Below, one piece after another: positions 1-64,000 of a DNA stretch of 64,000 nt. The notes beneath the pieces were generated by a model. It ran no database searches and was not told where the DNA came from. It worked only from the letters and a program-made list of their open reading frames with translations. Within the stretch, counting starts at the first letter, position 1. Every line of letters starts with the position of its first letter. Made by a program: the position numbers and the translations under genes. Origin of the DNA: an uncultured Alphaproteobacteria bacterium (GTDB lineage Bacteria > Pseudomonadota > Alphaproteobacteria > Rhizobiales > Xanthobacteraceae); NCBI GenBank assembly GCA_963720385.1, contig CAVRFL010000018.1, positions 25,609 to 89,608 on the forward strand. Reading direction: 5' to 3'.

Positions 1-36
1 CCTGCTGCTGCCAAGAAGTCCGCACCGACTGTTACG

Positions 37-300
37 ATGAAGCATCTCGCCGCGAGCCTCGCGGAAAGCCACGAGATGTCGAAAAAGCAGACCGAGGCTG
101 TGCTCGGCGACCTGGTTGGTCTGGTGACCAAACATCTCAAGAAGGGCGACCGCATCCGTATCGGCGGGCTGGGCATCCTTCAGGTCCGCAAGCGGGCTGC
201 CCGCATGGGCCGCAACCCCGCGACCGGCGAGCCGATCCAGATCAAGGCCTCCAAGAAGGTCGCGTTCCGCGCCGCCAAGGAACTCAAGGAAGCGGTCTAG
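37..300 (+). CDS. HU-family histone-like DNA-binding protein; the frame is open back to base 1 (in-frame PAAAKKSAPTVT), so a Lys/Ala-rich N-terminal extension may be cut by the window edge
   Basis: Translation has the HU/IHF signature (GDRIRIGGLGILQVRKRAARMGRNPATGEPIQIKASKKVAFRAAKELK). Confidence 0.85.
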   Translation: MKHLAASLAESHEMSKKQTEAVLGDLVGLVTKHLKKGDRIRIGGLGILQVRKRAARMGRNPATGEPIQIKASKKVAFRAAKELKEAV

Positions 301-392
301 ACACCGGTTTTCCGACTACCCCTTCCGTGCGACGTCGGCGGCCGCGAGGCCGCTGACGCGCCGGCCTTTGCTTTTCAAGACAGCGATTGACG

Positions 393-468
393 TGGTGGGC
401 GGTGACGGACTCGAACCGCCGACATCCTGCGTGTAAAGCAGGCGCTCTACCAACTGAGCTAACCGCCC
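393..468 (-). tRNA. tRNA-Val (anticodon TAC)
   Basis: Reverse complement reads GGGCGGTTAGCTCAGTTGGTAGAGCGCCTGCTTTACACGCAGGATGTCGGCGGTTCGAGTCCGTCACCGCCCACCA. It folds as a cloverleaf with anticodon loop TTTACAC, a GTTCGAGTC T-loop and an encoded CCA. Confidence 0.9.
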
Positions 469-631
469 AAACCTTGCTTGCAGACCTCTCCTTTATCGCC
501 GCCGGCGACCGGGGTGGCAAGGTTGCCGATGCGCGACCGCCTGCCGAAACGGCTGTCTCATTAACGGCGAGGCTGCCGCTTGGAAAAGACGATCCAGGAC
601 GCCTGGATCAGGCGAATAAGGCTATGCCTCA

Positions 632-1264
632 TCAGGCCGGCATCGGAATGTCCTGCACCTTCTTCGGCACGTGATAGCCTTTCTGCACGGCAGGTCGCGC
701 CGCGATAGCAAGGTACCAGCGCTTGACGTTGGGATATTTGTTGAGATCGACAGTCTGCCACTCGTAGCGCGACACCCACGGCCAGATCGCCATGTCGGCG
801 ATGGAGTAGTCGCCGGCGACGTAGTCGTTCCCGTCGAGCCGCCGGTCGAGTACGCCGTAAAGCCGGTGCGCCTCCTTGAGGTAGCGCGCCTCCGCATAGG
901 GCGCCTTGCCGGGATTGTACTTGGTGAAGTGATGCACCTGGCCGAACATCGGCCCGGGTCCGCCCATCTGCCACATCAGCCACTCGATCACGCGGTAGCG
1001 CGGCTCGCCTTCGCGCGGCATGAACTTGCCGGTCTTGTCGGCGAGGTAGATCAGGATTGCGCCCGACTCCATCAGCGCCATGCCGTTGTCGCGGTCGACG
1101 ATCGCGGGGATGCGGTTGTTGGGGCTGATCTTGAGGAACTCCGGCTTGTATTGCTCGTCCTTGCCGATGTCGACCGGATGCACGGTGTAGGGCAGCCCGA
1201 ACTCTTCGAGCGCGATGGAGGCCTTGCGGCCGTTGGGAGTGGTCCAGGTGTAGAGATCGATCAC
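632..1264 (-). CDS. glutathione S-transferase, YghU/YfcG (Nu-class)-like
   Basis: Translation is GST-like (IDLYTWTTPNGRKASIALEE...ISPNNRIPAIVD...ESGAILIYLADKTGKF). I chose the GTG at 1264, preceded by AAGGA. The longer track ORF to 1426 adds a non-homologous Pro/Ala-rich N-terminus. Confidence 0.85.
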   Translation of the reverse strand: MIDLYTWTTPNGRKASIALEEFGLPYTVHPVDIGKDEQYKPEFLKISPNNRIPAIVDRDNGMALMESGAILIYLADKTGKFMPREGEPRYRVIEWLMWQMGGPGPMFGQVHHFTKYNPGKAPYAEARYLKEAHRLYGVLDRRLDGNDYVAGDYSIADMAIWPWVSRYEWQTVDLNKYPNVKRWYLAIAARPAVQKGYHVPKKVQDIPMPA

Positions 1265-1425
1265 AGGATGGTTCCTTGCTGACGCATTGGCCGGACGTCC
1301 GGCGGGTGCAAATTGCGGGTTTGGGGGGTGTCCCGCAAGGCCCGTGATTGCCGCCAGGACACCGCCTGCCGGGCGTTGCACAATGGACGCAGCAAAGGCC
1401 CAATAAGGCTGCCGGGGAGGATGCA

Positions 1426-2413
1426 ATGACCGATTTCACTGCGCATGCATTACGGTTTGCCATTCTTGTCGCGGCATTGGCGGCCGTGGCGCCGACTACC
1501 GCCATCGCGCAATCCGACTTCCCGCGGCGCGCGGTCAAGTTCGTGGTGCCCGTGCCGCCCGGCAACATGCTCGAACTCGATGCCGCGCATCATCGGCGAG
1601 AAGCTCGCGATGCGCTGGAACCAGCCGGTGATCGTCGAGAACCGGCCTGGCGCGGCGTCCAACCTGGGCGCGGAGGCGGTCTGGAAATCGGAGCCCGACG
1701 GTTACACCCTGCTGGTGACACCGCCCGGCCCGCTGGTGGTGAGCCAGCACGTCTATCCGAAGCTCGGTTTCGACCCGGCGACCTTCGTACCCGTCTCAAC
1801 GCTGATCCGGTTCCCGTTCATCCTCGTCGTCAATCCGAAACTGCCGGTGTCGAATCTTGCCGAGTTGATCGCGCGCGCCAAGGCAAACCCGGGTAAGGTC
1901 ACCTTCGGCTCCCCCGGTGTCAGCAGCACGCCGCACCTTGCGATGGAGCGATTTGCGGCGGCGGCGGCGGGCATCCGCTTCGTTCATGTCCCCTATCCCG
2001 GCCTCGCGCCGGCGATGCGCGACCTGCTCGCGGGCCATATCGACGCCATCTTCGACACCCCCGGCAACACGCTCCCCCACGTCGCCAGCGGCGGCGTGAA
2101 GGCGCTGGCGGTGACCGGCGAGCAGCGCATCCCCGAACTGCCGGACGCGCCGCCAATCGCCGCGACCCTGCCCGGGATCGTGCACACCGACTGGTTCGCC
2201 GTGGTCGCGCCGCCGAAGACGCCGCCGGAGATCGCCGCAAGACTTTCGCAGGCGATCGCGGAGGCGATGAAGCTGCCCGACGTGGCCAAGCGGATCGCCG
2301 AGTTCAATGTGACGGCGATCGGAAACTCGCCGGCGGAAACCGGAGCGCTGATGAAACGGGAGGCGGAGCAGTACCGAACGCTGATCGCCGCGGCGGGAAT
2401 CAAGGTGCAATAG
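1426..2413 (+). pseudogene. Bug/TctC-family periplasmic solute-binding protein, apparently frameshifted near 1560-1590
   Basis: ATG at 1426 has a GGGGAGG RBS. The signal peptide and FPRRAVKFVVPVPPG lie in frame 1. The rest of the Bug domain (SNSMPRIIGEKLAMRWNQPVIVENRPGA...DGYTLL...) continues in frame 2 (track ORF 1445..2413). Confidence 0.75.
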
Positions 2414-2427
2414 AGAACAAGCAAAAA

Positions 2428-2517
2428 TCCTCGCCCGCCGAGACGGCGGACTTCCTGAAGAAGGAATCCGCGCGCTGGCGGCAGGTCATCGCTGCCGCCG
2501 GGATCAAGCCGGAATAG
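2428..2517 (+). pseudogene. relic 3' end of a second Bug-family gene (29 codons plus stop)
   Basis: It translates to SSPAETADFLKKESARWRQVIAAAGIKPE*. This parallels the C-terminus of the preceding gene (NSPAETGALMKREAEQYRTLIAAAGIKVQ*), which ends 15 nt upstream. Confidence 0.6.
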
Positions 2518-2528
2518 GCGCAGCGCCT

Positions 2529-2564
2529 AATACGCAAACGGCGGCGCCGTTGCCGGCGCCGCCG
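2529..2564 (-). terminator. putative rho-independent terminator downstream of lon
   Basis: 10-bp GC stem (CGGCGGCGCC / GGCGCCGCCG) with a 6-nt loop, followed on the minus strand by TTTGCGTATT. Confidence 0.45.
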
Positions 2565-2627
2565 AAAGGAATTGTCGCTTATCCCCTCCCTACCCTCCCC
2601 GCAAGCGGCGAGGGTAAAAGGGAGAGA

Positions 2628-5072
<2,445 letters not shown>

Positions 5073-5384
5073 GGCCCAAGTTCCTTGTTGTTGTGCCCCT
5101 CGTCCGCAACCCGCTGCGTGCGGCATTGACGGTCGAGTGCCGGGAGGGCCGGGAAGGGAACACGGCGAGTGAGTGGAGGTGCCGTGCGCCAGAGGGATGG
5201 GTACGAAACCCTCCCCGGAAGTGACGCGATCCTTCGTACGATTTCATCGGCACTATTAGGTGGCGATGGCCGGGTGAAGTGTCAAGTAAGCCTGAAAATT
5301 CAGGCAAATAACGGTATCGGGACCGTTCCGGCGGAGGACCGTTGGCGAATCGCAGCTGTGACGCCGAGGGCGTCATGACCGCGC

Positions 5385-6659
<1,275 letters not shown>

Positions 6660-6919
6660 TCCCTGTCTCCATCGGCGCGCAGCCGTGGCCGCGAGCCGGT
6701 CATTCCCACCATAACAAGGGTACCACTAAGAGTCCGTAGCGCGGATGTCACACATCCCTTGGTATTTTGCCCTTATCCTGACCATCTTACTCCTAGCGAA
6801 GCACGGTAGCGCAGCGATAATCAAGAATCTATTAATGATGAAAATTCAGGGTCATGGCAGGTTTTTGACCACCGCCCGGGGAAAATCGGGGAGCCACCGG
6901 CCCCGCCGCCCTTTTGGTA

Positions 6920-7558
6920 TCAGACAACCTTGAGCGCCGCCGGATCGTCGGGCCGCCGGTCGAGGACCTTGTCGACGACGCCCCATTCGACCGCCATCTC
7001 GCCGGTCAGGAAGTAGTCGCGCTCGAGCGCATCCTCGATCTTCTTGAGCGTCTGGCCGGTATGCTTCACGTAAATATCGTTGAGCCGCTTCTTGATGTTC
7101 AGGATCTCCTGGGCGTGCAACATGATGTCGGTCGCCTGCCCCTGAAAACCACCCGAAGGCTGATGCAGCATGATCCGCGCATTGGGGAGCGCGAAGCGCA
7201 TACCCGTCTTTCCGGCGGCGAGCAGCAGCGATCCCATGGACGCCGCCTGACCGACGCAAAGCGTCGAGATCGGCGAACGGATGAACTGCATGGTGTCGTA
7301 GATCGCCAGCCCCGACGTCACAACGCCGCCGGGCGAGTTGATGTACATGGCGATCTCTTTTTTCGGGTTCTCCGCCTCCAGGAACAGGAGCTGCGCCACG
7401 ATCAGCGTCGACATGGTGTCGTCGATCGGGCCCGGGATGAAGATGATGCGCTCCTTCAGAAGCCGCGAGAAGATGTCATAGCGGATCGAGCCGCGCGCGG
7501 TGACCTCCTCGACGCTCGGGATGAAGAAGCTGTTGTAGACGTTCAGCGGGTCCCTCAT
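6920..7558 (-). CDS. clpP: ATP-dependent Clp protease proteolytic subunit ClpP
   Basis: Translation is ClpP-like ([16 protein letters not shown]...[21 protein letters not shown]...[14 protein letters not shown]). ATG at 7558 is preferred over the upstream in-frame extension. Confidence 0.95.
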
Positions 7559-7773
7559 GGGCGCTCTGCCTCGTTCGGTAGCCTCGGATCCTTCGGATGC
7601 CGCTCCAGGACGTCGAGACACTGGGTTATGCAGTCATCACAGATATATGCGAAAGCGCCGGCGACAAGACGCTCCACCTGCTCGGCGCTCCGGCCGCAGA
7701 ACGAGCAGGCGAGCGGCGGCCGGAACAGACGTCCGATCTGGCCCAACGCAGTGCCGGGTCGCAAGTCGATCAT
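7555..7773 (-). CDS. small protein consisting only of a ClpX-type C4 zinc-binding domain
   Basis: 72 aa; ATG at 7773 lies 7 nt after [40 protein letters not shown] parallels the ClpX N-terminus with all four Cys conserved. Its TGA overlaps the clpP ATG (ATGA at 7555-7558). Confidence 0.65.
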
Positions 7774-8065
7774 GTCCGCGCTCCTTATCCACGATTCGTC
7801 CGACCAAAGCATTATGGCAGCAGGCCCTGCGCCGTAAGCCCGGATTCATCCTTAAAGTCTGGTCGTAGTGAGGCGGCGCCCGCACGGCGACGGCGGCCGC
7901 TTGGTGAACATAGGATGGCAACGGCCGCCGTTACACCCCCTACCCTTGGCGTACAGTGGCCTCCGCGCCCGGCGCTTCGGGCACATCCTGCGCTTGCTGG
8001 CCCCAGGTCCGCGGCTTTAAGCTGGTATCGCCGCAAGAAACGCTGGGCAAGAAGCCGAGAGGATC

Positions 8066-8917
8066 ATGGCCATTCGATCTGAGGCGGTGCCGATTGCGTG
8101 CATCGTGATCGTCGGGCTCTTAGCGCTAACCATCGCCTCCGATCACGTATTGGTCCGCGCTCAATCAGCCGATCTCGCGCTTTGTGATCGCGTCGCCGCC
8201 GACCCCGCCGATCCGGACAAGCCGGCGGACGTCAAAGGCACTCGCGATGTCGCCTCGTCCGATATCGCGACAGCGATCAAATATTGCAGGATCGCTGCCG
8301 CCAAATCGCGCCGGGCGCTCTACCAGCTCGGTCGCGCCTATGCGGCCAATCAACAATGGCCGGAAGCCATGGGCGCCTATCGCAGCGCGGCCGACAAGGG
8401 CAGCACGACGGCCATGGTCGAGCTCGGCGTGATGTTCGGGACCGGGACAGGCGTCCCCAAGGACGAAGCCCAGGCGCGCAAGCTGTTCGAGCGCGCCTCC
8501 GAGGCCGGCAATCCCCGCGGCGTCACCAATCTCGCGGCGCTCACGGGTGGCGCACCGTCGGATCCCGTCAGGACGAGAGACCTGCTCGTGAAAACCGCGG
8601 AGACAGGTTCCGCAGAAGCGCAGTATCAGCTCGGATTGATGACTGCCGATGGCCTCGGGGGACCGAGGGACGATGTGGCCGCGCGGGCGTGGTTTGATAA
8701 GGCCGCGACCCAAGGTCATCCCGGGGCGTTGGAGCGGATGGGCGCGTTTGCGCAGAGCGGTCGCGGCGGACCGCAGGATTCAAACGCCGCCAAAGCGTAC
8801 TACGAGCAAGCCGCCGCGCTCGGCAACGAAGATGCCAAGGCTGCTCTTGAGCGCGCAAGATGTCGGTGGGTGATCAAAGACAAGCGTGGGAACGTGGTGA
8901 CCAATCTTTGTTTCTAG
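8066..8917 (+). CDS. Sel1-like (SLR/TPR) repeat protein with an N-terminal signal/anchor
   Basis: Repeated A..Y.LG.MY..G.GVP.D...A..W..KAA..G motifs and a hydrophobic N-terminus. Confidence 0.8.
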   Translation: MAIRSEAVPIACIVIVGLLALTIASDHVLVRAQSADLALCDRVAADPADPDKPADVKGTRDVASSDIATAIKYCRIAAAKSRRALYQLGRAYAANQQWPEAMGAYRSAADKGSTTAMVELGVMFGTGTGVPKDEAQARKLFERASEAGNPRGVTNLAALTGGAPSDPVRTRDLLVKTAETGSAEAQYQLGLMTADGLGGPRDDVAARAWFDKAATQGHPGALERMGAFAQSGRGGPQDSNAAKAYYEQAAALGNEDAKAALERARCRWVIKDKRGNVVTNLCF

Positions 8918-8949
8918 CGCGTAGCGGGCACTGAACGGCACCGCTGACA

Positions 8950-10320
8950 TCAAGCCGGGGCTGCCGCTGCAGGCTCGTCGTCGTCTTCCTTGAACAGTTC
9001 GTCCTTGGAGACCGTCTTGTCGGTCACCTTGGCGAGTTCCAGCAGGAAGTCGACCACCTTCTCTTCGTAGATCGGCGCGCGGATACCGGCCATCGCCTGC
9101 GGATTCTTGCGGTAGTAGTCCCAGACTTCCTGCTCGCGACCCGGCACCTGGCGGGCGCGCTCGACAATGGCCCGCGAGATCTCCTCGTCACTGACCTTGA
9201 TACTGTTCTTCTCGCCGATTTCGGCCAGCAGCAGTCCAAGGCGGACACGCCGCTCGGCGATGGCGCGGTACTCCTCCCGCGCCTTCTCCTCGGTAGTGCC
9301 TTCGTCGGCGAACGTACGGTTTTGCCGCTTGAGATCGGCTTCAATGGTGGTCCAGATCGAAGCAAACTCGTCCTCGACCAGCGTCGGCGGCGGCGTGAAC
9401 TTGTGCAGCGCGTCGAGCTGGTCAAGCAGCTTGCGCTTGAGCTTCTGGCGGCTCATGGCGGCGTGATCGCGCGCCAGGCGGTCCTTGACCGCGTCTCTGA
9501 GTTTCTCCAGCGACTCCAGTCCGAGCGACTTGGCGAATTCGTCATCGACGGCGACGGCGGTCGGCGCCTCGATCGCCTTGGCGGTGACGTCGAATTCGGC
9601 TGCCTTGCCGGCCAGCGTCTCGGTCGGATAGGCGGCCGGAAAGGTGACCTTGACCAGGCGCATTTCCCCGACGACGATGCCCACCAGCTGATCTTCAAAG
9701 CCGGGAATGAACTGGTTGGAGCCGACATTCACGGCGACATCGTTGCCGGTTCCGCCGGCAAACGGCGCCCCGTCGATTCGTCCGATGAAGTCGATGACCA
9801 CGCGATCGCCCTGCTCGACCTTGGCCCCCTCGCCTTTGGCCGCGTAGGGCCGGTTCTGCTCGGCGATCTGGTTCAGCGCCGCGTCGATCTCGGCGTCGGC
9901 GACATCGGCGACCAGCCGCTCCAGCTTGATGCCGCCGAAGTCGGCGAGCGTGATCGCCGGCAGCACCTCGAACGACAGCGTGTAGGCGAGATCGGCTTGG
10001 CCGCTGATGACGCGGTCGACCTCGGTCTCCTCGTTCGGAATGGTGACCTTCGGCTCGCGGGCGAGCCGCAGTCCACGCTCCTCGACGATCTGGGCGTTGA
10101 GTTCACGGATGACAGTCTCGACCGTCTCCGCCATCACCGAGCGGCCGTAGACCTTACGCAGGTGCGTCACCGGCACCTTGCCTGGACGGAAGCCGCGCAA
10201 CTGCACGCGATCCTTGAGCTCGGCGAGCCGCCCCGCCACTCGCGCTTCGAGATCGGCGGCCGGAACGGTCACCTGGAATTCGCGTTTGAGACCTTCGGTA
10301 ACTGTTTCTGTGACTTGCAT
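8950..10320 (-). CDS. tig: trigger factor
   Basis: 456 aa beginning [21 protein letters not shown]...RGFRPGKVP, with an FKBP-type middle domain and an acidic C-terminus. Confidence 0.95.
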
Positions 10321-10396
10321 GGCTCAGAACTCTGCGGCCGAAGGAGCGGCGCATTACGGTTGACGACAGGCCAGCGGATGTGGCGGCCCTCTGGAT

Positions 10397-10481
10397 TGGT
10401 GCGGGCGGAGGGGCTCGAACCCCCACGTCTTGCGACACGGGAACCTAAATCCCGCGCGTCTACCAATTCCGCCACGCCCGC
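10397..10481 (-). tRNA. tRNA-Leu (anticodon TAG)
   Basis: Reverse complement reads GCGGGCGTGGCGGAATTGGTAGACGCGCGGGATTTAGGTTCCCGTGTCGCAAGACGTGGGGGTTCGAGCCCCTCCGCCCGCACCA. It has a long variable arm and an encoded CCA. Confidence 0.9.
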
Positions 10482-10622
10482 AAAGGGCACCTCGGCGCCA
10501 ATGGGAGCGGCCGGGCGGCGCGGCTTATATCACGCGCAGACTCCCATGCACACGCGAAAGATGGTCGGAGGTCAGGGCCTTTCACCGCGCGCCTGCAGGG
10601 CTCCGAGATGGAAGGCGGCTTT

Positions 10623-12122
10623 TCAGCCGTCGGTCGTTCGGCTGCCGAGAAGCCGCCGATAGACGGCAGGCAGCACCTCCGGGAGGTCTTCCGAAATCAG
10701 GCCCGGGCCGGCCTCATTGCCGGCTTCGCCGTGCAGCCAGACCGCCGCGCACGCCGCCTCAAACGCCGGCATGTGCTGGGCCGTGAGGCCGGCGCAGAAA
10801 CCGGCAAGCACATCGCCGGAGCCTGCCGTCGCAAGCCAGGCGGTGGCATTGCCGGCTATCGCGGCCCGTCCATCCGGTGCCGCAACCACCGTATCGCCGC
10901 CCTTCAGGAGCACGACCGCCCCCGTCGCGGCGGCGGCGACGCGCGCCCTGGCAAGCTTTGATGGCGCTTGAACGGCTCCGTCTAACTCGCTGAATAGGCG
11001 GCTGAACTCCCCCTCGTGCGGGGTCAGCAGCACCGCCGCTGTTCGCGCCCTGATCGCGGCCGTGAGCGACGGCAAGTCATCAGCAAAGCTCGTCAGCGCA
11101 TCGGCATCGAGCACCACCGCAGGAGCTGCCGCCAGCGCCGCCAGCACCAGTTCGCGCATCTGCCGCCCAACCCCGCCCCCTGGGCCAAGCACGGCGACGT
11201 TGCGGCGGGCATCGGCGAGGAAATCCGCCAGCGCGCCCGCATCATCGATGGGACGCACCATCACCGCCAGGCTCGCGGCTGCGTTGACCGCAAGCGCCTC
11301 GCGCGGCGATGCGATCGTCACCACACCCGCACCTGCCCGTAGCGCGCCGCGCGCCGCCAGCCGCGCCGCGCCGGTCGAGTCGATGCCGCCTGATAGCACC
11401 ACGGCATGGCCTCGCGTGTATTTGTGGCCGTCGAGGCGCGGCAACGGAAAATGGTCGATCCAGAGTTCCGGCGAATTGCGGAATGTCGCCGGCCGGATGC
11501 GGTCGAGCACGCTCGCCGGAATTCCAATGTCGGCGACGTGGACGTGCCCACAATGCAGCCGTCCCGGCAGCAGCAGATGGCCGGGCTTCTGACGAAAGAA
11601 CGTAACCGTTTCGGTCGCCATCACGGCGGCGCCCATGGAAGCGCCGGTGGTTCCGTTGATGCCGCTCGGGAGATCGACCGCAAGGACCGGGCACTGTGCA
11701 GCGTTCATCGCCTCGATGATCGCGCGAGCAGCGCCCTCCACCGGCCGGTCGAGGCCGGCCCCGAACAGGGCATCGACTATGGCGTTTGCGCCTGCCAATC
11801 GCTCGGCCGTGGCCGGCTTGGTCGTCCCGGTCCACCGTTGTGCTGCGATCGCCGCGTCGCCCCGCAGCTTGCCGGCCCCGACGCGCAGGACCTCCACCGC
11901 ATAGCCGCGTTCGGCCAGCAGGCGCGCTGCGACAAAGCCATCGCCGCCGTTGTTGCCGGAACCCGCCACAACCGCGACCCGCGACCTTTGCGGCTGCCGC
12001 AGCATGACGAAGTCCGCCACCGCCGCGCCGGCGCGCTCCATCAGTTCAATGCCGGGAACCCCGCCGGCGATTGCCAGGCGGTCCGCCTCGCCCATTTCGG
12101 CGTTGGTCAAAAGCTCGATCAT
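10623..12122 (-). CDS. nnr: bifunctional NAD(P)H-hydrate repair enzyme (epimerase / ADP-dependent dehydratase)
   Basis: 499 aa with a YjeF N-terminal domain (VVAGSGNNGGDGFVAARLL) and a C-terminal carbohydrate-kinase domain (GSGDVLAG). Confidence 0.9.
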   Translation of the reverse strand: MIELLTNAEMGEADRLAIAGGVPGIELMERAGAAVADFVMLRQPQRSRVAVVAGSGNNGGDGFVAARLLAERGYAVEVLRVGAGKLRGDAAIAAQRWTGTTKPATAERLAGANAIVDALFGAGLDRPVEGAARAIIEAMNAAQCPVLAVDLPSGINGTTGASMGAAVMATETVTFFRQKPGHLLLPGRLHCGHVHVADIGIPASVLDRIRPATFRNSPELWIDHFPLPRLDGHKYTRGHAVVLSGGIDSTGAARLAARGALRAGAGVVTIASPREALAVNAAASLAVMVRPIDDAGALADFLADARRNVAVLGPGGGVGRQMRELVLAALAAAPAVVLDADALTSFADDLPSLTAAIRARTAAVLLTPHEGEFSRLFSELDGAVQAPSKLARARVAAAATGAVVLLKGGDTVVAAPDGRAAIAGNATAWLATAGSGDVLAGFCAGLTAQHMPAFEAACAAVWLHGEAGNEAGPGLISEDLPEVLPAVYRRLLGSRTTDG

Positions 12123-12320
12123 GAAGGCCCGCCAGGTTGGCGCAGAATGCGTCGTGCGCGGCCGATTTCAAAGCCACTGCCAACGGGCTAGTCGTGGCCG
12201 GTTACAAATTAGGCAAGGTGCTCAACGTTTAAGCGAGACGGCTTCCGCAGGCTCTGAAAGCATCCCCGAGAACGCACCTAAATCATTGAAACATGGCGTT
12301 GTTTTAGGCCCCGGTGGGCT

Positions 12321-12336
12321 TGGCATGGAGCCTGCT
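12321..12336 (+). promoter_or_regulatory. candidate sigma-54 (-24/-12) promoter upstream of glnB
   Basis: TGGCATGGAGCCTGCT matches TGGCAC-N5-TTGCW with correct GG/GC spacing, about 63 nt upstream of the glnB ATG. Confidence 0.45.
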
Positions 12337-12338
12337 AA

Positions 12339-12737
<399 letters not shown>

Positions 12738-12810
12738 ACGGCTGGACGCGCAGTTCCCGGCGCGCCCCTCCTTCCAGCGATGCTGCTAGCAACGAGAGGT
12801 ACGTTATTCC

Positions 12811-14220
12811 ATGACGACGCCCAAAGACGTGATGAAGCTGATCAAAGACAACGACGTGAAGTACGCCGATTTCCGCTTCACTGACCCGCGGGGCAAGTGG
12901 CAGCACGTCACATTCGACGTCTCGCTGATGAGCGAGGACACTTTTGCGGAAGGCCAGATGTTCGACGGCTCCTCGATCGCGGGCTGGAAGGCGATCCATG
13001 AATCCGACATGAACCTGATGCCGGATCCAGCGTCGGCTGTCATCGATCCATTCTATGCCGAGACCACCCTATCGCTCGTCTGCGACGTGCTCGAGCCGAC
13101 CACCGGCGAGCCCTACAATCGCGATCCGCGCAGCATCGCCAAGAAGGCCGAAGGCATGGTCAAGTCGATGGGCGTCGGCGACACCATCTATTTCGGTCCG
13201 GAAGCCGAGTTCTTCATCTTCGATGACGTCAAATACGCCGCCGAGCCTTACAACACCGGTTTCAAGCTCGACTCGGTCGAATTCCCGACCAACTCCGACA
13301 CCGACTACGAGGGCGGCAATCTCGGCCACCATGTCGGCACCAAGAAAGGCTATTTCCCGGTGCCCCCGCAGGACACCTCGCAGGACATCCGCTCCGAAAT
13401 GCTCGGCGCGATGGCGCGTATGGGCTGCCAGGTCGAGAAGCACCACCACGAGGTGGCCTCCGCCCAGCACGAGCTCGGCCTGAAGTTCTCCCCGCTGACG
13501 GTGATGGCCGACCGCTTGCAGATCTACAAATACTGCATCACCCAGGTCGCCAACATCTACGGCAAGACCGCGACCTTCATGCCCAAGCCTATCTACGGCG
13601 ACAACGGCTCCGGCATGCACTGCCATCAGTCGATCTGGAAGGACGGCAAGCCGGTCTTCGCCGGCAGCAAATACGCCGATCTGTCAGAGATGTGCCTCTC
13701 CTATATCGCGGGCATCATCAAGCACGCCAAGTCGATCAACGCCTTCACCAACCCCGCGACCAACTCCTACAAACGGCTCGTCCCAGGCTTCGAAGCGCCG
13801 GTGCTGCTCGCTTATTCGGCGCGCAACCGGTCGGCAGCGTGCCGTATTCCGTGGACCACCAATCCGAAAGCCAAGCGCGTCGAGGTGCGTTTCCCCGACC
13901 CGCTGTGCAATCCCTATCTCGGGTTCGCCGCAATGACGATGGCCGGCCTCGACGGAATCAAGAACAAGCTTGATCCGGGCTCCGCGATCGACAAGGACCT
14001 CTACGACCTGCCGAAGGCCGAGCTGAAGAACATCCCGACGGTGTGCGGAAGCTTGCGCCAGGCGCTTGAGGAACTCGACAAGGGTCGGGCCTTCCTGAAG
14101 GCCGGCGGGGTCTTCGACGATGACTTCATCGACAGCTACATCGAGCTGAAGATGACGGAGGTGATCCGTTTCGAGCACACGCCGCACCCGGTCGAATACG
14201 AGATGTATTATTCGGCGTAG
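12811..14220 (+). CDS. glnA: glutamine synthetase type I
   Basis: 469 aa of canonical GSI sequence, including the adenylylation-site region NLYDLP-like (DLYDLP). Confidence 0.97.
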
Positions 14221-14254
14221 TGACGCTCGCCTCATCATCGAGGGCGAAAGGCAA

Positions 14255-14289
14255 AGCGGGGCGCTCTTCCGAGCGCCCCGCTTCTTTTT
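14255..14289 (+). terminator. rho-independent terminator after glnA
   Basis: AGCGGGGCGCTC-TTCC-GAGCGCCCCGCT followed by TCTTTTT. Confidence 0.8.
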
Positions 14290-14332
14290 AGTGGGCGGCA
14301 GATCGCAACCGGCCTCGCGACGCCGTCCGGCA

Positions 14333-14860
14333 CTATTTGCGCAGGCTCGCCCGCATTTTCTCCCAGGCCGCGATGCCGGCCCGAGCGGCATTCTCGTCTT
14401 CGCCCTGCGGCAAGCCGGCAACGCCGACCGCGCCGACCAGCTTGCCGTCGAGCGCAATCGGCACGCCGCCGCCGACCAGGTAAACCTTATTGCCATACAT
14501 GTTCATGATGCCGAAGTAGCGGTCCGGGCGGGTCTTGTAGAGAGCGCTCAGCGTTTCGGTGGTCTGGCGGTACATCGCCGAGGCGAATGCCTTGGCCTCG
14601 GCAAAGCGGACATTGCGGCTGGAGCCGCCGTCCATGCGGTCGCTCGACAGGATGTCCCCGCCGACATCGACCACGGCGACCCCCATGGTCGTGTTCTTCG
14701 CACGGGAATAGGCGATTGCGCCATCAATGATCGCGCGCGCTTCAGCGAGCGACAGCAGCTGCCCGGGCGCTGCGGGCGGCCGCTCTTGCGCGCTGACCGG
14801 CCCGAGCAGGAGCGCCAGAGCAACAGTTGCGTGCAGGCAGGAACTGCGAAATCCGGGCAT
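14333..14860 (-). CDS. GlcG/HbpS-like (DUF336) putative heme-binding protein, secreted
   Basis: Signal peptide plus the DUF336 pattern (AVVDVGGDIL...A.AKA.SA...GGVPI..DGKLVGAVGVAG). Confidence 0.8.
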   Translation of the reverse strand: MPGFRSSCLHATVALALLLGPVSAQERPPAAPGQLLSLAEARAIIDGAIAYSRAKNTTMGVAVVDVGGDILSSDRMDGGSSRNVRFAEAKAFASAMYRQTTETLSALYKTRPDRYFGIMNMYGNKVYLVGGGVPIALDGKLVGAVGVAGLPQGEDENAARAGIAAWEKMRASLRK

Positions 14861-14989
14861 GAGTGCCTCCCCTTGTTGTCTTGCGATTATGATGACGTGG
14901 ACGATACCACGTCGCGGCCGGCGGCGGACGCGCCGGCAGGCACGCGCTCGTCAGTTTGGGAAGGCGAACGCTTGGTGTGTGTGCGCTGC

Positions 14990-15235
14990 TCAGATCAGAA
15001 GGTAGGTACCCGCGATCGCCACCACCGCGGCGGCCGTAAAGGCCGTGTAGAAGGCATAGCGGCGGATCCGGCTCGGTCCGTAGGCGCCGGCCCGGCGCCT
15101 GGAACTGATCACCGCGGCCTCGAACTCGTCCGATGAGGAGAACGGGCAGGCCCACGCGAGCCCGGCACGTTCCGCGTCCATCTGAAGCGTCAGCACATCA
15201 GTTCTTGGCCGTGCCGGTGTCAGAATCTGCCACAT
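14990..15235 (-). CDS. hypothetical small protein with a C-terminal transmembrane helix
   Basis: ORF only. The hydrophobic tail YAFYTAFTAAAVVAIAGTYLLI is the sole supporting feature; no recognisable family. Confidence 0.25.
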   Translation of the reverse strand: MWQILTPARPRTDVLTLQMDAERAGLAWACPFSSSDEFEAAVISSRRRAGAYGPSRIRRYAFYTAFTAAAVVAIAGTYLLI

Positions 15236-15455
15236 TCCCAGATAATAAAGCGCCGCAGGTAAACGTCCCCTTGCGCCGCGATCCGTCCTCGGCCAGATGG
15301 TCGTTATGTGAGCATGGAGGGGCCAGTAACGATTGATTCACCGACCCTTCCGAATGAGGATTTCCGTGTGCGGACAGATACTTGATAATCCCACAAGCAA
15401 ATTGATCGCGCTGGTCTGAAATGGTGGTCTAGAATGCAGGCAGCGCTCAATTCTT

Positions 15456-16349
15456 GTGCTGTTCAATCTGCAGTATACGAATAAGCTTCAATTCGGCGGT
15501 GCAGCAAAGCTGGCTCATCGCTGGGGGACAAGGACGCACGTGACACTTCTTCAATTGCAAGATCATTCGATTGGCGCGATCCGTCAGGCCAAGAGTTTAA
15601 GATATCCGTCCGGCGCCCTCGCCTGGGCCCAACACCGTCAGCCGATATTGGCGGTGACCGGCTTGGCGGCCGAAGCCCGGCTGGCGGCCGGGCCTGGCGT
15701 GATCACCGTCATGGCAGGCGGCAATCCCACGCTGTTGCGGTCGCTGCTGCGCGCGCGGGTGCAACCGAATTGCCGCGCCGTCATCAGTGTCGGGATCGCC
15801 GGCGGCCTTCATCCCATGCTCGTGCCCGGCGACGTGATCGTGGCGACCGGCGTCGCCACTCCCGATCGCCGTCACGCTGCCTCGCCGAGTGTCGCCCGAC
15901 GTCTCGCCGCACGCCTCTCCGATCATCCGAAGCGGGTGATCATGGCCGATCTTGCTGGCGTCGACAGCGCCGTGCTGTCGCCCGGAGAAAAGCGCGCTCT
16001 GCGGAGCGCTACTGGGGCGCTTGCGGTCGACATGGAATCGCACGTGGCCGCCGCGTTCGCCGCCCAGCACGGATTGCCGTTCGCGGCGGTGCGGGTGGTC
16101 TGCGATCCTGCCCACCGCACGCTTCCCGACCTGATCGCCACCGCGCTGCGTCCCGACGGCAAGATAAGCCTTGGCGGCGTGGTCAGGGGCCTGTGGCTGC
16201 GACCCGTGCAGGTGTTCGCCATGCCGCGCCTGGCGCGCGATGCCTCCGAAGGCTTCCGCGCGCTGCGACGATGCCGCGAGCTGCTTGGCCACGGTTTTGG
16301 CATGCACGACTGTGGCGATTGCATCGGCGAAATCGAAGCGGCGGTTTGA
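15456..16349 (+). CDS. phosphorylase-family protein, HpnG-like (hopanoid-associated nucleoside phosphorylase); start uncertain
   Basis: Shows the PNP_UDP-like pattern AVTGLAAEARLAAGPGV...ISVGIAGGLHP.LVPGDVIVA. An in-frame GTG at 15540 preceded by AAGGA is a plausible alternative start. Confidence 0.7.
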   Translation: MLFNLQYTNKLQFGGAAKLAHRWGTRTHVTLLQLQDHSIGAIRQAKSLRYPSGALAWAQHRQPILAVTGLAAEARLAAGPGVITVMAGGNPTLLRSLLRARVQPNCRAVISVGIAGGLHPMLVPGDVIVATGVATPDRRHAASPSVARRLAARLSDHPKRVIMADLAGVDSAVLSPGEKRALRSATGALAVDMESHVAAAFAAQHGLPFAAVRVVCDPAHRTLPDLIATALRPDGKISLGGVVRGLWLRPVQVFAMPRLARDASEGFRALRRCRELLGHGFGMHDCGDCIGEIEAAV

Positions 16350-16353
16350 CAAT

Positions 16354-17346
16354 TCACCTTGCGGCCGCGCCAACCGCCGACAACCACGCCACCGCATCGG
16401 CCAAGGCGTCCCGAGCCGGCCGCGGCGCATAGCCGAGCTCACTGCGAGCCTTTTGGCTGTCAAACGGACCCGAGCGCAGCGCCAGCCGCACGCCCTCGCG
16501 CGTAGCCGGCGGCGTGCGCCCGGTCACAAAGTCGGCCACCCACTCCGCGACCGCGGCCGATGCCAGCGCCACCCATCCGGGCACCGCGCGCTTTGGCATC
16601 GGGCGGGCGGATATCTGTTCCAGCAAGCTCAGCAGCTCTCTCAACGCGACGTTCTCGCCGCCGAGGATGTAGCGCTCGCCGCTGCGGCCCCGCTCCGCCG
16701 CCAGCACCATGCCGGCGGCCACATCGCGCACATCGACCAGATTGAGCACGCAATCGAGATAGGCCGGCGACTGTCCGTTCAGGAACATCGACAGCATGGC
16801 CGCCGGCGGCGTGAGATTGCTGTCGCCCGGACCGATCGGCACGGTCGGATTGACGATGAGCGCATCCAGCCCGCCTTGCACGGCGGCGAGCACTGACTGT
16901 TCCGCCGCCAGTTTCGAACGCGTATATGGGCCCGGCATATCGGCAAGCTCCGGCCGCACGGTTTCATCGATGGGCGCGCCCGTGCCGCGGCGTGTCGGCA
17001 GCAAGATCGCCTCCGTCGAGCAATGCACGACCCGTTCGACGCGGTGCGCGGCCGCCGCACGCAGGACCATCGCGGTGCCGCCGGCGTTGATACGATCGAA
17101 ATCGGACCTGTCGCGTGACCAGAGCTTGGCAATGCCGGCGAGGTGATAAACGCGCCGAACGTTCGCCATCGCTGCGTCGAGGCAGTCCGGATCGAGGATC
17201 GAACCGGGCGCGAACTCAACCTCCACCGCCAGGTCGTCAGGCGGCGCGAGGTCGAGAATCCTGACGCCCGCGCCGCGCGGGCGCAGCGCCGCGACGACAT
17301 GCCGCCCGATGAAGCCGCTGCCGCCCGTGACCAGGTCAATCGGCAC
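16354..17346 (-). CDS. NAD-dependent epimerase/dehydratase, HpnA-like
   Basis: Rossmann motif VTGGSGFIGRHVV and an SDR extended-family layout. It is convergent with the HpnG-like gene. Confidence 0.75.
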   Translation of the reverse strand: MPIDLVTGGSGFIGRHVVAALRPRGAGVRILDLAPPDDLAVEVEFAPGSILDPDCLDAAMANVRRVYHLAGIAKLWSRDRSDFDRINAGGTAMVLRAAAAHRVERVVHCSTEAILLPTRRGTGAPIDETVRPELADMPGPYTRSKLAAEQSVLAAVQGGLDALIVNPTVPIGPGDSNLTPPAAMLSMFLNGQSPAYLDCVLNLVDVRDVAAGMVLAAERGRSGERYILGGENVALRELLSLLEQISARPMPKRAVPGWVALASAAVAEWVADFVTGRTPPATREGVRLALRSGPFDSQKARSELGYAPRPARDALADAVAWLSAVGAAAR

Positions 17347-17364
17347 ACCATCACTCCTGGGAGG

Positions 17365-18054
17365 TCATGGAGCGTTTTGTGGCTGACGCGAAAACAATTC
17401 GTACAAGAACCAGACGGAAAACAATGCAGCGACGTAGAGCTGGAAATTACTGCTCGATACGAGGTTTTGGCTCGCGACGAGGTCGGCGGCGGACGCATAG
17501 ATGCTCCACCAGACCAGTTGCGCCGCGCCGCCAACAATAAAATAACGCCAGACTCGCGCGGCCCGGAAATATCCCAGGATCGCAAAGCCAAGCGCCAGCT
17601 GATTGGGATGAAACGATCCGGGGATGAAGGCGAGCAGGCCGTAGCGTTCTATCAACGACTGCATCTTGCGGAAATAGGCTTCACCGACCAGGGCCGGCAG
17701 GCGCTGCTGCAACAGCCGGCCGAGGACCAGACTGGCACCGTAGCCGACCATGGTACCGGCCATCAGGCCTGCGACCAGCGGCAATGCCTCTGCCCAGCCG
17801 GGCCGCATCCCGAGCAGCAGCACGATCGCGACCGCCGTGCCCGGGATGTAGAAGCAAAGAACAATGGTGGCCTCGACCAGCCCGAGGATCGCCATACCCG
17901 TCACCACTCCGGCTTGGTCGAGATTTCGAACGGCGCGGGTGATGTCGTCGATATGAAAGACTTGCCAGACGTTTTGCGCCAGATAGGCGAGCAGGAAAAC
18001 GCTGACGCCAAGTCCCGGCAGGATGAGGCGCCGGCTGATGTTGATCGCGGGCAC
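17365..18054 (-). CDS. DedA/VTT-domain-like integral membrane protein
   Basis: 229 aa with multiple predicted TM helices. GTG start at 18054, only 4 nt from palindromic element A. Confidence 0.55.
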   Translation of the reverse strand: MPAINISRRLILPGLGVSVFLLAYLAQNVWQVFHIDDITRAVRNLDQAGVVTGMAILGLVEATIVLCFYIPGTAVAIVLLLGMRPGWAEALPLVAGLMAGTMVGYGASLVLGRLLQQRLPALVGEAYFRKMQSLIERYGLLAFIPGSFHPNQLALGFAILGYFRAARVWRYFIVGGAAQLVWWSIYASAADLVASQNLVSSSNFQLYVAALFSVWFLYELFSRQPQNAP

Positions 18055-18057
18055 GCG

Positions 18058-18126
18058 CTAGTGTCCCGATTCCGAAGTTCGTAGCATTTCGCACGGCCTC
18101 CTATACGAACCTCGGAAGGACACTAG
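18058..18126. repeat. CTAG-bounded palindromic element A (69 bp, MITE/REP-like)
   Basis: Terminal inverted repeats CTAGTGTCCCGATTCCGAAGTTCGTA / TACGAACCTCGGAAGGACACTAG. Same arm family as element D. Confidence 0.7.
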
Positions 18127-18142
18127 CAACTCGTTTGGCTTC

Positions 18143-18210
18143 GTGTGGCATAGGTTCAGCATTCCTTAGTCCGGACTTGCCGTATTGCGGACTTCTGAAC
18201 CGCCACACTA
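18143..18210. repeat. palindromic element B (arms GTGTGGC..GGTTCAG..TCC), ending in the CTAG used by the IS
   Basis: GTGTGGCATAGGTTCAGCATTCC pairs with the reverse complement of GGACTTCTGAACCGCCACAC. The right end joins element C as CACTAGTG once the IS is removed. Confidence 0.5.
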
Positions 18211-19051
18211 GGGCCTGTCTTCAGTTAGGGGATTCCCAAATCAGCAATTGGGTGATTCATGGGCGGTCGGCCTGAGGAGGGGCCGACCGATGCGACGCTA
18301 TGCATTACGCGACGACCAGTGGGACCGGATCAAGGATTCTCTGCCCGGTCGCGAAGGCCATGTGGGAGGCACTGCGGCGGACAATCGGCTGTTCGTCGAA
18401 GCTGTTCTGTACCGATACCGAGCCGGCATTCCCTGGCGCGATCTGCCGGAACGCTTTGGTGATTGGAAGATCGTCCATCAGCGCTTTGGCCGATGGGCGA
18501 AGAGTGGAGTTTTCGAGCGCATTTTCAAGCTGTTGGCGAGTGATCACGCCAACGAATATATGATGATCGATGCCACCATCGTGCGCGCTCACCAGCACAG
18601 CGTCGGCGCACGAAAAAAAACGGCGCGCAAGCGATCGGTCGATCGCGCGGCGGACTGACCACCAAAATTCACGTCCTGGTCGATGCGCTCGGCAATCCTG
18701 TCGATGTCATGCTCACGCCAGGGCAAGCCCACGATCTGGCTTGCGCGGAGCCGTTGATCGATAGCGCCGATCCGGAGGCCTTGATCGGCGACAAGGCTTA
18801 CGATGCCGATCCGCTGATCAACACGCTCAATCGGCGCGAGATCACCCCTGTGATTCCCCCAAAGGCTAACCGCAAGACCCCGCGGGATTGCGACTTCGCA
18901 CTCTACTGCGAACGCAATCTCGTCGAGCGCTTCTTCAACAAGCTCAAGCACTTTCGGGCCATCGCCACCCGCTACGACAAACTCGCCAGAAATTTCCTCG
19001 CCGGGGTCCAAATCGCCTGCGCTATGATCCTACTCAACTGAACACAGGCCC
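18211..19051 (+). mobile_element. IS5-family (IS427-group-like) insertion sequence, copy 1, 841 bp
   Basis: Terminal IRs GGGCCTGTCTTCAGTTAG / GGGCCTGTGTTCAGTTGAG flanked by TA..TA inside a CTAG. It encodes a two-frame DDE transposase. Confidence 0.9.
18290..19041 (+). CDS. IS5-family transposase OrfAB (orfA 18290-18658; orfB frame to 19041; predicted -1 frameshift on the A8 run at 18613-18620)
   Basis: OrfA reads MRRYALRDDQWDRI...IPWRDLPERFG. The -1 frame after A8 reads NGAQAIGRSRGGLTTKIHVLVDALGNP...DKAYD...RNLVERFFNKLKHFRAIATRYDK, the classic IS5/IS427 DDE region. Confidence 0.85.
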
Positions 19052-19128
19052 TAGTGTCGCCGATTTGAAGTTCCTGCAACCGTTGCGGCAAACTCAGCTA
19101 GGACCTTCAAATCGAAAAGCGGCACTAG
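19052..19128. repeat. CTAG-bounded palindromic element C
   Basis: (C)TAGTGTCGCCGATTTGAAGTTCCT pairs with the reverse complement of AGGACCTTCAAATCGAAAAGCGGCACTAG. Confidence 0.55.
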
Positions 19129-19141
19129 AAGTATAGAGTTG

Positions 19142-19216
19142 CTAGTGCCCCTTGTTTCCGAAGTTCGTGTTCGAGTGTGCTGCGGCGTATCACGAATTTC
19201 GGAAACGGGGCACTAG
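19142..19216. repeat. CTAG-bounded palindromic element D (75 bp), same family as A
   Basis: CTAGTGCCCCTTGTTTCCGAAGTTCGTG / CACGAATTTCGGAAACGGGGCACTAG. Confidence 0.7.
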
Positions 19217-20442
19217 CCTCCGACGTCCATTGTCTTGATCGTGCGGATGCTTTGCGGTGTCAGCAACTGCGCCCCCCATCCTTTCTTGGGAAGGTAGTGC
19301 GCTGCAGCCGGTGTGGCCAGCAGCCAAACCGCGGTGACCGCTGGCGGCACGAAGCTCATCCAGTCGATCGCCACCGGCGTCAGCTCTTCCTGGCTTCCGG
19401 CATAGCGGTCCCGCTTGGCGAGAAGCCGCCAGCATTCACGCAGGACGCTTAGCCGGCTCTCCTCCCGCGCCGCGCAGCCAAGCAGGGCCTGCAGAGCAAG
19501 ATGGGTGCGCACGCCGCTGGTGCTGTCCGGCACGGCGGAAGTCGTTTCTCCGCGCGACACCCGCAGCAGCAGATCCACGAGATCGAGCCCGGCGAGCACC
19601 GAGCTCATCGGCTCGACCAGCCGCGGGTTGCAATCGAAGTAGTACGGCGTTGCGGACGCCCCGTCGACGATGTAGTCGACGGACAAGGCGCCGTGCCAAT
19701 GCAGGTATTCGCCGATGCGGGCGAGATGCCCACGAACGGTTGGATGGCTCACGCTCTCCTTGATCGAGCTGCCACCCCCGACGCCGCGCGCAATCTGACG
19801 GTAGGCGTGCGAAGCGATCAGCCGGCCGTCAGCGAACACCGCCTGGGACTGCTGGGGTTCGCCCTCGACGACATCCTGAACAACCAGCGGTTCGTCGAAA
19901 CCGTTGACGGCCTCGATTTCTGCGACGGCGTTCTGGAATTGCGCGTCGTCCTGGATGATCCAGGTTCCCCGGCTCGCGGTGCCGACCGCGATCTTCAAAA
20001 CCATAGGGAAGCGTTTCGCCTCCATCAGCTCCCTGGCGCCGGCGACGACGCGGGTCGCCGGCTGCGGCAGGCCAAGCTCCGACAGGATTTGGCTGAACCC
20101 GAGCTTGTTGTGGGCGCGGAGGTAGCTTTCGAAGCTCGGGAGCGCGACCGCGACATGGCGGGCAATCTGCTTGCGGGCCTTGGCGAACAAGAGTCCCTGC
20201 TCGTGGACCGGCAGCAGCACATCGAACTGCCCGCCGGAAATACGGTCCAGCACGAAGGCCAGATAGCCTTGCGGATCGATCCCGAGCGGCGGACAGCGAT
20301 GAAATCTGCGGACGAAACGGGAAAAGCGGCCGAGGCAATGAGGATCCGGGTCGCACACCTCCACATGGTGGCCGCGCAGGCCCAACGCGGTGATGGCTTC
20401 GCGCGCTGAGGTGCTGGCGCCCTCGGAAAGCAGAATCCGCAT
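19213..20442 (-). CDS. ATP-grasp domain protein (carboxylate-amine ligase-like), orphan
   Basis: 409 aa from the ATG at 20442 (MRILLSEGASTSAREAI...). ATP-grasp fold pattern (PMVLKIAVGTASRGTWII...VVQDVVEG...SVDYIVD...YYFDCNPRLVEP). The TAG stop lies within the terminal CTAG of element D. Confidence 0.7.
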   Translation of the reverse strand: MRILLSEGASTSAREAITALGLRGHHVEVCDPDPHCLGRFSRFVRRFHRCPPLGIDPQGYLAFVLDRISGGQFDVLLPVHEQGLLFAKARKQIARHVAVALPSFESYLRAHNKLGFSQILSELGLPQPATRVVAGARELMEAKRFPMVLKIAVGTASRGTWIIQDDAQFQNAVAEIEAVNGFDEPLVVQDVVEGEPQQSQAVFADGRLIASHAYRQIARGVGGGSSIKESVSHPTVRGHLARIGEYLHWHGALSVDYIVDGASATPYYFDCNPRLVEPMSSVLAGLDLVDLLLRVSRGETTSAVPDSTSGVRTHLALQALLGCAAREESRLSVLRECWRLLAKRDRYAGSQEELTPVAIDWMSFVPPAVTAVWLLATPAAAHYLPKKGWGAQLLTPQSIRTIKTMDVGG

Positions 20443-20493
20443 ACCCGCCCTTCTGGAAATCACCCATCCAGCGAGCACAGCTTATAGCGATTG

Positions 20494-20511
20494 GCGGAGC
20501 GGATTTGCTAT
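20494..20511. repeat. 18-bp direct repeat, copy 1 (GCGGAGCGGATTTGCTAT)
   Basis: Exact second copy at 21485-21502. The pair brackets the phage-remnant block. Confidence 0.8.
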
Positions 20512-20600
20512 TTGCTATTTCGCTTTGATTTGATTCAGCTATTTGCCGCCACCTGTGTCGCAAACGCTACGCGGCGACGATCGCGGCCTCCAGCTTTTTC

Positions 20601-20774
20601 ATGGCTTCCCGGTCGCCCCTGTTCCACCGCAAGGACGGCAAGGTGGTCAAAGAGCACGACGACCTAATGGCGGCCACGCGCTACGGGATCATGATGCTAC
20701 GCCACGCCAGAACAGAGAGGGCAGCGCAGAGCTTCAATCGCGTGATCGAATATCCAAAGCGGCCCATCGCATGA
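20601..20774 (+). pseudogene. C-terminal fragment of a phage terminase large subunit
   Basis: It translates to ...LFHRKDGKVVKEHDDLMAATRYGIMMLRHA..., the DDL.DA.RY tail typical of TerL nuclease domains. No upstream ATPase/nuclease body is present. Confidence 0.5.
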
Positions 20775-21025
20775 CCATGCCACCCAACCCCGACAGGCTG
20801 GGCAGAATACAGAAGCGGATCAGGCGAGCATTCCTCGCCAACCCAGACCAGCTATTACGGACAACCGATCTAGTCGAGTGGGCATACCCCCGCCTCACAG
20901 ACCCGCCCAGCAAGTGGCATCGCTTGGCCGTACAGAGGGCAGCCCGCAAGGTGGCCAGACAGGTGCAGGCAGGTGGCGGTAGGGGGAAATGTTCGACTTA
21001 CGCTGCCGTCGGCCGCGGAGCGTGA
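20771..21025 (+). CDS. hypothetical phage-related small protein
   Basis: 84 aa (MTMPPNPDRLGRIQKRIRRAFLANPDQLLRTTDLVEWAYPRL...). Its ATG overlaps the preceding TGA (ATGA). Confidence 0.4.
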   Translation: MTMPPNPDRLGRIQKRIRRAFLANPDQLLRTTDLVEWAYPRLTDPPSKWHRLAVQRAARKVARQVQAGGGRGKCSTYAAVGRGA

Positions 21026-21085
21026 ACCTTTTCGATTGTCCTACCGTCTCAAGAAGTAGGTGAACCATAGACCTAGGAGGTTGCC

Positions 21086-21256
21086 ATGACCCTAGTAGGC
21101 CACACACTCTCCGCAATTACCGCCCTCGCGCTCGTCACCGCCATCGCAACCCCTCCCGCTCCAGCCCAGGACCTCAAGGGGATTAGTAATTGCCCCCGCA
21201 AGGACAGGCGCGCCAAGGCCAACATTTACCGCCGCACGACCGGTCAATCGGCTTAG
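21086..21256 (+). CDS. small secreted protein (56 aa)
   Basis: Strong AGGAGG RBS 5 nt upstream. The predicted signal peptide is MTLVGHTLSAITALALVTAIATPPAPAQ; the ORF is below the track's length cutoff. Confidence 0.4.
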   Translation: MTLVGHTLSAITALALVTAIATPPAPAQDLKGISNCPRKDRRAKANIYRRTTGQSA

Positions 21257-21423
21257 CCGCCGGTAGTACAGACTAAGCGCCTGCCCGTCGCCTCTCGGCT
21301 AACGGTGGCGCTGGCGCTGCTGAAGCCCTTTCATGTCGCATCCATGTCGCGCGGACTAGCTGGAACTGCCCAGAACAGCCCGGTACGCAATGGGAACGCT
21401 TGCGACATGTGCAACATGAGAAA

Positions 21424-21457
21424 GGCCCGTCCGACGAGCGGAAGGGCCTGGTTTATT
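21424..21457 (+). terminator. putative rho-independent terminator
   Basis: GGCCCGTCCG-ACGAG-CGGAAGGGCC (one mismatch) followed by TGGTTTATT. Confidence 0.4.
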
Positions 21458-21484
21458 GGGATTACAGCGTCGTCGGATTTGGCT

Positions 21485-21502
21485 GCGGAGCGGATTTGCT
21501 AT
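21485..21502. repeat. 18-bp direct repeat, copy 2
   Basis: Identical to 20494-20511. It lies just downstream of the GGDEF gene stop. Confidence 0.8.
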
Positions 21503-21509
21503 CCGCAAG

Positions 21510-22841
21510 TTACCGGGGGATGTCTGCAGTGCGGCCCACATCGGGACCGAACCGCCGAAAACGTGCCAATATTGGGACTAGGACGCCAGTGCCGACGCCG
21601 GCGCGTTTTTCTTGCCGCGAGCCGGCCGACAGTGCGTCAGAACGTGCCTGCGGGGACACTGACGGACGTTCATCCGACAGTACGACACGGTTGCGGCCGC
21701 TCTCCTTGGCCTTGTACATCGCCCTGTCTGCGGCAGCGACCAGTGCCATGATATCGACGCCCGGTTCGCCGCTGGCCACGCCAACACTCACGGTCGCGCC
21801 CAGCGCATGATCGCCCACCATCTTTCCGGCGGCCTCGAAGGCAGTTCGGACGCGTTCTGCCGCGACCCCCGCTTCCTGGAGCGTACCCGGGAGGATGGCC
21901 ACGAACTCTTCGCCGCCAAGCCGACCGACGATATCGGTTGCCCGCAACGTGGTGCCCGCGACAGTAGCAAACACGCGCAGCGCCTCATCGCCGGCGGCAT
22001 GCCCGAAGCGGTCATTGATTTTCTTGAAGTGATCGAGATCGAACGCCAGTACGCTGACCGGGTTTTGCTTCTTCTCGAACCGCTCGATGAGCAACTTCGC
22101 GGCCGCCAAGAATCCGCGCCGGTTCACCACACCGGTCAGGTCGTCGACCGTTGCTGCACGCTTGTGGATGCGCACGGTCTGCTCCTTGCAAATCACCAGC
22201 ACCATGAACGCGGTGCAGACGACATAGAGCATGACCTCAAGCGCGGAGACCGCAATCCACCCGTTTGTCAGAACGAGGACCCCGTTGTCATCCGACAACG
22301 TGGTTGCCAGCGGAATCGGAAGCAGGAAAACCAAGCCGTGCAGGATCGGTACAAAAATTGCCGGCCCGCGAAGTCGCAGGTGTTTGCGCCGCTCGCGGTA
22401 GAGTTCGGCGGCGGCCAGGAATGTGTACATCGACACCAGGAACGAACTCAGCACGATCTGCGCCACGATTGAATTGACGAAACCGGGCGACAGGCAGGCG
22501 GCAAGCCAAAGCGTGGCGCCGCCCAGCATCGAACCCCACAGCACGGGACGCCCATGAAAGAGCCGCGCGGCGCTCCAGATCATGCCGCAGGCGACGAACA
22601 GCATCGCATTGGCGATTCCGGCTGGCAGCGGCGGCGAAAGGTAGTTTTCGACGCTCCAGAGGACGACGGCAACGCCGCCGACCAGATAGGCGGTTCCCCA
22701 CCATGCCAGCGCATGGATGCGGTCCTGCGTCCACACGAACAGCAGGAGCAGTCCAAGCAGTCCCGTGACGCATACGGCGACAACGAACAGCGTCGTCATA
22801 TCCAGCGACAGCAATATGCTTGGATCATGAAGCGACATCAA
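21510..22841 (-). CDS. membrane-anchored diguanylate cyclase (GGDEF domain)
   Basis: About six N-terminal TM helices followed by a GGDEF domain (RRGF...FDLDHFKKINDRFGHAAGDEAL...GRLGGEEFVAILPG). Confidence 0.9.
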   Translation of the reverse strand: MMSLHDPSILLSLDMTTLFVVAVCVTGLLGLLLLFVWTQDRIHALAWWGTAYLVGGVAVVLWSVENYLSPPLPAGIANAMLFVACGMIWSAARLFHGRPVLWGSMLGGATLWLAACLSPGFVNSIVAQIVLSSFLVSMYTFLAAAELYRERRKHLRLRGPAIFVPILHGLVFLLPIPLATTLSDDNGVLVLTNGWIAVSALEVMLYVVCTAFMVLVICKEQTVRIHKRAATVDDLTGVVNRRGFLAAAKLLIERFEKKQNPVSVLAFDLDHFKKINDRFGHAAGDEALRVFATVAGTTLRATDIVGRLGGEEFVAILPGTLQEAGVAAERVRTAFEAAGKMVGDHALGATVSVGVASGEPGVDIMALVAAADRAMYKAKESGRNRVVLSDERPSVSPQARSDALSAGSRQEKRAGVGTGVLVPILARFRRFGPDVGRTADIPR

Positions 22842-23087
22842 CCGCTCCCAGCCTTTCCAACACCACCCATCGCTCTCATATCACCGTTTTGTATCGTCGT
22901 GCTGGATCCCTGATGGGACGCTTTGTGACCGGTTTTGCAAATCGCACGGCTTTTCTGCGAAACATTCTGAAAACTTTCCCGAGGAAATAAACGATTGTGT
23001 ATCCGTCGGCCACGGGATCGTTCAGTCGCGCTTTATCTGCGGTAAACGGCCGCGAATACTGTTGGTAACGGCCGATCACAGCCCGAA

Positions 23088-24080
23088 TTAGCTACTGAAA
23101 TCGCCTTGAATCGGCACGAACAAATCGTCAACCGGGATCGGCCGGCGAATTAAATATTGCTCAACCATGTAACGCACCAGCGCCTCCAATGTGGAACGAT
23201 TTGGCTCGACGCCGTATGGAAAGGCGTCACCGCCGAACACCGTGTCGATCTCCTCGATCTCGGCGAGCAGCCACGGCAGCATGGCGCTGAGCGACCCGCC
23301 GTACCGCATGCGGGCGCGCGCCCGGCGCTTGGATTCCACGAACGCCTTGTAGAGGCTGGTGGCAAGCCAGCGGTGACGCTCATAAAGCGGACGCCGCATC
23401 GCGATGAGGTGCATGATCGGGAAAATTCCGGTCGTCTGGTAGAGCTCCCGTTCCAGCGCGCGGTAGTTCGGAAACAACCGCACCACATCAGGGTGGCGAC
23501 CGAAGGCCTCCGGCTTGCGCGAGCCGATCAGGGCATCGATTTCCCCGCGGGCCAGCAGCACGCCGAGCGGCTCACCGCTGGTATTCTGCTCGAGGTTGAC
23601 CGGCCGGAGCAGTGGCGGCGCATGCGGTTTGCCGTGCGTGCCGGCATCGTCCACCGCTCCCTGCACCCACCGGATGGTGGCGAGATCGACGCCAAACTGA
23701 TGCGAAAGATGCCCGCGCGCCCACAGCGCCGCGGTCTGAGTGTAGAGCGGCACGCCGACGCGCTTGCCTTCCAGATCCTTGGGCGACCGGATGCCGGCGC
23801 GCGCATTGACGAAAATGTAGCCGTGTCTGAACACGCGCGAGGGAAACACCGGCAGCGCCACGAACGGATTGTTCCCGGCGCCGGCGAGGCTGACAAATTC
23901 GGACGCTGACAATTCCGCGACGTCGAATTCCTGGCCGCCGACCATGCGGTCGAACACGTCGCGGCCGGACTTCAGCGTCAGACAGGTGAGATCGACGCCC
24001 TCGACGGCAACGACGCCCTCGCGGATCGCTTCCATCCGGTCGTAGCGGCAGCAGGCGAAGGTCAATGGCAGGCTTGGCAT
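23088..24080 (-). CDS. NMT1/PhtD-like protein (ABC-type substrate-binding fold; 4,5-dihydroxyphthalate decarboxylase-like family)
   Basis: 330 aa beginning LTFACCRYDRMEAIREG...VDLTCLTL..GRDVFDRMVGGQEFDVAELSASEF, typical of this family. Confidence 0.65.
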   Translation of the reverse strand: MPSLPLTFACCRYDRMEAIREGVVAVEGVDLTCLTLKSGRDVFDRMVGGQEFDVAELSASEFVSLAGAGNNPFVALPVFPSRVFRHGYIFVNARAGIRSPKDLEGKRVGVPLYTQTAALWARGHLSHQFGVDLATIRWVQGAVDDAGTHGKPHAPPLLRPVNLEQNTSGEPLGVLLARGEIDALIGSRKPEAFGRHPDVVRLFPNYRALERELYQTTGIFPIMHLIAMRRPLYERHRWLATSLYKAFVESKRRARARMRYGGSLSAMLPWLLAEIEEIDTVFGGDAFPYGVEPNRSTLEALVRYMVEQYLIRRPIPVDDLFVPIQGDFSS

Positions 24081-24189
24081 GCCGGACGAACCACATCATG
24101 CTGCGGGCGCGGCAACGCAATCGCCCCGCCATGCTGCGTGAAAGCGGGCTGCTTGCAAAGCCCGCCCACGATTGTTTTGTCGCTGGCGC

Positions 24190-24678
24190 TTAGCGCTTCG
24201 AGAACTGGAAGCTGCGGCGTGCCTTGGCCCGGCCGTACTTCTTGCGCTCGACCACGCGCAAGTCGCGGGTCAGGAAACCGCCGCGTTTGAGCGCGCCGCG
24301 CAGATCGGGTTCGAAGGTCATCAGCGCCTTCGACAGCCCATGACGCACGGCGCCCGCCTGCCCTGACAATCCGCCGCCGGAGACCGTGCAGACGATGTCG
24401 TATTGGCCATTGCGGTTGGTCGCCACCAGCGGCTGCTGGATCAGCATCCGCAGCACCGGCCGGGCGAAGTAGATCTCGATGGCGCGCATGTTGATCTCGA
24501 CCTTGCCGGAGCCGGGCTTGATCCAGACGCGCGCGACGGCGTCCTTGCGCTTGCCGGTCGCGTAGGCGCGGCCCTGCTTGTCGAGCTTCTGAACGTATTT
24601 CGGAGACTCGGGCGCCGCCGCCGGCTTGAGTGCGGAAAGCTGGTCGAGCGATTGCATGGTGCTGTCGGCCATGGTCAC
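24190..24678 (-). CDS. rpsI: 30S ribosomal protein S9
   Basis: C-terminus [19 protein letters not shown]...[18 protein letters not shown]. Confidence 0.97.
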
Positions 24679-25139
24679 GCGCTCCTTTTGTTTTTGCGGT
24701 TCATGGCCGCGATGTCGAGCATTTCCGGATTTTGCGCCACATGCGGATGCTCCGCGCCGGGATAGACGCGAAGATTACCGAGCTGGCGCCGCGCGAGCGG
24801 GCCGCGCGGCAGCATGCGCTCGATCGCCTTTTCGACCACGCGCTCCGGAAATTTGCCTTCGAGGATCGAGCGCGCGGTGCGCTCCTTGATCCCGCCGATA
24901 TAGCCGGTGTGGTGATGATAGACCTTGTTCTCGCGCTTCTTGCCGGTCAGCACGATCTTTGCCGCATTGATGATCACGACATTGTCGCCGTCATCGACGT
25001 GCGGCGTATAAGTCGGCTTGTGCTTGCCGCGCAGCCGCATGGCGACGATGGACGCGAGGCGGCCGACGACGAGGCCGGAAGCATCGATCATCACCCACTT
25101 CTTCTCAACCTCGGCAGGCTTGGCCGAATAGGTGGTCAT
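24675..25139 (-). CDS. rplM: 50S ribosomal protein L13
   Basis: [47 protein letters not shown]... ATG at 25139; 4-nt overlap with rpsI. Confidence 0.97.
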
Positions 25140-25203
25140 GGCACGGACCTTTGCTGGGACAGGTCGCCGAGCGCGCAAGCGTTCGCAACCCGTGGAAGCG
25201 GCC

Positions 25204-25232
25204 TATTAGCACCGGTGCTCGTAAACCGTCAA
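25204..25232 (-). promoter_or_regulatory. candidate sigma-70 promoter of rplM-rpsI with an upstream A/T tract
   Basis: The minus strand reads TTGACG-N17-CTAATA, preceded by TATTTTTTTATAGAG, about 60 nt upstream of the rplM ATG. Confidence 0.45.
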
Positions 25233-25336
25233 TCGCTCTATAAAAAAATAATGCAGTACAATCAATCGTTTATGTGATTGGTTCTATAATACCGTCAGTG
25301 AAGGCCGGGCTGGGGCTTGCAAAAACTGCGTCACGC

Positions 25337-25696
25337 CTAGCCGAATTGGGCCCGAAGCTCGTCTTTCGCCTTGTTCAAGGTCCGCTTCCGCGCCGCCGGC
25401 AGATTGCGGCCGGCGCGGTTGATATAGAAGGTCAGCATCGACAGCGCCGAGCGATAGGCGTCCGCCTTGCGGCGCTTGCTGCGTTCGGCGGAACGCTTCA
25501 ACGACGCGGCAATCCGCTTGGGGCTGTCGAGCTTGAAAACCCCGGTGTCGAGATCGAGCGCGTTGCTCTCGCGGGTCACGCGAGCGGACCACTTGCGTGT
25601 GGCGCTGGCAGGCCTGCCTGATCGCCGTCTGCGCGACCACCGCCCGGTGGCCGCGTGGGTGCGGGATGTCTTGCGCGCGCGCCTTCGTTTCGCCAT
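25337..25696 (-). CDS. DUF3175-family protein
   Basis: Basic N-terminus then LDLDTGVFKLDSPKRIAASLKRSAERSKRRKADAYRSALSMLTFYINRAGRNL, typical of DUF3175. Confidence 0.7.
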   Translation of the reverse strand: MAKRRRARKTSRTHAATGRWSRRRRSGRPASATRKWSARVTRESNALDLDTGVFKLDSPKRIAASLKRSAERSKRRKADAYRSALSMLTFYINRAGRNLPAARKRTLNKAKDELRAQFG

Positions 25697-25851
25697 GGCC
25701 AGATCCTCGGTTGCTCCTTCGCATGAGGAACGCGTAGTGCTAGCCGCCGTTCCCGCGGCGGTTCACACGGCTTGCCAAACACGCCTTGGCCACGACCGAC
25801 ACCTTCGTTAGTGTCGCGATCAAGACACATTTCAGACGCTCGATCGGGCCA

Positions 25852-26670
25852 ATGACGCTTGCTTCTCCTGCCCCGGCATCGAACACGCTGCTGCTGCGCG
25901 ACAGCGTGGACACAATCGCCATCCTGACGCTCAATCGCCCGGACGCGCGCAACAGCTTGTCGGAAGCCTTACTGCGCGCGCTCGAAGCAGAGTTGGCCGC
26001 GATTGCCACCGATCGCGCGGTGCGCGCCGTCGTGCTGGCAGCCAACGGTCCGGCGTTTTCAGCCGGGCACGATCTCAAGGAACTCAGTGCCAGGCGAACC
26101 GATCCGGATGGCGGCCGCAGCTATTTTGCGCACGTCGTGACGTTATGCAGCGCCGTGATGCAGCAGATCGTGCACTTGCCACAGCCGGTCATCGCGGCCG
26201 TCCAGGGCACCGCCACCGCCGCTGGCTGCCAACTGGTTGCAAGCTGCGACCTCGCGATTGCGTCCGCGGCCGCGCGGTTCGCGACACCGGGCGTGAACAT
26301 CGGATTGTTCTGCTCGACCCCGATGGTTGCGCTGTCCCGCAATGTCGCGGCCAAGCACGCGATGGAACTCTTGCTGACAGGTGACGCGATTGCGGCCGAG
26401 GACGCCGCCCGCATCGGCCTGGTTAATCGCGTCGTCGCGCCCGGAACCGAGCGCGACGAGGCGTTGTCACTCGCCCACAGGATTGCCGCAAAGTCGCGCC
26501 ACGTCGTCAAGATCGGGAAGCAAGCGTTCTACCGGCAGATCGATATGGACCTCGCGCGGGCTTATGACTACGCTGCCGAAGTGATGGTGCAGAACATGAT
26601 GGCGCGCGATGCCGCCGAAGGCATCTCGGCCTTCATCGAAAAACGCACCGCCCGATGGGAGGACCGCTGA
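25852..26670 (+). CDS. enoyl-CoA hydratase/isomerase family protein
   Basis: Crotonase fold: ILTLNRPDARNSLS...VVLAANGPAFSAGHDLKE...PVIAAVQGTATAAGCQL. ATG at 25852 is preferred over the track start at 25786. Confidence 0.88.
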   Translation: MTLASPAPASNTLLLRDSVDTIAILTLNRPDARNSLSEALLRALEAELAAIATDRAVRAVVLAANGPAFSAGHDLKELSARRTDPDGGRSYFAHVVTLCSAVMQQIVHLPQPVIAAVQGTATAAGCQLVASCDLAIASAAARFATPGVNIGLFCSTPMVALSRNVAAKHAMELLLTGDAIAAEDAARIGLVNRVVAPGTERDEALSLAHRIAAKSRHVVKIGKQAFYRQIDMDLARAYDYAAEVMVQNMMARDAAEGISAFIEKRTARWEDR

Positions 26671-26918
26671 TGATCGTTGCCGCTGCCTTGCGGAACCGCG
26701 AATGGCTCCCGGCCAGCGCATTGTCGCGCGGAATCCTCGCCGGCACCGCCTGGGGCCTGACGATGGGACTCGCACTTCCGCTGCTGACGTTCCTGAGCTG
26801 CGGCGTGATCTGCCTGTCGGATATCGCGTTCACCACCGCCGTTTCGGTGGTCGCCGGCATCGCCACAATCGGGCCGCTTGCGGCGTTCCGCCACGTGCCC
26901 GTACGCGCCATCGACTGA
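26670..26918 (+). CDS. small hydrophobic membrane protein
   Basis: 82 aa with 2-3 predicted TM segments. Its ATG shares one base with the upstream TGA (TGATG). Confidence 0.4.
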   Translation: MIVAAALRNREWLPASALSRGILAGTAWGLTMGLALPLLTFLSCGVICLSDIAFTTAVSVVAGIATIGPLAAFRHVPVRAID

Positions 26919-26984
26919 CTGAAATCTACCACAAGCCATGCTACGGCTTTCATCCCTTCGCACAGCCAGTACTGGAGTCACTCA

Positions 26985-27206
26985 ATGACCAAGCTTCCCC
27001 TGATCGCTCTTGCGCTCATTTTCTTCGGCATGCCGGCCGAGGCGCAGCCGACGCCGGCGCAGCGCCAGGCATGCGAGCAGGATGCGTACAGATTTTGCCA
27101 GAATGCCATTCCGGATGAGGAGCGCGTGCGCCAATGTCTGGTCCGGAACATGCGCCGCCTCAATCCAACCTGCCGCAGCGCCTTCCATCATCGCAGGCGG
27201 CGCTGA
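26985..27206 (+). CDS. secreted cysteine-rich-repeat protein
   Basis: Signal peptide plus one C..D...FC......E....CL......L...C unit (4 Cys). Confidence 0.55.
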   Translation: MTKLPLIALALIFFGMPAEAQPTPAQRQACEQDAYRFCQNAIPDEERVRQCLVRNMRRLNPTCRSAFHHRRRR

Positions 27207-27278
27207 CGTCCGCGACGGTCTTTTAGTTCGCGGCGGTGCGACTATATCTTCCTCACCACAATTCGGGACGCGCCGCCG

Positions 27279-27860
27279 ATGGACCACACCAGCTACTCCG
27301 ACCAGTACATTCGCGGCATCCTCAACAGCGTGAAGACCATCGCCATGGTCGGGGTGTCGCCGAAAACCAATCGGCCGAGCTATTTCGCGTTCAAATATCT
27401 GCTCGAGCGCGGCTACCGCATGATCCCGGTCAATCCCGGGCAGGCCGGCGGTGAGCTGCTCGGGCAGAAGGTCTACGCCAGGCTCCCCGACATTCCCGAA
27501 GCCGTCGACATGGTGGACGTGTTCCGCGCCTCCGAGCATGCGCTCGGCATCGTGCAGGAGGCGATCGCGCTCAATCCGCGTCCCAAGGTGGTCTGGATGC
27601 AGCTTGGCGTGCGCAACGACGAGGCTGCGCGCCTCGCGGAGGCAAACGGCATCAAGGTGGTCATGAACCGCTGCCCCAAGATCGAATACGGCCGCCTCTC
27701 CTCCGAGATCGCATGGATGGGCGTCAACACCCGCACCATCTCCGCCAAGAAGGCGCCGCTGCCGGGTCGTGGAATCCAGCGCCTTTCGCTCGACCGCGCA
27801 ACGATGGCCGGCGGCACGACCGACGCCGCGACCCGGGCACAGTCCAACACAGGTTCTTGA
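27279..27860 (+). CDS. CoA-binding domain protein (YccU-like)
   Basis: KTIAMVGVSPKTNRPSYFAFKYLLERGYRMIPVNP...VDMVDVFR...VWMQLGV, typical of CoA_binding_2. Confidence 0.85.
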   Translation: MDHTSYSDQYIRGILNSVKTIAMVGVSPKTNRPSYFAFKYLLERGYRMIPVNPGQAGGELLGQKVYARLPDIPEAVDMVDVFRASEHALGIVQEAIALNPRPKVVWMQLGVRNDEAARLAEANGIKVVMNRCPKIEYGRLSSEIAWMGVNTRTISAKKAPLPGRGIQRLSLDRATMAGGTTDAATRAQSNTGS

Positions 27861-27955
27861 ACCTGCTCCGGCGCTGGCGGCACTAATGCGTCCATTGTGT
27901 AGACTGACCTGACCCCATGGACCGCAGCCCGGTCCCGGAACGACGAGGACCGGCC

Positions 27956-29239
27956 ATGACCGACCGCACCCCTGGCTTTGCGACGCTTGCGATCCACGCC
28001 GGAGCACAGCCCGACCCGACCACCGGCGCGCGCGCGACGCCGATCTACCAGACGACGTCCTATGTGTTCGAGGACGTCGACCATGCCGCCTCGCTGTTCG
28101 GCCTGCAGACCTTCGGCAACATCTACACCCGCATCGGCAACCCGACGACCGCGGTGCTCGAGGAACGCGTCGCCGCGCTGGAAGGCGGCACCGCCGGGCT
28201 GGCGACCGCATCGGGCCATGCGGCACAGGTGCTGGTCTTTCACTGCCTGATGCAGCCGGGCGACGAATTTGTCGCCTCCAAGAAGCTCTATGGCGGCTCG
28301 ATCAACCAGTTCAATCACGCGTTCAAGAACTTCGGCTGGAACGTGAACTGGGCCGATCCGGACGACATTTCCTCGTTCGAAAAGGCGGTCACGCCGAAGA
28401 CCAAGGCGATCTTCACCGAGTCGATCGCCAATCCCGGCGGTGTGATCTGCGACATCGAAGCGATGTCAGCGATCGCCAAGAAAGCGCACGTGCCGCTCAT
28501 CGTCGACAACACGCTCGCAACGCCGTACCTGTGGAAACCGATCGACCACGGCGCCGACATCGTCGTCCATTCGCTGACGAAATTCCTCGGCGGGCACGGC
28601 AATTCGATCGGCGGCATGATCGTCGACGCCGGCACGTTCGACTGGTCGCGCGACGAACGCTTTCCGATGCTCTCAAAGCCGCGGCCGGAGTACCACGGCA
28701 TCGTCTTGCACGAGACCTTCGGCAATTTCGCCCTGGCCATCGCCGCCCGTGTGCTGGCGCTCCGCGACATCGGACCGGCGCTGTCGCCGTTCAATTCGTT
28801 CCTGATCCTGACCGGCATCGAGACGCTGCCGCTGCGCATCCAGCGCCACTGCGACAACACGGTTGCCGTGGCGCAGTGGCTCAGCAGCCACAACAAGGTC
28901 GCCTGGGTGAGCTATCCGGGACTTCCGGGCGACCGCTACCACAGCCTCGCGCGCAAATATCTACCCAAGGGCGCGGGTTCGGTGTTCACCTTCGGCCTCA
29001 AGGGCGGCTACGAAGCCGGCATCAAGCTGGTCTCGAACGTGCAGCTGTTCTCGCATCTCGCCAATATCGGCGATACCCGTTCGCTGATCATTCATCCGGC
29101 GTCGACGACGCACCGGCAGCTCACCGACGAGCAGAAGGTCGCGTGCGGCGCCGGGCCCGACGTGGTGCGGTTGTCGATCGGGATCGAGGACAAGGACGAC
29201 ATCGTCGCCGACCTCGAGCAGGCGCTGGCGGCGAGCTAG
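27956..29239 (+). CDS. metY: O-acetylhomoserine sulfhydrylase (PLP-dependent)
   Basis: GFATLAIHAGAQPDPTTGARATPIYQTTSYVFEDVDHAA...SLTKFLGGHGNSIGG (PLP Lys). ATG at 27956 is preferred. Confidence 0.88.
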   Translation: MTDRTPGFATLAIHAGAQPDPTTGARATPIYQTTSYVFEDVDHAASLFGLQTFGNIYTRIGNPTTAVLEERVAALEGGTAGLATASGHAAQVLVFHCLMQPGDEFVASKKLYGGSINQFNHAFKNFGWNVNWADPDDISSFEKAVTPKTKAIFTESIANPGGVICDIEAMSAIAKKAHVPLIVDNTLATPYLWKPIDHGADIVVHSLTKFLGGHGNSIGGMIVDAGTFDWSRDERFPMLSKPRPEYHGIVLHETFGNFALAIAARVLALRDIGPALSPFNSFLILTGIETLPLRIQRHCDNTVAVAQWLSSHNKVAWVSYPGLPGDRYHSLARKYLPKGAGSVFTFGLKGGYEAGIKLVSNVQLFSHLANIGDTRSLIIHPASTTHRQLTDEQKVACGAGPDVVRLSIGIEDKDDIVADLEQALAAS

Positions 29240-30390
29240 GAGGAAAGTGCTGGTCGCACGACGTCGCCCGCCGCAGAGCGGCGCAGCCCGACGCGCTCCG
29301 CATGGACGACGGCAATCGCCAGCGTCGCCACCGCCATGGCCTGGTGCGCGAGCGCGAGGCCGAGCGGCACCACGTGCAGGAGCGTCAGGATGCCAAGCGC
29401 CCCCTGCAGCGTGACGGCCGACGCGAGCACCAGCGCCGAGGTCAGCACAGGTCCTCCCCGCACCGTGCGCGCGACGTCGGTGACGTGGACAATCGCAAGC
29501 ACAAATATCAGGTATGCCATCATGCGGTGGTTGAACTGCACCATCAGCGTGTTTTCAAAGAAATTTCGCCACCACGGTCGTTCGAAGAACAGCCGCGACA
29601 TCTCCGGCACCAGCGCCCCGTCGATCAGCGGCCAGGTGTTGTAGATCAGGCCGGCGCGCAAGCCGGCGACCAGCGCGCCAAGATAGATCTGCACCAGCAC
29701 CAGAATGAGCAGAAGCATCGCGCCGGTTCGGATGCGCGGCGGCGGCTCCACCGCATCGCACGGCTTGAGCCGCTGCGCGGTCCACAACAGCATCGCGAAA
29801 ATGATGCAAGCAAGCGTGAGATGGAACGCCAACCGGTACTGCGACACACTCAGGCGCTCGGCGAGGCCCGAGGTCACCATCCACCAGCCGACCGCGCCTT
29901 GCAGCGCGCCCAAGCCGAAGATCGTCCACAGCCGCAGCCGCAGGCCGGGCTCGATCCAGCCCTTCCAAAGCAACCACAGGAACGGCAGCAGGAACGCCAC
30001 GCCGATCAGCCGCCCGAGCAGCCGATGGCCCCACTCCCACCAATAGATGAACTTGAACTCGCCGAGGCTCATACCGCGGTTGAGCTCCTGGTATTGCGGG
30101 ATCGTCTGGTATTTCGCGAACTCGGCCTGCCAGACCTCCTCGCTCAAGGGCGGCAGCGCGCCGGTGACGGGGCGCCATTCGGTAATGGAGAGGCCGGAAC
30201 CGGTGAGCCGTGTCGCTCCGCCGAGAGCTGCGGTCGCAAATACCAGCGCGGCGACGACCAGCAGCCACACGCGGACAACACGGCGTCGGGATTGAAACTC
30301 AGGATGCGCGGCGATCATTGATTGGTTCGCTTGCCGTGGACGGCGCGGACCATATAGTCGGGCCCGGACCGCCGCAATCAGAGAAGCCAT
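29236..30390 (-). CDS. ctaA: heme A synthase (COX15/CtaA); start uncertain (alternative ATG at 30318)
   Basis: Multi-TM protein with GATRLTGSGLSITEW.P..G..PP and conserved His pairs. The 30390 start lies 2 nt from the divergent DUF2842 ATG, so the internal start is more likely. Confidence 0.85.
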   Translation of the reverse strand: MASLIAAVRARLYGPRRPRQANQSMIAAHPEFQSRRRVVRVWLLVVAALVFATAALGGATRLTGSGLSITEWRPVTGALPPLSEEVWQAEFAKYQTIPQYQELNRGMSLGEFKFIYWWEWGHRLLGRLIGVAFLLPFLWLLWKGWIEPGLRLRLWTIFGLGALQGAVGWWMVTSGLAERLSVSQYRLAFHLTLACIIFAMLLWTAQRLKPCDAVEPPPRIRTGAMLLLILVLVQIYLGALVAGLRAGLIYNTWPLIDGALVPEMSRLFFERPWWRNFFENTLMVQFNHRMMAYLIFVLAIVHVTDVARTVRGGPVLTSALVLASAVTLQGALGILTLLHVVPLGLALAHQAMAVATLAIAVVHAERVGLRRSAAGDVVRPALSS

Positions 30391-30392
30391 CC

Positions 30393-30609
30393 ATGCCGAT
30401 CCGCCTGCGCAAACTCATCGGTGCCGTCCTACTGATCGCGCTGGTGGTGTGTTGGTCACTGGTCGCCATGGCGCTGGCGCAGCTTCCGGTGATCAAGGCC
30501 AACAGAATTCGTCGAGGCGATCTACTACGTGGCGGCGGGGCTCGGCTGGGTGCTGCCGGCGATGCCGCTGATCCGCTGGATGTCGCGGCCTGATCCGCCG
30601 CATCCGTAG
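30393..30609 (+). pseudogene. DUF2842-family small membrane protein, apparent +1 frameshift near 30493-30513
   Basis: MPIRLRKLIGAVLLIALVVCWSLVAMALAQLPVIKAN lies in one frame. EFVEAIYYVAAGLGWVLPAMPLIRWMSRPDPPHP* continues in the next frame. Confidence 0.65.
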
Positions 30610-30707
30610 GGTGGGCAAAGGCGCGATTGCGTGATCGTATCCAGGTGGGCAAATCGTGCGTGTGCGCCGTGCCCACCATGGATATCACGGCAGACGATTT
30701 GCCCATC

Positions 30708-31766
30708 CTACGCCGCGTCGACCTTGCGAAAGCCGTTCCACATCGCAGTGGCGGCGCCCGAAAGCAGCACGCGCACATAGCGCAGCTGCTGATGCTCGCC
30801 GTCGAGCGAAATGCGCGGCAATGCGGTGAGATGATGGCGATGCTCCGGAAACAGGACGCCCGGCCGCGCGGTGACCGCGGTCTTGAAGCCGAGCTCCGCA
30901 GCCATCCGAAACTCGCGCGCCCCCGCGGAGATGCGATCGCCGACCGGATAGGACAGGTGATCGGGGCGCTTGCCAATCGACGCCTCGATCACGGAACGGC
31001 TCATTGCCATCTCCGAGCGCGCCAAGCGTTCCGGCACCTTGGCGAGCATCACATGGTTGACTGTGTGCGCCCCGATCGTCACCAGCGGGTCGGACGCCAG
31101 CGTGCCAAGCTCGCTCCAGGTCATGCAGAGGTCGCTGCAGAACTTCATGATATCGACGTGATAGCGGCCGCTGAGGTCGCGCACGAAGCTGCGGAGCTGA
31201 TGCTCGGTCGGCAGGCTGCGGGCGTAACGATAGAGCTGATCGAACAAATCCCGCTTGGCCGCGACGGTGTCGCATTCGAATCCCTGTTCCGCGCGGTCGA
31301 GCAAGAGCGTGATGCGGCGGTTGCGCGCCACCACGGCTTCGAGCGCGAGCCACCACAGCTCGCCCAGCCGGTCCGGGAAGCTGGTCGGGATATAGACCGC
31401 AAAAGGCGCGTCATAGCGTTTCAGGATCGGGTGGGCCCATTGCAGCGTGTCGCGATAGCCGTCGTCGATGGTGATGCAGACGAACCGGCGCGAGAAATCC
31501 TCTTCGGCAAGGCGCCGGTACACCTCGTCGAGCGCGACCAGATCGAGCTTGCGGCGGCGCAGGTAGCGGACGACACGTTCCAGGAATTCGGGTGTCACCT
31601 CGAGCAGGCGGTTGGGCTGAAACGCGTCGGGCCGCTCGGGGCGGACGTGATGCAAGGTGAGGATCACACCGACGCCGCGGACGAACGGCCGCATGAACAC
31701 GTTGGCGCCGCTGAAGTAGAGCGTCTCCAAGCCGCCGCGGATGATCGCCGTCTTCAAGCTGGTCAT
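30708..31766 (-). CDS. polysaccharide deacetylase family protein
   Basis: ILTLHHV...FVCITIDDGYRDTLQWAHPILKRYDAPFAVYI...IGAHTVNH. ATG at 31766; the track ORF's extra 97 codons run through tRNA-Pro and are rejected. Confidence 0.85.
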   Translation of the reverse strand: MTSLKTAIIRGGLETLYFSGANVFMRPFVRGVGVILTLHHVRPERPDAFQPNRLLEVTPEFLERVVRYLRRRKLDLVALDEVYRRLAEEDFSRRFVCITIDDGYRDTLQWAHPILKRYDAPFAVYIPTSFPDRLGELWWLALEAVVARNRRITLLLDRAEQGFECDTVAAKRDLFDQLYRYARSLPTEHQLRSFVRDLSGRYHVDIMKFCSDLCMTWSELGTLASDPLVTIGAHTVNHVMLAKVPERLARSEMAMSRSVIEASIGKRPDHLSYPVGDRISAGAREFRMAAELGFKTAVTARPGVLFPEHRHHLTALPRISLDGEHQQLRYVRVLLSGAATAMWNGFRKVDAA

Positions 31767-31915
31767 ACCAGGCTGCCGCACGCGCGCCGCCGGCATCGAA
31801 CTCCGGCCCATTGGGCGCGTCGCCCGGCACGCTGACATCGAGGAAGCCCGCCGACAAGAGGGCGCCCTTGCGCAACCGGACGGGCCAGCGTATTCGTTCG
31901 CGCTGCCGGCCCTGG

Positions 31916-31993
31916 CGGAGCGTAGCGCAGCCCGGTTAGCGCACCAGTCTGGGGGACTGGGGGTCGGGAGTTCGAATCTCGCCGCTCCGACCA
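31916..31993 (+). tRNA. tRNA-Pro (anticodon GGG); its 3' 45 nt form attL of the island
   Basis: CGGAGCGTAGCGCAGCCCGGTTAGCGCACCAGTCTGGGGGACTGGGGGTCGGGAGTTCGAATCTCGCCGCTCCGACCA. It folds as a cloverleaf but with a G50-G64 mismatch in the T-stem (G at 31967). Confidence 0.85.
31949..31993 (+). repeat. attL core (45 bp)
   Basis: CTGGGGGACTGGGGGTCGGGAGTTCGAATCTCGCCGCTCCGACCA, matching 42985-43029 at 44 of 45 positions. Confidence 0.85.
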
Positions 31994-32030
31994 ACAAAAT
32001 CAAAGACTTAGACCGAATTTCCCTTCGGAA

Positions 32031-32070
32031 ATGTGCCCAGGAAATCGGCTTGGGCACATCATGGGCACAT
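32031..32070. promoter_or_regulatory. candidate integrase/excisionase arm-type sites (three TGGGCACAT 9-mers, one inverted)
   Basis: ATGTGCCCA at 32031, TGGGCACAT at 32051 and at 32062. The same tandem pair recurs at 42846-42865 near attR. Confidence 0.4.
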
Positions 32071-32187
32071 TCCAGCGAAGCTTAGGGCCGCTTGGTGCGC
32101 CAGCACTCGTCCAGCATATCAGCAGCCGCCTCGTGGGGCTGGCGCGCGCCTCCTAGAAACGAGTCAGGCCCGCATAGTTGCCGAGGC

Positions 32188-32384
32188 TTAAGCCGCCGGC
32201 TGCTGCGTCTGCGCAAGACCGGCCGTCGCCAGCTTTGCAACGTCGGCAACGTCGCCATCGGTGAAACGCCCGCGCAGTTTCAACATCGCGCCGCACCGCT
32301 CCAGAAAAATACTCCGCCGCTCAGGCTTCACCCGGCGGCCGCGTCCATGACGATTTTAAGTTGATCGTCGCTGAGGGAAACCAT
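32188..32384 (-). pseudogene. small conserved-hypothetical gene with a 1-nt frameshift
   Basis: MVSLSDDQLKIVMDAAAG stops at a TGA. It continues in the next frame as (L)KPERRSIFLERCGAMLKLRGRFTDGDVADVAKLATAGLAQTQQPAA*. Confidence 0.45.
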
Positions 32385-32480
32385 TGCCGGATAATGCCGC
32401 CGCGGTGGCGGTTTTCAAGTTGGCCTGCAAACGGGCGGCTAACGAAACCGCCAGGCTGTGAACGGCACTAAAGATTGACC

Positions 32481-32518
32481 AAAAGAAAAGCGGCCCGAAC
32501 TTGATGATCCGGGACCGC
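32481..32518 (-). terminator. second (distal) rho-independent terminator
   Basis: The minus strand reads GCGGTCCCGG-loop-CGGGCCGC followed by TTTTCTTTT. Confidence 0.5.
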
Positions 32519-32583
32519 GAAGTTGGTCAGAAAGGGGTCCAGGGAGGACCCACCAGGGCATAACAGCACGGTTCGGCGGATTT

Positions 32584-32619
32584 AGCAAAAGAGAACCGCC
32601 CGGCGTGAACCGGGCGGTT
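32584..32619 (-). terminator. rho-independent terminator downstream of the 63-aa peptide gene
   Basis: The minus strand reads AACCGCCCGG-TTCACG-CCGGGCGGTT followed by CTCTTTTGCT. Confidence 0.7.
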
Positions 32620-32676
32620 GTCATCGTTCGGCTACTGGCGCGAGGCCACTCAATGGCGGCCTCCACCCCGATACGA

Positions 32677-32868
32677 TCAGAAGCGGCCGTTTGAATTGTT
32701 GCGGTCCCAGCCCAAGCCGTCGCCACGGCCATGACCATCAAACCCTAGGCCTTCCCCGGCCCCGTAGTGATGCCCGACATCGGTTTTGGGTGCGCCACCC
32801 GCAACCTTATCCGTTTCGGATTCGGTCATCTGAGTTGGCGCCTTCTTCTCCTGTTTGATCGTTTTCAT
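32677..32868 (-). CDS. 63-aa Gly/His-rich peptide with a double-glycine-type leader (bacteriocin/RiPP-precursor-like)
   Basis: GGAGGG RBS 7 nt before the ATG at 32868. MKTIKQEKKAPTQMTESETDKVAGG | APKTDVGHHYGAGEGLGFDGHGRGDGLGWDRNNSNGRF. A terminator follows. Confidence 0.55.
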   Translation of the reverse strand: MKTIKQEKKAPTQMTESETDKVAGGAPKTDVGHHYGAGEGLGFDGHGRGDGLGWDRNNSNGRF

Positions 32869-33029
32869 TTCGATTCCCTCCACACTGGCTGAATTGCCAC
32901 AAAAACTGACTGTATATGGCCGCCAGTGAGGCCCGAAATTAGAAATACTTTTATAGTTAATGAGCAGATCGGGGTGGTGATCGTTAAACTGCTCAGCGGC
33001 TACCCAGCGCCGGGTTTGCCCCTTCATCT

Positions 33030-33346
33030 TCAGACAAGCCGCCGCACCAGGAATCCGCGCCGCCACAAAACATCGAGCGCGGCATCGAGGCTTCGCGCGA
33101 TCATGTATTCCGCACCGGCCGTGATCGCCTGCGCCTCGAAGGCCCGCTGCGTTGCAGACTGAACGCCGCGACTGGTCTTGATCTCCAGAAACAATGCCTT
33201 GGCCGGATCAGGGCAGCAATAAAGTATCGTTGGACATACCAAATGCACGGTACTTTGCCGCCCACCGCATTGACAGAGTGATTATGTGCATTGAGCCCTA
33301 ACTGATCGGTCGCCCGCGCGCGCCTCCAGTCGAGGAGCTTTGCCAT
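33030..33346 (-). pseudogene. VRR-NUC domain nuclease, frameshifted near 33240
   Basis: The N-terminus is in the frame of ORF 33101..33346. The C-terminal PD-(D/E)xK part CPDPAKALFLEIKTSRGVQSATQRAFEAQAITAGAEYMIARSLDAAL is in the frame of ORF 33030..33248. Confidence 0.55.
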
Positions 33347-33434
33347 GGATTGGGTCCCGCTTTTCTTCTATGCGACGATGGCTATTGCTGTCGGCAGCAT
33401 AGTCGCCGGGAGTTGGGGTCTATTGGGCAAATAA
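33345..33434 (+). CDS. 29-aa hydrophobic peptide
   Basis: GAGGAG RBS 7 nt upstream. MDWVPLFFYATMAIAVGSIVAGSWGLLGK has a single predicted TM helix. Confidence 0.3.
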   Translation: MDWVPLFFYATMAIAVGSIVAGSWGLLGK

Positions 33435-33481
33435 ATAGAAACGTGGTTCTGGCTGGCTCGGACGCGGCTTGATCACAGCAA

Positions 33482-33601
33482 TTAAAAAACCGCAGCCGCA
33501 ACCGCCGCGAAGAGCAATACCGAAAGCACCAAACTTAGCGGTACAATCCACGCAATTCCCAGCGCGAAAAGCGCCCTGTTGAGTTCATCCCGATCCTCCA
33601 C
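33482..33601 (-). CDS. 39-aa hydrophobic peptide (GTG start)
   Basis: VEDRDELNRALFALGIAWIVPLSLVLSVLLFAAVAAAVF. Weak RBS; convergent with the 29-aa ORF. Confidence 0.2.
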   Translation of the reverse strand: MEDRDELNRALFALGIAWIVPLSLVLSVLLFAAVAAAVF

Positions 33602-33823
33602 GTTCTTCTGTTACGCGATAATAGTACGCTTCCGCACCTGCGGGCCTATTGCCCTAAAGGGCAATACGCAGCGGGAACCCTCGCGCGCTCGATCCGGCGG
33701 CCGGGGGGCCATAGGGGAAAAAGCGCAGGGCGGCAAAGATCAGGCGCGGCGGCGCCGCGCCGCCGGCCACCGCATTGCGAACGTGGATGTAGTCCGGTCG
33801 GCGGTCGATGTCGGTCATCATCA

Positions 33824-34417
33824 TCATACGGCAACGATGTGAGCGCGCGAAAATTCGGCCATCAGCCGCCGGCGTTCGTCTTCATCGTCCGGATCAACGG
33901 ACAGACGGAAGATCAAAGTTGATGGCGATGTCATCACCGTCCGACATTTCGCAGATGACGAGCGCGGAGCGGCCATCTCCGCCACATCGAACATCAGGTT
34001 TTCCATGCGTGCAGGATGCGTGGCAATGGCCGCGAGCAGGTTCAACCGGGCCTCGCGCATCGTTCTCATGACAATCGGCCCGATCGGCCGCGCCGCGCCT
34101 TTGCCATCGCGGCCGCGTTTCGCGAGTAACCGCCAGTGATCACTCTCACCGGGTCGTTGGCACGTCACCTGCTTGCAAACCCACGCTGAACCGTGATCCG
34201 TGACAACCATGCCGACGCCGTAAGCCTTGTCCTGCTCCCACACGCCCGCCTCGCGCAAATACGGCTGCGCTTCCAGTTCGGCAATGCGCCGATAGAGCTC
34301 CTGGATATGCGGACCTAACACCGCGCAGGCGCAGAGATAATGGCCCTGGCATCCTTGCGACATTTTCCTTTCCGCCGCGATGATATCGGGCGGCTTCACG
34401 CGATCGCGTTCACCCAT
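33824..34417 (-). CDS. phage-related hypothetical protein (possibly two fused ORFs)
   Basis: The central motif GVWEQDKAYGVGMVVTDHGSAWVCKQ...PGESDHWRLLAKRGRDGKG resembles a repeat common in phage tail/fibre-associated proteins. Confidence 0.4.
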   Translation of the reverse strand: MGERDRVKPPDIIAAERKMSQGCQGHYLCACAVLGPHIQELYRRIAELEAQPYLREAGVWEQDKAYGVGMVVTDHGSAWVCKQVTCQRPGESDHWRLLAKRGRDGKGAARPIGPIVMRTMREARLNLLAAIATHPARMENLMFDVAEMAAPRSSSAKCRTVMTSPSTLIFRLSVDPDDEDERRRLMAEFSRAHIVAV

Positions 34418-34421
34418 GTGG

Positions 34422-35460
34422 CTAACCGCCCCAGTTGATATCCGTGATCATCGCCGCCGCATCTTCGCGCAGCACCTCGGCAGCGAAACGAGGTTTCGGC
34501 CAACAATGCTAATCCATCGGTTTGAAACATGGAAACCATCGATGCGCCGGTGCCGGTCGTTGCATCCTGAGCCAGGGACGCGTCGGCCATTTCTATGTCA
34601 GCTTGATTACTGCCGCGCACCGCAATGTCATCAAGATCGCCGGCGATACCACTGGCATCGATCAGCACCAGTACGCCGTCGTCGAGCGCGGTGGTGACCA
34701 GTGCCGGCAGGTTCGTCATCTCGCCGCCTTGCGGACTCATCGCGGGAAATATTTCGGGGAATGTACTCGCCGCCTTCGCAACATCGGACGCCATGACCCA
34801 GAACAGCGCGCTGTTGCCGCCAGTTGTGATGGCCATCATGGCGGCGCGCAGATCAGCTTTTATCGCGGTCACGTCGTTTCCCGCCGATGGGATGAGCGAG
34901 CCGGTCGAGAGGCCATCGCTGAGAATCTCGAAGAACTTGGCGTCGACGGTGTCACTGACCGCGCCGCGCAATTCGCGAGTGAAGAACGCTTGCCCTGCGG
35001 CGCCGACATCGCGCACGGCTTCTTCGGTGAGTGTCACCAGCGCGGCAACTTTGGTCGGAGTGAGGATCTGCGAGGTCAACGTGATGCTGCTGAGCGGCTT
35101 CGGCTTGCCCTCGCCCACGACCCAGCCCGTGGCATTGGCACTCGTAAAGCCGACACGCTTCCACATCGGGATGCGCGTCATGCCGCCGTCGAGCAATCTC
35201 GCAAAGACACTGCGGGTGCGCAATGACTCGACGAACGCGCTGACGATGAATCGATAATCACCGCCGGTGGCGCTAATAGCACCAACCGGTGCCTTGACGA
35301 TCCTTCGCACGCGATCCGGACAGTTGCTGCGCTCGAGCCACGGATCAAACTCGAAGGCGCCGTCGCCCCTCGATTGGATCATTGTCGCGCGGGCGAGCCA
35401 CGGGAACAGACTGGTTGGGACTTCCATTTCGAGTGTCCTTGTTGGTAATCGGACAAACAA
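34422..35460 (-). pseudogene. HK97-family phage major capsid protein, frameshifted about 25 codons before the stop
   Basis: Phage_capsid pattern (VGEGKPKPLSSITLTSQILTPTKVAALVTLTEEAVRD...). After ...FQTDGLALLAETS the homologous tail FAAEVLREDAAAMITDINWGG* is in another frame. The N-terminus is short and may be truncated. Confidence 0.7.
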
Positions 35461-35534
35461 CAGCGCCCCGAAACGCGACAGCGCAAACGCGACAACGCGA
35501 CGGGCTAAGTGGGCAAAGGATCACTAGCCCGCTT

Positions 35535-35841
35535 TCAGGTGCCGCCGTCGATCCGGCGGCGAACGCGGACGGTGGATATCAACCAACGGCCGCCAATTTT
35601 CTTGCCGCAGTTTTCTTGGCGAGCCCATTTCCTAAGTGTGTCGGCTGGATAGTTGAAACGCTGTGACGCCGACTGGCAGTCGATCAGATTGTGCGGGGCG
35701 AAGTCGTCGGCGGACTCGCCGGGTTCGGAGGAGATCTCCTCGGTGTCCTCGAGGCGCAGAACCTCCCTTGGGGCGCCGCTGGACTTTCACCGCCTTGCCG
35801 CGCCGCGCCGGCGCCAGGCCGAGCTCGGCCTCGTGCGTCAT
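35535..35841 (-). pseudogene. excisionase/MerR-like HTH protein, frameshifted
   Basis: MTHEAELGLAPARRGKAVKVQRRPKGG continues in another frame as ...LIDCQSASQRFNYPADTLRKWARQENCGKKIGGRWLISTVRVRRRIDGGT*. Confidence 0.4.
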
Positions 35842-36204
35842 CGCTCCCTGCGGCAGGTTGCGGAGGCCGGTGCAATCCTGAAGGCGCGCAGGAGCAGGGT
35901 GCCCCAGTACAATTTGCATTGGCCGGTGATGCGCCAAGCCGACGAGGCGATCCGGGCGGTGTCCGACCAGTCCGGCTCGGGGGGACAACCCCCGCCGCCG
36001 TCGAAAATCGTCGGTTTCAATGGCATTTTGCTCTCATACCCCCCTTCGGTTTTTGCTTCGAGTGCAAACGGAGGGGCGGCGACGGTCATGCTGCAGCGTT
36101 TCATGCAACATTTGAGGCCCCCCCGGTGGCTCATGTGTGCACGATGCCGCTGCACGCGGTTTTGGCATCTGCCCGGTCACCACAGCAGGGGCGGCCGGTG
36201 GACT

Positions 36205-36332
36205 CGGCAGTGATCGGCAGTGATCATTTCTTCTCCTAAATCTCCCTCGCGCGTGCCTCTTCTGATTGAGAAAGAGACGGAAAGAGGGAGTAGAAAAAGG
36301 GGAGAAGTATTGATCACTGCCGATCACTGCCG
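36205..36332. repeat. 22-bp perfect inverted repeat (each arm is 2 x GGCAGTGATC) flanking an 84-nt pyrimidine/purine-asymmetric spacer; candidate replication origin or packaging site
   Basis: CGGCAGTGATCGGCAGTGATCA at 36205-36226 and its exact reverse complement at 36311-36332. The spacer contains nested inverted repeats (CTCCCTC/GAGGGAG, CTTCTCC/GGAGAAG). Confidence 0.6.
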
Positions 36333-36339
36333 GGCTCCT

Positions 36340-38503
36340 ACTGTGCGATGCTTGGGCTGCCTGAAAGCGCTCGTCGTGGGACAGCGCTGCCTTGGCGTAG
36401 ATGGCCTGGCGCACCCCCTTGATCCGCCACAGGCCGTCGTCGGTGTCGGGGTTGCGCACCGGCACGTAGCCGCAGCTGTTCATCCGATGGGGGATGGCGC
36501 GGCGGTTGCGCCGATCGGACAGCCACTCGTCGAAGCTCGCGTCGGCCTTGGCGCGCAGCTGCGCCAGCGTGACGGCGTCGGGGTTGCCCAGCTTGTCGAG
36601 CAGGTCGGCGAGCTCGGCGTCCTCGGGCGCGCTGCCGGTGGAGACGATCTGCCAGAACGCCGGGGTCTTCGGCGGCGGCGCCTTGGGGTCGAACTTGGCG
36701 AGGTCGAGCTCGGCAAGGTAGGCGGCGACGTGGTTGAGCCCGCCGGCGTCGTACCAGCCCCAGATGCGGCGCCAGTAGTCCGTCGACAAAGCTGTCCTTG
36801 GTGAGCTCGCTCCAGGCGACGTAATGGCGGCGATCGTCGGCCGGCAGGTAATAGCGCGTCCTGGTGGTTCGAGGTGATGACGACGCCGCAGCAATTGGGG
36901 ATGGTGTATTCGCGCAGGTGCTTCTCGTCGACCCGCAGCCCGTCCGGCGGCGCCGCGGTGTAGGCCTTGAGCCGCTCGTACAGGGCGAAGCGGTTGAACT
37001 CGCCGAGGTCGTGCGCCTCGCTGACGCGCAGGATCACCGACTTGAGAAAGCCGTTGAAGCGGCCCAGCAGCGCGGTCGGCGAAATCTCGGCGACGTTCCA
37101 CGGGCCGACCGCGTATTTCACCGGCTCGAGCAGCGTGTCCTTGCCGATGCCCTGGCTGCCGCCGAGCACCAGCGCGTGGTTGATCTTCTCGGCCGGCCGC
37201 TGCACCCGGTGCGCCAGCCAGCGAATGATGTGCTCGGCGTTGTCGGGATAGACCTTGTGGACGTGGTCGACCCACGTGTCGGCCTCGGCGGCGTTGCCGG
37301 GCTCGATCAGCGGCGCGCGGTAGTGGTTGAGCGAGGTGACGCCGCGCGCGCTCGATCCAGCCGCCGGCGGCAACGAACAGCTTGTCGGGGATCAGCATCG
37401 GCTCGCCGGGGCACCAGGTCATCTGCTCGACGCGAGCGGTGCCGGTCGAGCCAGGCGCTCGGCGTAACCTCCTTGAGCTCGCCGTCGGCGGTCGTCACCT
37501 CGATCTTGGGCAGCCGGGCGTTGACGCTGGCGCCGGGCCACGGCTCGCGGCACGGCAGGAAAAAATAGGTGCGGCTCGGGGCGTGGCTGACGAAGTCGTC
37601 GAGCTCGATGCCCTGCTCGGGCAGGTCGTCGTGCGGGTTGTCCATGCCGGCCTTGAGCCCTGACGCCAGCGTGGCGGCGATCGCCTTGCTGCCCTTGTCG
37701 GCGAGGTAGCCGTTGCGCTCCATCGCGGCCGTGAGCGCGTCCTCGACCTCCTGCGCGGAGATCCAGCCGCGCGCCACCATGGTGCCCAGCACGAAGGCGG
37801 CCTTGTTGAGCGCGTCGTTGCGGCTGCCGGGCGGCGCGCGCGGCGAGCTCGGTGGCGATCCGGCGCAGCGCGCCCTTGGCGTAGGCGCGCTCGCGCGCGC
37901 TGGCCGGGCGGTTGCGCCGTGGCGACGTGCTGGCGCGGCGCTGCGCCGGCTTGAGCAGGTCGACGATGCCGGCCGGTACATCGGGAATGCTCTTGCGCGG
38001 CGAAGGCGGCGGCGAGCTCGGGCTGGCCCTCGATCGGCACGTAGCTGCGCCGGTTGCCGAGCATCGCGCCGGGCGCGATGACGTAGCCACCGGCACCGCG
38101 GATGTCGACGCCGGCCGGCAGGCTGCCGCGGCTGTTGGTCAGCGCCGGCCGGCATTGCCGGAAGTAAACGTGCACGCCGTCGCGCGGCGTCTTCACCATC
38201 GGCAGCGCTTGGCGTCCAGGCCGGGCTGCTGCCGCAGCAGCTCGCGCAGCGCCGCCACGCCGTCGACGCCGGGATGATGCCGGTCGCCGTCGAGCACGAC
38301 CAGGCCGCAGCGCGCCAGGTCGAGCGCCGGCACCGCGCCGGGCCACTTGCGTCCACCAGGCGGCGACGGTGGCGGCGTCGTTGGCGCTGAGCGTGCTGCC
38401 AGCCCTTGAGCAGCGGCGTGCGTTTCTTCGGGTCGCAGGGAAAGACGACCAGCCCCGCGGCGGCGAGCCGGGCAGCGCATTCGGCGTTGGGGTTGTCTGC
38501 CAT
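36340..38503 (-). pseudogene. P4-alpha-like PrimPol + D5/DUF5906 NTPase (primase-helicase), with at least 9 frameshifts
   Basis: The conceptual protein must be assembled from three frames. Recognisable pieces include MADNPNAECAARLAAAGLVVFPCDPKK, VLDGDRHHPGVDG, VKTPRDGVHVYF, GAGGYVIAPGA, GSRNDALNKAAFVLG, QMTWCPGEPML, Walker A GGSQGIGKDT, YYLPADDRRHYVAWS and DYWRRIWGWYDAGG...PPPKTPAFW. The 3' end is uncertain. Confidence 0.75.
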
Positions 38504-38533
38504 GGCTTAGCCGTCGCGGGGCTGGCGGGGAGG

Positions 38534-39325
38534 TCAGATCGGGATTTCGTCGTTGAGCGCTTCGCGGCTCGACACCGGGGCCACCGGCTTGCCGATTGCG
38601 GCCGTCGTCGGCGGCTCCTTGGCGGCCGGGCCGGCTCGCCATTTCCCAACTGCCGCCACTCCACCACCCGGAACTCGGGGCGGGTTTTGGTGCCCCATCT
38701 TGGTTTTCATGGGCGCGCTCGAAAGCTCGACCAGCGGGAACACGTCCGCGCCGCGCATCGCGCGCATCCACTTCACTTTGTCTTTGAGGTTTTCGACCGC
38801 GATCCTCGCGCCGAGGGTTGAGTTGATGAAGGTGAAGCGCTCGGCGTTCGCGCCGTCGAGCAGGTAAACCAGGTACTGCTTTTGCCATGGCGGCCGCGGC
38901 TTGCCGTCAAGGCCGGTCCTCCCACTGCTGCTTGCGGAATTTTCGCGTTGAGTGCGTCGACGTCCGGCAAGGGCTCGCCGGGCTTCTTAAGGATCGTTTC
39001 GATCGGCTGGCTGTCGTGCCAGAGCTGCAGCAACTGTATGCGTGGCCAGCGCCAGCAATCGGGTGCTCGGCGGGATCGCGCGTTTGTCGCGATCGGTCCA
39101 GTGTCCGTCGACGCATTTGATCAACGTTCCTTGAATGACGCGGTCGTCGGCGCTGTCGGTGTCATCCCAGCCATCGCCCACAATGGCGGGCGGCTCTGGC
39201 TTGACGGCGGCGGGCGGCTCCGGCTTGACGACGGCGACGGGCTGCGCCTGCTTTTGCGCGAGCTCGCGCTCAGCCTGCTTCTTCTGTTCGGCGAGGACTT
39301 GCTTCACTGTCTTTGGCATCTTCAC
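38534..39325 (-). pseudogene. phage-related conserved hypothetical, with at least 4 frameshifts
   Basis: Pieces lie in three frames: MPKTVKQVLAEQKK...VIQGTLIKCVDGHWTDRDKRAIP, LWHDSQPIETILKKPGEPLPDVDALNAKIPQ, YLVYLLDGANAERFTFINSTLGARIAVENLKDKVKWMRAMRGADVFPLVELSSAPMKTK, TRPEFRVVEWRQLG and REALNDEIPI*. Confidence 0.5.
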
Positions 39326-39479
39326 TCTCCCGTTTGGTTTTCACTTCATTGACTTCGAGGCACTGCATTCGATGGCGTCGCAGCAGCTGCTTGAGCAGTC
39401 GCCGCAGTGCCCGGACGCCATCCACTCCGGGTAACGGGCGCAGTCGCAGCAGGTACTCGGGCCGGGACTGCGCTGGCAT
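39270..39479 (-). CDS. small phage-related protein
   Basis: MPAQSRPEYLLRLRPLPGVDGVRALRRLLKQLLRRHRMQCLEV... is an intact ORF directly upstream of the preceding gene. Confidence 0.4.
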   Translation of the reverse strand: MPAQSRPEYLLRLRPLPGVDGVRALRRLLKQLLRRHRMQCLEVNEVKTKRESEDAKDSEASPRRTEEAG

Positions 39480-39488
39480 TCGGTGCCT

Positions 39489-39731
39489 TCAGCTCCTCGG
39501 CCGCAGTCGCCAGGTCTGGGCTGGTGCGTCGGGAAACAGTCCGGTGTCGGTGGCGATGACGTCGGGACGCGCAATGACCGCCTTCGCCACGGCGTCCGGC
39601 ACCAGGACTCCGGACGTCAGCGCCCAGTGGGGGCTGCCATTCCGGAAACACAGCCGCAGGCGTTCCCCCCACTGCAGCGCGGTGATGACGCTCCTGACCG
39701 TGGGGCTGTGGCTGCTGCGCGGCGCACTCAC
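39489..39731 (-). CDS. hypothetical protein
   Basis: 80-aa intact ORF in line with the neighbouring minus-strand genes; no recognisable domain. Confidence 0.3.
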   Translation of the reverse strand: MSAPRSSHSPTVRSVITALQWGERLRLCFRNGSPHWALTSGVLVPDAVAKAVIARPDVIATDTGLFPDAPAQTWRLRPRS

Positions 39732-39750
39732 GGGGCGGCCCTCCGCGCCT

Positions 39751-40429
39751 TCATCTCGGCTTTGAAGTCGTCGGGCGTCCGGCGCCCCTTCTTCTTGGTC
39801 GGCTGCGGAAGTTCCGCAGCTGCTTCTTCTCGGCCCGCGCGGCGATCAGCTTCTCGGCCTCGACCACGATCTTCTGCCACCGCGTGGGGCCGAGCTTGTC
39901 CAACATGACTTTCGCGATGTCGCGGTTATGGTCCTCGAGGGCTCCATAGATCGCCGCCACCGCGCTCGATCTCGCGGCGCAGTCGGTGGTTTTCCTCTTC
40001 GAGGGCGGCGATGCTCTCTTTGAGCTTCGCGACCGGCGACGGCTTCGGTTCGGGATCGGGACCTTCGGCGCGAGGACTTCTGCCACCGACGCAGCACAGC
40101 GTTGGGATGGTTGAAGCGAAACCGCTCGCCGTCAGTCAGCCCTCGACGCCAGCGTTCGATCTCATCGCGATGGCGAAGACATTCGAGCAGCCGGGAACGG
40201 ACACCCTTGTCGATTTCCTTGAAGCCCTTCGCAACGAGCCATTCCGCCATCGCCCTTTCGTACCGGCGGCCGGTCGGCTGGTTGGTGTGGAGTCGCGCAT
40301 GACGTCGGTGCGGCCCTCGTCCAACGCCGCGGCGATGGCGATCCAGTCCTCCCAGCCGCGGCGCTGGCGCGCCATCGCCTCTTGTCCGAGCCGGATTGTT
40401 TCGCTGGGTGATGGGTTGACCTGGGTCAA
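39751..40429 (-). pseudogene. phage-related conserved hypothetical, multiply frameshifted
   Basis: ...GQEAMARQRRGWEDWIAIAAALDEGRTDVMR, then QPTGRRYERAMAEWLVAKGFKEIDKGVRSRLLECLRHRDEIERWRRGL...NHPNAVLRRWQKS, then KLKESIAALEEENHRLRREIERGGGDLW, then EDHNRDIAKVMLDKLGPTRWQKIVVEAEKLIAARAEKK, spread over three frames. Confidence 0.45.
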
Positions 40430-40613
40430 CCCATCTCGATTGCGGACGGCGTCAAAGCGTCGCTATGAACATGGGCGGCGGTCATCGATGTAGTCCCTTC
40501 CCTGTTGCGGCCCCTTGAAAGGGCCGGCGGTTCGGGCTACATCGGTCGCTTGCCAGCGATCGAGCAGCCCTTATGAAACGCCCCGGTCCACGGAAACGTG
40601 GCCGGGGCTTTTG

Positions 40614-40823
40614 CTAGGATTTCCTCTTCGCGACGCTCAACATCAACGCATCGCGCAAACGCATGCCGAGCCGACGCGGGCTGAGGTCAACGATCTTGTC
40701 GCGGTGGTGCCGCTTTAACGAATTTGGCGAAAGGCTGGAGATCTTCTCAGCTTCCTGAAGGGAAATAATCCGGTCCAGCTCTCGCTCGGGCGGAAGTTTA
40801 AAGTCATCATCGGCGGTCGACAT
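40614..40823 (-). CDS. AlpA/excisionase-like HTH DNA-binding protein (intact)
   Basis: 69 aa: ...ISLQEAEKISSLSPNSLKRHHRDKIVDLSPRRLGMRLRDAL. A hairpin (GCCCCGG.CCACG-GAAA-CGTGGCCGGGGC) lies immediately downstream. Confidence 0.55.
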   Translation of the reverse strand: MSTADDDFKLPPERELDRIISLQEAEKISSLSPNSLKRHHRDKIVDLSPRRLGMRLRDALMLSVAKRKS

Positions 40824-40927
40824 GGTGGCCTTCTCCGCAACTGAAGCACGGCGTGCTCAGTGCGCAGAAGACAGCACCACGGGACGCATATGCGAAACGC
40901 ACATTTGTGCGTTCTGATGTGCGTCGT

Positions 40928-41530
40928 TTATTTAATGGAAGCTGCCGGCCAAAGACCCCACTCACGGAGCCCGTTTTCAATACTTCTCGGCTTGAGCGGG
41001 CGGATGGAGGCGTCGGCATCGGCGGCCGTTTCCATCCGTTGTGCAAGCTCCCTCGAAAAATCCGTGATTCGGAGTGGAACCTCGCCGCCTTCTTCATCCG
41101 GCGCGCCTCTTCCGCAATCCATCGTTTCCGCCGGGGCTGGCTGCCTGTTCTCCTGGCTCTTCTGACAGCAGCGCCAGCACCTGTGTGCGCGATACCTCGA
41201 TCCTATAGGCCGCGGTGTCGCCGACCACGCTGCAGCTGCTCGCCCAGTCCCAGTTGATTGTGGGAAGGGTGCGCCAGAAAGCGGGGTCACCCTCGTCATA
41301 CGCACGCTCCGGAATGCAGGGGTAGCAAGACTGCATCGCCCGGCTTCGGCGGCGTCGCATACCCACCCCCGATCGCGCGGCAGGACCACTGCACGCGCCC
41401 CTCGCCAAGCCATTTCACCAGCAGTCTCTCAGCCAGCTCTGATGACCCGTAGGCCTCAACGACGAGCGCTCTTGGCGCTCGCGCAGTGAGAATCTCGTCC
41501 GTGATAGCGTTGTGCGTCAGCCTTCGCCAT
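40928..41530 (-). pseudogene. hypothetical island gene, frameshifted
   Basis: ATG at 41530 follows GGAGGAA. The reading continues through three frames (...NAITDEILTARAPRALVVEAYGSSELAERLLVKWLGEGRVQWSCRAIGGG..., CYPCIPERAYDEGDPAFWRTLPTINWDWASS..., ...ITDFSRELAQRMETAADAD...). Confidence 0.35.
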
Positions 41531-41634
41531 GGCTTCCTCCGTGGCGTGGTCAGGTCGATCAGGGCGTTGAACCCGCCCTGGTCGGCCGTTTGTCTCAGCG
41601 TCGCTTGTGCAGCTTCGCGATCGTATCCGGCTTC

Positions 41635-42830
41635 TTACCGCTCACCAGCCAGATCAATGTGATCGGCCCAGCGTTGCAGGGCGCGGCGGCGCTCGTCGAG
41701 ATACAGAGCCTTGTTGTAGACGCCGGCGACACCGCCACGGTGCCCGCCGACGTGACCAAGCGTTGCCTCAACAACGTGCGGCGATACGCCAAAACGTTCA
41801 TGCAAGGCGGTGCTGAGGCTGCGCCTGAAATCATGCAGGGTCCAATCGAGCGCCTTACCCTTGCGCGCTTCGGCGATGCGCGCATCGAGGTCGGCCTTGC
41901 TGCCCGACCAGTCCTGCCAGCCACGGCTGCCCGTGACCAAAGATCAGATCGCGGGGGGTGCCGTCTGACTGCAGTCGGCGCGGCTGTGCGGCCAGGATTT
42001 CAACGTGCCTGCTTCGACAGTGAGATCACATGCTCGCGGCGGTTTTTCGTCCGCGCTGGCGGCAATGTGATGGTTGCGGCGTCCAGGTCGACCTCGCTCC
42101 AGGACAGTGACGCAATCTCGTCACGGCGCGCGCCGCTCAGCATCAGCAACCTGACGATCGCGCCATATTGTCCATCTTCCGAGCGCGCGCCATATCGTGG
42201 CCAGCTCGTCGTCGGCCAGGACGCGCTCACGTGCGCCGTTCTCGATTGCCTTGTTGGTGTAAGCGACGGGGTTGGCGTCGACATAGCCCTCACGCGCGGC
42301 CCACGAGAAGAACGCGGACAGCGACCCGCGAATCCGGTTGCTGGCGGCGGGCCCGCTCGCCTTTGCGATCTCGGCGAGGCGGACTGCAATGGCGCGGCGG
42401 TCGATCGCCGCAACCGGGAGCCCGTGCAGCGGCCGCGCATGATCCGCCAGATGGCGCTCGAGCCTCTTCGAAGGACCGCGGTTTGAGGCGCGCCCGCTGG
42501 CGCTCCAGGAATTGCGGCAGCAGCGCGCTCAACGTCTCGGCAGCCTTGGCGCGGGCGGTAATCTTCTCGCCGGCAGGATCACGACCGAGTCGGACCTGAG
42601 CAAGCAGAACCTTGGCCGCCTCGCGCGCCTTGCCGGGGTCGACCGTGGCGACCGATCCGAGCGCTATGCGGCGGGTCTTGCCGGCGATGGCATACTGCAC
42701 CAGCCAGGTCTTTGCGCCGGTGTCGCGCGCGCGCACGCCGAAGCCCGGCAGCTCGGCGTCGAAGAAGATGTGATCGGCCTTGCCGCGCAGGCAGGGCCAA
42801 TGTGCGGATCGTTGTTGCCGTCAGTCGCAT
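41635..42830 (-). pseudogene. P4-type tyrosine integrase (DUF4102 arm-binding N-domain plus catalytic domain), with at least 4 frameshifts
   Basis: MRLTATTIRTLALPA, GKADHIFFDAELPGFGVRARDTGAKTWLVQYAIAGKTRRIALG, AIDRRAIAVRLAEIAKASGPAASNRIRGSLSAFFSWA, GQYGAIVRLLMLSGARRDEIASLSWSEVDL and WTLHDFRRSLSTALHERFGVSPHVVEATLGHVGGHRGGVAGVYNKALY, spread over three frames. Confidence 0.8.
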
Positions 42831-42845
42831 CGCCCACCTCTGTTC

Positions 42846-42865
42846 TGGGCACACCATGGGCACAT
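42846..42865. promoter_or_regulatory. candidate arm-type sites near attR (TGGGCACAC + TGGGCACAT)
   Basis: TGGGCACACCATGGGCACAT compares with TGGGCACATCATGGGCACAT at 32051-32070. It lies just upstream of the integrase start. Confidence 0.4.
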
Positions 42866-42984
42866 TTGCTGTGCTGCCTCGTGCCCGTCGTGCTGGCCAT
42901 AGACTGATGGTTTACAGCCATGAATCGATAGCTTGGCAAGCTCCTGCGGCCTGCTGCGTTCTTGTGCGCTTGTGAAAGATCACC

Positions 42985-43029
42985 CTGGGGGACTGGGGGT
43001 CGCGAGTTCGAATCTCGCCGCTCCGACCA
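42985..43029 (+). repeat. attR core: displaced 3' 45 nt of tRNA-Pro with a canonical T-stem
   Basis: CTGGGGGACTGGGGGTCGCGAGTTCGAATCTCGCCGCTCCGACCA. The C at 43003 restores C50:G64 pairing. Confidence 0.85.
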
Positions 43030-43135
43030 TTGTTCCCCAATAAAAACAGGTATTTCCTTCAGCGCCGCCCGGCGGCCCACACCGCTTTTGCAAACCGTTT
43101 GCACAAAATTGTTCGCTGGATATTTGCCGAACCTA

Positions 43136-43976
43136 GGGCCTGTGTTCAGTTGAGTAGGATCATAGCGCAGGCGATTTGGACCCCGGCGAGGAAATTTCTG
43201 GCGAGTTTGTCGTAGCGGGTGGCGATGGCCCGAAAGTGCTTGAGCTTGTTGAAGAAGCGCTCGACGAGATTGCGTTCGCAGTAGAGTGCGAAGTCGCAAT
43301 CCCGCGGGGTCTTGCGGTTAGCCTTTGGGGGAATCACAGGGGTGATCTCGCGCCGATTGAGCGTGTTGATCAGCGGATCGGCATCGTAAGCCTTGTCGCC
43401 GATCAAGGCCTCCGGATCGGCGCTATCGATCAACGGCTCCGCGCAAGCCAGATCGTGGGCTTGCCCTGGCGTGAGCATGACATCGACAGGATTGCCGAGC
43501 GCATCGACCAGGACGTGAATTTTGGTGGTCAGTCCGCCGCGCGATCGACCGATCGCTTGCGCGCCGTTTTTTTTCGTGCGCCGACGCTGTGCTGGTGAGC
43601 GCGCACGATGGTGGCATCGATCATCATATATTCGTTGTCGTGATCACTCGCCAACAGCTTGAAAATGCGCTCGAAAACTCCACTCTTCGCCCATCGGCCA
43701 AAGCGCTGATGGACGATCTTCCAATCACCAAAGCGTTCCGGCAGATCGCGCCAGGGAATGCCGGCTCGGTATCGGTACAGAACAGCTTCGACGAACAGCC
43801 GATTGTCCGCCGCAGTGCCTCCCACATGGCCTTCGCGACCGGGCAGAGAATCCTTGATCCGGTCCCACTGGTCGTCGCGTAATGCATAGCGTCGCATCGG
43901 TCGGCCCCTCCTCAGGCCGACCGCCCATGAATCACCCAATTGCTGATTTGGGAATCCCCTAACTGAAGACAGGCCC
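43136..43976 (-). mobile_element. IS5-family (IS427-group-like) insertion sequence, copy 2, inverted relative to copy 1
   Basis: 841 bp with the same IRs and flanked by CTA..TAG. The only difference I found from copy 1 is 43638 T versus the complement of 18549 C (Ala/Asp change in OrfA). Confidence 0.9.
43146..43897 (-). CDS. IS5-family transposase OrfAB (T8/A8 slippery run at 43567-43574)
   Basis: Translations are identical to copy 1 except ASDHDNEY versus ASDHANEY. Confidence 0.85.
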
Positions 43977-44061
43977 TAGTTGCATGAGTTGATTCTGATA
44001 CCGTCATCCGCGATTCGTTCCTGCGCACGCGAAGCCTAGATCCCCGCACGGGAGGCTTCCC

Positions 44062-44205
44062 ATGAAATCGGCCGAGCGACAATTCCGGCTGGCGCTTACC
44101 GCGCCTTTCGTGCTGCTCGCAATCATCTTCGATTGGGCGTCGGGAATGATGCACGGCGCCGCCGATTGGCTGGCTCCGAAGGACACCGCCAACGGCGCGC
44201 GCTGA
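44062..44205 (+). CDS. 47-aa small membrane protein
   Basis: GGGAGG RBS 6 nt upstream. MKSAERQFRLALTAPFVLLAIIFDWASGMMHGAADWLAPKDTANGAR; below the track's length cutoff. Confidence 0.35.
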   Translation: MKSAERQFRLALTAPFVLLAIIFDWASGMMHGAADWLAPKDTANGAR

Positions 44206-44247
44206 CGGCGCCTTCTGGGGCGGCTCAGGCGGATTGAGAACCGTCGC

Positions 44248-45270
44248 CTACTGCATCACCTCCGCGAACCGTTTCCGGATGCGGGGGCTTTCCGCTTCGA
44301 TGTAGTCATAGTCGATCGGATACATCTTGATCGAAGAGAGCGGCGGATAGCCCTCCGGACCCGGCACGTCGGTGCGCGCGGAATAGAGGAATTCGTGCGG
44401 GAACAGCTCCTGCACGGTGCGGCTGAGCATGAAATCGGCGAACGCCTTGGCCGCGTTCGGATTGGGCGACCCTTTGACGACGGAGCTCGGCGACGCGATC
44501 ACGAAGGTGCCGTCCTCCGGATAGAGCGTCGAGATCTTCATGCCTTGCTTGCGGCCCTCGCCGACATAGGCCGCGTCGGCGCCGACCGCGATGATCCGCT
44601 CGCCGCGCTTGATCATGTCGGAGACCTGCTGGTTGCTCTGCACCATCATGATGTCGTTCTTGCGCAGCCCTTCGAAATATTTCCAGCCATTCGCGTGCGC
44701 CAGCGTGCCGGTGATCACCACCAGCAGCGATGAGAACGACGGGTCCGCCATCACCATCTTGCCCTTGTATTTCGGATTGAGCAGGTCGGTCCAGGTCTTC
44801 GGGCGCTCGGCCGCCGGCAGGAGATCGTCGCGGACGTACATCGCCATGACGTTGAGACGCTGCGCGACATGGTTGCCGTTCGGGTCTTTCACCGCATCCG
44901 GCACCTTGTCGAAGTCCGTCGCCTTGAACGGAACGAACACGCCCTTTTTGGTCATCGCGCTGGCGGCGGCCGGCTCGGAATGGGTCAGCACGTCGACGAA
45001 CACCTTGCCGCTGTCGGCCTCCTGCTGGAAACGGCGCAGGATGTTGGAGCCACCGGAGCGGAACAATTCCACCTTGATGCCGGTTGCCTGCTCGAACATG
45101 TTTGCGACCTTCTGCGCGGTCGCGACAGGCACCGAGCAATACCAGACCACCTTGCCTTCCTTCTTGGCCGCCGCCATGTCGACCACGTCGGCGGCCAGCG
45201 CGGGCCGCACGCCGCCCGCGAGCGCCAGTGCGGTTCCGGCGAGAAACGTGCGGCGGCTGAGCGTATCCAT
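44248..45270 (-). CDS. ABC-transporter periplasmic substrate-binding protein (family 1, Fe3+/AfuA-like) with a Tat-type signal
   Basis: MDTLSRRTFLAGTALALAG... then the SBP_bac_1/6-like pattern (KVVWYCS...ELFRSGGS...). No permease or ATPase gene is adjacent. Confidence 0.75.
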   Translation of the reverse strand: MDTLSRRTFLAGTALALAGGVRPALAADVVDMAAAKKEGKVVWYCSVPVATAQKVANMFEQATGIKVELFRSGGSNILRRFQQEADSGKVFVDVLTHSEPAAASAMTKKGVFVPFKATDFDKVPDAVKDPNGNHVAQRLNVMAMYVRDDLLPAAERPKTWTDLLNPKYKGKMVMADPSFSSLLVVITGTLAHANGWKYFEGLRKNDIMMVQSNQQVSDMIKRGERIIAVGADAAYVGEGRKQGMKISTLYPEDGTFVIASPSSVVKGSPNPNAAKAFADFMLSRTVQELFPHEFLYSARTDVPGPEGYPPLSSIKMYPIDYDYIEAESPRIRKRFAEVMQ

Positions 45271-45515
45271 GTCCCGGTCTCCATGTTCCGAACCGCCGGC
45301 ACGTCCGACCGGCGCGTTGTTGCCAATCTAGCCGTCCGGCGAAGCTCCGGGCAACGCCGCATTGACGCACCCGGCGCAGGCCTCGTCGCCTTCGCAGCAC
45401 CGCGCCGCGGGCCTTGTGCATCCGGCGAAATCGCTCCAAGAGTAGCCCGACTTCAATACGGTTTTGGCCGATTTTCCGTCAATATGCCGCATCACAAAAC
45501 GTCAGGGATCACACG

Positions 45516-46499
45516 ATGAAATACCGCGTGCTTGGAAAGGACTTCCGCGTTTCTGCGATCGGGCTGGGATGCTCGGGCATGAGCGCCGATTACGGCGTTC
45601 CCGACGACGTGGAATCGATCGCGACTATTCATCGCGCCACCGAACTCGGGATCACCCTGCTCGATACATCGGATGCCTATGCGGCCGGCGTCAACGAGCA
45701 GCTGGTCGGCCAGGCGGTGCAGGGGCGGCGCGACAAATATTTCATCGCCAGCAAATTCGGAAATATCCGCGGTCCCGGCGGCCAGCGCGGCGGCGTCAAC
45801 GGCAGGCCCGACTACGTGCCGGTGGCTTGCGAGGCGAGCCTCAAGCGGCTGGGCATCGACCACATCGACCTCTACTACGCGCACCGCATAGATCCCAACG
45901 TGCCGATCGAGGACACGGTCGGCGCGATGGCGCGCCTGATCGAGCAGGGCAAGGTACGTTATCTCGGACTGTGCGAGGCCGGTGCCAACACGCTCCGGCG
46001 CGCCCACAGGACCCATCCGCTGGCGGCGTTGCAAACCGAATATTCGCTGTGGACGCGCGACATCGAAGCGGAGATTTTGCCGACGCTGCGTGAATTGGGG
46101 ATCGGTCTGGTTCCCTACTCGCCGATCGGCCGCGGCTTCCTCAGCGGCACGTTCCAGAAGCGCAGCGACCTGATCGAAGCCGACCGCAGGCACGCGCATC
46201 CGCGCTTCCAGGAAGGAAACTTCGAACAGAACCTTAGTCTGCTGGGACCGCTCAAGGCGATCGCCGACAAGAAGGGCTGCACCATGGCGCAGGTCGCCAT
46301 TGCCTGGCTACTGGCGCAGGGCGACGGCATCGTACCGATCCCCGGCACCAAGCGCCGGAAATATCTCGAACAGAACGCCGCCGCCGTCGACCTGACGCTG
46401 TCCGAAGCCGACGTCCGCGCACTCGCGGACGCGTTCCCGCCGCAAGCCGCCTCCGGGCTGCGCTACCCGGAATTCCAGCTCAAGATGATGGGCATCTGA
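45516..46499 (+). CDS. aldo/keto reductase
   Basis: [23 protein letters not shown]...LLDTSDAYA...[11 protein letters not shown]...LGLCEA. ATG at 45516. Confidence 0.9.
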
Positions 46500-46514
46500 C
46501 GGCGAACGCACGCC

Positions 46515-46587
46515 GTAGCCCGGGTTGAGCGAAAGCGAAACCCGGGATCGATTGCCCCGCATTTCGCTGACGCTCAATGCGGGCTAC
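46515..46587. repeat. REP-like intergenic palindrome (GTAGCCCGG...CCGGGCTAC type)
   Basis: GTAGCCCGGGTTGAGCG pairs with CGCTCAATGCGGGCTAC. There is an inner hairpin CCCGGGTT-N12-AACCCGGG. Confidence 0.7.
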
Positions 46588-46591
46588 GGCC

Positions 46592-48877
46592 TCACGACTG
46601 CTGCTGGCGCGCGTCCTGGATCAGCTGCCAGATCCTTGACGGCGTGAGCGGGAGGACGCGCGGCTCGACCCCCAGCGACGACAGCGCCGCCGCGACCGCG
46701 TTCGACAGCGCGCCGCCAACCGGGATGATGCCGCCCTCGCCCGCGCCCTTGGCGCCGAGCGGATTGTTCGGCGACGGATGCGCTTCGAGCGACACCGCGC
46801 GCAGTTTTGGATAGTCGGTCGCGAGCGGCACCAGGTAGTCGGCGAGCGATCCGACCAGGAGCTGGCCGTGCTCGTCGTAGGCGATCTCCTCGGTGAACAC
46901 GCTGCCGAGCCCCTGCACCGCCGCGCCGATCACCTGGCCGTGCAACGTCTCGGGGTTGATGATGCGGCCGACGTCGTCCACCACGACGTAATCGAGCACC
47001 TCGACGCCGCCGGTGCGCGGGTCGACGGCGACATGGGCGATGGCGGTGCCGTAGGTGTAGGTGGCTTTTGAGTTGTCGAACTTGCCATCGGCGGACAGCC
47101 CCGCCAGCTCCGCCGGCGTCACGCGGCGACCGTCCGGCGCCACGGCGGTGCCCTCGTGCAAAGTAACGGCGTCCGCCGCGACGCCAAGCCGCGCGCCCGC
47201 CGCCGCCCGGATCGTGTCGAGGAGCGCAGCGGCCGTCCGCACGATCGCGCTGCCGCCCATCACCGTGGCGCGCGAGCCATAGGAGCCGTAGCCTTCGGGC
47301 AGATAGGTCGTGGAACCGTGATAGACCCTGACCCGCTCGATCGGCACTTCGAGCGCGTCGGAAGCGATCTGCGCCATCACCGTCTCAACGCCCTGCCCCA
47401 CGCTCGAGGAGCCCACATAGACCGCGAACGAGCCGTCGCGTTCGACCGCGATGCGCGCGTTCTCGCGCGGACCCGACGCGCCGCCCTCGATGAAGCAGGC
47501 GATTCCGAGGCCGTGATAGCGGCCATCGACGAGCTTGCCGTTGAGCGCCGCCTTGTCGCTCCAGCCGGCGTCCGCGACGCAGCGCTCGAACGTGCTCGCA
47601 TAATCGCCGCTGTCGCAGGCGGTGTCGCCGAAGCCGTCGTTGGGCCGTACCAGCGCCAGCGGATAAGGCATCTCGGACAGCGCGATGAGATTGCGCCGGC
47701 GGATCTCGAGCCGGTCGAGACCGAGGTCCTTCGCGGCCATGTCCAAAAGCCGTTCTATGAAGAAGCAGCCCTCGAACCGGCCCGGGCCGCGATAGGTGCC
47801 GGACGGCGTTTTGTTGGTCACCATCGCGTGCGACTTCAGGTGCAGGTTCGCAATCCGATACGGGCCCGATGTGAACTGCGCGACGTTGCGTACCGGCGTC
47901 ATGCCGTTGGGCCGCACATAAGCGCCGATGTCGATCCAGATATCGCCGCGCAGCCCAATGATCGTTCCGGCTTGGTCGAGCGCAATCTCGAGATCGCATT
48001 CGGTCTCGCGCGAATGCGCGATCGCCATGAAATGCTCGCGGCGGTCCTCGACCCATTTCACCGGCCGGCCGTATTTGCGGGCGGCGAAGCCAATCAGAAA
48101 ATCCTCCGGGTAGAATTCGCCGCGCGCGCCGAAGCCGCCGCCGACGTCGTATTCGACGTAGTCGACCGCGTCCTCCGGAAGATTCATCATTGCCGCCATG
48201 GCGCGGCGGTTGAAGAACGGCAGCTTGGCCGCGCCCGCAACGCTCAGTCGCCCGGCCGCGGCGTCCCACTCCGCCAGCAGGCCGCGCGTCTCCATGGTCA
48301 TGGCGGTCATCCGCTGCACGCGGAATTGCTCGCGGCGGGTATAGGCGGCCTTGCGGAAAGCGGCATCGACATCGCCGGCATTGGCGATGAACACCGCGGC
48401 GCAATTGCTCACCGTGCCGGCGATCAGCAACGTCTCTCCGCGCACGGACGCCCGCCGGTCGGCCACCGGCGGGAGGTGTTCGATGTCGAGCGTGACCGCC
48501 TGCGCCGCGTCCTCGGCGCGTTCGGCGCTGTCGGCGAGGACAACCACGACCGGTTCGCCGACATAACGCACCACATCATCGGCCAGCACCGGCTGCGCGT
48601 AGGGCACGATCATCGGGTTCGGCCGCCGGAACGGGATGGTCGGAATCGGACGCCCGACGTCCTGCGCGGCGATGACGGCGTGCACACCCGGCATCGCCAA
48701 GGCCGCGGCGGTGTCGATCGACCGGAGCCGCCCATGCGCCACCGGGCTGCGCACGATCGCGGCATGCGACTGTCCCGGCCTTGCAAGATCGTCCACGTAT
48801 TGCCCGCGGCCGCACAGGAAACGGAGGTCCTCGACCCGTTCGACCGGGGCGCCAATGAAGGTGTTGACGTTTCTCAT
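46592..48877 (-). CDS. xanthine dehydrogenase/CoxL-family molybdopterin-binding large subunit
   Basis: 761 aa from the ATG at 48877 (MRNVNTFIGAPVERVEDLRFLCGRGQYVDD...GAKGAGEGGIIP). No [2Fe-2S] or FAD subunit genes are adjacent. Confidence 0.9.
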   Translation of the reverse strand: MRNVNTFIGAPVERVEDLRFLCGRGQYVDDLARPGQSHAAIVRSPVAHGRLRSIDTAAALAMPGVHAVIAAQDVGRPIPTIPFRRPNPMIVPYAQPVLADDVVRYVGEPVVVVLADSAERAEDAAQAVTLDIEHLPPVADRRASVRGETLLIAGTVSNCAAVFIANAGDVDAAFRKAAYTRREQFRVQRMTAMTMETRGLLAEWDAAAGRLSVAGAAKLPFFNRRAMAAMMNLPEDAVDYVEYDVGGGFGARGEFYPEDFLIGFAARKYGRPVKWVEDRREHFMAIAHSRETECDLEIALDQAGTIIGLRGDIWIDIGAYVRPNGMTPVRNVAQFTSGPYRIANLHLKSHAMVTNKTPSGTYRGPGRFEGCFFIERLLDMAAKDLGLDRLEIRRRNLIALSEMPYPLALVRPNDGFGDTACDSGDYASTFERCVADAGWSDKAALNGKLVDGRYHGLGIACFIEGGASGPRENARIAVERDGSFAVYVGSSSVGQGVETVMAQIASDALEVPIERVRVYHGSTTYLPEGYGSYGSRATVMGGSAIVRTAAALLDTIRAAAGARLGVAADAVTLHEGTAVAPDGRRVTPAELAGLSADGKFDNSKATYTYGTAIAHVAVDPRTGGVEVLDYVVVDDVGRIINPETLHGQVIGAAVQGLGSVFTEEIAYDEHGQLLVGSLADYLVPLATDYPKLRAVSLEAHPSPNNPLGAKGAGEGGIIPVGGALSNAVAAALSSLGVEPRVLPLTPSRIWQLIQDARQQQS

Positions 48878-49052
48878 GAGAGCTGTGGGACGCTTGCAGG
48901 CCGCATCGCCGCGGCTTCGATAATCCGGACTGGGAACCGGACCATATTGCCCTGATGGCGGTTTTCCAACCGGCGTCCTTGTGGAGACGCCAAATACGTC
49001 TAAGCTGGCGGATGTTTCATAAGATAAGCAAAACCAAAAGGGAGGCGGCGCT

Positions 49053-49403
49053 ATGAAACGCGGTATCACGCTAACGGCGCTCTTGCTGGCCGGTCTGGCG
49101 CAAGGCGCGTCGGCGGCGGAAGTCCAGCTCAATCAAACACAGACGTTGGGCCGGCGATTGGTCGACCAGCATTGCGGTGTCTGCCACACCCGACCGACAT
49201 TGGTCTCCGGCATGTATGGCCCTGAACTATCGCGCGAGACCGCCGGCGGGCGCGAGGAGGTCGTGCGCGAGGTCGTCGCCAATGGCACGCCGCGCATGCC
49301 CGGCTTCAAATACATGCTCAACACCGACCAGATCGCCGCCATCGCCGCCTATCTGGCGGTGCTGCCGCCCGGGCATCAGGTCGTGGACCTGCCGGCGAAG
49401 TAA
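49053..49403 (+). CDS. class I c-type cytochrome, secreted
   Basis: Signal peptide, CGVCH heme motif and a distal Met (PRMPGF). Confidence 0.85.
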   Translation: MKRGITLTALLLAGLAQGASAAEVQLNQTQTLGRRLVDQHCGVCHTRPTLVSGMYGPELSRETAGGREEVVREVVANGTPRMPGFKYMLNTDQIAAIAAYLAVLPPGHQVVDLPAK

Positions 49404-49442
49404 CCGCGTTCGCAAGATCAAGAATCCTTCGGGAGATACGCC

Positions 49443-51297
49443 ATGACAACCGCACGCCATTTCGCAAACGTCAGCCTGCTCGCCATCGCGGTCGCGCTCG
49501 GCGCGACGTCCCTGCCCGCCTACGCCGACGCACCGCTCTCCGGCGCCATCACGTCCGCATCCGGCGAAAGAATGGGCGGCGTCACCGTGTCGGCGAAAGC
49601 CGAGGGCTCGACCATCACCACCAGCGTCTATACCGACGCCTCCGGGAATTTTTACTTCCCGCCGCTGCCGGAGGGAAATTATCGGGTGTGGGCGCAGGCG
49701 GTGCAGTTCGAGACCGCGCGCAGCAACGTGATAGTCGGCCAGTCGCGACAGCAGAACTTCGTTCTCAAGCCCATCACCGACCGGGAGGCCTGGATCCGGC
49801 AGCTGCCCGGCGACGAATTTTTGGCGGCGCTCCCCGGCGACACGCCGGAAGACTTCCGCATGAAGACCCAGGTGCGCAAGAACTGCACCGGCTGCCACAG
49901 CGCCAGCTATGCGCTGCAGCACCGCTTCGACGAGGAGGGCTGGTCCAAGATCCTCGACCTGATGAAGCAGGTGAACGTCAACGGCACCTATCCGCGCCCG
50001 GACAAGCGGATGACGCCCAACATCGACTTCCATCAGCGCGAGCTCGCCGACTATCTGGCGCGGGCGCGCGGGCCCGGCGAAAGTTCGATGCGATTCAATC
50101 TGCAGCCGCGTCCGTCCGGCGAGGCCGCGCGTATCGTCGTCAAGGAATATGACTTCCCGACCGAGGACAATCACGTCCAGACCAATGACGGCAGCGACTG
50201 GTCGCTCGGCACGCCATCCGAGAGCGGCCACATGGCCGGCGTCCATGACGCGGCCGCCGATCTCGACGGCAACATCTGGATCGTCTACTCGCGCCCGAGC
50301 CGCGTCACCTCCTACGCCCGCATCGACGCCAAGACCGGCGCGGTGAAGCATTTCACGATTCCGGATCGCCGTGGCATCGTCGCCGGCAGCCACGGCATCG
50401 TCCGCGACGAAAACGGCTTCCTGTGGTTCAACATCCGATCCCATGTGCGAGCGCCGGCACGGCGGCCTCGCCAAGCTCGATCCCAGGACCGAGAAGCTCG
50501 ACATCTATGTCCCGCCCACGACGATGTCGGGAACGTCGGGAACGATCGATGCGGACATGAAAGGCAATATCTGGGTCACGTCGGCTGACGGCGCGCTGCA
50601 CTTCAATATCGCCGAGGAAAGGTTCACCGAGTACAAATCGGTGACCCACAAGAACAAGCACGGCACTGCCACGGTGTACGGCCTTGCTGCCGACAGCGCC
50701 GGCAACGCCTGGTGGCTGCTGATGACCCAGGACCTCGTCAACTACAGCGACCTCACGACCGGCAAGGCGCACGAGTTCAAGCTGCCGCCGGAGCAGGCGG
50801 TGGTCGAGAACCTCACCCCGCAACAGGCGGCGATGTACGAAACATTCATCCCGCCGGACTTCAATGCTCCGTTCGCCTGGGCGCAAGGCGCCCGGCGCAT
50901 GGGCGCCGACAAGAACGGCAACCACGTCTGGATCGGCAACTCCTTCGGCGGCAACCTTGCCCGGGTCGACATCCACACCAAGGAAGTCACCCTGGTGCCG
51001 TTCCCGAATCCGGAGGCGCACCAGCCCTATCAGGTCAGCGTCGACAAGGACCACAACGTGTGGACGCACCTGTGGAGCGCCGACAAGGTGGCAAAATACA
51101 ATCCGTCGACATCGCAATGGACCTTGTTCGACCTGCCCAATCGCGGCACCGAGTCGCGGCACCTGTCGCTGCTGGAACGCGAAGGCCAGCCGATGCAGGT
51201 GATCGTCCCCTACTACCGCACACGAAAGGTCGCGGTAATCACGCCGCGTAGCGAAGCCGACCTGGAGGCGCTCAGGAGCCAGGCCAGCCGGCCTTAG
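49443..51297 (+). pseudogene. CarboxypepD_reg-like domain + heme c (CTGCH) + beta-propeller protein, apparent frameshift near 50430-50450
   Basis: Track ORF 49443..50588 carries the signal peptide, GVTVSAKAEGSTITTSVYTDASGNFYFPPLPEGNYRVWA and CTGCH. After ...DENGFLWFNI it continues in ORF 50371..51297 as ...GGLAKLDPRTEKLDIYVPP.... Confidence 0.7.
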
Positions 51298-51367
51298 GCC
51301 ACCGGTCGCCACCGAATAATCACGTTGGCGGAAGCGCGCTTACAGCGCTCCGCAGGGGGAGGACACC

Positions 51368-52327
51368 ATGCGCATTGCTGCCGCCGTGGCGCTCGTTGCC
51401 ACATTCGCGATAGTCCCAGGTTTTGGTTCGCTGCAGGGGCAGACTTGGCAGATGCCGCCCGACGGGCAGCGCTGCCCCTCCCGTTGGGGCGCCGAAGACC
51501 AGCGCGGTTCGGGAAACTGGATGAAACCCGAGACGGTCCTGCGCGCTGCCAAGCTGATCCGCACCGGCGAGGTGTTCGAACTGGGCGCGATCTTGTCGCC
51601 CGATCCGAAGGAGGCCTTCATCAACGCTGGCCGCCAGTTCAGCATCTACACCAAGCCGTCGCCGCCGGTGCCGAACGGTCGCCAGGTCAACGAAGAACTC
51701 GTCATCACCGAGCTTGGCCAGATCGGTACTCAGATCGACGCGTTCTCGCACCAGATGTGGGGGGACAGCTTTTACAATTGCCACAAGCTCAATGAGATTG
51801 GGACGCGCAGCGGATTCAAGAAGCTCGGCGTCGAGTACGTGGGCAGCCTCATGACCCGCGGCGTGCTGATCGATGTTGCAGGTCTGAAAGGCGTCGACCT
51901 GCTGCCGACCTCGTACAGCATCACGGCGGATGATCTGCAGCAGGCCCTGGCGCGCCAGAAGTTGACGTTACAGCCCGGAGATGCGGTCATCATTCGCACC
52001 GGCTGGTCGAAGCTCATGGGCAAGGACAACCAGCGCTATGGCAGGGCGAACGCCGGCATCGGCATCGCGGCGGGGCAATGGCTTGTCACCCAGGACCCGA
52101 TGATGATCGCCGCCGACAATTGCTGCGTCGAGGTGCGGCCCTCCGAGCCGCCGCACAGCCTGCCGATTCATTCGATGATGCTGATCCAGCACGGCATCTA
52201 TCTGCTGGAGAACCTGGTGCTGGAACAGCTCGCAGCGGCGGGCGCGCACGAATTCGCTTTCATCGTACAGCCGCTGAAGATCAAGGGCGGCACCGGCTCG
52301 GCGATTGCGCCGATCGCCATCCGCTAA
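51368..52327 (+). CDS. cyclase-family protein (kynurenine formamidase-like), secreted
   Basis: Signal peptide plus the cyclase pattern (GTQIDAFSH...GVLIDVAG...PGDAVIIRTGW). Confidence 0.8.
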   Translation: MRIAAAVALVATFAIVPGFGSLQGQTWQMPPDGQRCPSRWGAEDQRGSGNWMKPETVLRAAKLIRTGEVFELGAILSPDPKEAFINAGRQFSIYTKPSPPVPNGRQVNEELVITELGQIGTQIDAFSHQMWGDSFYNCHKLNEIGTRSGFKKLGVEYVGSLMTRGVLIDVAGLKGVDLLPTSYSITADDLQQALARQKLTLQPGDAVIIRTGWSKLMGKDNQRYGRANAGIGIAAGQWLVTQDPMMIAADNCCVEVRPSEPPHSLPIHSMMLIQHGIYLLENLVLEQLAAAGAHEFAFIVQPLKIKGGTGSAIAPIAIR

Positions 52328-52350
52328 GGAAACCGCTCGCGGAGGAGCCA

Positions 52351-53436
52351 ATGATCAATCGTCGCGGGTTCCTGCGCCACGTTGCGGCGACCGGCGTGGT
52401 CTGTGTCGCCTGCGGGATGCGGCACGCGACGGCGCAGACGCGACGGCAGGTCGTGGTGGGCGGCCGGCAGGTGCGAACCGTCGACGTGCATGCGCATTGC
52501 GCCGTGCCCGCCGTGCTCGATCTGGTCAAGGGCACCGGGATGGAAAAGGCTGCGCTCAACCAGGTCAAAGGCAGGCTCGGATTCCCGGTCGGCGCGGAAC
52601 GCGTTGCCGACATGGACGCCGACGGGATCGATGTGCAAGCGCTCAGCATCAATGCGTTCTGGTACGGCGCCGACCGCGACCTCGCCCGGCGCATCTTCGA
52701 CGTCCAAGCGGCAAAAATGGCGGAGATGTGCAAGGCCATTCCCGGCCGCTTCGTCGGTTACGCGCCGGTGACATTGCAGCATCCTGAGATTGCCGCCGAA
52801 CAGCTCGAGCGCGGCATGAAGGAGCTTGGCTTCATCGGAGCGGGCATTGCGGGCAACGTCGAGCGTGAAGAATTGGCCTCCGCGCGTTTCGACCCGTTCT
52901 GGAAGAAGGCTGAGGAACTGCAGGCGTTGGTCTTTATCCATCCTCAGGGGGGCAGTCATCTATCGACCGGCATCGCCAATCGCGTGCAAGGCAGCGGCGC
53001 CCTTCGCAACGTGATCGGCAACCCGCTGGAAACCAGCCTGGCGCTTGCGCACCTGATTTTCCAGGGCACGCTCGACAAATTCCCGAACCTGAAGATCTGC
53101 GCGGCCCACGGCGGCGGCTACCTGCCCTCCTACGCGGCGCGCATGGATCATGGCTGCTCGGTGTTCCCCGACGAGTGCAAGGCTCCGGTTCTCAAGAAGA
53201 AGCCCAGCGAGTATCTCAAGCAGCTCTATTTCGACACCCTGGTGTTCACCGGCGAGGGGTTGCGGCACCTGGTCGCCGAGCACGGCGCGAGCCAGCTCGT
53301 GATCGGAACCGACTATGCCGTGCCGTGGGTGAAGGGTCCGGTCGACCATGTCCTCGATACGCCGGGCCTCACCGACGACGAGCGCATCGCCATTCTCGGC
53401 GGCAATGCGGCCAAGCTGATAAAGCTGCCGGCGTAA
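52351..53436 (+). CDS. amidohydrolase-2 (ACMSD-like) family protein with a Tat-type signal
   Basis: GGAGGAG RBS. MINRRGFLRHVAATG... then VDVHAHC...FIHPQG...AHGGG..., a metal-binding His pattern. Confidence 0.8.
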   Translation: MINRRGFLRHVAATGVVCVACGMRHATAQTRRQVVVGGRQVRTVDVHAHCAVPAVLDLVKGTGMEKAALNQVKGRLGFPVGAERVADMDADGIDVQALSINAFWYGADRDLARRIFDVQAAKMAEMCKAIPGRFVGYAPVTLQHPEIAAEQLERGMKELGFIGAGIAGNVEREELASARFDPFWKKAEELQALVFIHPQGGSHLSTGIANRVQGSGALRNVIGNPLETSLALAHLIFQGTLDKFPNLKICAAHGGGYLPSYAARMDHGCSVFPDECKAPVLKKKPSEYLKQLYFDTLVFTGEGLRHLVAEHGASQLVIGTDYAVPWVKGPVDHVLDTPGLTDDERIAILGGNAAKLIKLPA

Positions 53437-53453
53437 ATCAGGGAACCGGATCG

Positions 53454-54425
53454 ATGGTTACGATCAGGCCTATGTTCTCTCGGCTCGCGGGCGTGATCGT
53501 CGCGGCCATTGCCGTCTTGGTCGTGCCGACAGGCGCCTGGCCCCAATCGCGAACAATCCGGATCGTCGTTCCGTTCGCGCCCGCGGGCGGCTCCGACATC
53601 CTGGCCCGCCTCGTCGCCAATCACATCAGCCGGGTTCACGGGCCGACGGTGGTGGTCGAGAACCGCCCGGGAGCCGGCACAGTGATCGCGACCGAAGCCG
53701 TCGTGCGTGCCGCACCTGACGGCAACACGGTTCTGATCGTGGGAAACTCCTTCGTCATCAATCCCAACATGAAGAAGTTGAACTATGACCCACTGACCAG
53801 CTTTGAGCCGATCTGCCACCTCACGCGCTCGCCGAATATCGTCGCCGTCCACGCCCAGTCGCCGCACCACACGCTTGCCGACCTGGTCGATGCGGCTCGC
53901 GCCAAGCCGGGCGAGGTGACGATGGCCGTCAACGGGCCGGCGACCTCCCAGCACATCGGCTTTGAGATGCTCAAATATGCCGCCAAGATCAATCTTGCCT
54001 TGGTGCCATTCCAGGGCGGCAGCCCGGCCGTGAACGCGTTGCTCGGGCAGCACGTGGACTCGCTGTTCTCCAACTATCCGACGGCAGCCGAGTTGCTCAA
54101 GACCGGCAAGCTGCGCCCGCTCGCGGTTGGCTCGCGGGCGCGGATCGAGCCGATGCCTGACCTGCCGACGATCGCCGAGTCCGGCTACCAGGACTACGAG
54201 GAGGACGTCTGGTTCGGAGTGGTCGCGCCGGCCAGGACGCCCAAGGCTGCTCTGACCCAGCTCGCCGACTGGTTCACCGAAGCCGTGCATGCCCCCGACG
54301 TCAAATCGAAACTGGCCGCTCAGGAACTCTACCCGGTCGGCTTATGTGGCGCCGATTTCGCCGCCCACCTTCGCAAGCAACATTCAGATTACGGCCGCAT
54401 CATTCGCGAGGCGAATATCAAGTAG
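53454..54425 (+). CDS. Bug/TctC-family periplasmic solute-binding protein
   Basis: RTIRIVVPFAPAGGSDILARLVA...VVVENRPGAGTVIATEAVVRAAPDGNTVLI. Confidence 0.9.
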   Translation: MVTIRPMFSRLAGVIVAAIAVLVVPTGAWPQSRTIRIVVPFAPAGGSDILARLVANHISRVHGPTVVVENRPGAGTVIATEAVVRAAPDGNTVLIVGNSFVINPNMKKLNYDPLTSFEPICHLTRSPNIVAVHAQSPHHTLADLVDAARAKPGEVTMAVNGPATSQHIGFEMLKYAAKINLALVPFQGGSPAVNALLGQHVDSLFSNYPTAAELLKTGKLRPLAVGSRARIEPMPDLPTIAESGYQDYEEDVWFGVVAPARTPKAALTQLADWFTEAVHAPDVKSKLAAQELYPVGLCGADFAAHLRKQHSDYGRIIREANIK

Positions 54426-54461
54426 ACTATGAGGCACGGTTAGCCCGGTCGGAGGAAGGTC

Positions 54462-55418
54462 ATGGTCAAGGGTTTGGTCGCCGCATGCATCGCAATGTCG
54501 TTGTTTGCGCTCGCCGGTCACGATGCCTGGTCGCAGGCACGGACCATCAGGATTGTCGTTCCGTTCCCGGCGGGCGGCAGCGCCGATACCCTGGCCCGCC
54601 TCCTGGGCGAGCACATCGCCAAAACCCAGGGGCCCTCGGTGGTCATCGAGAACCGCCCGGGTGGCGGCGCGTCGATCGCCTACGAAGCAGTCGCCCGCGC
54701 CGCGCCGGACGGCAATACGCTGGTGATCAACGGCAACTCGATCGTCATCAATCCGCATTTGCGGAAAGTGAACTACGATCCGCTCACGAGCTTTGAACCG
54801 GTCTGCTATCTCCTGAGTTCGCCGCAGGTGATTGTCGTCAACGCAAGCTCGCCCTACAAGACGCTCGCCGAGTTCGTCGCCGGAACTAAAGCCCAAGCCG
54901 GCACGCTCGTGTTCGCGACCGTCGGTCCTGCAACCACGCAACACATCGGGTTCGAGCAGTTCCGGCAACTGTCGAAGATCGACGTCACTTATGTGCCGTA
55001 CCCCGGCGGTGCTCCGGCGATGACCGCGTTGCTCGGCGGCCATGTGCAGGCGGTGCTGACGAACTATTCGGAGGCCGTGGAACTGTTGCAGGCCGGCAAG
55101 GTACGCGCGCTCGCCTCGGGGTCGCTGAAGCGCATTCCGCCGCTTCCCGACGTGCCGACCGTCGATGAGCTCGGTTACAAGGGTTATAACGTCGAGGTCT
55201 GGTTCGGCGTGCTGGCGCCGGCGAAAACCCCCAAGAGTTCGACCACGCAGCTCGCGTCCTGGTTCCAGGCCGCGCTCAAGGCGCCGGAACTCACGCCCCC
55301 GCTGCTCAAGCTCGGGCTTTATCCGGTCGGCACCTGCCTCGACGATTTCGCCGCCCACATTCGCAGCCAGTACGAGGAGTATGGCCGCGTCATTCGCGAG
55401 TCGGGCATCAAGGAATAA
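54462..55418 (+). CDS. Bug/TctC-family periplasmic solute-binding protein
   Basis: RTIRIVVPFPAGGSADTLARLLG...VVIENRPGGGASIAYEAVARAAPDGNTLVI. Confidence 0.9.
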   Translation: MVKGLVAACIAMSLFALAGHDAWSQARTIRIVVPFPAGGSADTLARLLGEHIAKTQGPSVVIENRPGGGASIAYEAVARAAPDGNTLVINGNSIVINPHLRKVNYDPLTSFEPVCYLLSSPQVIVVNASSPYKTLAEFVAGTKAQAGTLVFATVGPATTQHIGFEQFRQLSKIDVTYVPYPGGAPAMTALLGGHVQAVLTNYSEAVELLQAGKVRALASGSLKRIPPLPDVPTVDELGYKGYNVEVWFGVLAPAKTPKSSTTQLASWFQAALKAPELTPPLLKLGLYPVGTCLDDFAAHIRSQYEEYGRVIRESGIKE

Positions 55419-55424
55419 CGCCTC

Positions 55425-56462
55425 GTGCCATTGAACAACCAAGATCGCGTGGTTACCGCAGCCTTGCTATTTGCCGCAGTCTCACTGGCCGTGCCCGCGA
55501 AGGCGCAGACCATCGAGGAGTTCTACCGAAAGACCCCGGTCCAGCTCCTCATCGGCTTTCCGGTCGCCAACGCTTACGACACCTATGGCCGCGCAGTCGC
55601 CCGCCATCTCGGCAAGCACATCCCGGGCAACCCGACCGTCATCCCGGTGAACCGGCCGGGTGCCGGCAGCCTCACGGCGGCGAATTTTCTCTACAACGCC
55701 GCGCCGAAGGACGGCTCGACCATCGCCCACTTCAATCGCAGCGTGCCGCTTGAACCGCTGATGGGCAACGCCGCCGCCAAGTTCGACGGCAGGAAGTTCA
55801 CCTGGCTCGGCAGCGTCGGCAACGAGGTCAGCGTCTGCGTCGGCTGGCACACCGCTGCGGTCAAGACCTGGAGCGATTTCCTGACCAAGGATTTCGTCGC
55901 CGGGGCGGCTGGACTGGGTGCCGACACCGGCGTCTTCCCGACGGTGCTGAAGAACCTGTTCGGCGCCAGGATCAAGATCATCACCGGTTATCCCGGCGGC
56001 GCCGAAATGTCGCTCGCCATGGAGCGGGGCGAGATCGACGGACGCTGCGGCTGGTCATGGAGCGGCGTCAAGAGCAGCAAGCCGGAATGGATCAGCGGGC
56101 GCCAGATCAACGTCCTCGTACAGCTTGGACTCCAGAAGAGCGCTGAGCTCCCTGATGTCCCGCTAATCATGGACCAAGCCACCACCGACGATCAGCGGCA
56201 GATTCTGCGGCTGGTCTTCAGCCGACAGGAATTCGCCTGGCCGTTCGCGGCCCCGCCGGACATTCCCGCGGACCGGGCTCAGGCACTGCGCAACGCCTTC
56301 GCCGCGACGCTCAGGGACCCGGAATTCCTTGAGGACGCCAAGAAAACCCAGATCGACGTCAATCCGATCTCGGCGGCTGCTGTTGATCGACTGATCGGCG
56401 AGCTTTACGCGGCTCCGGAGCCAGCCCTGGCAAAGCTGCGGAGCGTGCTTAACACACAGTGA
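55425..56462 (+). CDS. Bug-related periplasmic binding protein (divergent subfamily), GTG start
   Basis: Signal peptide; VIPVNRPGAGSLTAANFLYNAAPKDGSTIA. Paralogous to 59537..60667. Confidence 0.7.
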   Translation: MPLNNQDRVVTAALLFAAVSLAVPAKAQTIEEFYRKTPVQLLIGFPVANAYDTYGRAVARHLGKHIPGNPTVIPVNRPGAGSLTAANFLYNAAPKDGSTIAHFNRSVPLEPLMGNAAAKFDGRKFTWLGSVGNEVSVCVGWHTAAVKTWSDFLTKDFVAGAAGLGADTGVFPTVLKNLFGARIKIITGYPGGAEMSLAMERGEIDGRCGWSWSGVKSSKPEWISGRQINVLVQLGLQKSAELPDVPLIMDQATTDDQRQILRLVFSRQEFAWPFAAPPDIPADRAQALRNAFAATLRDPEFLEDAKKTQIDVNPISAAAVDRLIGELYAAPEPALAKLRSVLNTQ

Positions 56463-56487
56463 GCGGCGTACAACACCGCGGCGGCAA

Positions 56488-57036
56488 TCAGAACGCTCCG
56501 TCGTGCGAGGAAATCGCGATGACGCAGGGCGTATCCGAGCAATTCGACCAGGCGTGATTGGTCCCGCGCTGGATCACGGTATCACCGGCCTTCAGTTGCA
56601 CCTCCTCGCTGTCAAGCACCAGCGTAATCTCGCCTTCGAGCACCAGGCAAAAATCGAGCGTTGACGTCTGTTGCATGTAGGGGTGGGGCGCCTTCGGTCC
56701 GAAGGTCGAGGCCTGCGGCGATCCCATGGCGCGGAAATAGGCCTCCACCTCACGCGCGCCGACCTTGCCGCGAAAGACGGCATCGGGCGGAAACGTCACG
56801 ATCCGGCATACCGAGCCGCGCGGCGGAGGTTCCAGCGCGTGCGGCATGTGAACCGTGTCGCGGATGCCCTTCATGCGCGCCGGCGTCGCGTCGGTGACCC
56901 AGATGCGCGTCGAAGCGAAGCCGGGCCGTGCCGGATCGGTGCGCACGTCCGGCGCCGGCCCGTCTGCGATGGCTTCCGACCGGCCCTCGGCATTGTCGAT
57001 GCAGACGATCCGGCGAACCGGTTTCACGCCGTCCAT
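56488..57036 (-). CDS. cupin domain protein
   Basis: Beta-barrel cupin C-terminus (DFCLVLEGEITLVLDSEEVQLKAGDTVIQRGTNHAWSN). Tandem paralog of the next gene. Confidence 0.75.
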   Translation of the reverse strand: MDGVKPVRRIVCIDNAEGRSEAIADGPAPDVRTDPARPGFASTRIWVTDATPARMKGIRDTVHMPHALEPPPRGSVCRIVTFPPDAVFRGKVGAREVEAYFRAMGSPQASTFGPKAPHPYMQQTSTLDFCLVLEGEITLVLDSEEVQLKAGDTVIQRGTNHAWSNCSDTPCVIAISSHDGAF

Positions 57037-57043
57037 GTCACCC

Positions 57044-57604
57044 CTATTCGTCGAATTTCGCGCCCATCATGACGAAGGCCATGGTGACGTCGCTGCGCTC
57101 GCTCGACCACAGGTGCCAATTGCCGAGCTGCACCACGACGTCGCCGGGCCTCATCACCAGCGTGCCGGTATCGAGCACCAGCACGCGCTCGCCGGACAGC
57201 ATGATCCCGTAGTCCACTGTTTCCGACTTGTGCATCGCGGAGGTGTGCGCACTCTGCCCGCCCCGCACCAGTACGCCGTCGTCACGCACCCTGGGTTCGT
57301 GGAACGGCACATAGCTTGGATCCTTGCTCAGGTCATAGCCGGGCGGCGGCTTGGTCGACTGTACGATGCGCAAGTGCCCGCCTGCCGCCGGCGGCTCGAA
57401 ATGATACGGCAAGGCGCCATCGTCGCGCTCGCCCGACAGCGGCGCCGGCGACTGCTGGTAGACCCAGAGATCGGTCATCCCGGCGCGCGGATTTTCCGGG
57501 CGCGGCACGGTGTTTGGCGCCGGGCCGTCATAGAGCACGCGCGAGCGGCCTTGCGCGTCGTTGCCGGTCACCACGCGGCGCACCGGCATCATCTGGTTGA
57601 TCAT
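57044..57604 (-). CDS. cupin domain protein
   Basis: VDYGIMLSGERVLVLDTGTLVMRPGDVVVQLGNWHLWSS. Confidence 0.75.
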   Translation of the reverse strand: MINQMMPVRRVVTGNDAQGRSRVLYDGPAPNTVPRPENPRAGMTDLWVYQQSPAPLSGERDDGALPYHFEPPAAGGHLRIVQSTKPPPGYDLSKDPSYVPFHEPRVRDDGVLVRGGQSAHTSAMHKSETVDYGIMLSGERVLVLDTGTLVMRPGDVVVQLGNWHLWSSERSDVTMAFVMMGAKFDE

Positions 57605-57692
57605 GGATCTTCCTCAGGCCACTGCGCGTGAAAATTGCCAGCATTTCTGCGCTGTGTCACTATTCCACAGCGGCGAAGTGACAGGATGCGTC

Positions 57693-58652
57693 ATGGCCAG
57701 TCGAACAGCTTTGATCGCTGCGTTCTTGCTGTCCGATCTCGCAATCGCCGCGGCGCAGACCTTCCCGACCAAGCCCATCCGCATCATGGTGGGGCCGAGC
57801 CCGGACGCGGTGGCGCGTGTGGTCGGCCAGCACCTGCAGGAGACTTGGGGCCAGCCGGTGGTGATCGAGGCGCGCACCGGCGCGGGCGGGGCGCTTGCCG
57901 CGACCGCTGTCGCCAGTGCTGATCCGGACGGCCATACGCTGCTGTTCGCGACTCCCTCCTACACCCTCAACACGGTGCTCAAGACCGCGTCCTACGATGC
58001 GCTGCGGGACTTCGCGCCCGTCGGTTTGATCGGCACCGGCTCGTACACGCTGGTCGTGCATCCGAGCGTCCCGGCGAAATCGTTCGCCGAGCTGATCACG
58101 CTCGCCAGGGCGCAACCCGGAAAACTCAATTGTGCCTCCGCCGGCATCGGCACCGCTCCGCAGATCGCCTGCGAAGCATTCAACAAAATCCCCGGCGTCA
58201 ATATCGTCCACGTCCCCTACCGCAACGTCAACGAAGCGATCTCCGGCGTAGTCGGCAACCACGTGCAGGTGTTTGTCGCGGTCTCGCTCATCGCACGGCA
58301 ACAGATGCAATCGAACTCGGTGCGCGCACTGGCGACCACTGGCGCCAAGCGCTCGCAATTGCTGCCGGAGCTGCCCACTATTGCGGAGTCCGGCTATCCG
58401 AACATCGTACTGGGGAGCTGGAACGGATTTTTCGCGCCGGTGCGCACGCCGAGACCGGTGTTGCAGAAAATCAACGACGAGGTCCTGCGCGGCCTGGAAC
58501 AGCCGAAGGTGCGCGAGCGGCTCATCACGCTAGGTCAGGAATTCCAGCCGCTCGACCTTGCCGGCTACCGCGCCTTTGTCGAGGCCGATCTCGAGCGCTG
58601 GTCAGTGCTGATCGAGCAGATCGGCCGCGAGCGGCTGGTGTCGGGGCCCTAG
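57693..58652 (+). CDS. Bug/TctC-family periplasmic solute-binding protein
   Basis: KPIRIMVGPSPDAVARVVGQHLQETWGQPVVIEARTGAGGALAATAVASADPDGHTLLF. ATG at 57693. Confidence 0.85.
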   Translation: MASRTALIAAFLLSDLAIAAAQTFPTKPIRIMVGPSPDAVARVVGQHLQETWGQPVVIEARTGAGGALAATAVASADPDGHTLLFATPSYTLNTVLKTASYDALRDFAPVGLIGTGSYTLVVHPSVPAKSFAELITLARAQPGKLNCASAGIGTAPQIACEAFNKIPGVNIVHVPYRNVNEAISGVVGNHVQVFVAVSLIARQQMQSNSVRALATTGAKRSQLLPELPTIAESGYPNIVLGSWNGFFAPVRTPRPVLQKINDEVLRGLEQPKVRERLITLGQEFQPLDLAGYRAFVEADLERWSVLIEQIGRERLVSGP

Positions 58653-58661
58653 CGGTCGCTA

Positions 58662-59504
58662 TCAGAACCGCATCGCCTGCCCTTCGATGGTCAGTCGCCG
58701 CATCAAGCGGGGCTCATCACGAGGAAAGTCCTTGCGGGCGTGGATCGAGCACCAGTTGTCCCAGATCACGAGGTCGCCGAGCTTCCATTCGTGCTCGTAG
58801 ACAATGGCCGGGTCCTCCGAGATGTCGAAAAGCCGCTCCAGCGCAGCCTCGCGTTCGTCGCGCGAGAGCCCCAGAATCCGAGCCGACATCAGGCGGCTGA
58901 TGTAAAGCGCCTTCCTCCCGGTCGCGGGATGGGTGATGAAGATCGGCTGCTCGTGGTTGCGCACGCTGTTGAGGTCGATCTTATCGAGATCAAGCCGTTC
59001 GCGGCGCTTGTAGTCGTGGACTTGCAGGACCTTCTTGCCTTCGAGCTTGTCGCGCAGCGGGCGCGGGATGTTCTCGTACGCCTTGTACATGTTGGAGAAG
59101 CAGGTGTTGCCGCCCCAGGACGGAAGCTTCATCGAATAGAGCAAGGTCGCCCGGTGGGGCTCCGGATAGTAACTAGTGTCATGGTGAAACCACATCTCGC
59201 CGTCGCCGAAGACGCCGATCGACTTGCCGTTCTCGACGATGTTGGTGACCAGCATGAACGGCGTGTCGAACTGACCTCCGGGATCGCGGGTCGTGGTCGG
59301 CTTTCGCCGGATATGAACCTTGCCGAAATACCCGGCAGCGTGGAGCTGATCGTCCTCCGACAGCTCCTGCTCGCGGAACACCACGAAGATATATTGATCG
59401 AAGGCGTCTCTGATCGCCTTCACGGCGGCGGCGTCGAGCGGCTTGCGCAGATCGAGCCCGGTGATCTCGGCGCCGAGCGCCTTGGACAACGGCGTAACTT
59501 TCAT
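58662..59504 (-). CDS. TauD/TfdA-family Fe(II)/2-oxoglutarate dioxygenase
   Basis: MKVTPLSKALGAEITGLDL...WHHDTSY...NTCFSNM...WDNWCSIHAR. An alternative start at 59531 is possible. Confidence 0.85.
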   Translation of the reverse strand: MKVTPLSKALGAEITGLDLRKPLDAAAVKAIRDAFDQYIFVVFREQELSEDDQLHAAGYFGKVHIRRKPTTTRDPGGQFDTPFMLVTNIVENGKSIGVFGDGEMWFHHDTSYYPEPHRATLLYSMKLPSWGGNTCFSNMYKAYENIPRPLRDKLEGKKVLQVHDYKRRERLDLDKIDLNSVRNHEQPIFITHPATGRKALYISRLMSARILGLSRDEREAALERLFDISEDPAIVYEHEWKLGDLVIWDNWCSIHARKDFPRDEPRLMRRLTIEGQAMRF

Positions 59505-59536
59505 GGCTTCGTCTCCTTCTTGTTTTCTCATTCCAA

Positions 59537-60667
59537 CTATCTCATGACCGTCCTGCCCATTCCTTCCTTGATCGCGGCACGGGCGCGCGCAATCACCTCC
59601 GGCGGGCTCGCATAGACGCTGCGGACCAGCGACTGGATTTCGTCGCCGCTCACGGGGTCGACGTCGAGGTTCTGCTGCTTGGCGTCGGCCAGGAACTCGG
59701 GATCCCTGAGCGTGGCGTCAAAGGCGCGCCACAACGCTTGCAGCCGCTCGGCCGGAACGTCGGGGGAAGTCACGAACGGATATGACATCGATTGCCGCAC
59801 GAAGATGAGCTCGAGCACCTTGCGGTCGTTCTCATTGCCCGCCGCATCCATGATCAGCGGGACGTCACCCAGGGTCGGAAGCTTCTTGAGCGCGAGCTGA
59901 AGGATGATGTTGACCTTCTTGTCCCTGATCCAGTCCGCCTTGGCGGTGGCGAAATTGCCCCAGGAGGTGGCCGCGCTGCCGTCGGTCTCGCCGCGCTCGA
60001 TCGACAGCATGGTCTCGGCCGCGCCGGGATAGCCGGTGACGACCTTGAACTTCGTTCCAAGCACGCCGTTCATCACGTAGGGAAAGATCGCGCTGTCGGC
60101 TCCGGTTCCGGTGGCGGGTACGATCATGTCGCGCGCCCGCAGATCGGCGAGCGTCCGGAACGGCTTGGTGTGCCAGGCGAACACAACGCTCACCTCGGAG
60201 GCCGGACTGCCAAGCCAATTCAGCTTGGTGGCGTCGAACTGCACGCCGGTGTCGTCGAGCAGCGGCTGCATGGCGATACCGCGCGCGAACACGGCAATGT
60301 GGGTGCCGTCCTTGGGCGCCTGCGCGTAAATGAAGTTCGCCGCCTTCATGCTGCCGGCGCCTGGCATGTTCACAGGAACGACAGCAGGCCGGCCGGGAAT
60401 GTGCCTGCCAATGTGCCGCGCGATGGTGCGCGCGTAGATGTCATAAACCCCGCCTGGGGTGTAGCCGATATTGATGGTAACGCGGTTGGCCTTGTAGAAC
60501 GCCTCAAGCGATTGCGCCGACGCGCCACCTCCAGCCACCGCAACCAGCAGCACGGCGGCGGCAAGCGTCAGAAACTGGCGTATACAAGTGTCCCGAATCC
60601 GAAGTTCGCGCGCCCGTGCTGCAAATACGTTTGCCAACTTCGAATTCAAAGGGACACTGATATTCAT
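59537..60667 (-). CDS. Bug-related periplasmic binding protein (paralog of 55425..56462); start uncertain
   Basis: AVVPVNMPGAGSMKAANFIYAQAPKDGTHIA... The signal-like segment begins about residue 29. Confidence 0.7.
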   Translation of the reverse strand: MNISVPLNSKLANVFAARARELRIRDTCIRQFLTLAAAVLLVAVAGGGASAQSLEAFYKANRVTINIGYTPGGVYDIYARTIARHIGRHIPGRPAVVPVNMPGAGSMKAANFIYAQAPKDGTHIAVFARGIAMQPLLDDTGVQFDATKLNWLGSPASEVSVVFAWHTKPFRTLADLRARDMIVPATGTGADSAIFPYVMNGVLGTKFKVVTGYPGAAETMLSIERGETDGSAATSWGNFATAKADWIRDKKVNIILQLALKKLPTLGDVPLIMDAAGNENDRKVLELIFVRQSMSYPFVTSPDVPAERLQALWRAFDATLRDPEFLADAKQQNLDVDPVSGDEIQSLVRSVYASPPEVIARARAAIKEGMGRTVMR

Positions 60668-60769
60668 GGCTTGCTAGTGTGGGCTTTGGTTCACACGTTC
60701 GCTCCCGACCCGGCCGCAAAGCATGGCGAACTTCTGTACCGCCACACTCGTCTCCGGATCGACGTCGCC

Positions 60770-61360
60770 TCACGCGCTATTGCGAAGCGCCACGTCCAGG
60801 AGTCTGCGGCATTCGGCAAGCTCGTGCAACGCGGCCTGAAGCCGCCGCAGGTCTTCGCGGGGAATGCCGGTTGAGCCGGGCACCGGCGGGACCAGCCGCT
60901 GCGACGACGCCAGCGGTTCGGGACGAATGTCGGGCGGGGCAAATTCCGGCGGCGGTGCATCATTGCGATCACCGAGGAGCGCGGGAAGCAGTGCGAACAG
61001 GCCGCGGCTGCGCTCGGCCTCGCTGGCGGCGTCAGGCGCATCGGCGTCCTCGACCAGCTCGTCGACGTCGTTCTGGGTGTGCCGGGGGGCGGGATGCCCG
61101 GCCGCCTGCACGAATTTGATGCCCTGCTCGCGGATGATGCGTTGCACGCCGCGAATGGTGTACCCCTCGCCGTAGAGGAGGTGCCGGATGCCGCGCAGCA
61201 GCGCCACGTCGTCGGGACGATAGTAGCGCCGCCCGCCGCCACGCTTCATCGGCCTGATTTCGCGGAAGCGGCTTTCCCAAAACCGTAGCACGTGCTGCGG
61301 CACGTCGAGATCGACCGCCACTTCGCTGATGGTCCGGAATGCGTCCGGTGCCTTTTCCAC
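60770..61360 (-). CDS. MerR-family transcriptional regulator
   Basis: [66 protein letters not shown]. It lies directly upstream of ihfA on the minus strand. Confidence 0.85.
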
Positions 61361-61391
61361 CGCAGCCCTGCCCCTTTAGACTGCCCCGAGG

Positions 61392-61712
61392 TTATTCATC
61401 GCTGCCGTTTGCCCCTTCGGGCAGGCCGTTAATGCGCTGCTTGAGGATGGCGGATGGCTTGAACACCATGACGCGGCGCGGAGAGATTGGAACTTCCTTG
61501 CCGGTCTTTGGATTGCGGCCAATTCGCTGGCCTTTCTTGCGTACCACGAAGGAGCCGAAGGACGACAACTTCACCGTCTCGCCTCGTTCGAGGCAATCGG
61601 TGATTTCCTTCAGGACCAGTTCCACAAGTGTGGCAGACTCCGTGCGCGACAGTCCCACCTTCTGGTAGACCGCCTCGCAGAGGTCTGCGCGTGTAATCGT
61701 CTTTGCGCTCAT
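61392..61712 (-). CDS. ihfA: integration host factor subunit alpha
   Basis: [37 protein letters not shown]...[35 protein letters not shown]. Confidence 0.95.
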
Positions 61713-61820
61713 CGCCTGCCCCGCTTACGGCGATTAACATATCCCTCTGTTTTATCAAACGATATTCGCTTGCCGCGGGGAAAGTCAACCGGAACTAGAC
61801 GGAACTGGGGCAACCGTCCC

Positions 61821-62798
61821 CTACCACCGGATCAGGGTCGCCCCCCAGGTGAATCCCCCTCCCATGGCCTCCAGCATCACCAAATCGCCGCGTTTGATGC
61901 GGCGATCGGCCACCGCATCGGCCAATGCCAGTGGAATCGAGGCCGCCGAGGTGTTTCCGTGCCGGTCGAGCGTGAGCACCACCTGCTCGGGGGCCAGGCC
62001 GAGCTTGCGGGCAACCCCGTCAATGATCCGCTTGTTGGCCTGATGGGGCACGAACCAGTCGATGTCTTCCGACTGGAAGCCGGACTGTTCGAGGGCTCCC
62101 TCAACCGACTCCGATATCGCCCCAACCGCATAGCGGAAGACCTCGCGGCCATCCATGCGCAGATAGCCCACCGTCTGAGTCGAGGAGGGACCGCCGTCGA
62201 CATAGAGCTTGTCCCGGTAGCGGCCGTCGGAGCGCAGATAGGAGGTCAGGATGCCGCGATCCTCCTTGGTGCCGGCCTGCTCCTGGGCTTCCAGCACCAC
62301 CGCGCCGGCGCCGTCGCCGAACAACACGCAGGTGGTGCGATCCTTCCAGTCGAGAATGCGCGAGAACGTCTCCCCGCCGATGACCAGTGCCCGCTTGAAC
62401 GCACCCGAGCGCAACAGTCCGTCGGCGGTGGCGAGGCCGTAGATGAAGCCCGAACAGACCGCCTGCAAATCGAACGCCGCGCCATGGTGGATGCCGAGTT
62501 CGGCCTGCACGGTGACCGCGGTCGCGGGAAATGTCTGGTCGGGCGTGGACGTCGCCAGCACGATCAGGTCGATCGCCTGCGCGTCCACCTTGGCGTGTGC
62601 GAGCGCAGCGCGCGCCGCGTTCAGGCTCAGGTCGGAGGTCAATTCGCCGGGCGCGGCAATGCGGCGTTCGTGAATGCCGGTACGCTGTACGATCCACTCG
62701 TCGGTCGTGTCGACCGTTTGCGCCAACTCGGTATTGGTGAGAACGCGGCTCGGCAGGTAACTGCCACAGCCCAGGATAACGGAACGGATCATGCTCAC
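61821..62798 (-). CDS. fabH: 3-oxoacyl-ACP synthase III
   Basis: 325 aa with the active-site region [15 protein letters not shown] and HQAN/GNTSAAS motifs. Confidence 0.95.
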
Positions 62799-63856
62799 GA
62801 ACGGCTCCCCCCGATGAGACGGGGCGGCAATTCATCATCACCCTCGCGCGAGAGCGTCTCCTGGATCCGCGCCAGCAGATCATGCCGGATCATGTCGTAG
62901 CCCATATCGACGGCATAAGCGAAGCCTTCGGCATCGGTCCCGCCGTGGCTCTTGATGACGATACCGTTCAATCCGAGGAACACGCCGCCATTGGCCTTGC
63001 GCGGATCCATGCTGCTGGCCAGCGAACCGAATGCACCGCGCGCGAACAGATAGCCGAGCCTCGACCAGATCGAGCGGCTCATCGCCGCCTTGAGCAGATG
63101 TGCAATCTGGCGGGCCGTGCCTTCGGCGGCCTTCAGCGCAATATTGCCCGCGAAACCTTCCGTGACGACCACGTCGACGACGCCCTGCCCGATGTCGTCA
63201 CCTTCGACGAAGCCGACATAGTCGAGGAACGGCAGATTGCGCTCGCGCAGGATCTTTCCGGCCTCCCGCACCTCCTCCAGGCCTTTCACCTCCTCGACCC
63301 CGATGTTCAGCAGGCCGACGGTGGGCCGTTCGCGCCCAAACAAGATCCGCGCCATCGCCGAACCCATCACCGCGAGATCGACGAGATGCGGAGCATCGGC
63401 ACCGATGCTGGCGCCGAGGTCGAGCACGATCAACTCGCCGCGCACAGTCGGCCAGCGCGCCGCGATCGCGGGTCGGTCGATCCCGGCCATGGTCTTGAGC
63501 TGGAATTTTGCCAGCGCCATCAGCGCGCCGGTATTGCCGGCGGAGACCGCAAGGTCCGCTTCCCCGCGCTTGACCGCATCGATCGCAAGCGACATCGAGG
63601 ATTTCCAACGCCCCTGGCGCAGCGCCTGACTCGGCTTGGCATTCATCGCGATCGCGACATCGGTGTGGATGATTCGCGCCGCCGCTTTGAGCTGCGGCCG
63701 CGCATCGACCAGCGGCGCGATCAGGGCGCGGTCGCCGAACAGCAGGAACTCGATGCCGGGGTGCCGGTCGAGCGAGACCTGGGCGCCGGGAACGATGACG
63801 GACGGACCAAAGTCGCCCCCCATGGCGTCAAGCGCGATACGAACTTTATTCGGCAT
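62795..63856 (-). CDS. plsX: phosphate acyltransferase PlsX
   Basis: [24 protein letters not shown]...KSHGG. ATG at 63856 is preferred over upstream in-frame starts; 4-nt overlap with fabH. Confidence 0.93.
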
Positions 63857-63964
63857 GAACGACCTTGAAGGCGCATCGACCGCCGCCGGACTCTTGCTCA
63901 TCCGGAAGTGACTCCGATTGACCATAGCCTGCCGGCCCGGGCCGATGCCAGTATGGTTCAACGG

Positions 63965-64000
63965 TCATGAACCGCCCTGGCCCTTCTTCAGCGCGGCCAA
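63965..64000 (-). CDS. 3' end of an unidentified gene cut by the window edge (...LAALKKGQGGS*)
   Basis: Only 11 codons plus the stop are visible, so no product can be assigned. Confidence 0.2.
   Translation of the reverse strand: MAALKKGQGGS

Follow-up and report, generated by a model that had tools for sequence, protein, structure and literature searches.

A gene directly 5' of clpP in the window, the 64,000-nucleotide stretch of DNA from an uncultured member of the Xanthobacteraceae that was analysed, encodes a genuine stand-alone ClpX zinc-binding domain (ZBD) and is a real gene under purifying selection. The gene and its product are termed zf here. The product most likely tunes which proteins ClpXP destroys; the reading that is tentatively preferred is a free docking domain, made with ClpP, that would compete for or redirect the ligands of the ClpX N-domain. 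The features of the locus were as follows.

2628-5126, minus strand: lon, last gene of the tig-zf-clpP-clpX-lon cluster (longest ORF, start provisional; Lon domains in orthologous loci)
5385-6659, minus strand: clpX, 424 aa, with its own canonical ZBD (NF003745, 669 bits)
6920-7558, minus strand: clpP, 212 aa (Pfam CLP_protease, E 6e-81; NF001368, 312 bits)
7555-7773, minus strand: zf, 72-aa stand-alone ClpX-type zinc-binding-domain protein, stop included (ORF list and Pfam PF06689)
7555-7558, minus strand: ATGA junction, zf TGA over clpP ATG (7558-7556), read from the sequence
7555-7599, minus strand: variable C-terminal tail of zf, residues 59-72, and stop codon (dN/dS 0.62)
7569-7572, minus strand: GAGG, Shine-Dalgarno-like for clpP, within the zf ORF and 10 nt before the clpP ATG
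7600-7713, minus strand: zinc-binding core of zf, residues 21-58 (pLDDT 87-91, Foldseek, conservation)
7714-7773, minus strand: basic, family-specific N-terminal tail of zf, residues 1-20 (columns of the 98-sequence alignment)
7781-7798, minus strand: conserved leader CGAATCGTGGATAAGGAG, with the zf Shine-Dalgarno AAGGAG at 7781-7786 (locus comparison)
7804-7815, minus strand: conserved upstream block ATAATGCTTTGG, kept in the window and L001-L006 while the flanks vary
8950-10320, minus strand: tig (trigger factor), upstream in the cluster (Trigger_N/FKBP_C/Trigger_C in orthologous loci)

The zf reading frame runs from ATG 7773-7771 to TGA 7557-7555 on the minus strand, with 72 codons for amino acids, and gives a product of 8.0 kDa and pI 5.7. 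The Shine-Dalgarno AAGGAG (7786-7781) is spaced 7 nt from ATG 7773, and the ORF is present as the earlier note on this DNA had described it. An 85-aa version from ATG 7812 was dropped, its upstream frame being variable among relatives. The frame upstream of the zf ATG carries a stop in related locus L003 and is a different one in L006 and L007; because it is not kept, ATG 7773 was taken as the conserved start. The core holds the ligands C23, C26, C45 and C48, two short strands and a helix at residues 46-58. Conservation is poor in the C-terminal tail beyond H59, itself part of an E-x-H-[GP] motif, and the ribosome-binding region of clpP falls within the codons of this tail.

The core had been put forward as the N-terminal C4 domain of ClpX, with all four cysteines and without an AAA+ module, and profile searches bore this out. 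zf matched Pfam PF06689 (zf-C4_ClpX) at 59 bits (E 4e-16; gathering cut-off 27), covering profile positions 2-38 of 39, and aligned without gaps to the N-terminus of the local ClpX at 44% identity over 41 aa, with the CxxC...CxxC ligands all in place. The ClpX equivalogs NF003745 and TIGR00382 scored 38 and 34 bits against cut-offs of 359 and 371, the ClpX equivalog match being confined to profile positions 6-50. No IGF-type ClpP-docking loop was found in zf, which stops 14 residues past the ZBD helix. The core of the AlphaFold model reached pLDDT 87-91. Its top Foldseek matches were the ClpX ZBD entries 2ds5-2ds8 and 1ovx (rmsd 0.9-1.9 Å), with 0.9-1.2 Å over 38 residues and a target TM-score of 0.79-0.88 for 2ds5-2ds8, and ClpX chains were the sole matches of the zf family profile in the PDB. 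Zinc binding and dimerisation would be expected of zf, as ligands and hydrophobic helix positions are kept.

Domains of other Clp partners were not found in zf. The Pfam scan returned PF06689 alone, with no SspB substrate-binding domain and no Clp_N repeat domain; no ClpS domain was found in the Pfam and NCBIfam scans, which returned only the ClpX zinc finger, and no homology to the IraD, IraM or IraP families appeared among the matches of either. Residues 1-12 of the N-tail had pLDDT below 50 in the AlphaFold model and are likely to be disordered when alone. The N-tail (…GRLFRP…) was also considered as a mimic of an SspB-type ClpX-binding tail; AlphaFold gave no confident docking, with pLDDT below 50, and such mimicry is at most a lead.

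Relatives of zf were collected as single-ZBD proteins of 62-80 aa, forming at least 505 clusters, and conservation was counted in an alignment of 98 sequences. The window protein aligned end to end with these members at 39-83% identity and carries the VxRLVAG signature together with the N-tail motif and one ZBD. The cysteine ligands are invariant among the 98 save for C26, which is Arg in one sequence. The hydrophobic helix positions I49, V/L53, V55 and L56 are conserved. Three elements are specific to the family and not found in ClpX: an invariant R35, E-x-H-G-G after the helix (H59 kept in 92/98), and the N-tail motif L-A-R-[IL]-[GA]-R-L-[LF]-R-P, in a tail of pI 11.7 that has no counterpart in ClpX.

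The residues of the ClpX docking patch could be followed across the family. F16, A29 and Y34 of ClpX are required for SspB binding (PMC3064785), and the F16/I46 patch binds trigger factor, SspB, RssB and λO (PMC7804408). The equivalent of E. coli ClpX F16 is F25 in 98/98 zf sequences, that of A29 is A38 (87/98), that of Y34 is position 43 (Y or H in 46/50; Y43 in the window) and that of I46 is position 55 (V or I in 98/98; V55 in the window). Half of the family has His at position 43, and Ala mostly stands in for P31 and V33 of ClpX, so the docking pocket of zf is not identical to that of ClpX.

ZBD-like domains were seen to be widespread outside ClpX, in tandem arrays of 2-6 copies, in small phage proteins and in fusions with TPR, WD40, sigma-54 AAA+ and glyoxalase-like domains. 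The phage families phrog_6797, phrog_12435 and phrog_5259 are small ZBD proteins like zf. A tblastn search of phages and plasmids with zf gave no close relative of the family; the matches were for the most part genuine clpX genes, along with a few small ZBD proteins of phages. Proteins of this kind are already known by name: NCBI and IMG call the MAG orthologues 'ClpX C4-type zinc finger protein', a database class that shares the single-domain architecture of zf. Those names are automatic, with no function attached; what sets the zf subfamily apart is its constant location between tig and clpP, together with its flanking motifs. Tandem arrays and fusions account for many of the other members of the class. 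Literature searches turned up neither functional work on a free-standing ClpX zinc finger, or on a gene located between tig and clpP, nor any account of a gene at this point of the operon.

Substitution patterns were those of a protein-coding gene. dN/dS was 0.22 for zf and 0.054 for clpP at equal dS of ∼0.43, and by part of zf it was 0.19 in the core, 0.29 in the N-tail and 0.62 in the C-terminal tail. Variable columns at codon positions 1, 2 and 3 numbered 21, 19 and 43 of 72, the third position being the highest, and G+C content followed the order GC3 (0.75), GC1 (0.67) and GC2 (0.50).

The check on conservation proposed in the earlier note gave the same picture at the level of the locus: zf lies directly 5' of clpP, on the same strand, in every one of ∼30 related tig-clpP-clpX-lon loci, all from uncultured Xanthobacteraceae/Hyphomicrobiales soil MAGs and metagenome contigs. 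When loci were reached through ClpP instead of the zinc finger, zf was again upstream of clpP at 9/9 informative places, and the position is kept across lineages in which the protein falls to ∼45-50% identity. At one locus (L037) no zf gene is called, but the ORF is there, missing 1 nt close to its 3' end, probably an error of long-read assembly. A 298-aa ClpP match (P0278), a candidate zf-ClpP fusion, proved to be ClpP with an internal duplication, unrelated to zf. In cultured Bradyrhizobium, Rhodopseudomonas and similar genomes, clpP presumably follows tig directly.

The earlier note had read the ATGA junction as a sign of translational coupling to clpP. The overlap is present in the window at 7558-7555 and recurs with the same 4 nt in related loci L002-L007, but the spacing elsewhere is -16, -8, +3, +8 to +30 or +39 nt, with extremes of a 16-nt overlap and a 39-nt gap; only among the closest relatives is ATGA the usual junction, and the family as a whole does not conserve it. 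Natural Q63* alleles of zf were seen in three samples. As these terminate 39 nt short of clpP, overlap-dependent co-translation is not essential. What does hold generally is close adjacency, with no terminator-like or promoter-like site found between zf and clpP in a scan of 6600-8100. The GAGG-N10-ATG arrangement ahead of clpP is also present in L008, where zf and clpP do not overlap.

Upstream of zf, the leader CGAATCGTGGATAAGGAG is near-identical in the window and L001-L008 and recognisable in L024, L026 and L030, even though the zf protein of the latter three is only ∼50-65% identical. The block ATAATGCTTTGG may be a -10 region. When the upstream region was compared by eye with the alphaproteobacterial heat-shock promoter consensus, the -10-like ATAATG block alone was conserved, and no promoter was assigned from it. 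A consensus scan of 6600-8100 gave no sigma-70-like promoter, and two terminator-like matches in the same interval were both on the wrong strand. Predicted RNA folds were no more stable than shuffled sequence at the zf/clpP junction (z = 0.68) or in the zf leader (z = 0.49), so there is no evidence of structure masking the clpP start. At gathering thresholds, Rfam returned only three tRNAs in the whole window.

Comparison of the neighbouring proteins showed that the N-terminal axial loop of ClpP is remodelled in the lineage of the window, as is the IGF-loop region of ClpX in its clade, which makes this clade a natural case of co-evolving ClpX-ClpP docking surfaces. Because zf is also found beside fully canonical ClpP and ClpX, its presence does not depend on the remodelled interface.

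Among the closest known systems is the ClpX ZBD itself. The two share the C4 zinc-ribbon fold (rmsd ∼1 Å), the CxxC...CxxC ligands and the docking-patch positions F16/A29/Y34/I46, and zf has 44% identity with the corresponding domain of the local ClpX, whose gene lies 0.9 kb downstream. Unlike ClpX, zf is a separate 72-aa polypeptide without linker, AAA+ module or IGF loop; VRKLIAGP(S/T)V(Y/F) of ClpX becomes VxRLVAGASA(H/Y) in the family, and the basic N-tail and E-x-H-G-G motif are its own. ClpS, a small modulator of the Clp protease encoded immediately upstream of clpA and co-transcribed with it, resembles zf as a small protein gene just 5' of the gene for a Clp component; it differs in its unrelated fold, in binding the ClpA N-domain without mimicry and in preceding an ATPase gene and not a peptidase gene. 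ClpT1 and ClpT2 of plastids resemble the N-domain of their partner ATPase ClpC, freed as a stand-alone protein, and would thus follow the same evolutionary logic as zf, that of a released ATPase N-domain. They differ from zf in having a Clp_N repeat fold and not a zinc ribbon, in occurring in plant plastids and in binding the ClpP ring, as accessory proteins of the Clp core (PMC7966870). IraD, IraM and IraP block adaptor delivery to ClpXP by covering an adaptor surface with which the ZBD also makes contact (PMC7226468). Blocked adaptor-mediated delivery is the proposed outcome that they share with zf; they differ in their unrelated folds, in their induction by specific stresses and in acting on one adaptor (RssB). 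Recombinant isolated ClpX ZBD is a free ZBD polypeptide like zf; in vitro it forms dimers, binds RssB and suppresses the RssB-mediated degradation of σS by ClpXP (PMC7226468). That polypeptide is a laboratory construct, whereas zf is a natural gene, conserved in its lineage and fixed in the clpP operon.

The preferred reading was built on these properties. zf would be a free ClpX N-terminal zinc-binding domain with a basic N-terminal tail and no ATPase module, encoded in the clpP leader behind a putatively strong ribosome-binding site. With its stop at or within tens of bases of the clpP start, it is probably made from one mRNA with ClpP and in comparable amounts. The retained zinc ligands, hydrophobic helix positions and docking patch make it most likely that zf acts in trans on the same ligands as the ClpX ZBD. 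Candidate ligands would be adaptors (SspB, RssB, CpdR-type), trigger factor and N-domain-dependent substrates, and zf, in occupying these, would compete with the ZBDs of the ClpX hexamer, which form three dimers. We infer the stoichiometry of co-translation with ClpP, the partners of zf and the direction of its effect. Purified ZBD supplied in trans gave dose-dependent inhibition of RssB-mediated σS degradation by ClpXP (PMC7226468, Fig. 1d), so the idea of a decoy has a real precedent. The Caulobacter ClpX N-domain is needed for CpdR/RcdA/PopA, SocA and DnaX functions (PMC5422525).

A narrower form of this reading, a natural decoy of the ClpX docking domain split off in one lineage and hard-wired into the clpP message, is possible but doubtful. 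The N-tail motif, R35 and E-x-H-G-G would be superfluous for a plain decoy, which suggests a partner of its own. At ClpP-like levels, in excess over the ClpX ZBDs, a pure decoy might also block essential adaptor pathways, an objection that falls if the affinity of zf is low or zf is unstable. The conserved, family-specific motifs on both flanks of the ZBD, absent from ClpX (N-tail dN/dS 0.29), are also what would be expected of an adaptor or tether, whose N-tail or E-x-H-G-G end captures cargo or a partner while the ZBD heterodimerises with, or docks beside, a ClpX ZBD. The outcome would be cargo delivery or the priming of ClpX, like the binding of an adaptor or trigger factor to one ZBD dimer; one occupied dimer can prime ClpXP (PMC7804408), and the conserved hydrophobic helix positions (I49, V/L53, V55, L56) would fit such pairing. 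We consider this unlikely, as zf has no cargo-binding domain, its N-tail is predicted to be disordered and undocked on the core (AlphaFold), and ClpX ZBDs usually pair inside the hexamer. The tie of zf to clpP, and not to clpX, fits a ClpP-directed role at least as well as a decoy. Such an accessory factor would associate with the ClpP tetradecamer and influence how it assembles, how it is gated or which ATPase it pairs with, by analogy with the plastid ClpT proteins; ClpT1/2 sit on the ClpP ring as accessory proteins (PMC7966870), zf is invariably coupled to clpP while clpX is set apart by ∼260 nt, and the ClpP axial loops and ClpX IGF loop are both remodelled in the clade of the window. It is nonetheless improbable, given that zf has no IGF/LGF-type ClpP-docking motif, that stable ZBD-ClpP binding is not known, and that zf also accompanies wholly canonical ClpP and ClpX.

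Redeployment outside Clp, for instance as a zinc-ribbon dimerisation or protein-binding module whose adjacency to clpP reflects shared stress-responsive expression only, would be in keeping with the many ZBD-like domains outside ClpX (arrays, fusions, small phage proteins). It sits poorly with an adjacency held at every locus despite divergence to ∼45-50% identity and with the retained ClpX docking residues, and is judged quite unlikely. Two features would suit a leader ORF that controls clpP translation by coupling or re-initiation and yields a functionless peptide: the ATGA overlap, present in the window and in its nearest relatives, and the clpP GAGG inside zf 10 nt from the ATG. The peptide, however, folds as a recognisable domain, evolves under purifying selection and keeps invariant Cys ligands; the junction geometry ranges from -16 to +39 nt, Q63* uncouples termination from the clpP start, and no significant RNA structure covers that start (z = 0.68), all of which leaves this role very unlikely. 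Long spurious ORFs occur often in a genome of 64% G+C, several of them across the zf region, and relative L008 has Arg for the second Cys. An origin of zf by chance, or as the decaying relic of a partly duplicated clpX, is nevertheless effectively refuted by dN/dS of 0.22, hundreds of intact relatives, and conservation of start, Shine-Dalgarno and synteny.

The preferred reading, a free docking domain made with ClpP, bears on how proteins are delivered to ClpXP. Adaptors (SspB, RssB, CpdR/RcdA/PopA, SocA), trigger factor and several substrates gain access to this protease by way of one hub, the ClpX N-domain, which in alphaproteobacteria serves cell-cycle control and toxin removal. To our knowledge, all known regulation of this route targets the adaptors or ClpX itself. 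The lineage that carries zf is abundant in soil metagenomes, and at 72 aa, the size of a soluble domain, the protein is directly testable with synthetic genes. If the decoy is true, each burst of ClpP synthesis also yields a competitor or re-director for the ligands of the ClpX N-domain, and the ratio of adaptor-dependent to adaptor-independent ClpXP proteolysis would be built in; we know of no such class of regulator described for any bacterial AAA+ protease. With a conserved free copy of the ClpX hub encoded in the operon, control would be exerted at a different point, by a competitor or co-factor supplied in stoichiometric amounts along with the peptidase.

The elements named in the earlier note, a 72-aa ORF (zf) with AAGGAG 7 nt ahead of its ATG and an ATGA at clpP, were all read in the window sequence.

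Features of the zf locus (window coordinates)
8950-10320, minus strand: tig, neighbour gene
8066-8917, plus strand: gene for a 283-aa Sel1-repeat protein, between tig and zf on the opposite strand
7786-7781, minus strand: AAGGAG, 7 nt ahead of the zf ATG, from the sequence
7773 (ATG) to 7555 (TGA), minus strand: zf ORF, 72 aa, matching zf-C4_ClpX
7558-7555, minus strand: ATGA, zf stop overlapping the clpP start, from the sequence
6920-7558, minus strand: clpP, directly downstream of zf
5385-6659, minus strand: clpX, neighbour gene
2628-5126, minus strand: lon, neighbour gene

The proposed ClpX-type zinc-binding domain (ZBD) was recovered with the Pfam zf-C4_ClpX profile at 59 bits, E 4e-16 (cut-off 27). 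The ORF was aligned gaplessly with the N-terminal end of the ClpX encoded in the window at 44% identity over 41 aa, and the ClpX equivalog models matched the first ~50 positions only, scoring about a tenth of their cut-offs, in agreement with the reported lack of an AAA+ module. As judged from these matches, zf is a ZBD without an ATPase. GC content followed GC3 > GC1 > GC2, the pattern of a coding frame. ATG 7773 and AAGGAG were kept among relatives; the frame 5′ of this ATG was not, with a stop in related locus L003 and another frame in L006 and L007, and an 85-aa alternative reading was therefore rejected.

A leader, CGAATCGTGGATAAGGAG (7781-7798, minus strand), lies 5′ of the zf start and was conserved at the nucleotide level in L001-L008, L024, L026 and L030, even where the zf protein was only about 50-65% identical. 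This conservation goes beyond Shine-Dalgarno needs, so the leader may be a regulatory site. It was missing from the distant lineages L009, L010, L011, L029 and L031, where only about 20-60 nt separate the tig stop from the zf start; in these lineages zf probably shares a transcript with tig in addition to clpP.

Sequence searches returned 31 close relatives of 70-80 aa, and a family profile search at least 505 clusters of single-domain relatives of 62-112 aa. The source of almost all zf relatives was soil metagenomes and MAGs carrying the labels Xanthobacteraceae, Hyphomicrobiales or Alphaproteobacteria. Nei-Gojobori dN/dS for zf, calculated from the window and seven close loci, was 0.22 overall (core 0.19, N-tail 0.29, C-tail 0.62), in keeping with purifying selection; clpP gave 0.054 at an equal dS of ~0.43. 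Variable zf columns at codon positions 1, 2 and 3 numbered 21, 19 and 43 of 72. One relative, P0239 (L008 4001-4204), reads CSFRGR, in which Arg replaces the second zinc-ligand Cys of an otherwise intact ORF; the substitution is an error of sequencing or else marks a variant without zinc.

The gene order tig-zf-clpP-clpX-lon, with zf directly upstream of clpP, was found in every locus examined (L001-L011, L013, L014 and L024-L031, with proteins P0018 and P0227 by gene context without DNA). As a guard against circularity the search was repeated starting from ClpP proteins, and the zf ORF was present in 9/9 places with enough upstream sequence. In one of these nine, L037, the ORF had escaped gene calling owing to a 1-nt deletion in an assembly from long reads. 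The Sel1-repeat gene was seen in the window, L001, L002, L004, L006, L032, L036-L038, L040-L042 and L044 and was missing from L003, L005, L007 and the P0018 contexts, which makes it an insertion that varies between clusters. Three tRNA genes were located in the window (10400-10481, minus strand; 396-468, minus strand; 31916-31990, plus strand), one of which immediately precedes tig and separates it from the YjeF-type gene.

Conservation of the ATGA junction across relatives, a point that the earlier note had proposed to check, did not hold. ATGA was found in the window and L002-L007, a 16-nt overlap in L001 and L041 (a synonymous A-to-C in clpP codon 2 abolishes the TGA), an 8-nt overlap in L026-L028 and L030, a 3-nt spacer in L009 and L013, and gaps of 8-30 nt in L008, L010, L011, L024, L029 and L031. 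Alleles from three different metagenome samples (L040, L042, L043) carry Q63* (CAG-to-TAG at codon 63), giving a 62-aa zf that ends directly after the ZBD, 39 nt ahead of clpP; they adjoin identical ClpP, and sister contigs have an 80-aa form. The close linkage of zf to clpP is therefore conserved but the overlap and the last ~10-18 zf residues are not. At clpP a GAGG of the gene's own lies 10 nt ahead of the ATG, and RNA folding of the junction revealed no structure that masks the start.

An AlphaFold model built with an alignment of 98 relatives gave pLDDT ~88-91 across residues 21-60, which form two short strands and a helix (46-58), and below 50 for residues 1-12. Foldseek against the PDB gave ClpX ZBDs as the best matches (2ds5-2ds8, 1ovx; rmsd 0.9-1.9 Å), and the family profile matched only ClpX chains there. 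SspB binding depends in important part on F16, A29 and Y34 of E. coli ClpX (PMC3064785). Trigger factor, SspB, RssB and λO share the hydrophobic F16/I46 region as their site (PMC7804408), and CpdR too acts through the ZBD (PMC7804408, PMC5422525). The window zf has F, A, Y and V at the equivalent positions.

E. coli ClpX docking residues and their zf equivalents in 98 relatives
F16, zf position 25: F in 98/98
A29, zf position 38: A in 87/98
Y34, zf position 43: Y in 46, H in 50
I46, zf position 55: V or I in 98/98

Unlike ClpX, the zf family has a basic N-tail, L-A-R-[IL]-[GA]-R-L-[LF]-R-P (pI 11.7 versus 4.3 for the core), an invariant R35 within VxRLVAG, and E-x-H-[GP]-[GK] after the helix (H59 in 92/98).

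The N-terminal axial loop is normally among the most conserved parts of ClpP. In the window, L001-L007 and L013, 14 of 21 clade-specific ClpP columns fell within it (residues 5-26), which is rewritten relative to canonical ClpP while the remainder is nearly unchanged. In ClpX of the window and L001-L007, 24 of 48 clade-specific columns fell in residues ~258-288, the ClpP-docking IGF-loop region; no change is seen in its ZBD or pore-2 loop. By these alignments the window's clade has remodelled surfaces for ClpX-ClpP docking, and L013, with the new ClpP loop and a canonical ClpX loop, suggests stepwise co-evolution. Since zf was found with both remodelled and canonical partners, it is older than the remodelling and independent of it.

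The canonical tig-clpP-clpX-lon cluster has no gene between tig and clpP (PMC7804408), which places zf outside the textbook locus as had been supposed. MAG orthologues are named "ClpX C4-type zinc finger (protein)" by NCBI and IMG; proteins with this one domain are therefore already an established class in annotation. A profile search run exhaustively returned 13,488 ZBD representatives at E ≤ 1e-3, ClpX itself included, and the domain is widely redeployed outside ClpX. Non-ClpX ZBDs (P0032-P0181) include tandem arrays of 2-6 copies (e.g. P0032, P0033) and fusions to TPR (P0037, P0094), WD40 (P0055), sigma-54 AAA+ (P0092) and glyoxalase-like (P0130) domains. Escherichia phage D6 orf93 (L034 1018-1338; MF356679.1 78777-79097) encodes a 106-aa hypothetical protein with a C-terminal ZBD-like stretch, and the window zf matched phrog_6797 (107 aa), phrog_12435 (65 aa) and phrog_5259 (70 aa); small ZBD proteins therefore occur in phages too. 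Searches of the literature turned up neither a functional analysis of a ZBD that stands alone nor any account of a zf gene at this operon position. Both the domain and the concept of a gene for a small Clp modulator (ClpS, ClpT, anti-adaptors) are already known; the literature found does not describe a naturally occurring free ZBD with a fixed place in the clpP operon.

The earlier interpretation is partly supported: gene, domain, selection and clpP linkage hold, and conservation of the ATGA overlap does not. Of the possible roles, a spurious ORF is barely credible and a pure leader ORF very improbable. A ClpT-like accessory of ClpP, favoured by strict linkage of zf to clpP and not to clpX, is unlikely, and a Clp-unrelated use of the ZBD module equally so; action as an adaptor or tether through the family-specific tails is somewhat less doubtful. 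A direct precedent for action in trans is provided by purified ZBD, which cross-links to RssB and in ClpXP reactions gives dose-dependent inhibition of RssB-mediated σS degradation (PMC7226468). On this precedent competition for, or re-direction of, N-domain ligands was ranked first, though tentatively; confidence in a simple decoy was held down mainly by the conservation of the flanking motifs and by the division of position 43 between Y and H. Zf is a conserved protein that amounts to a ClpX docking domain on its own, encoded in the same message as clpP; it would bind ClpX N-domain ligands in trans, may compete for or re-direct them, and would be made in proportion to ClpP.
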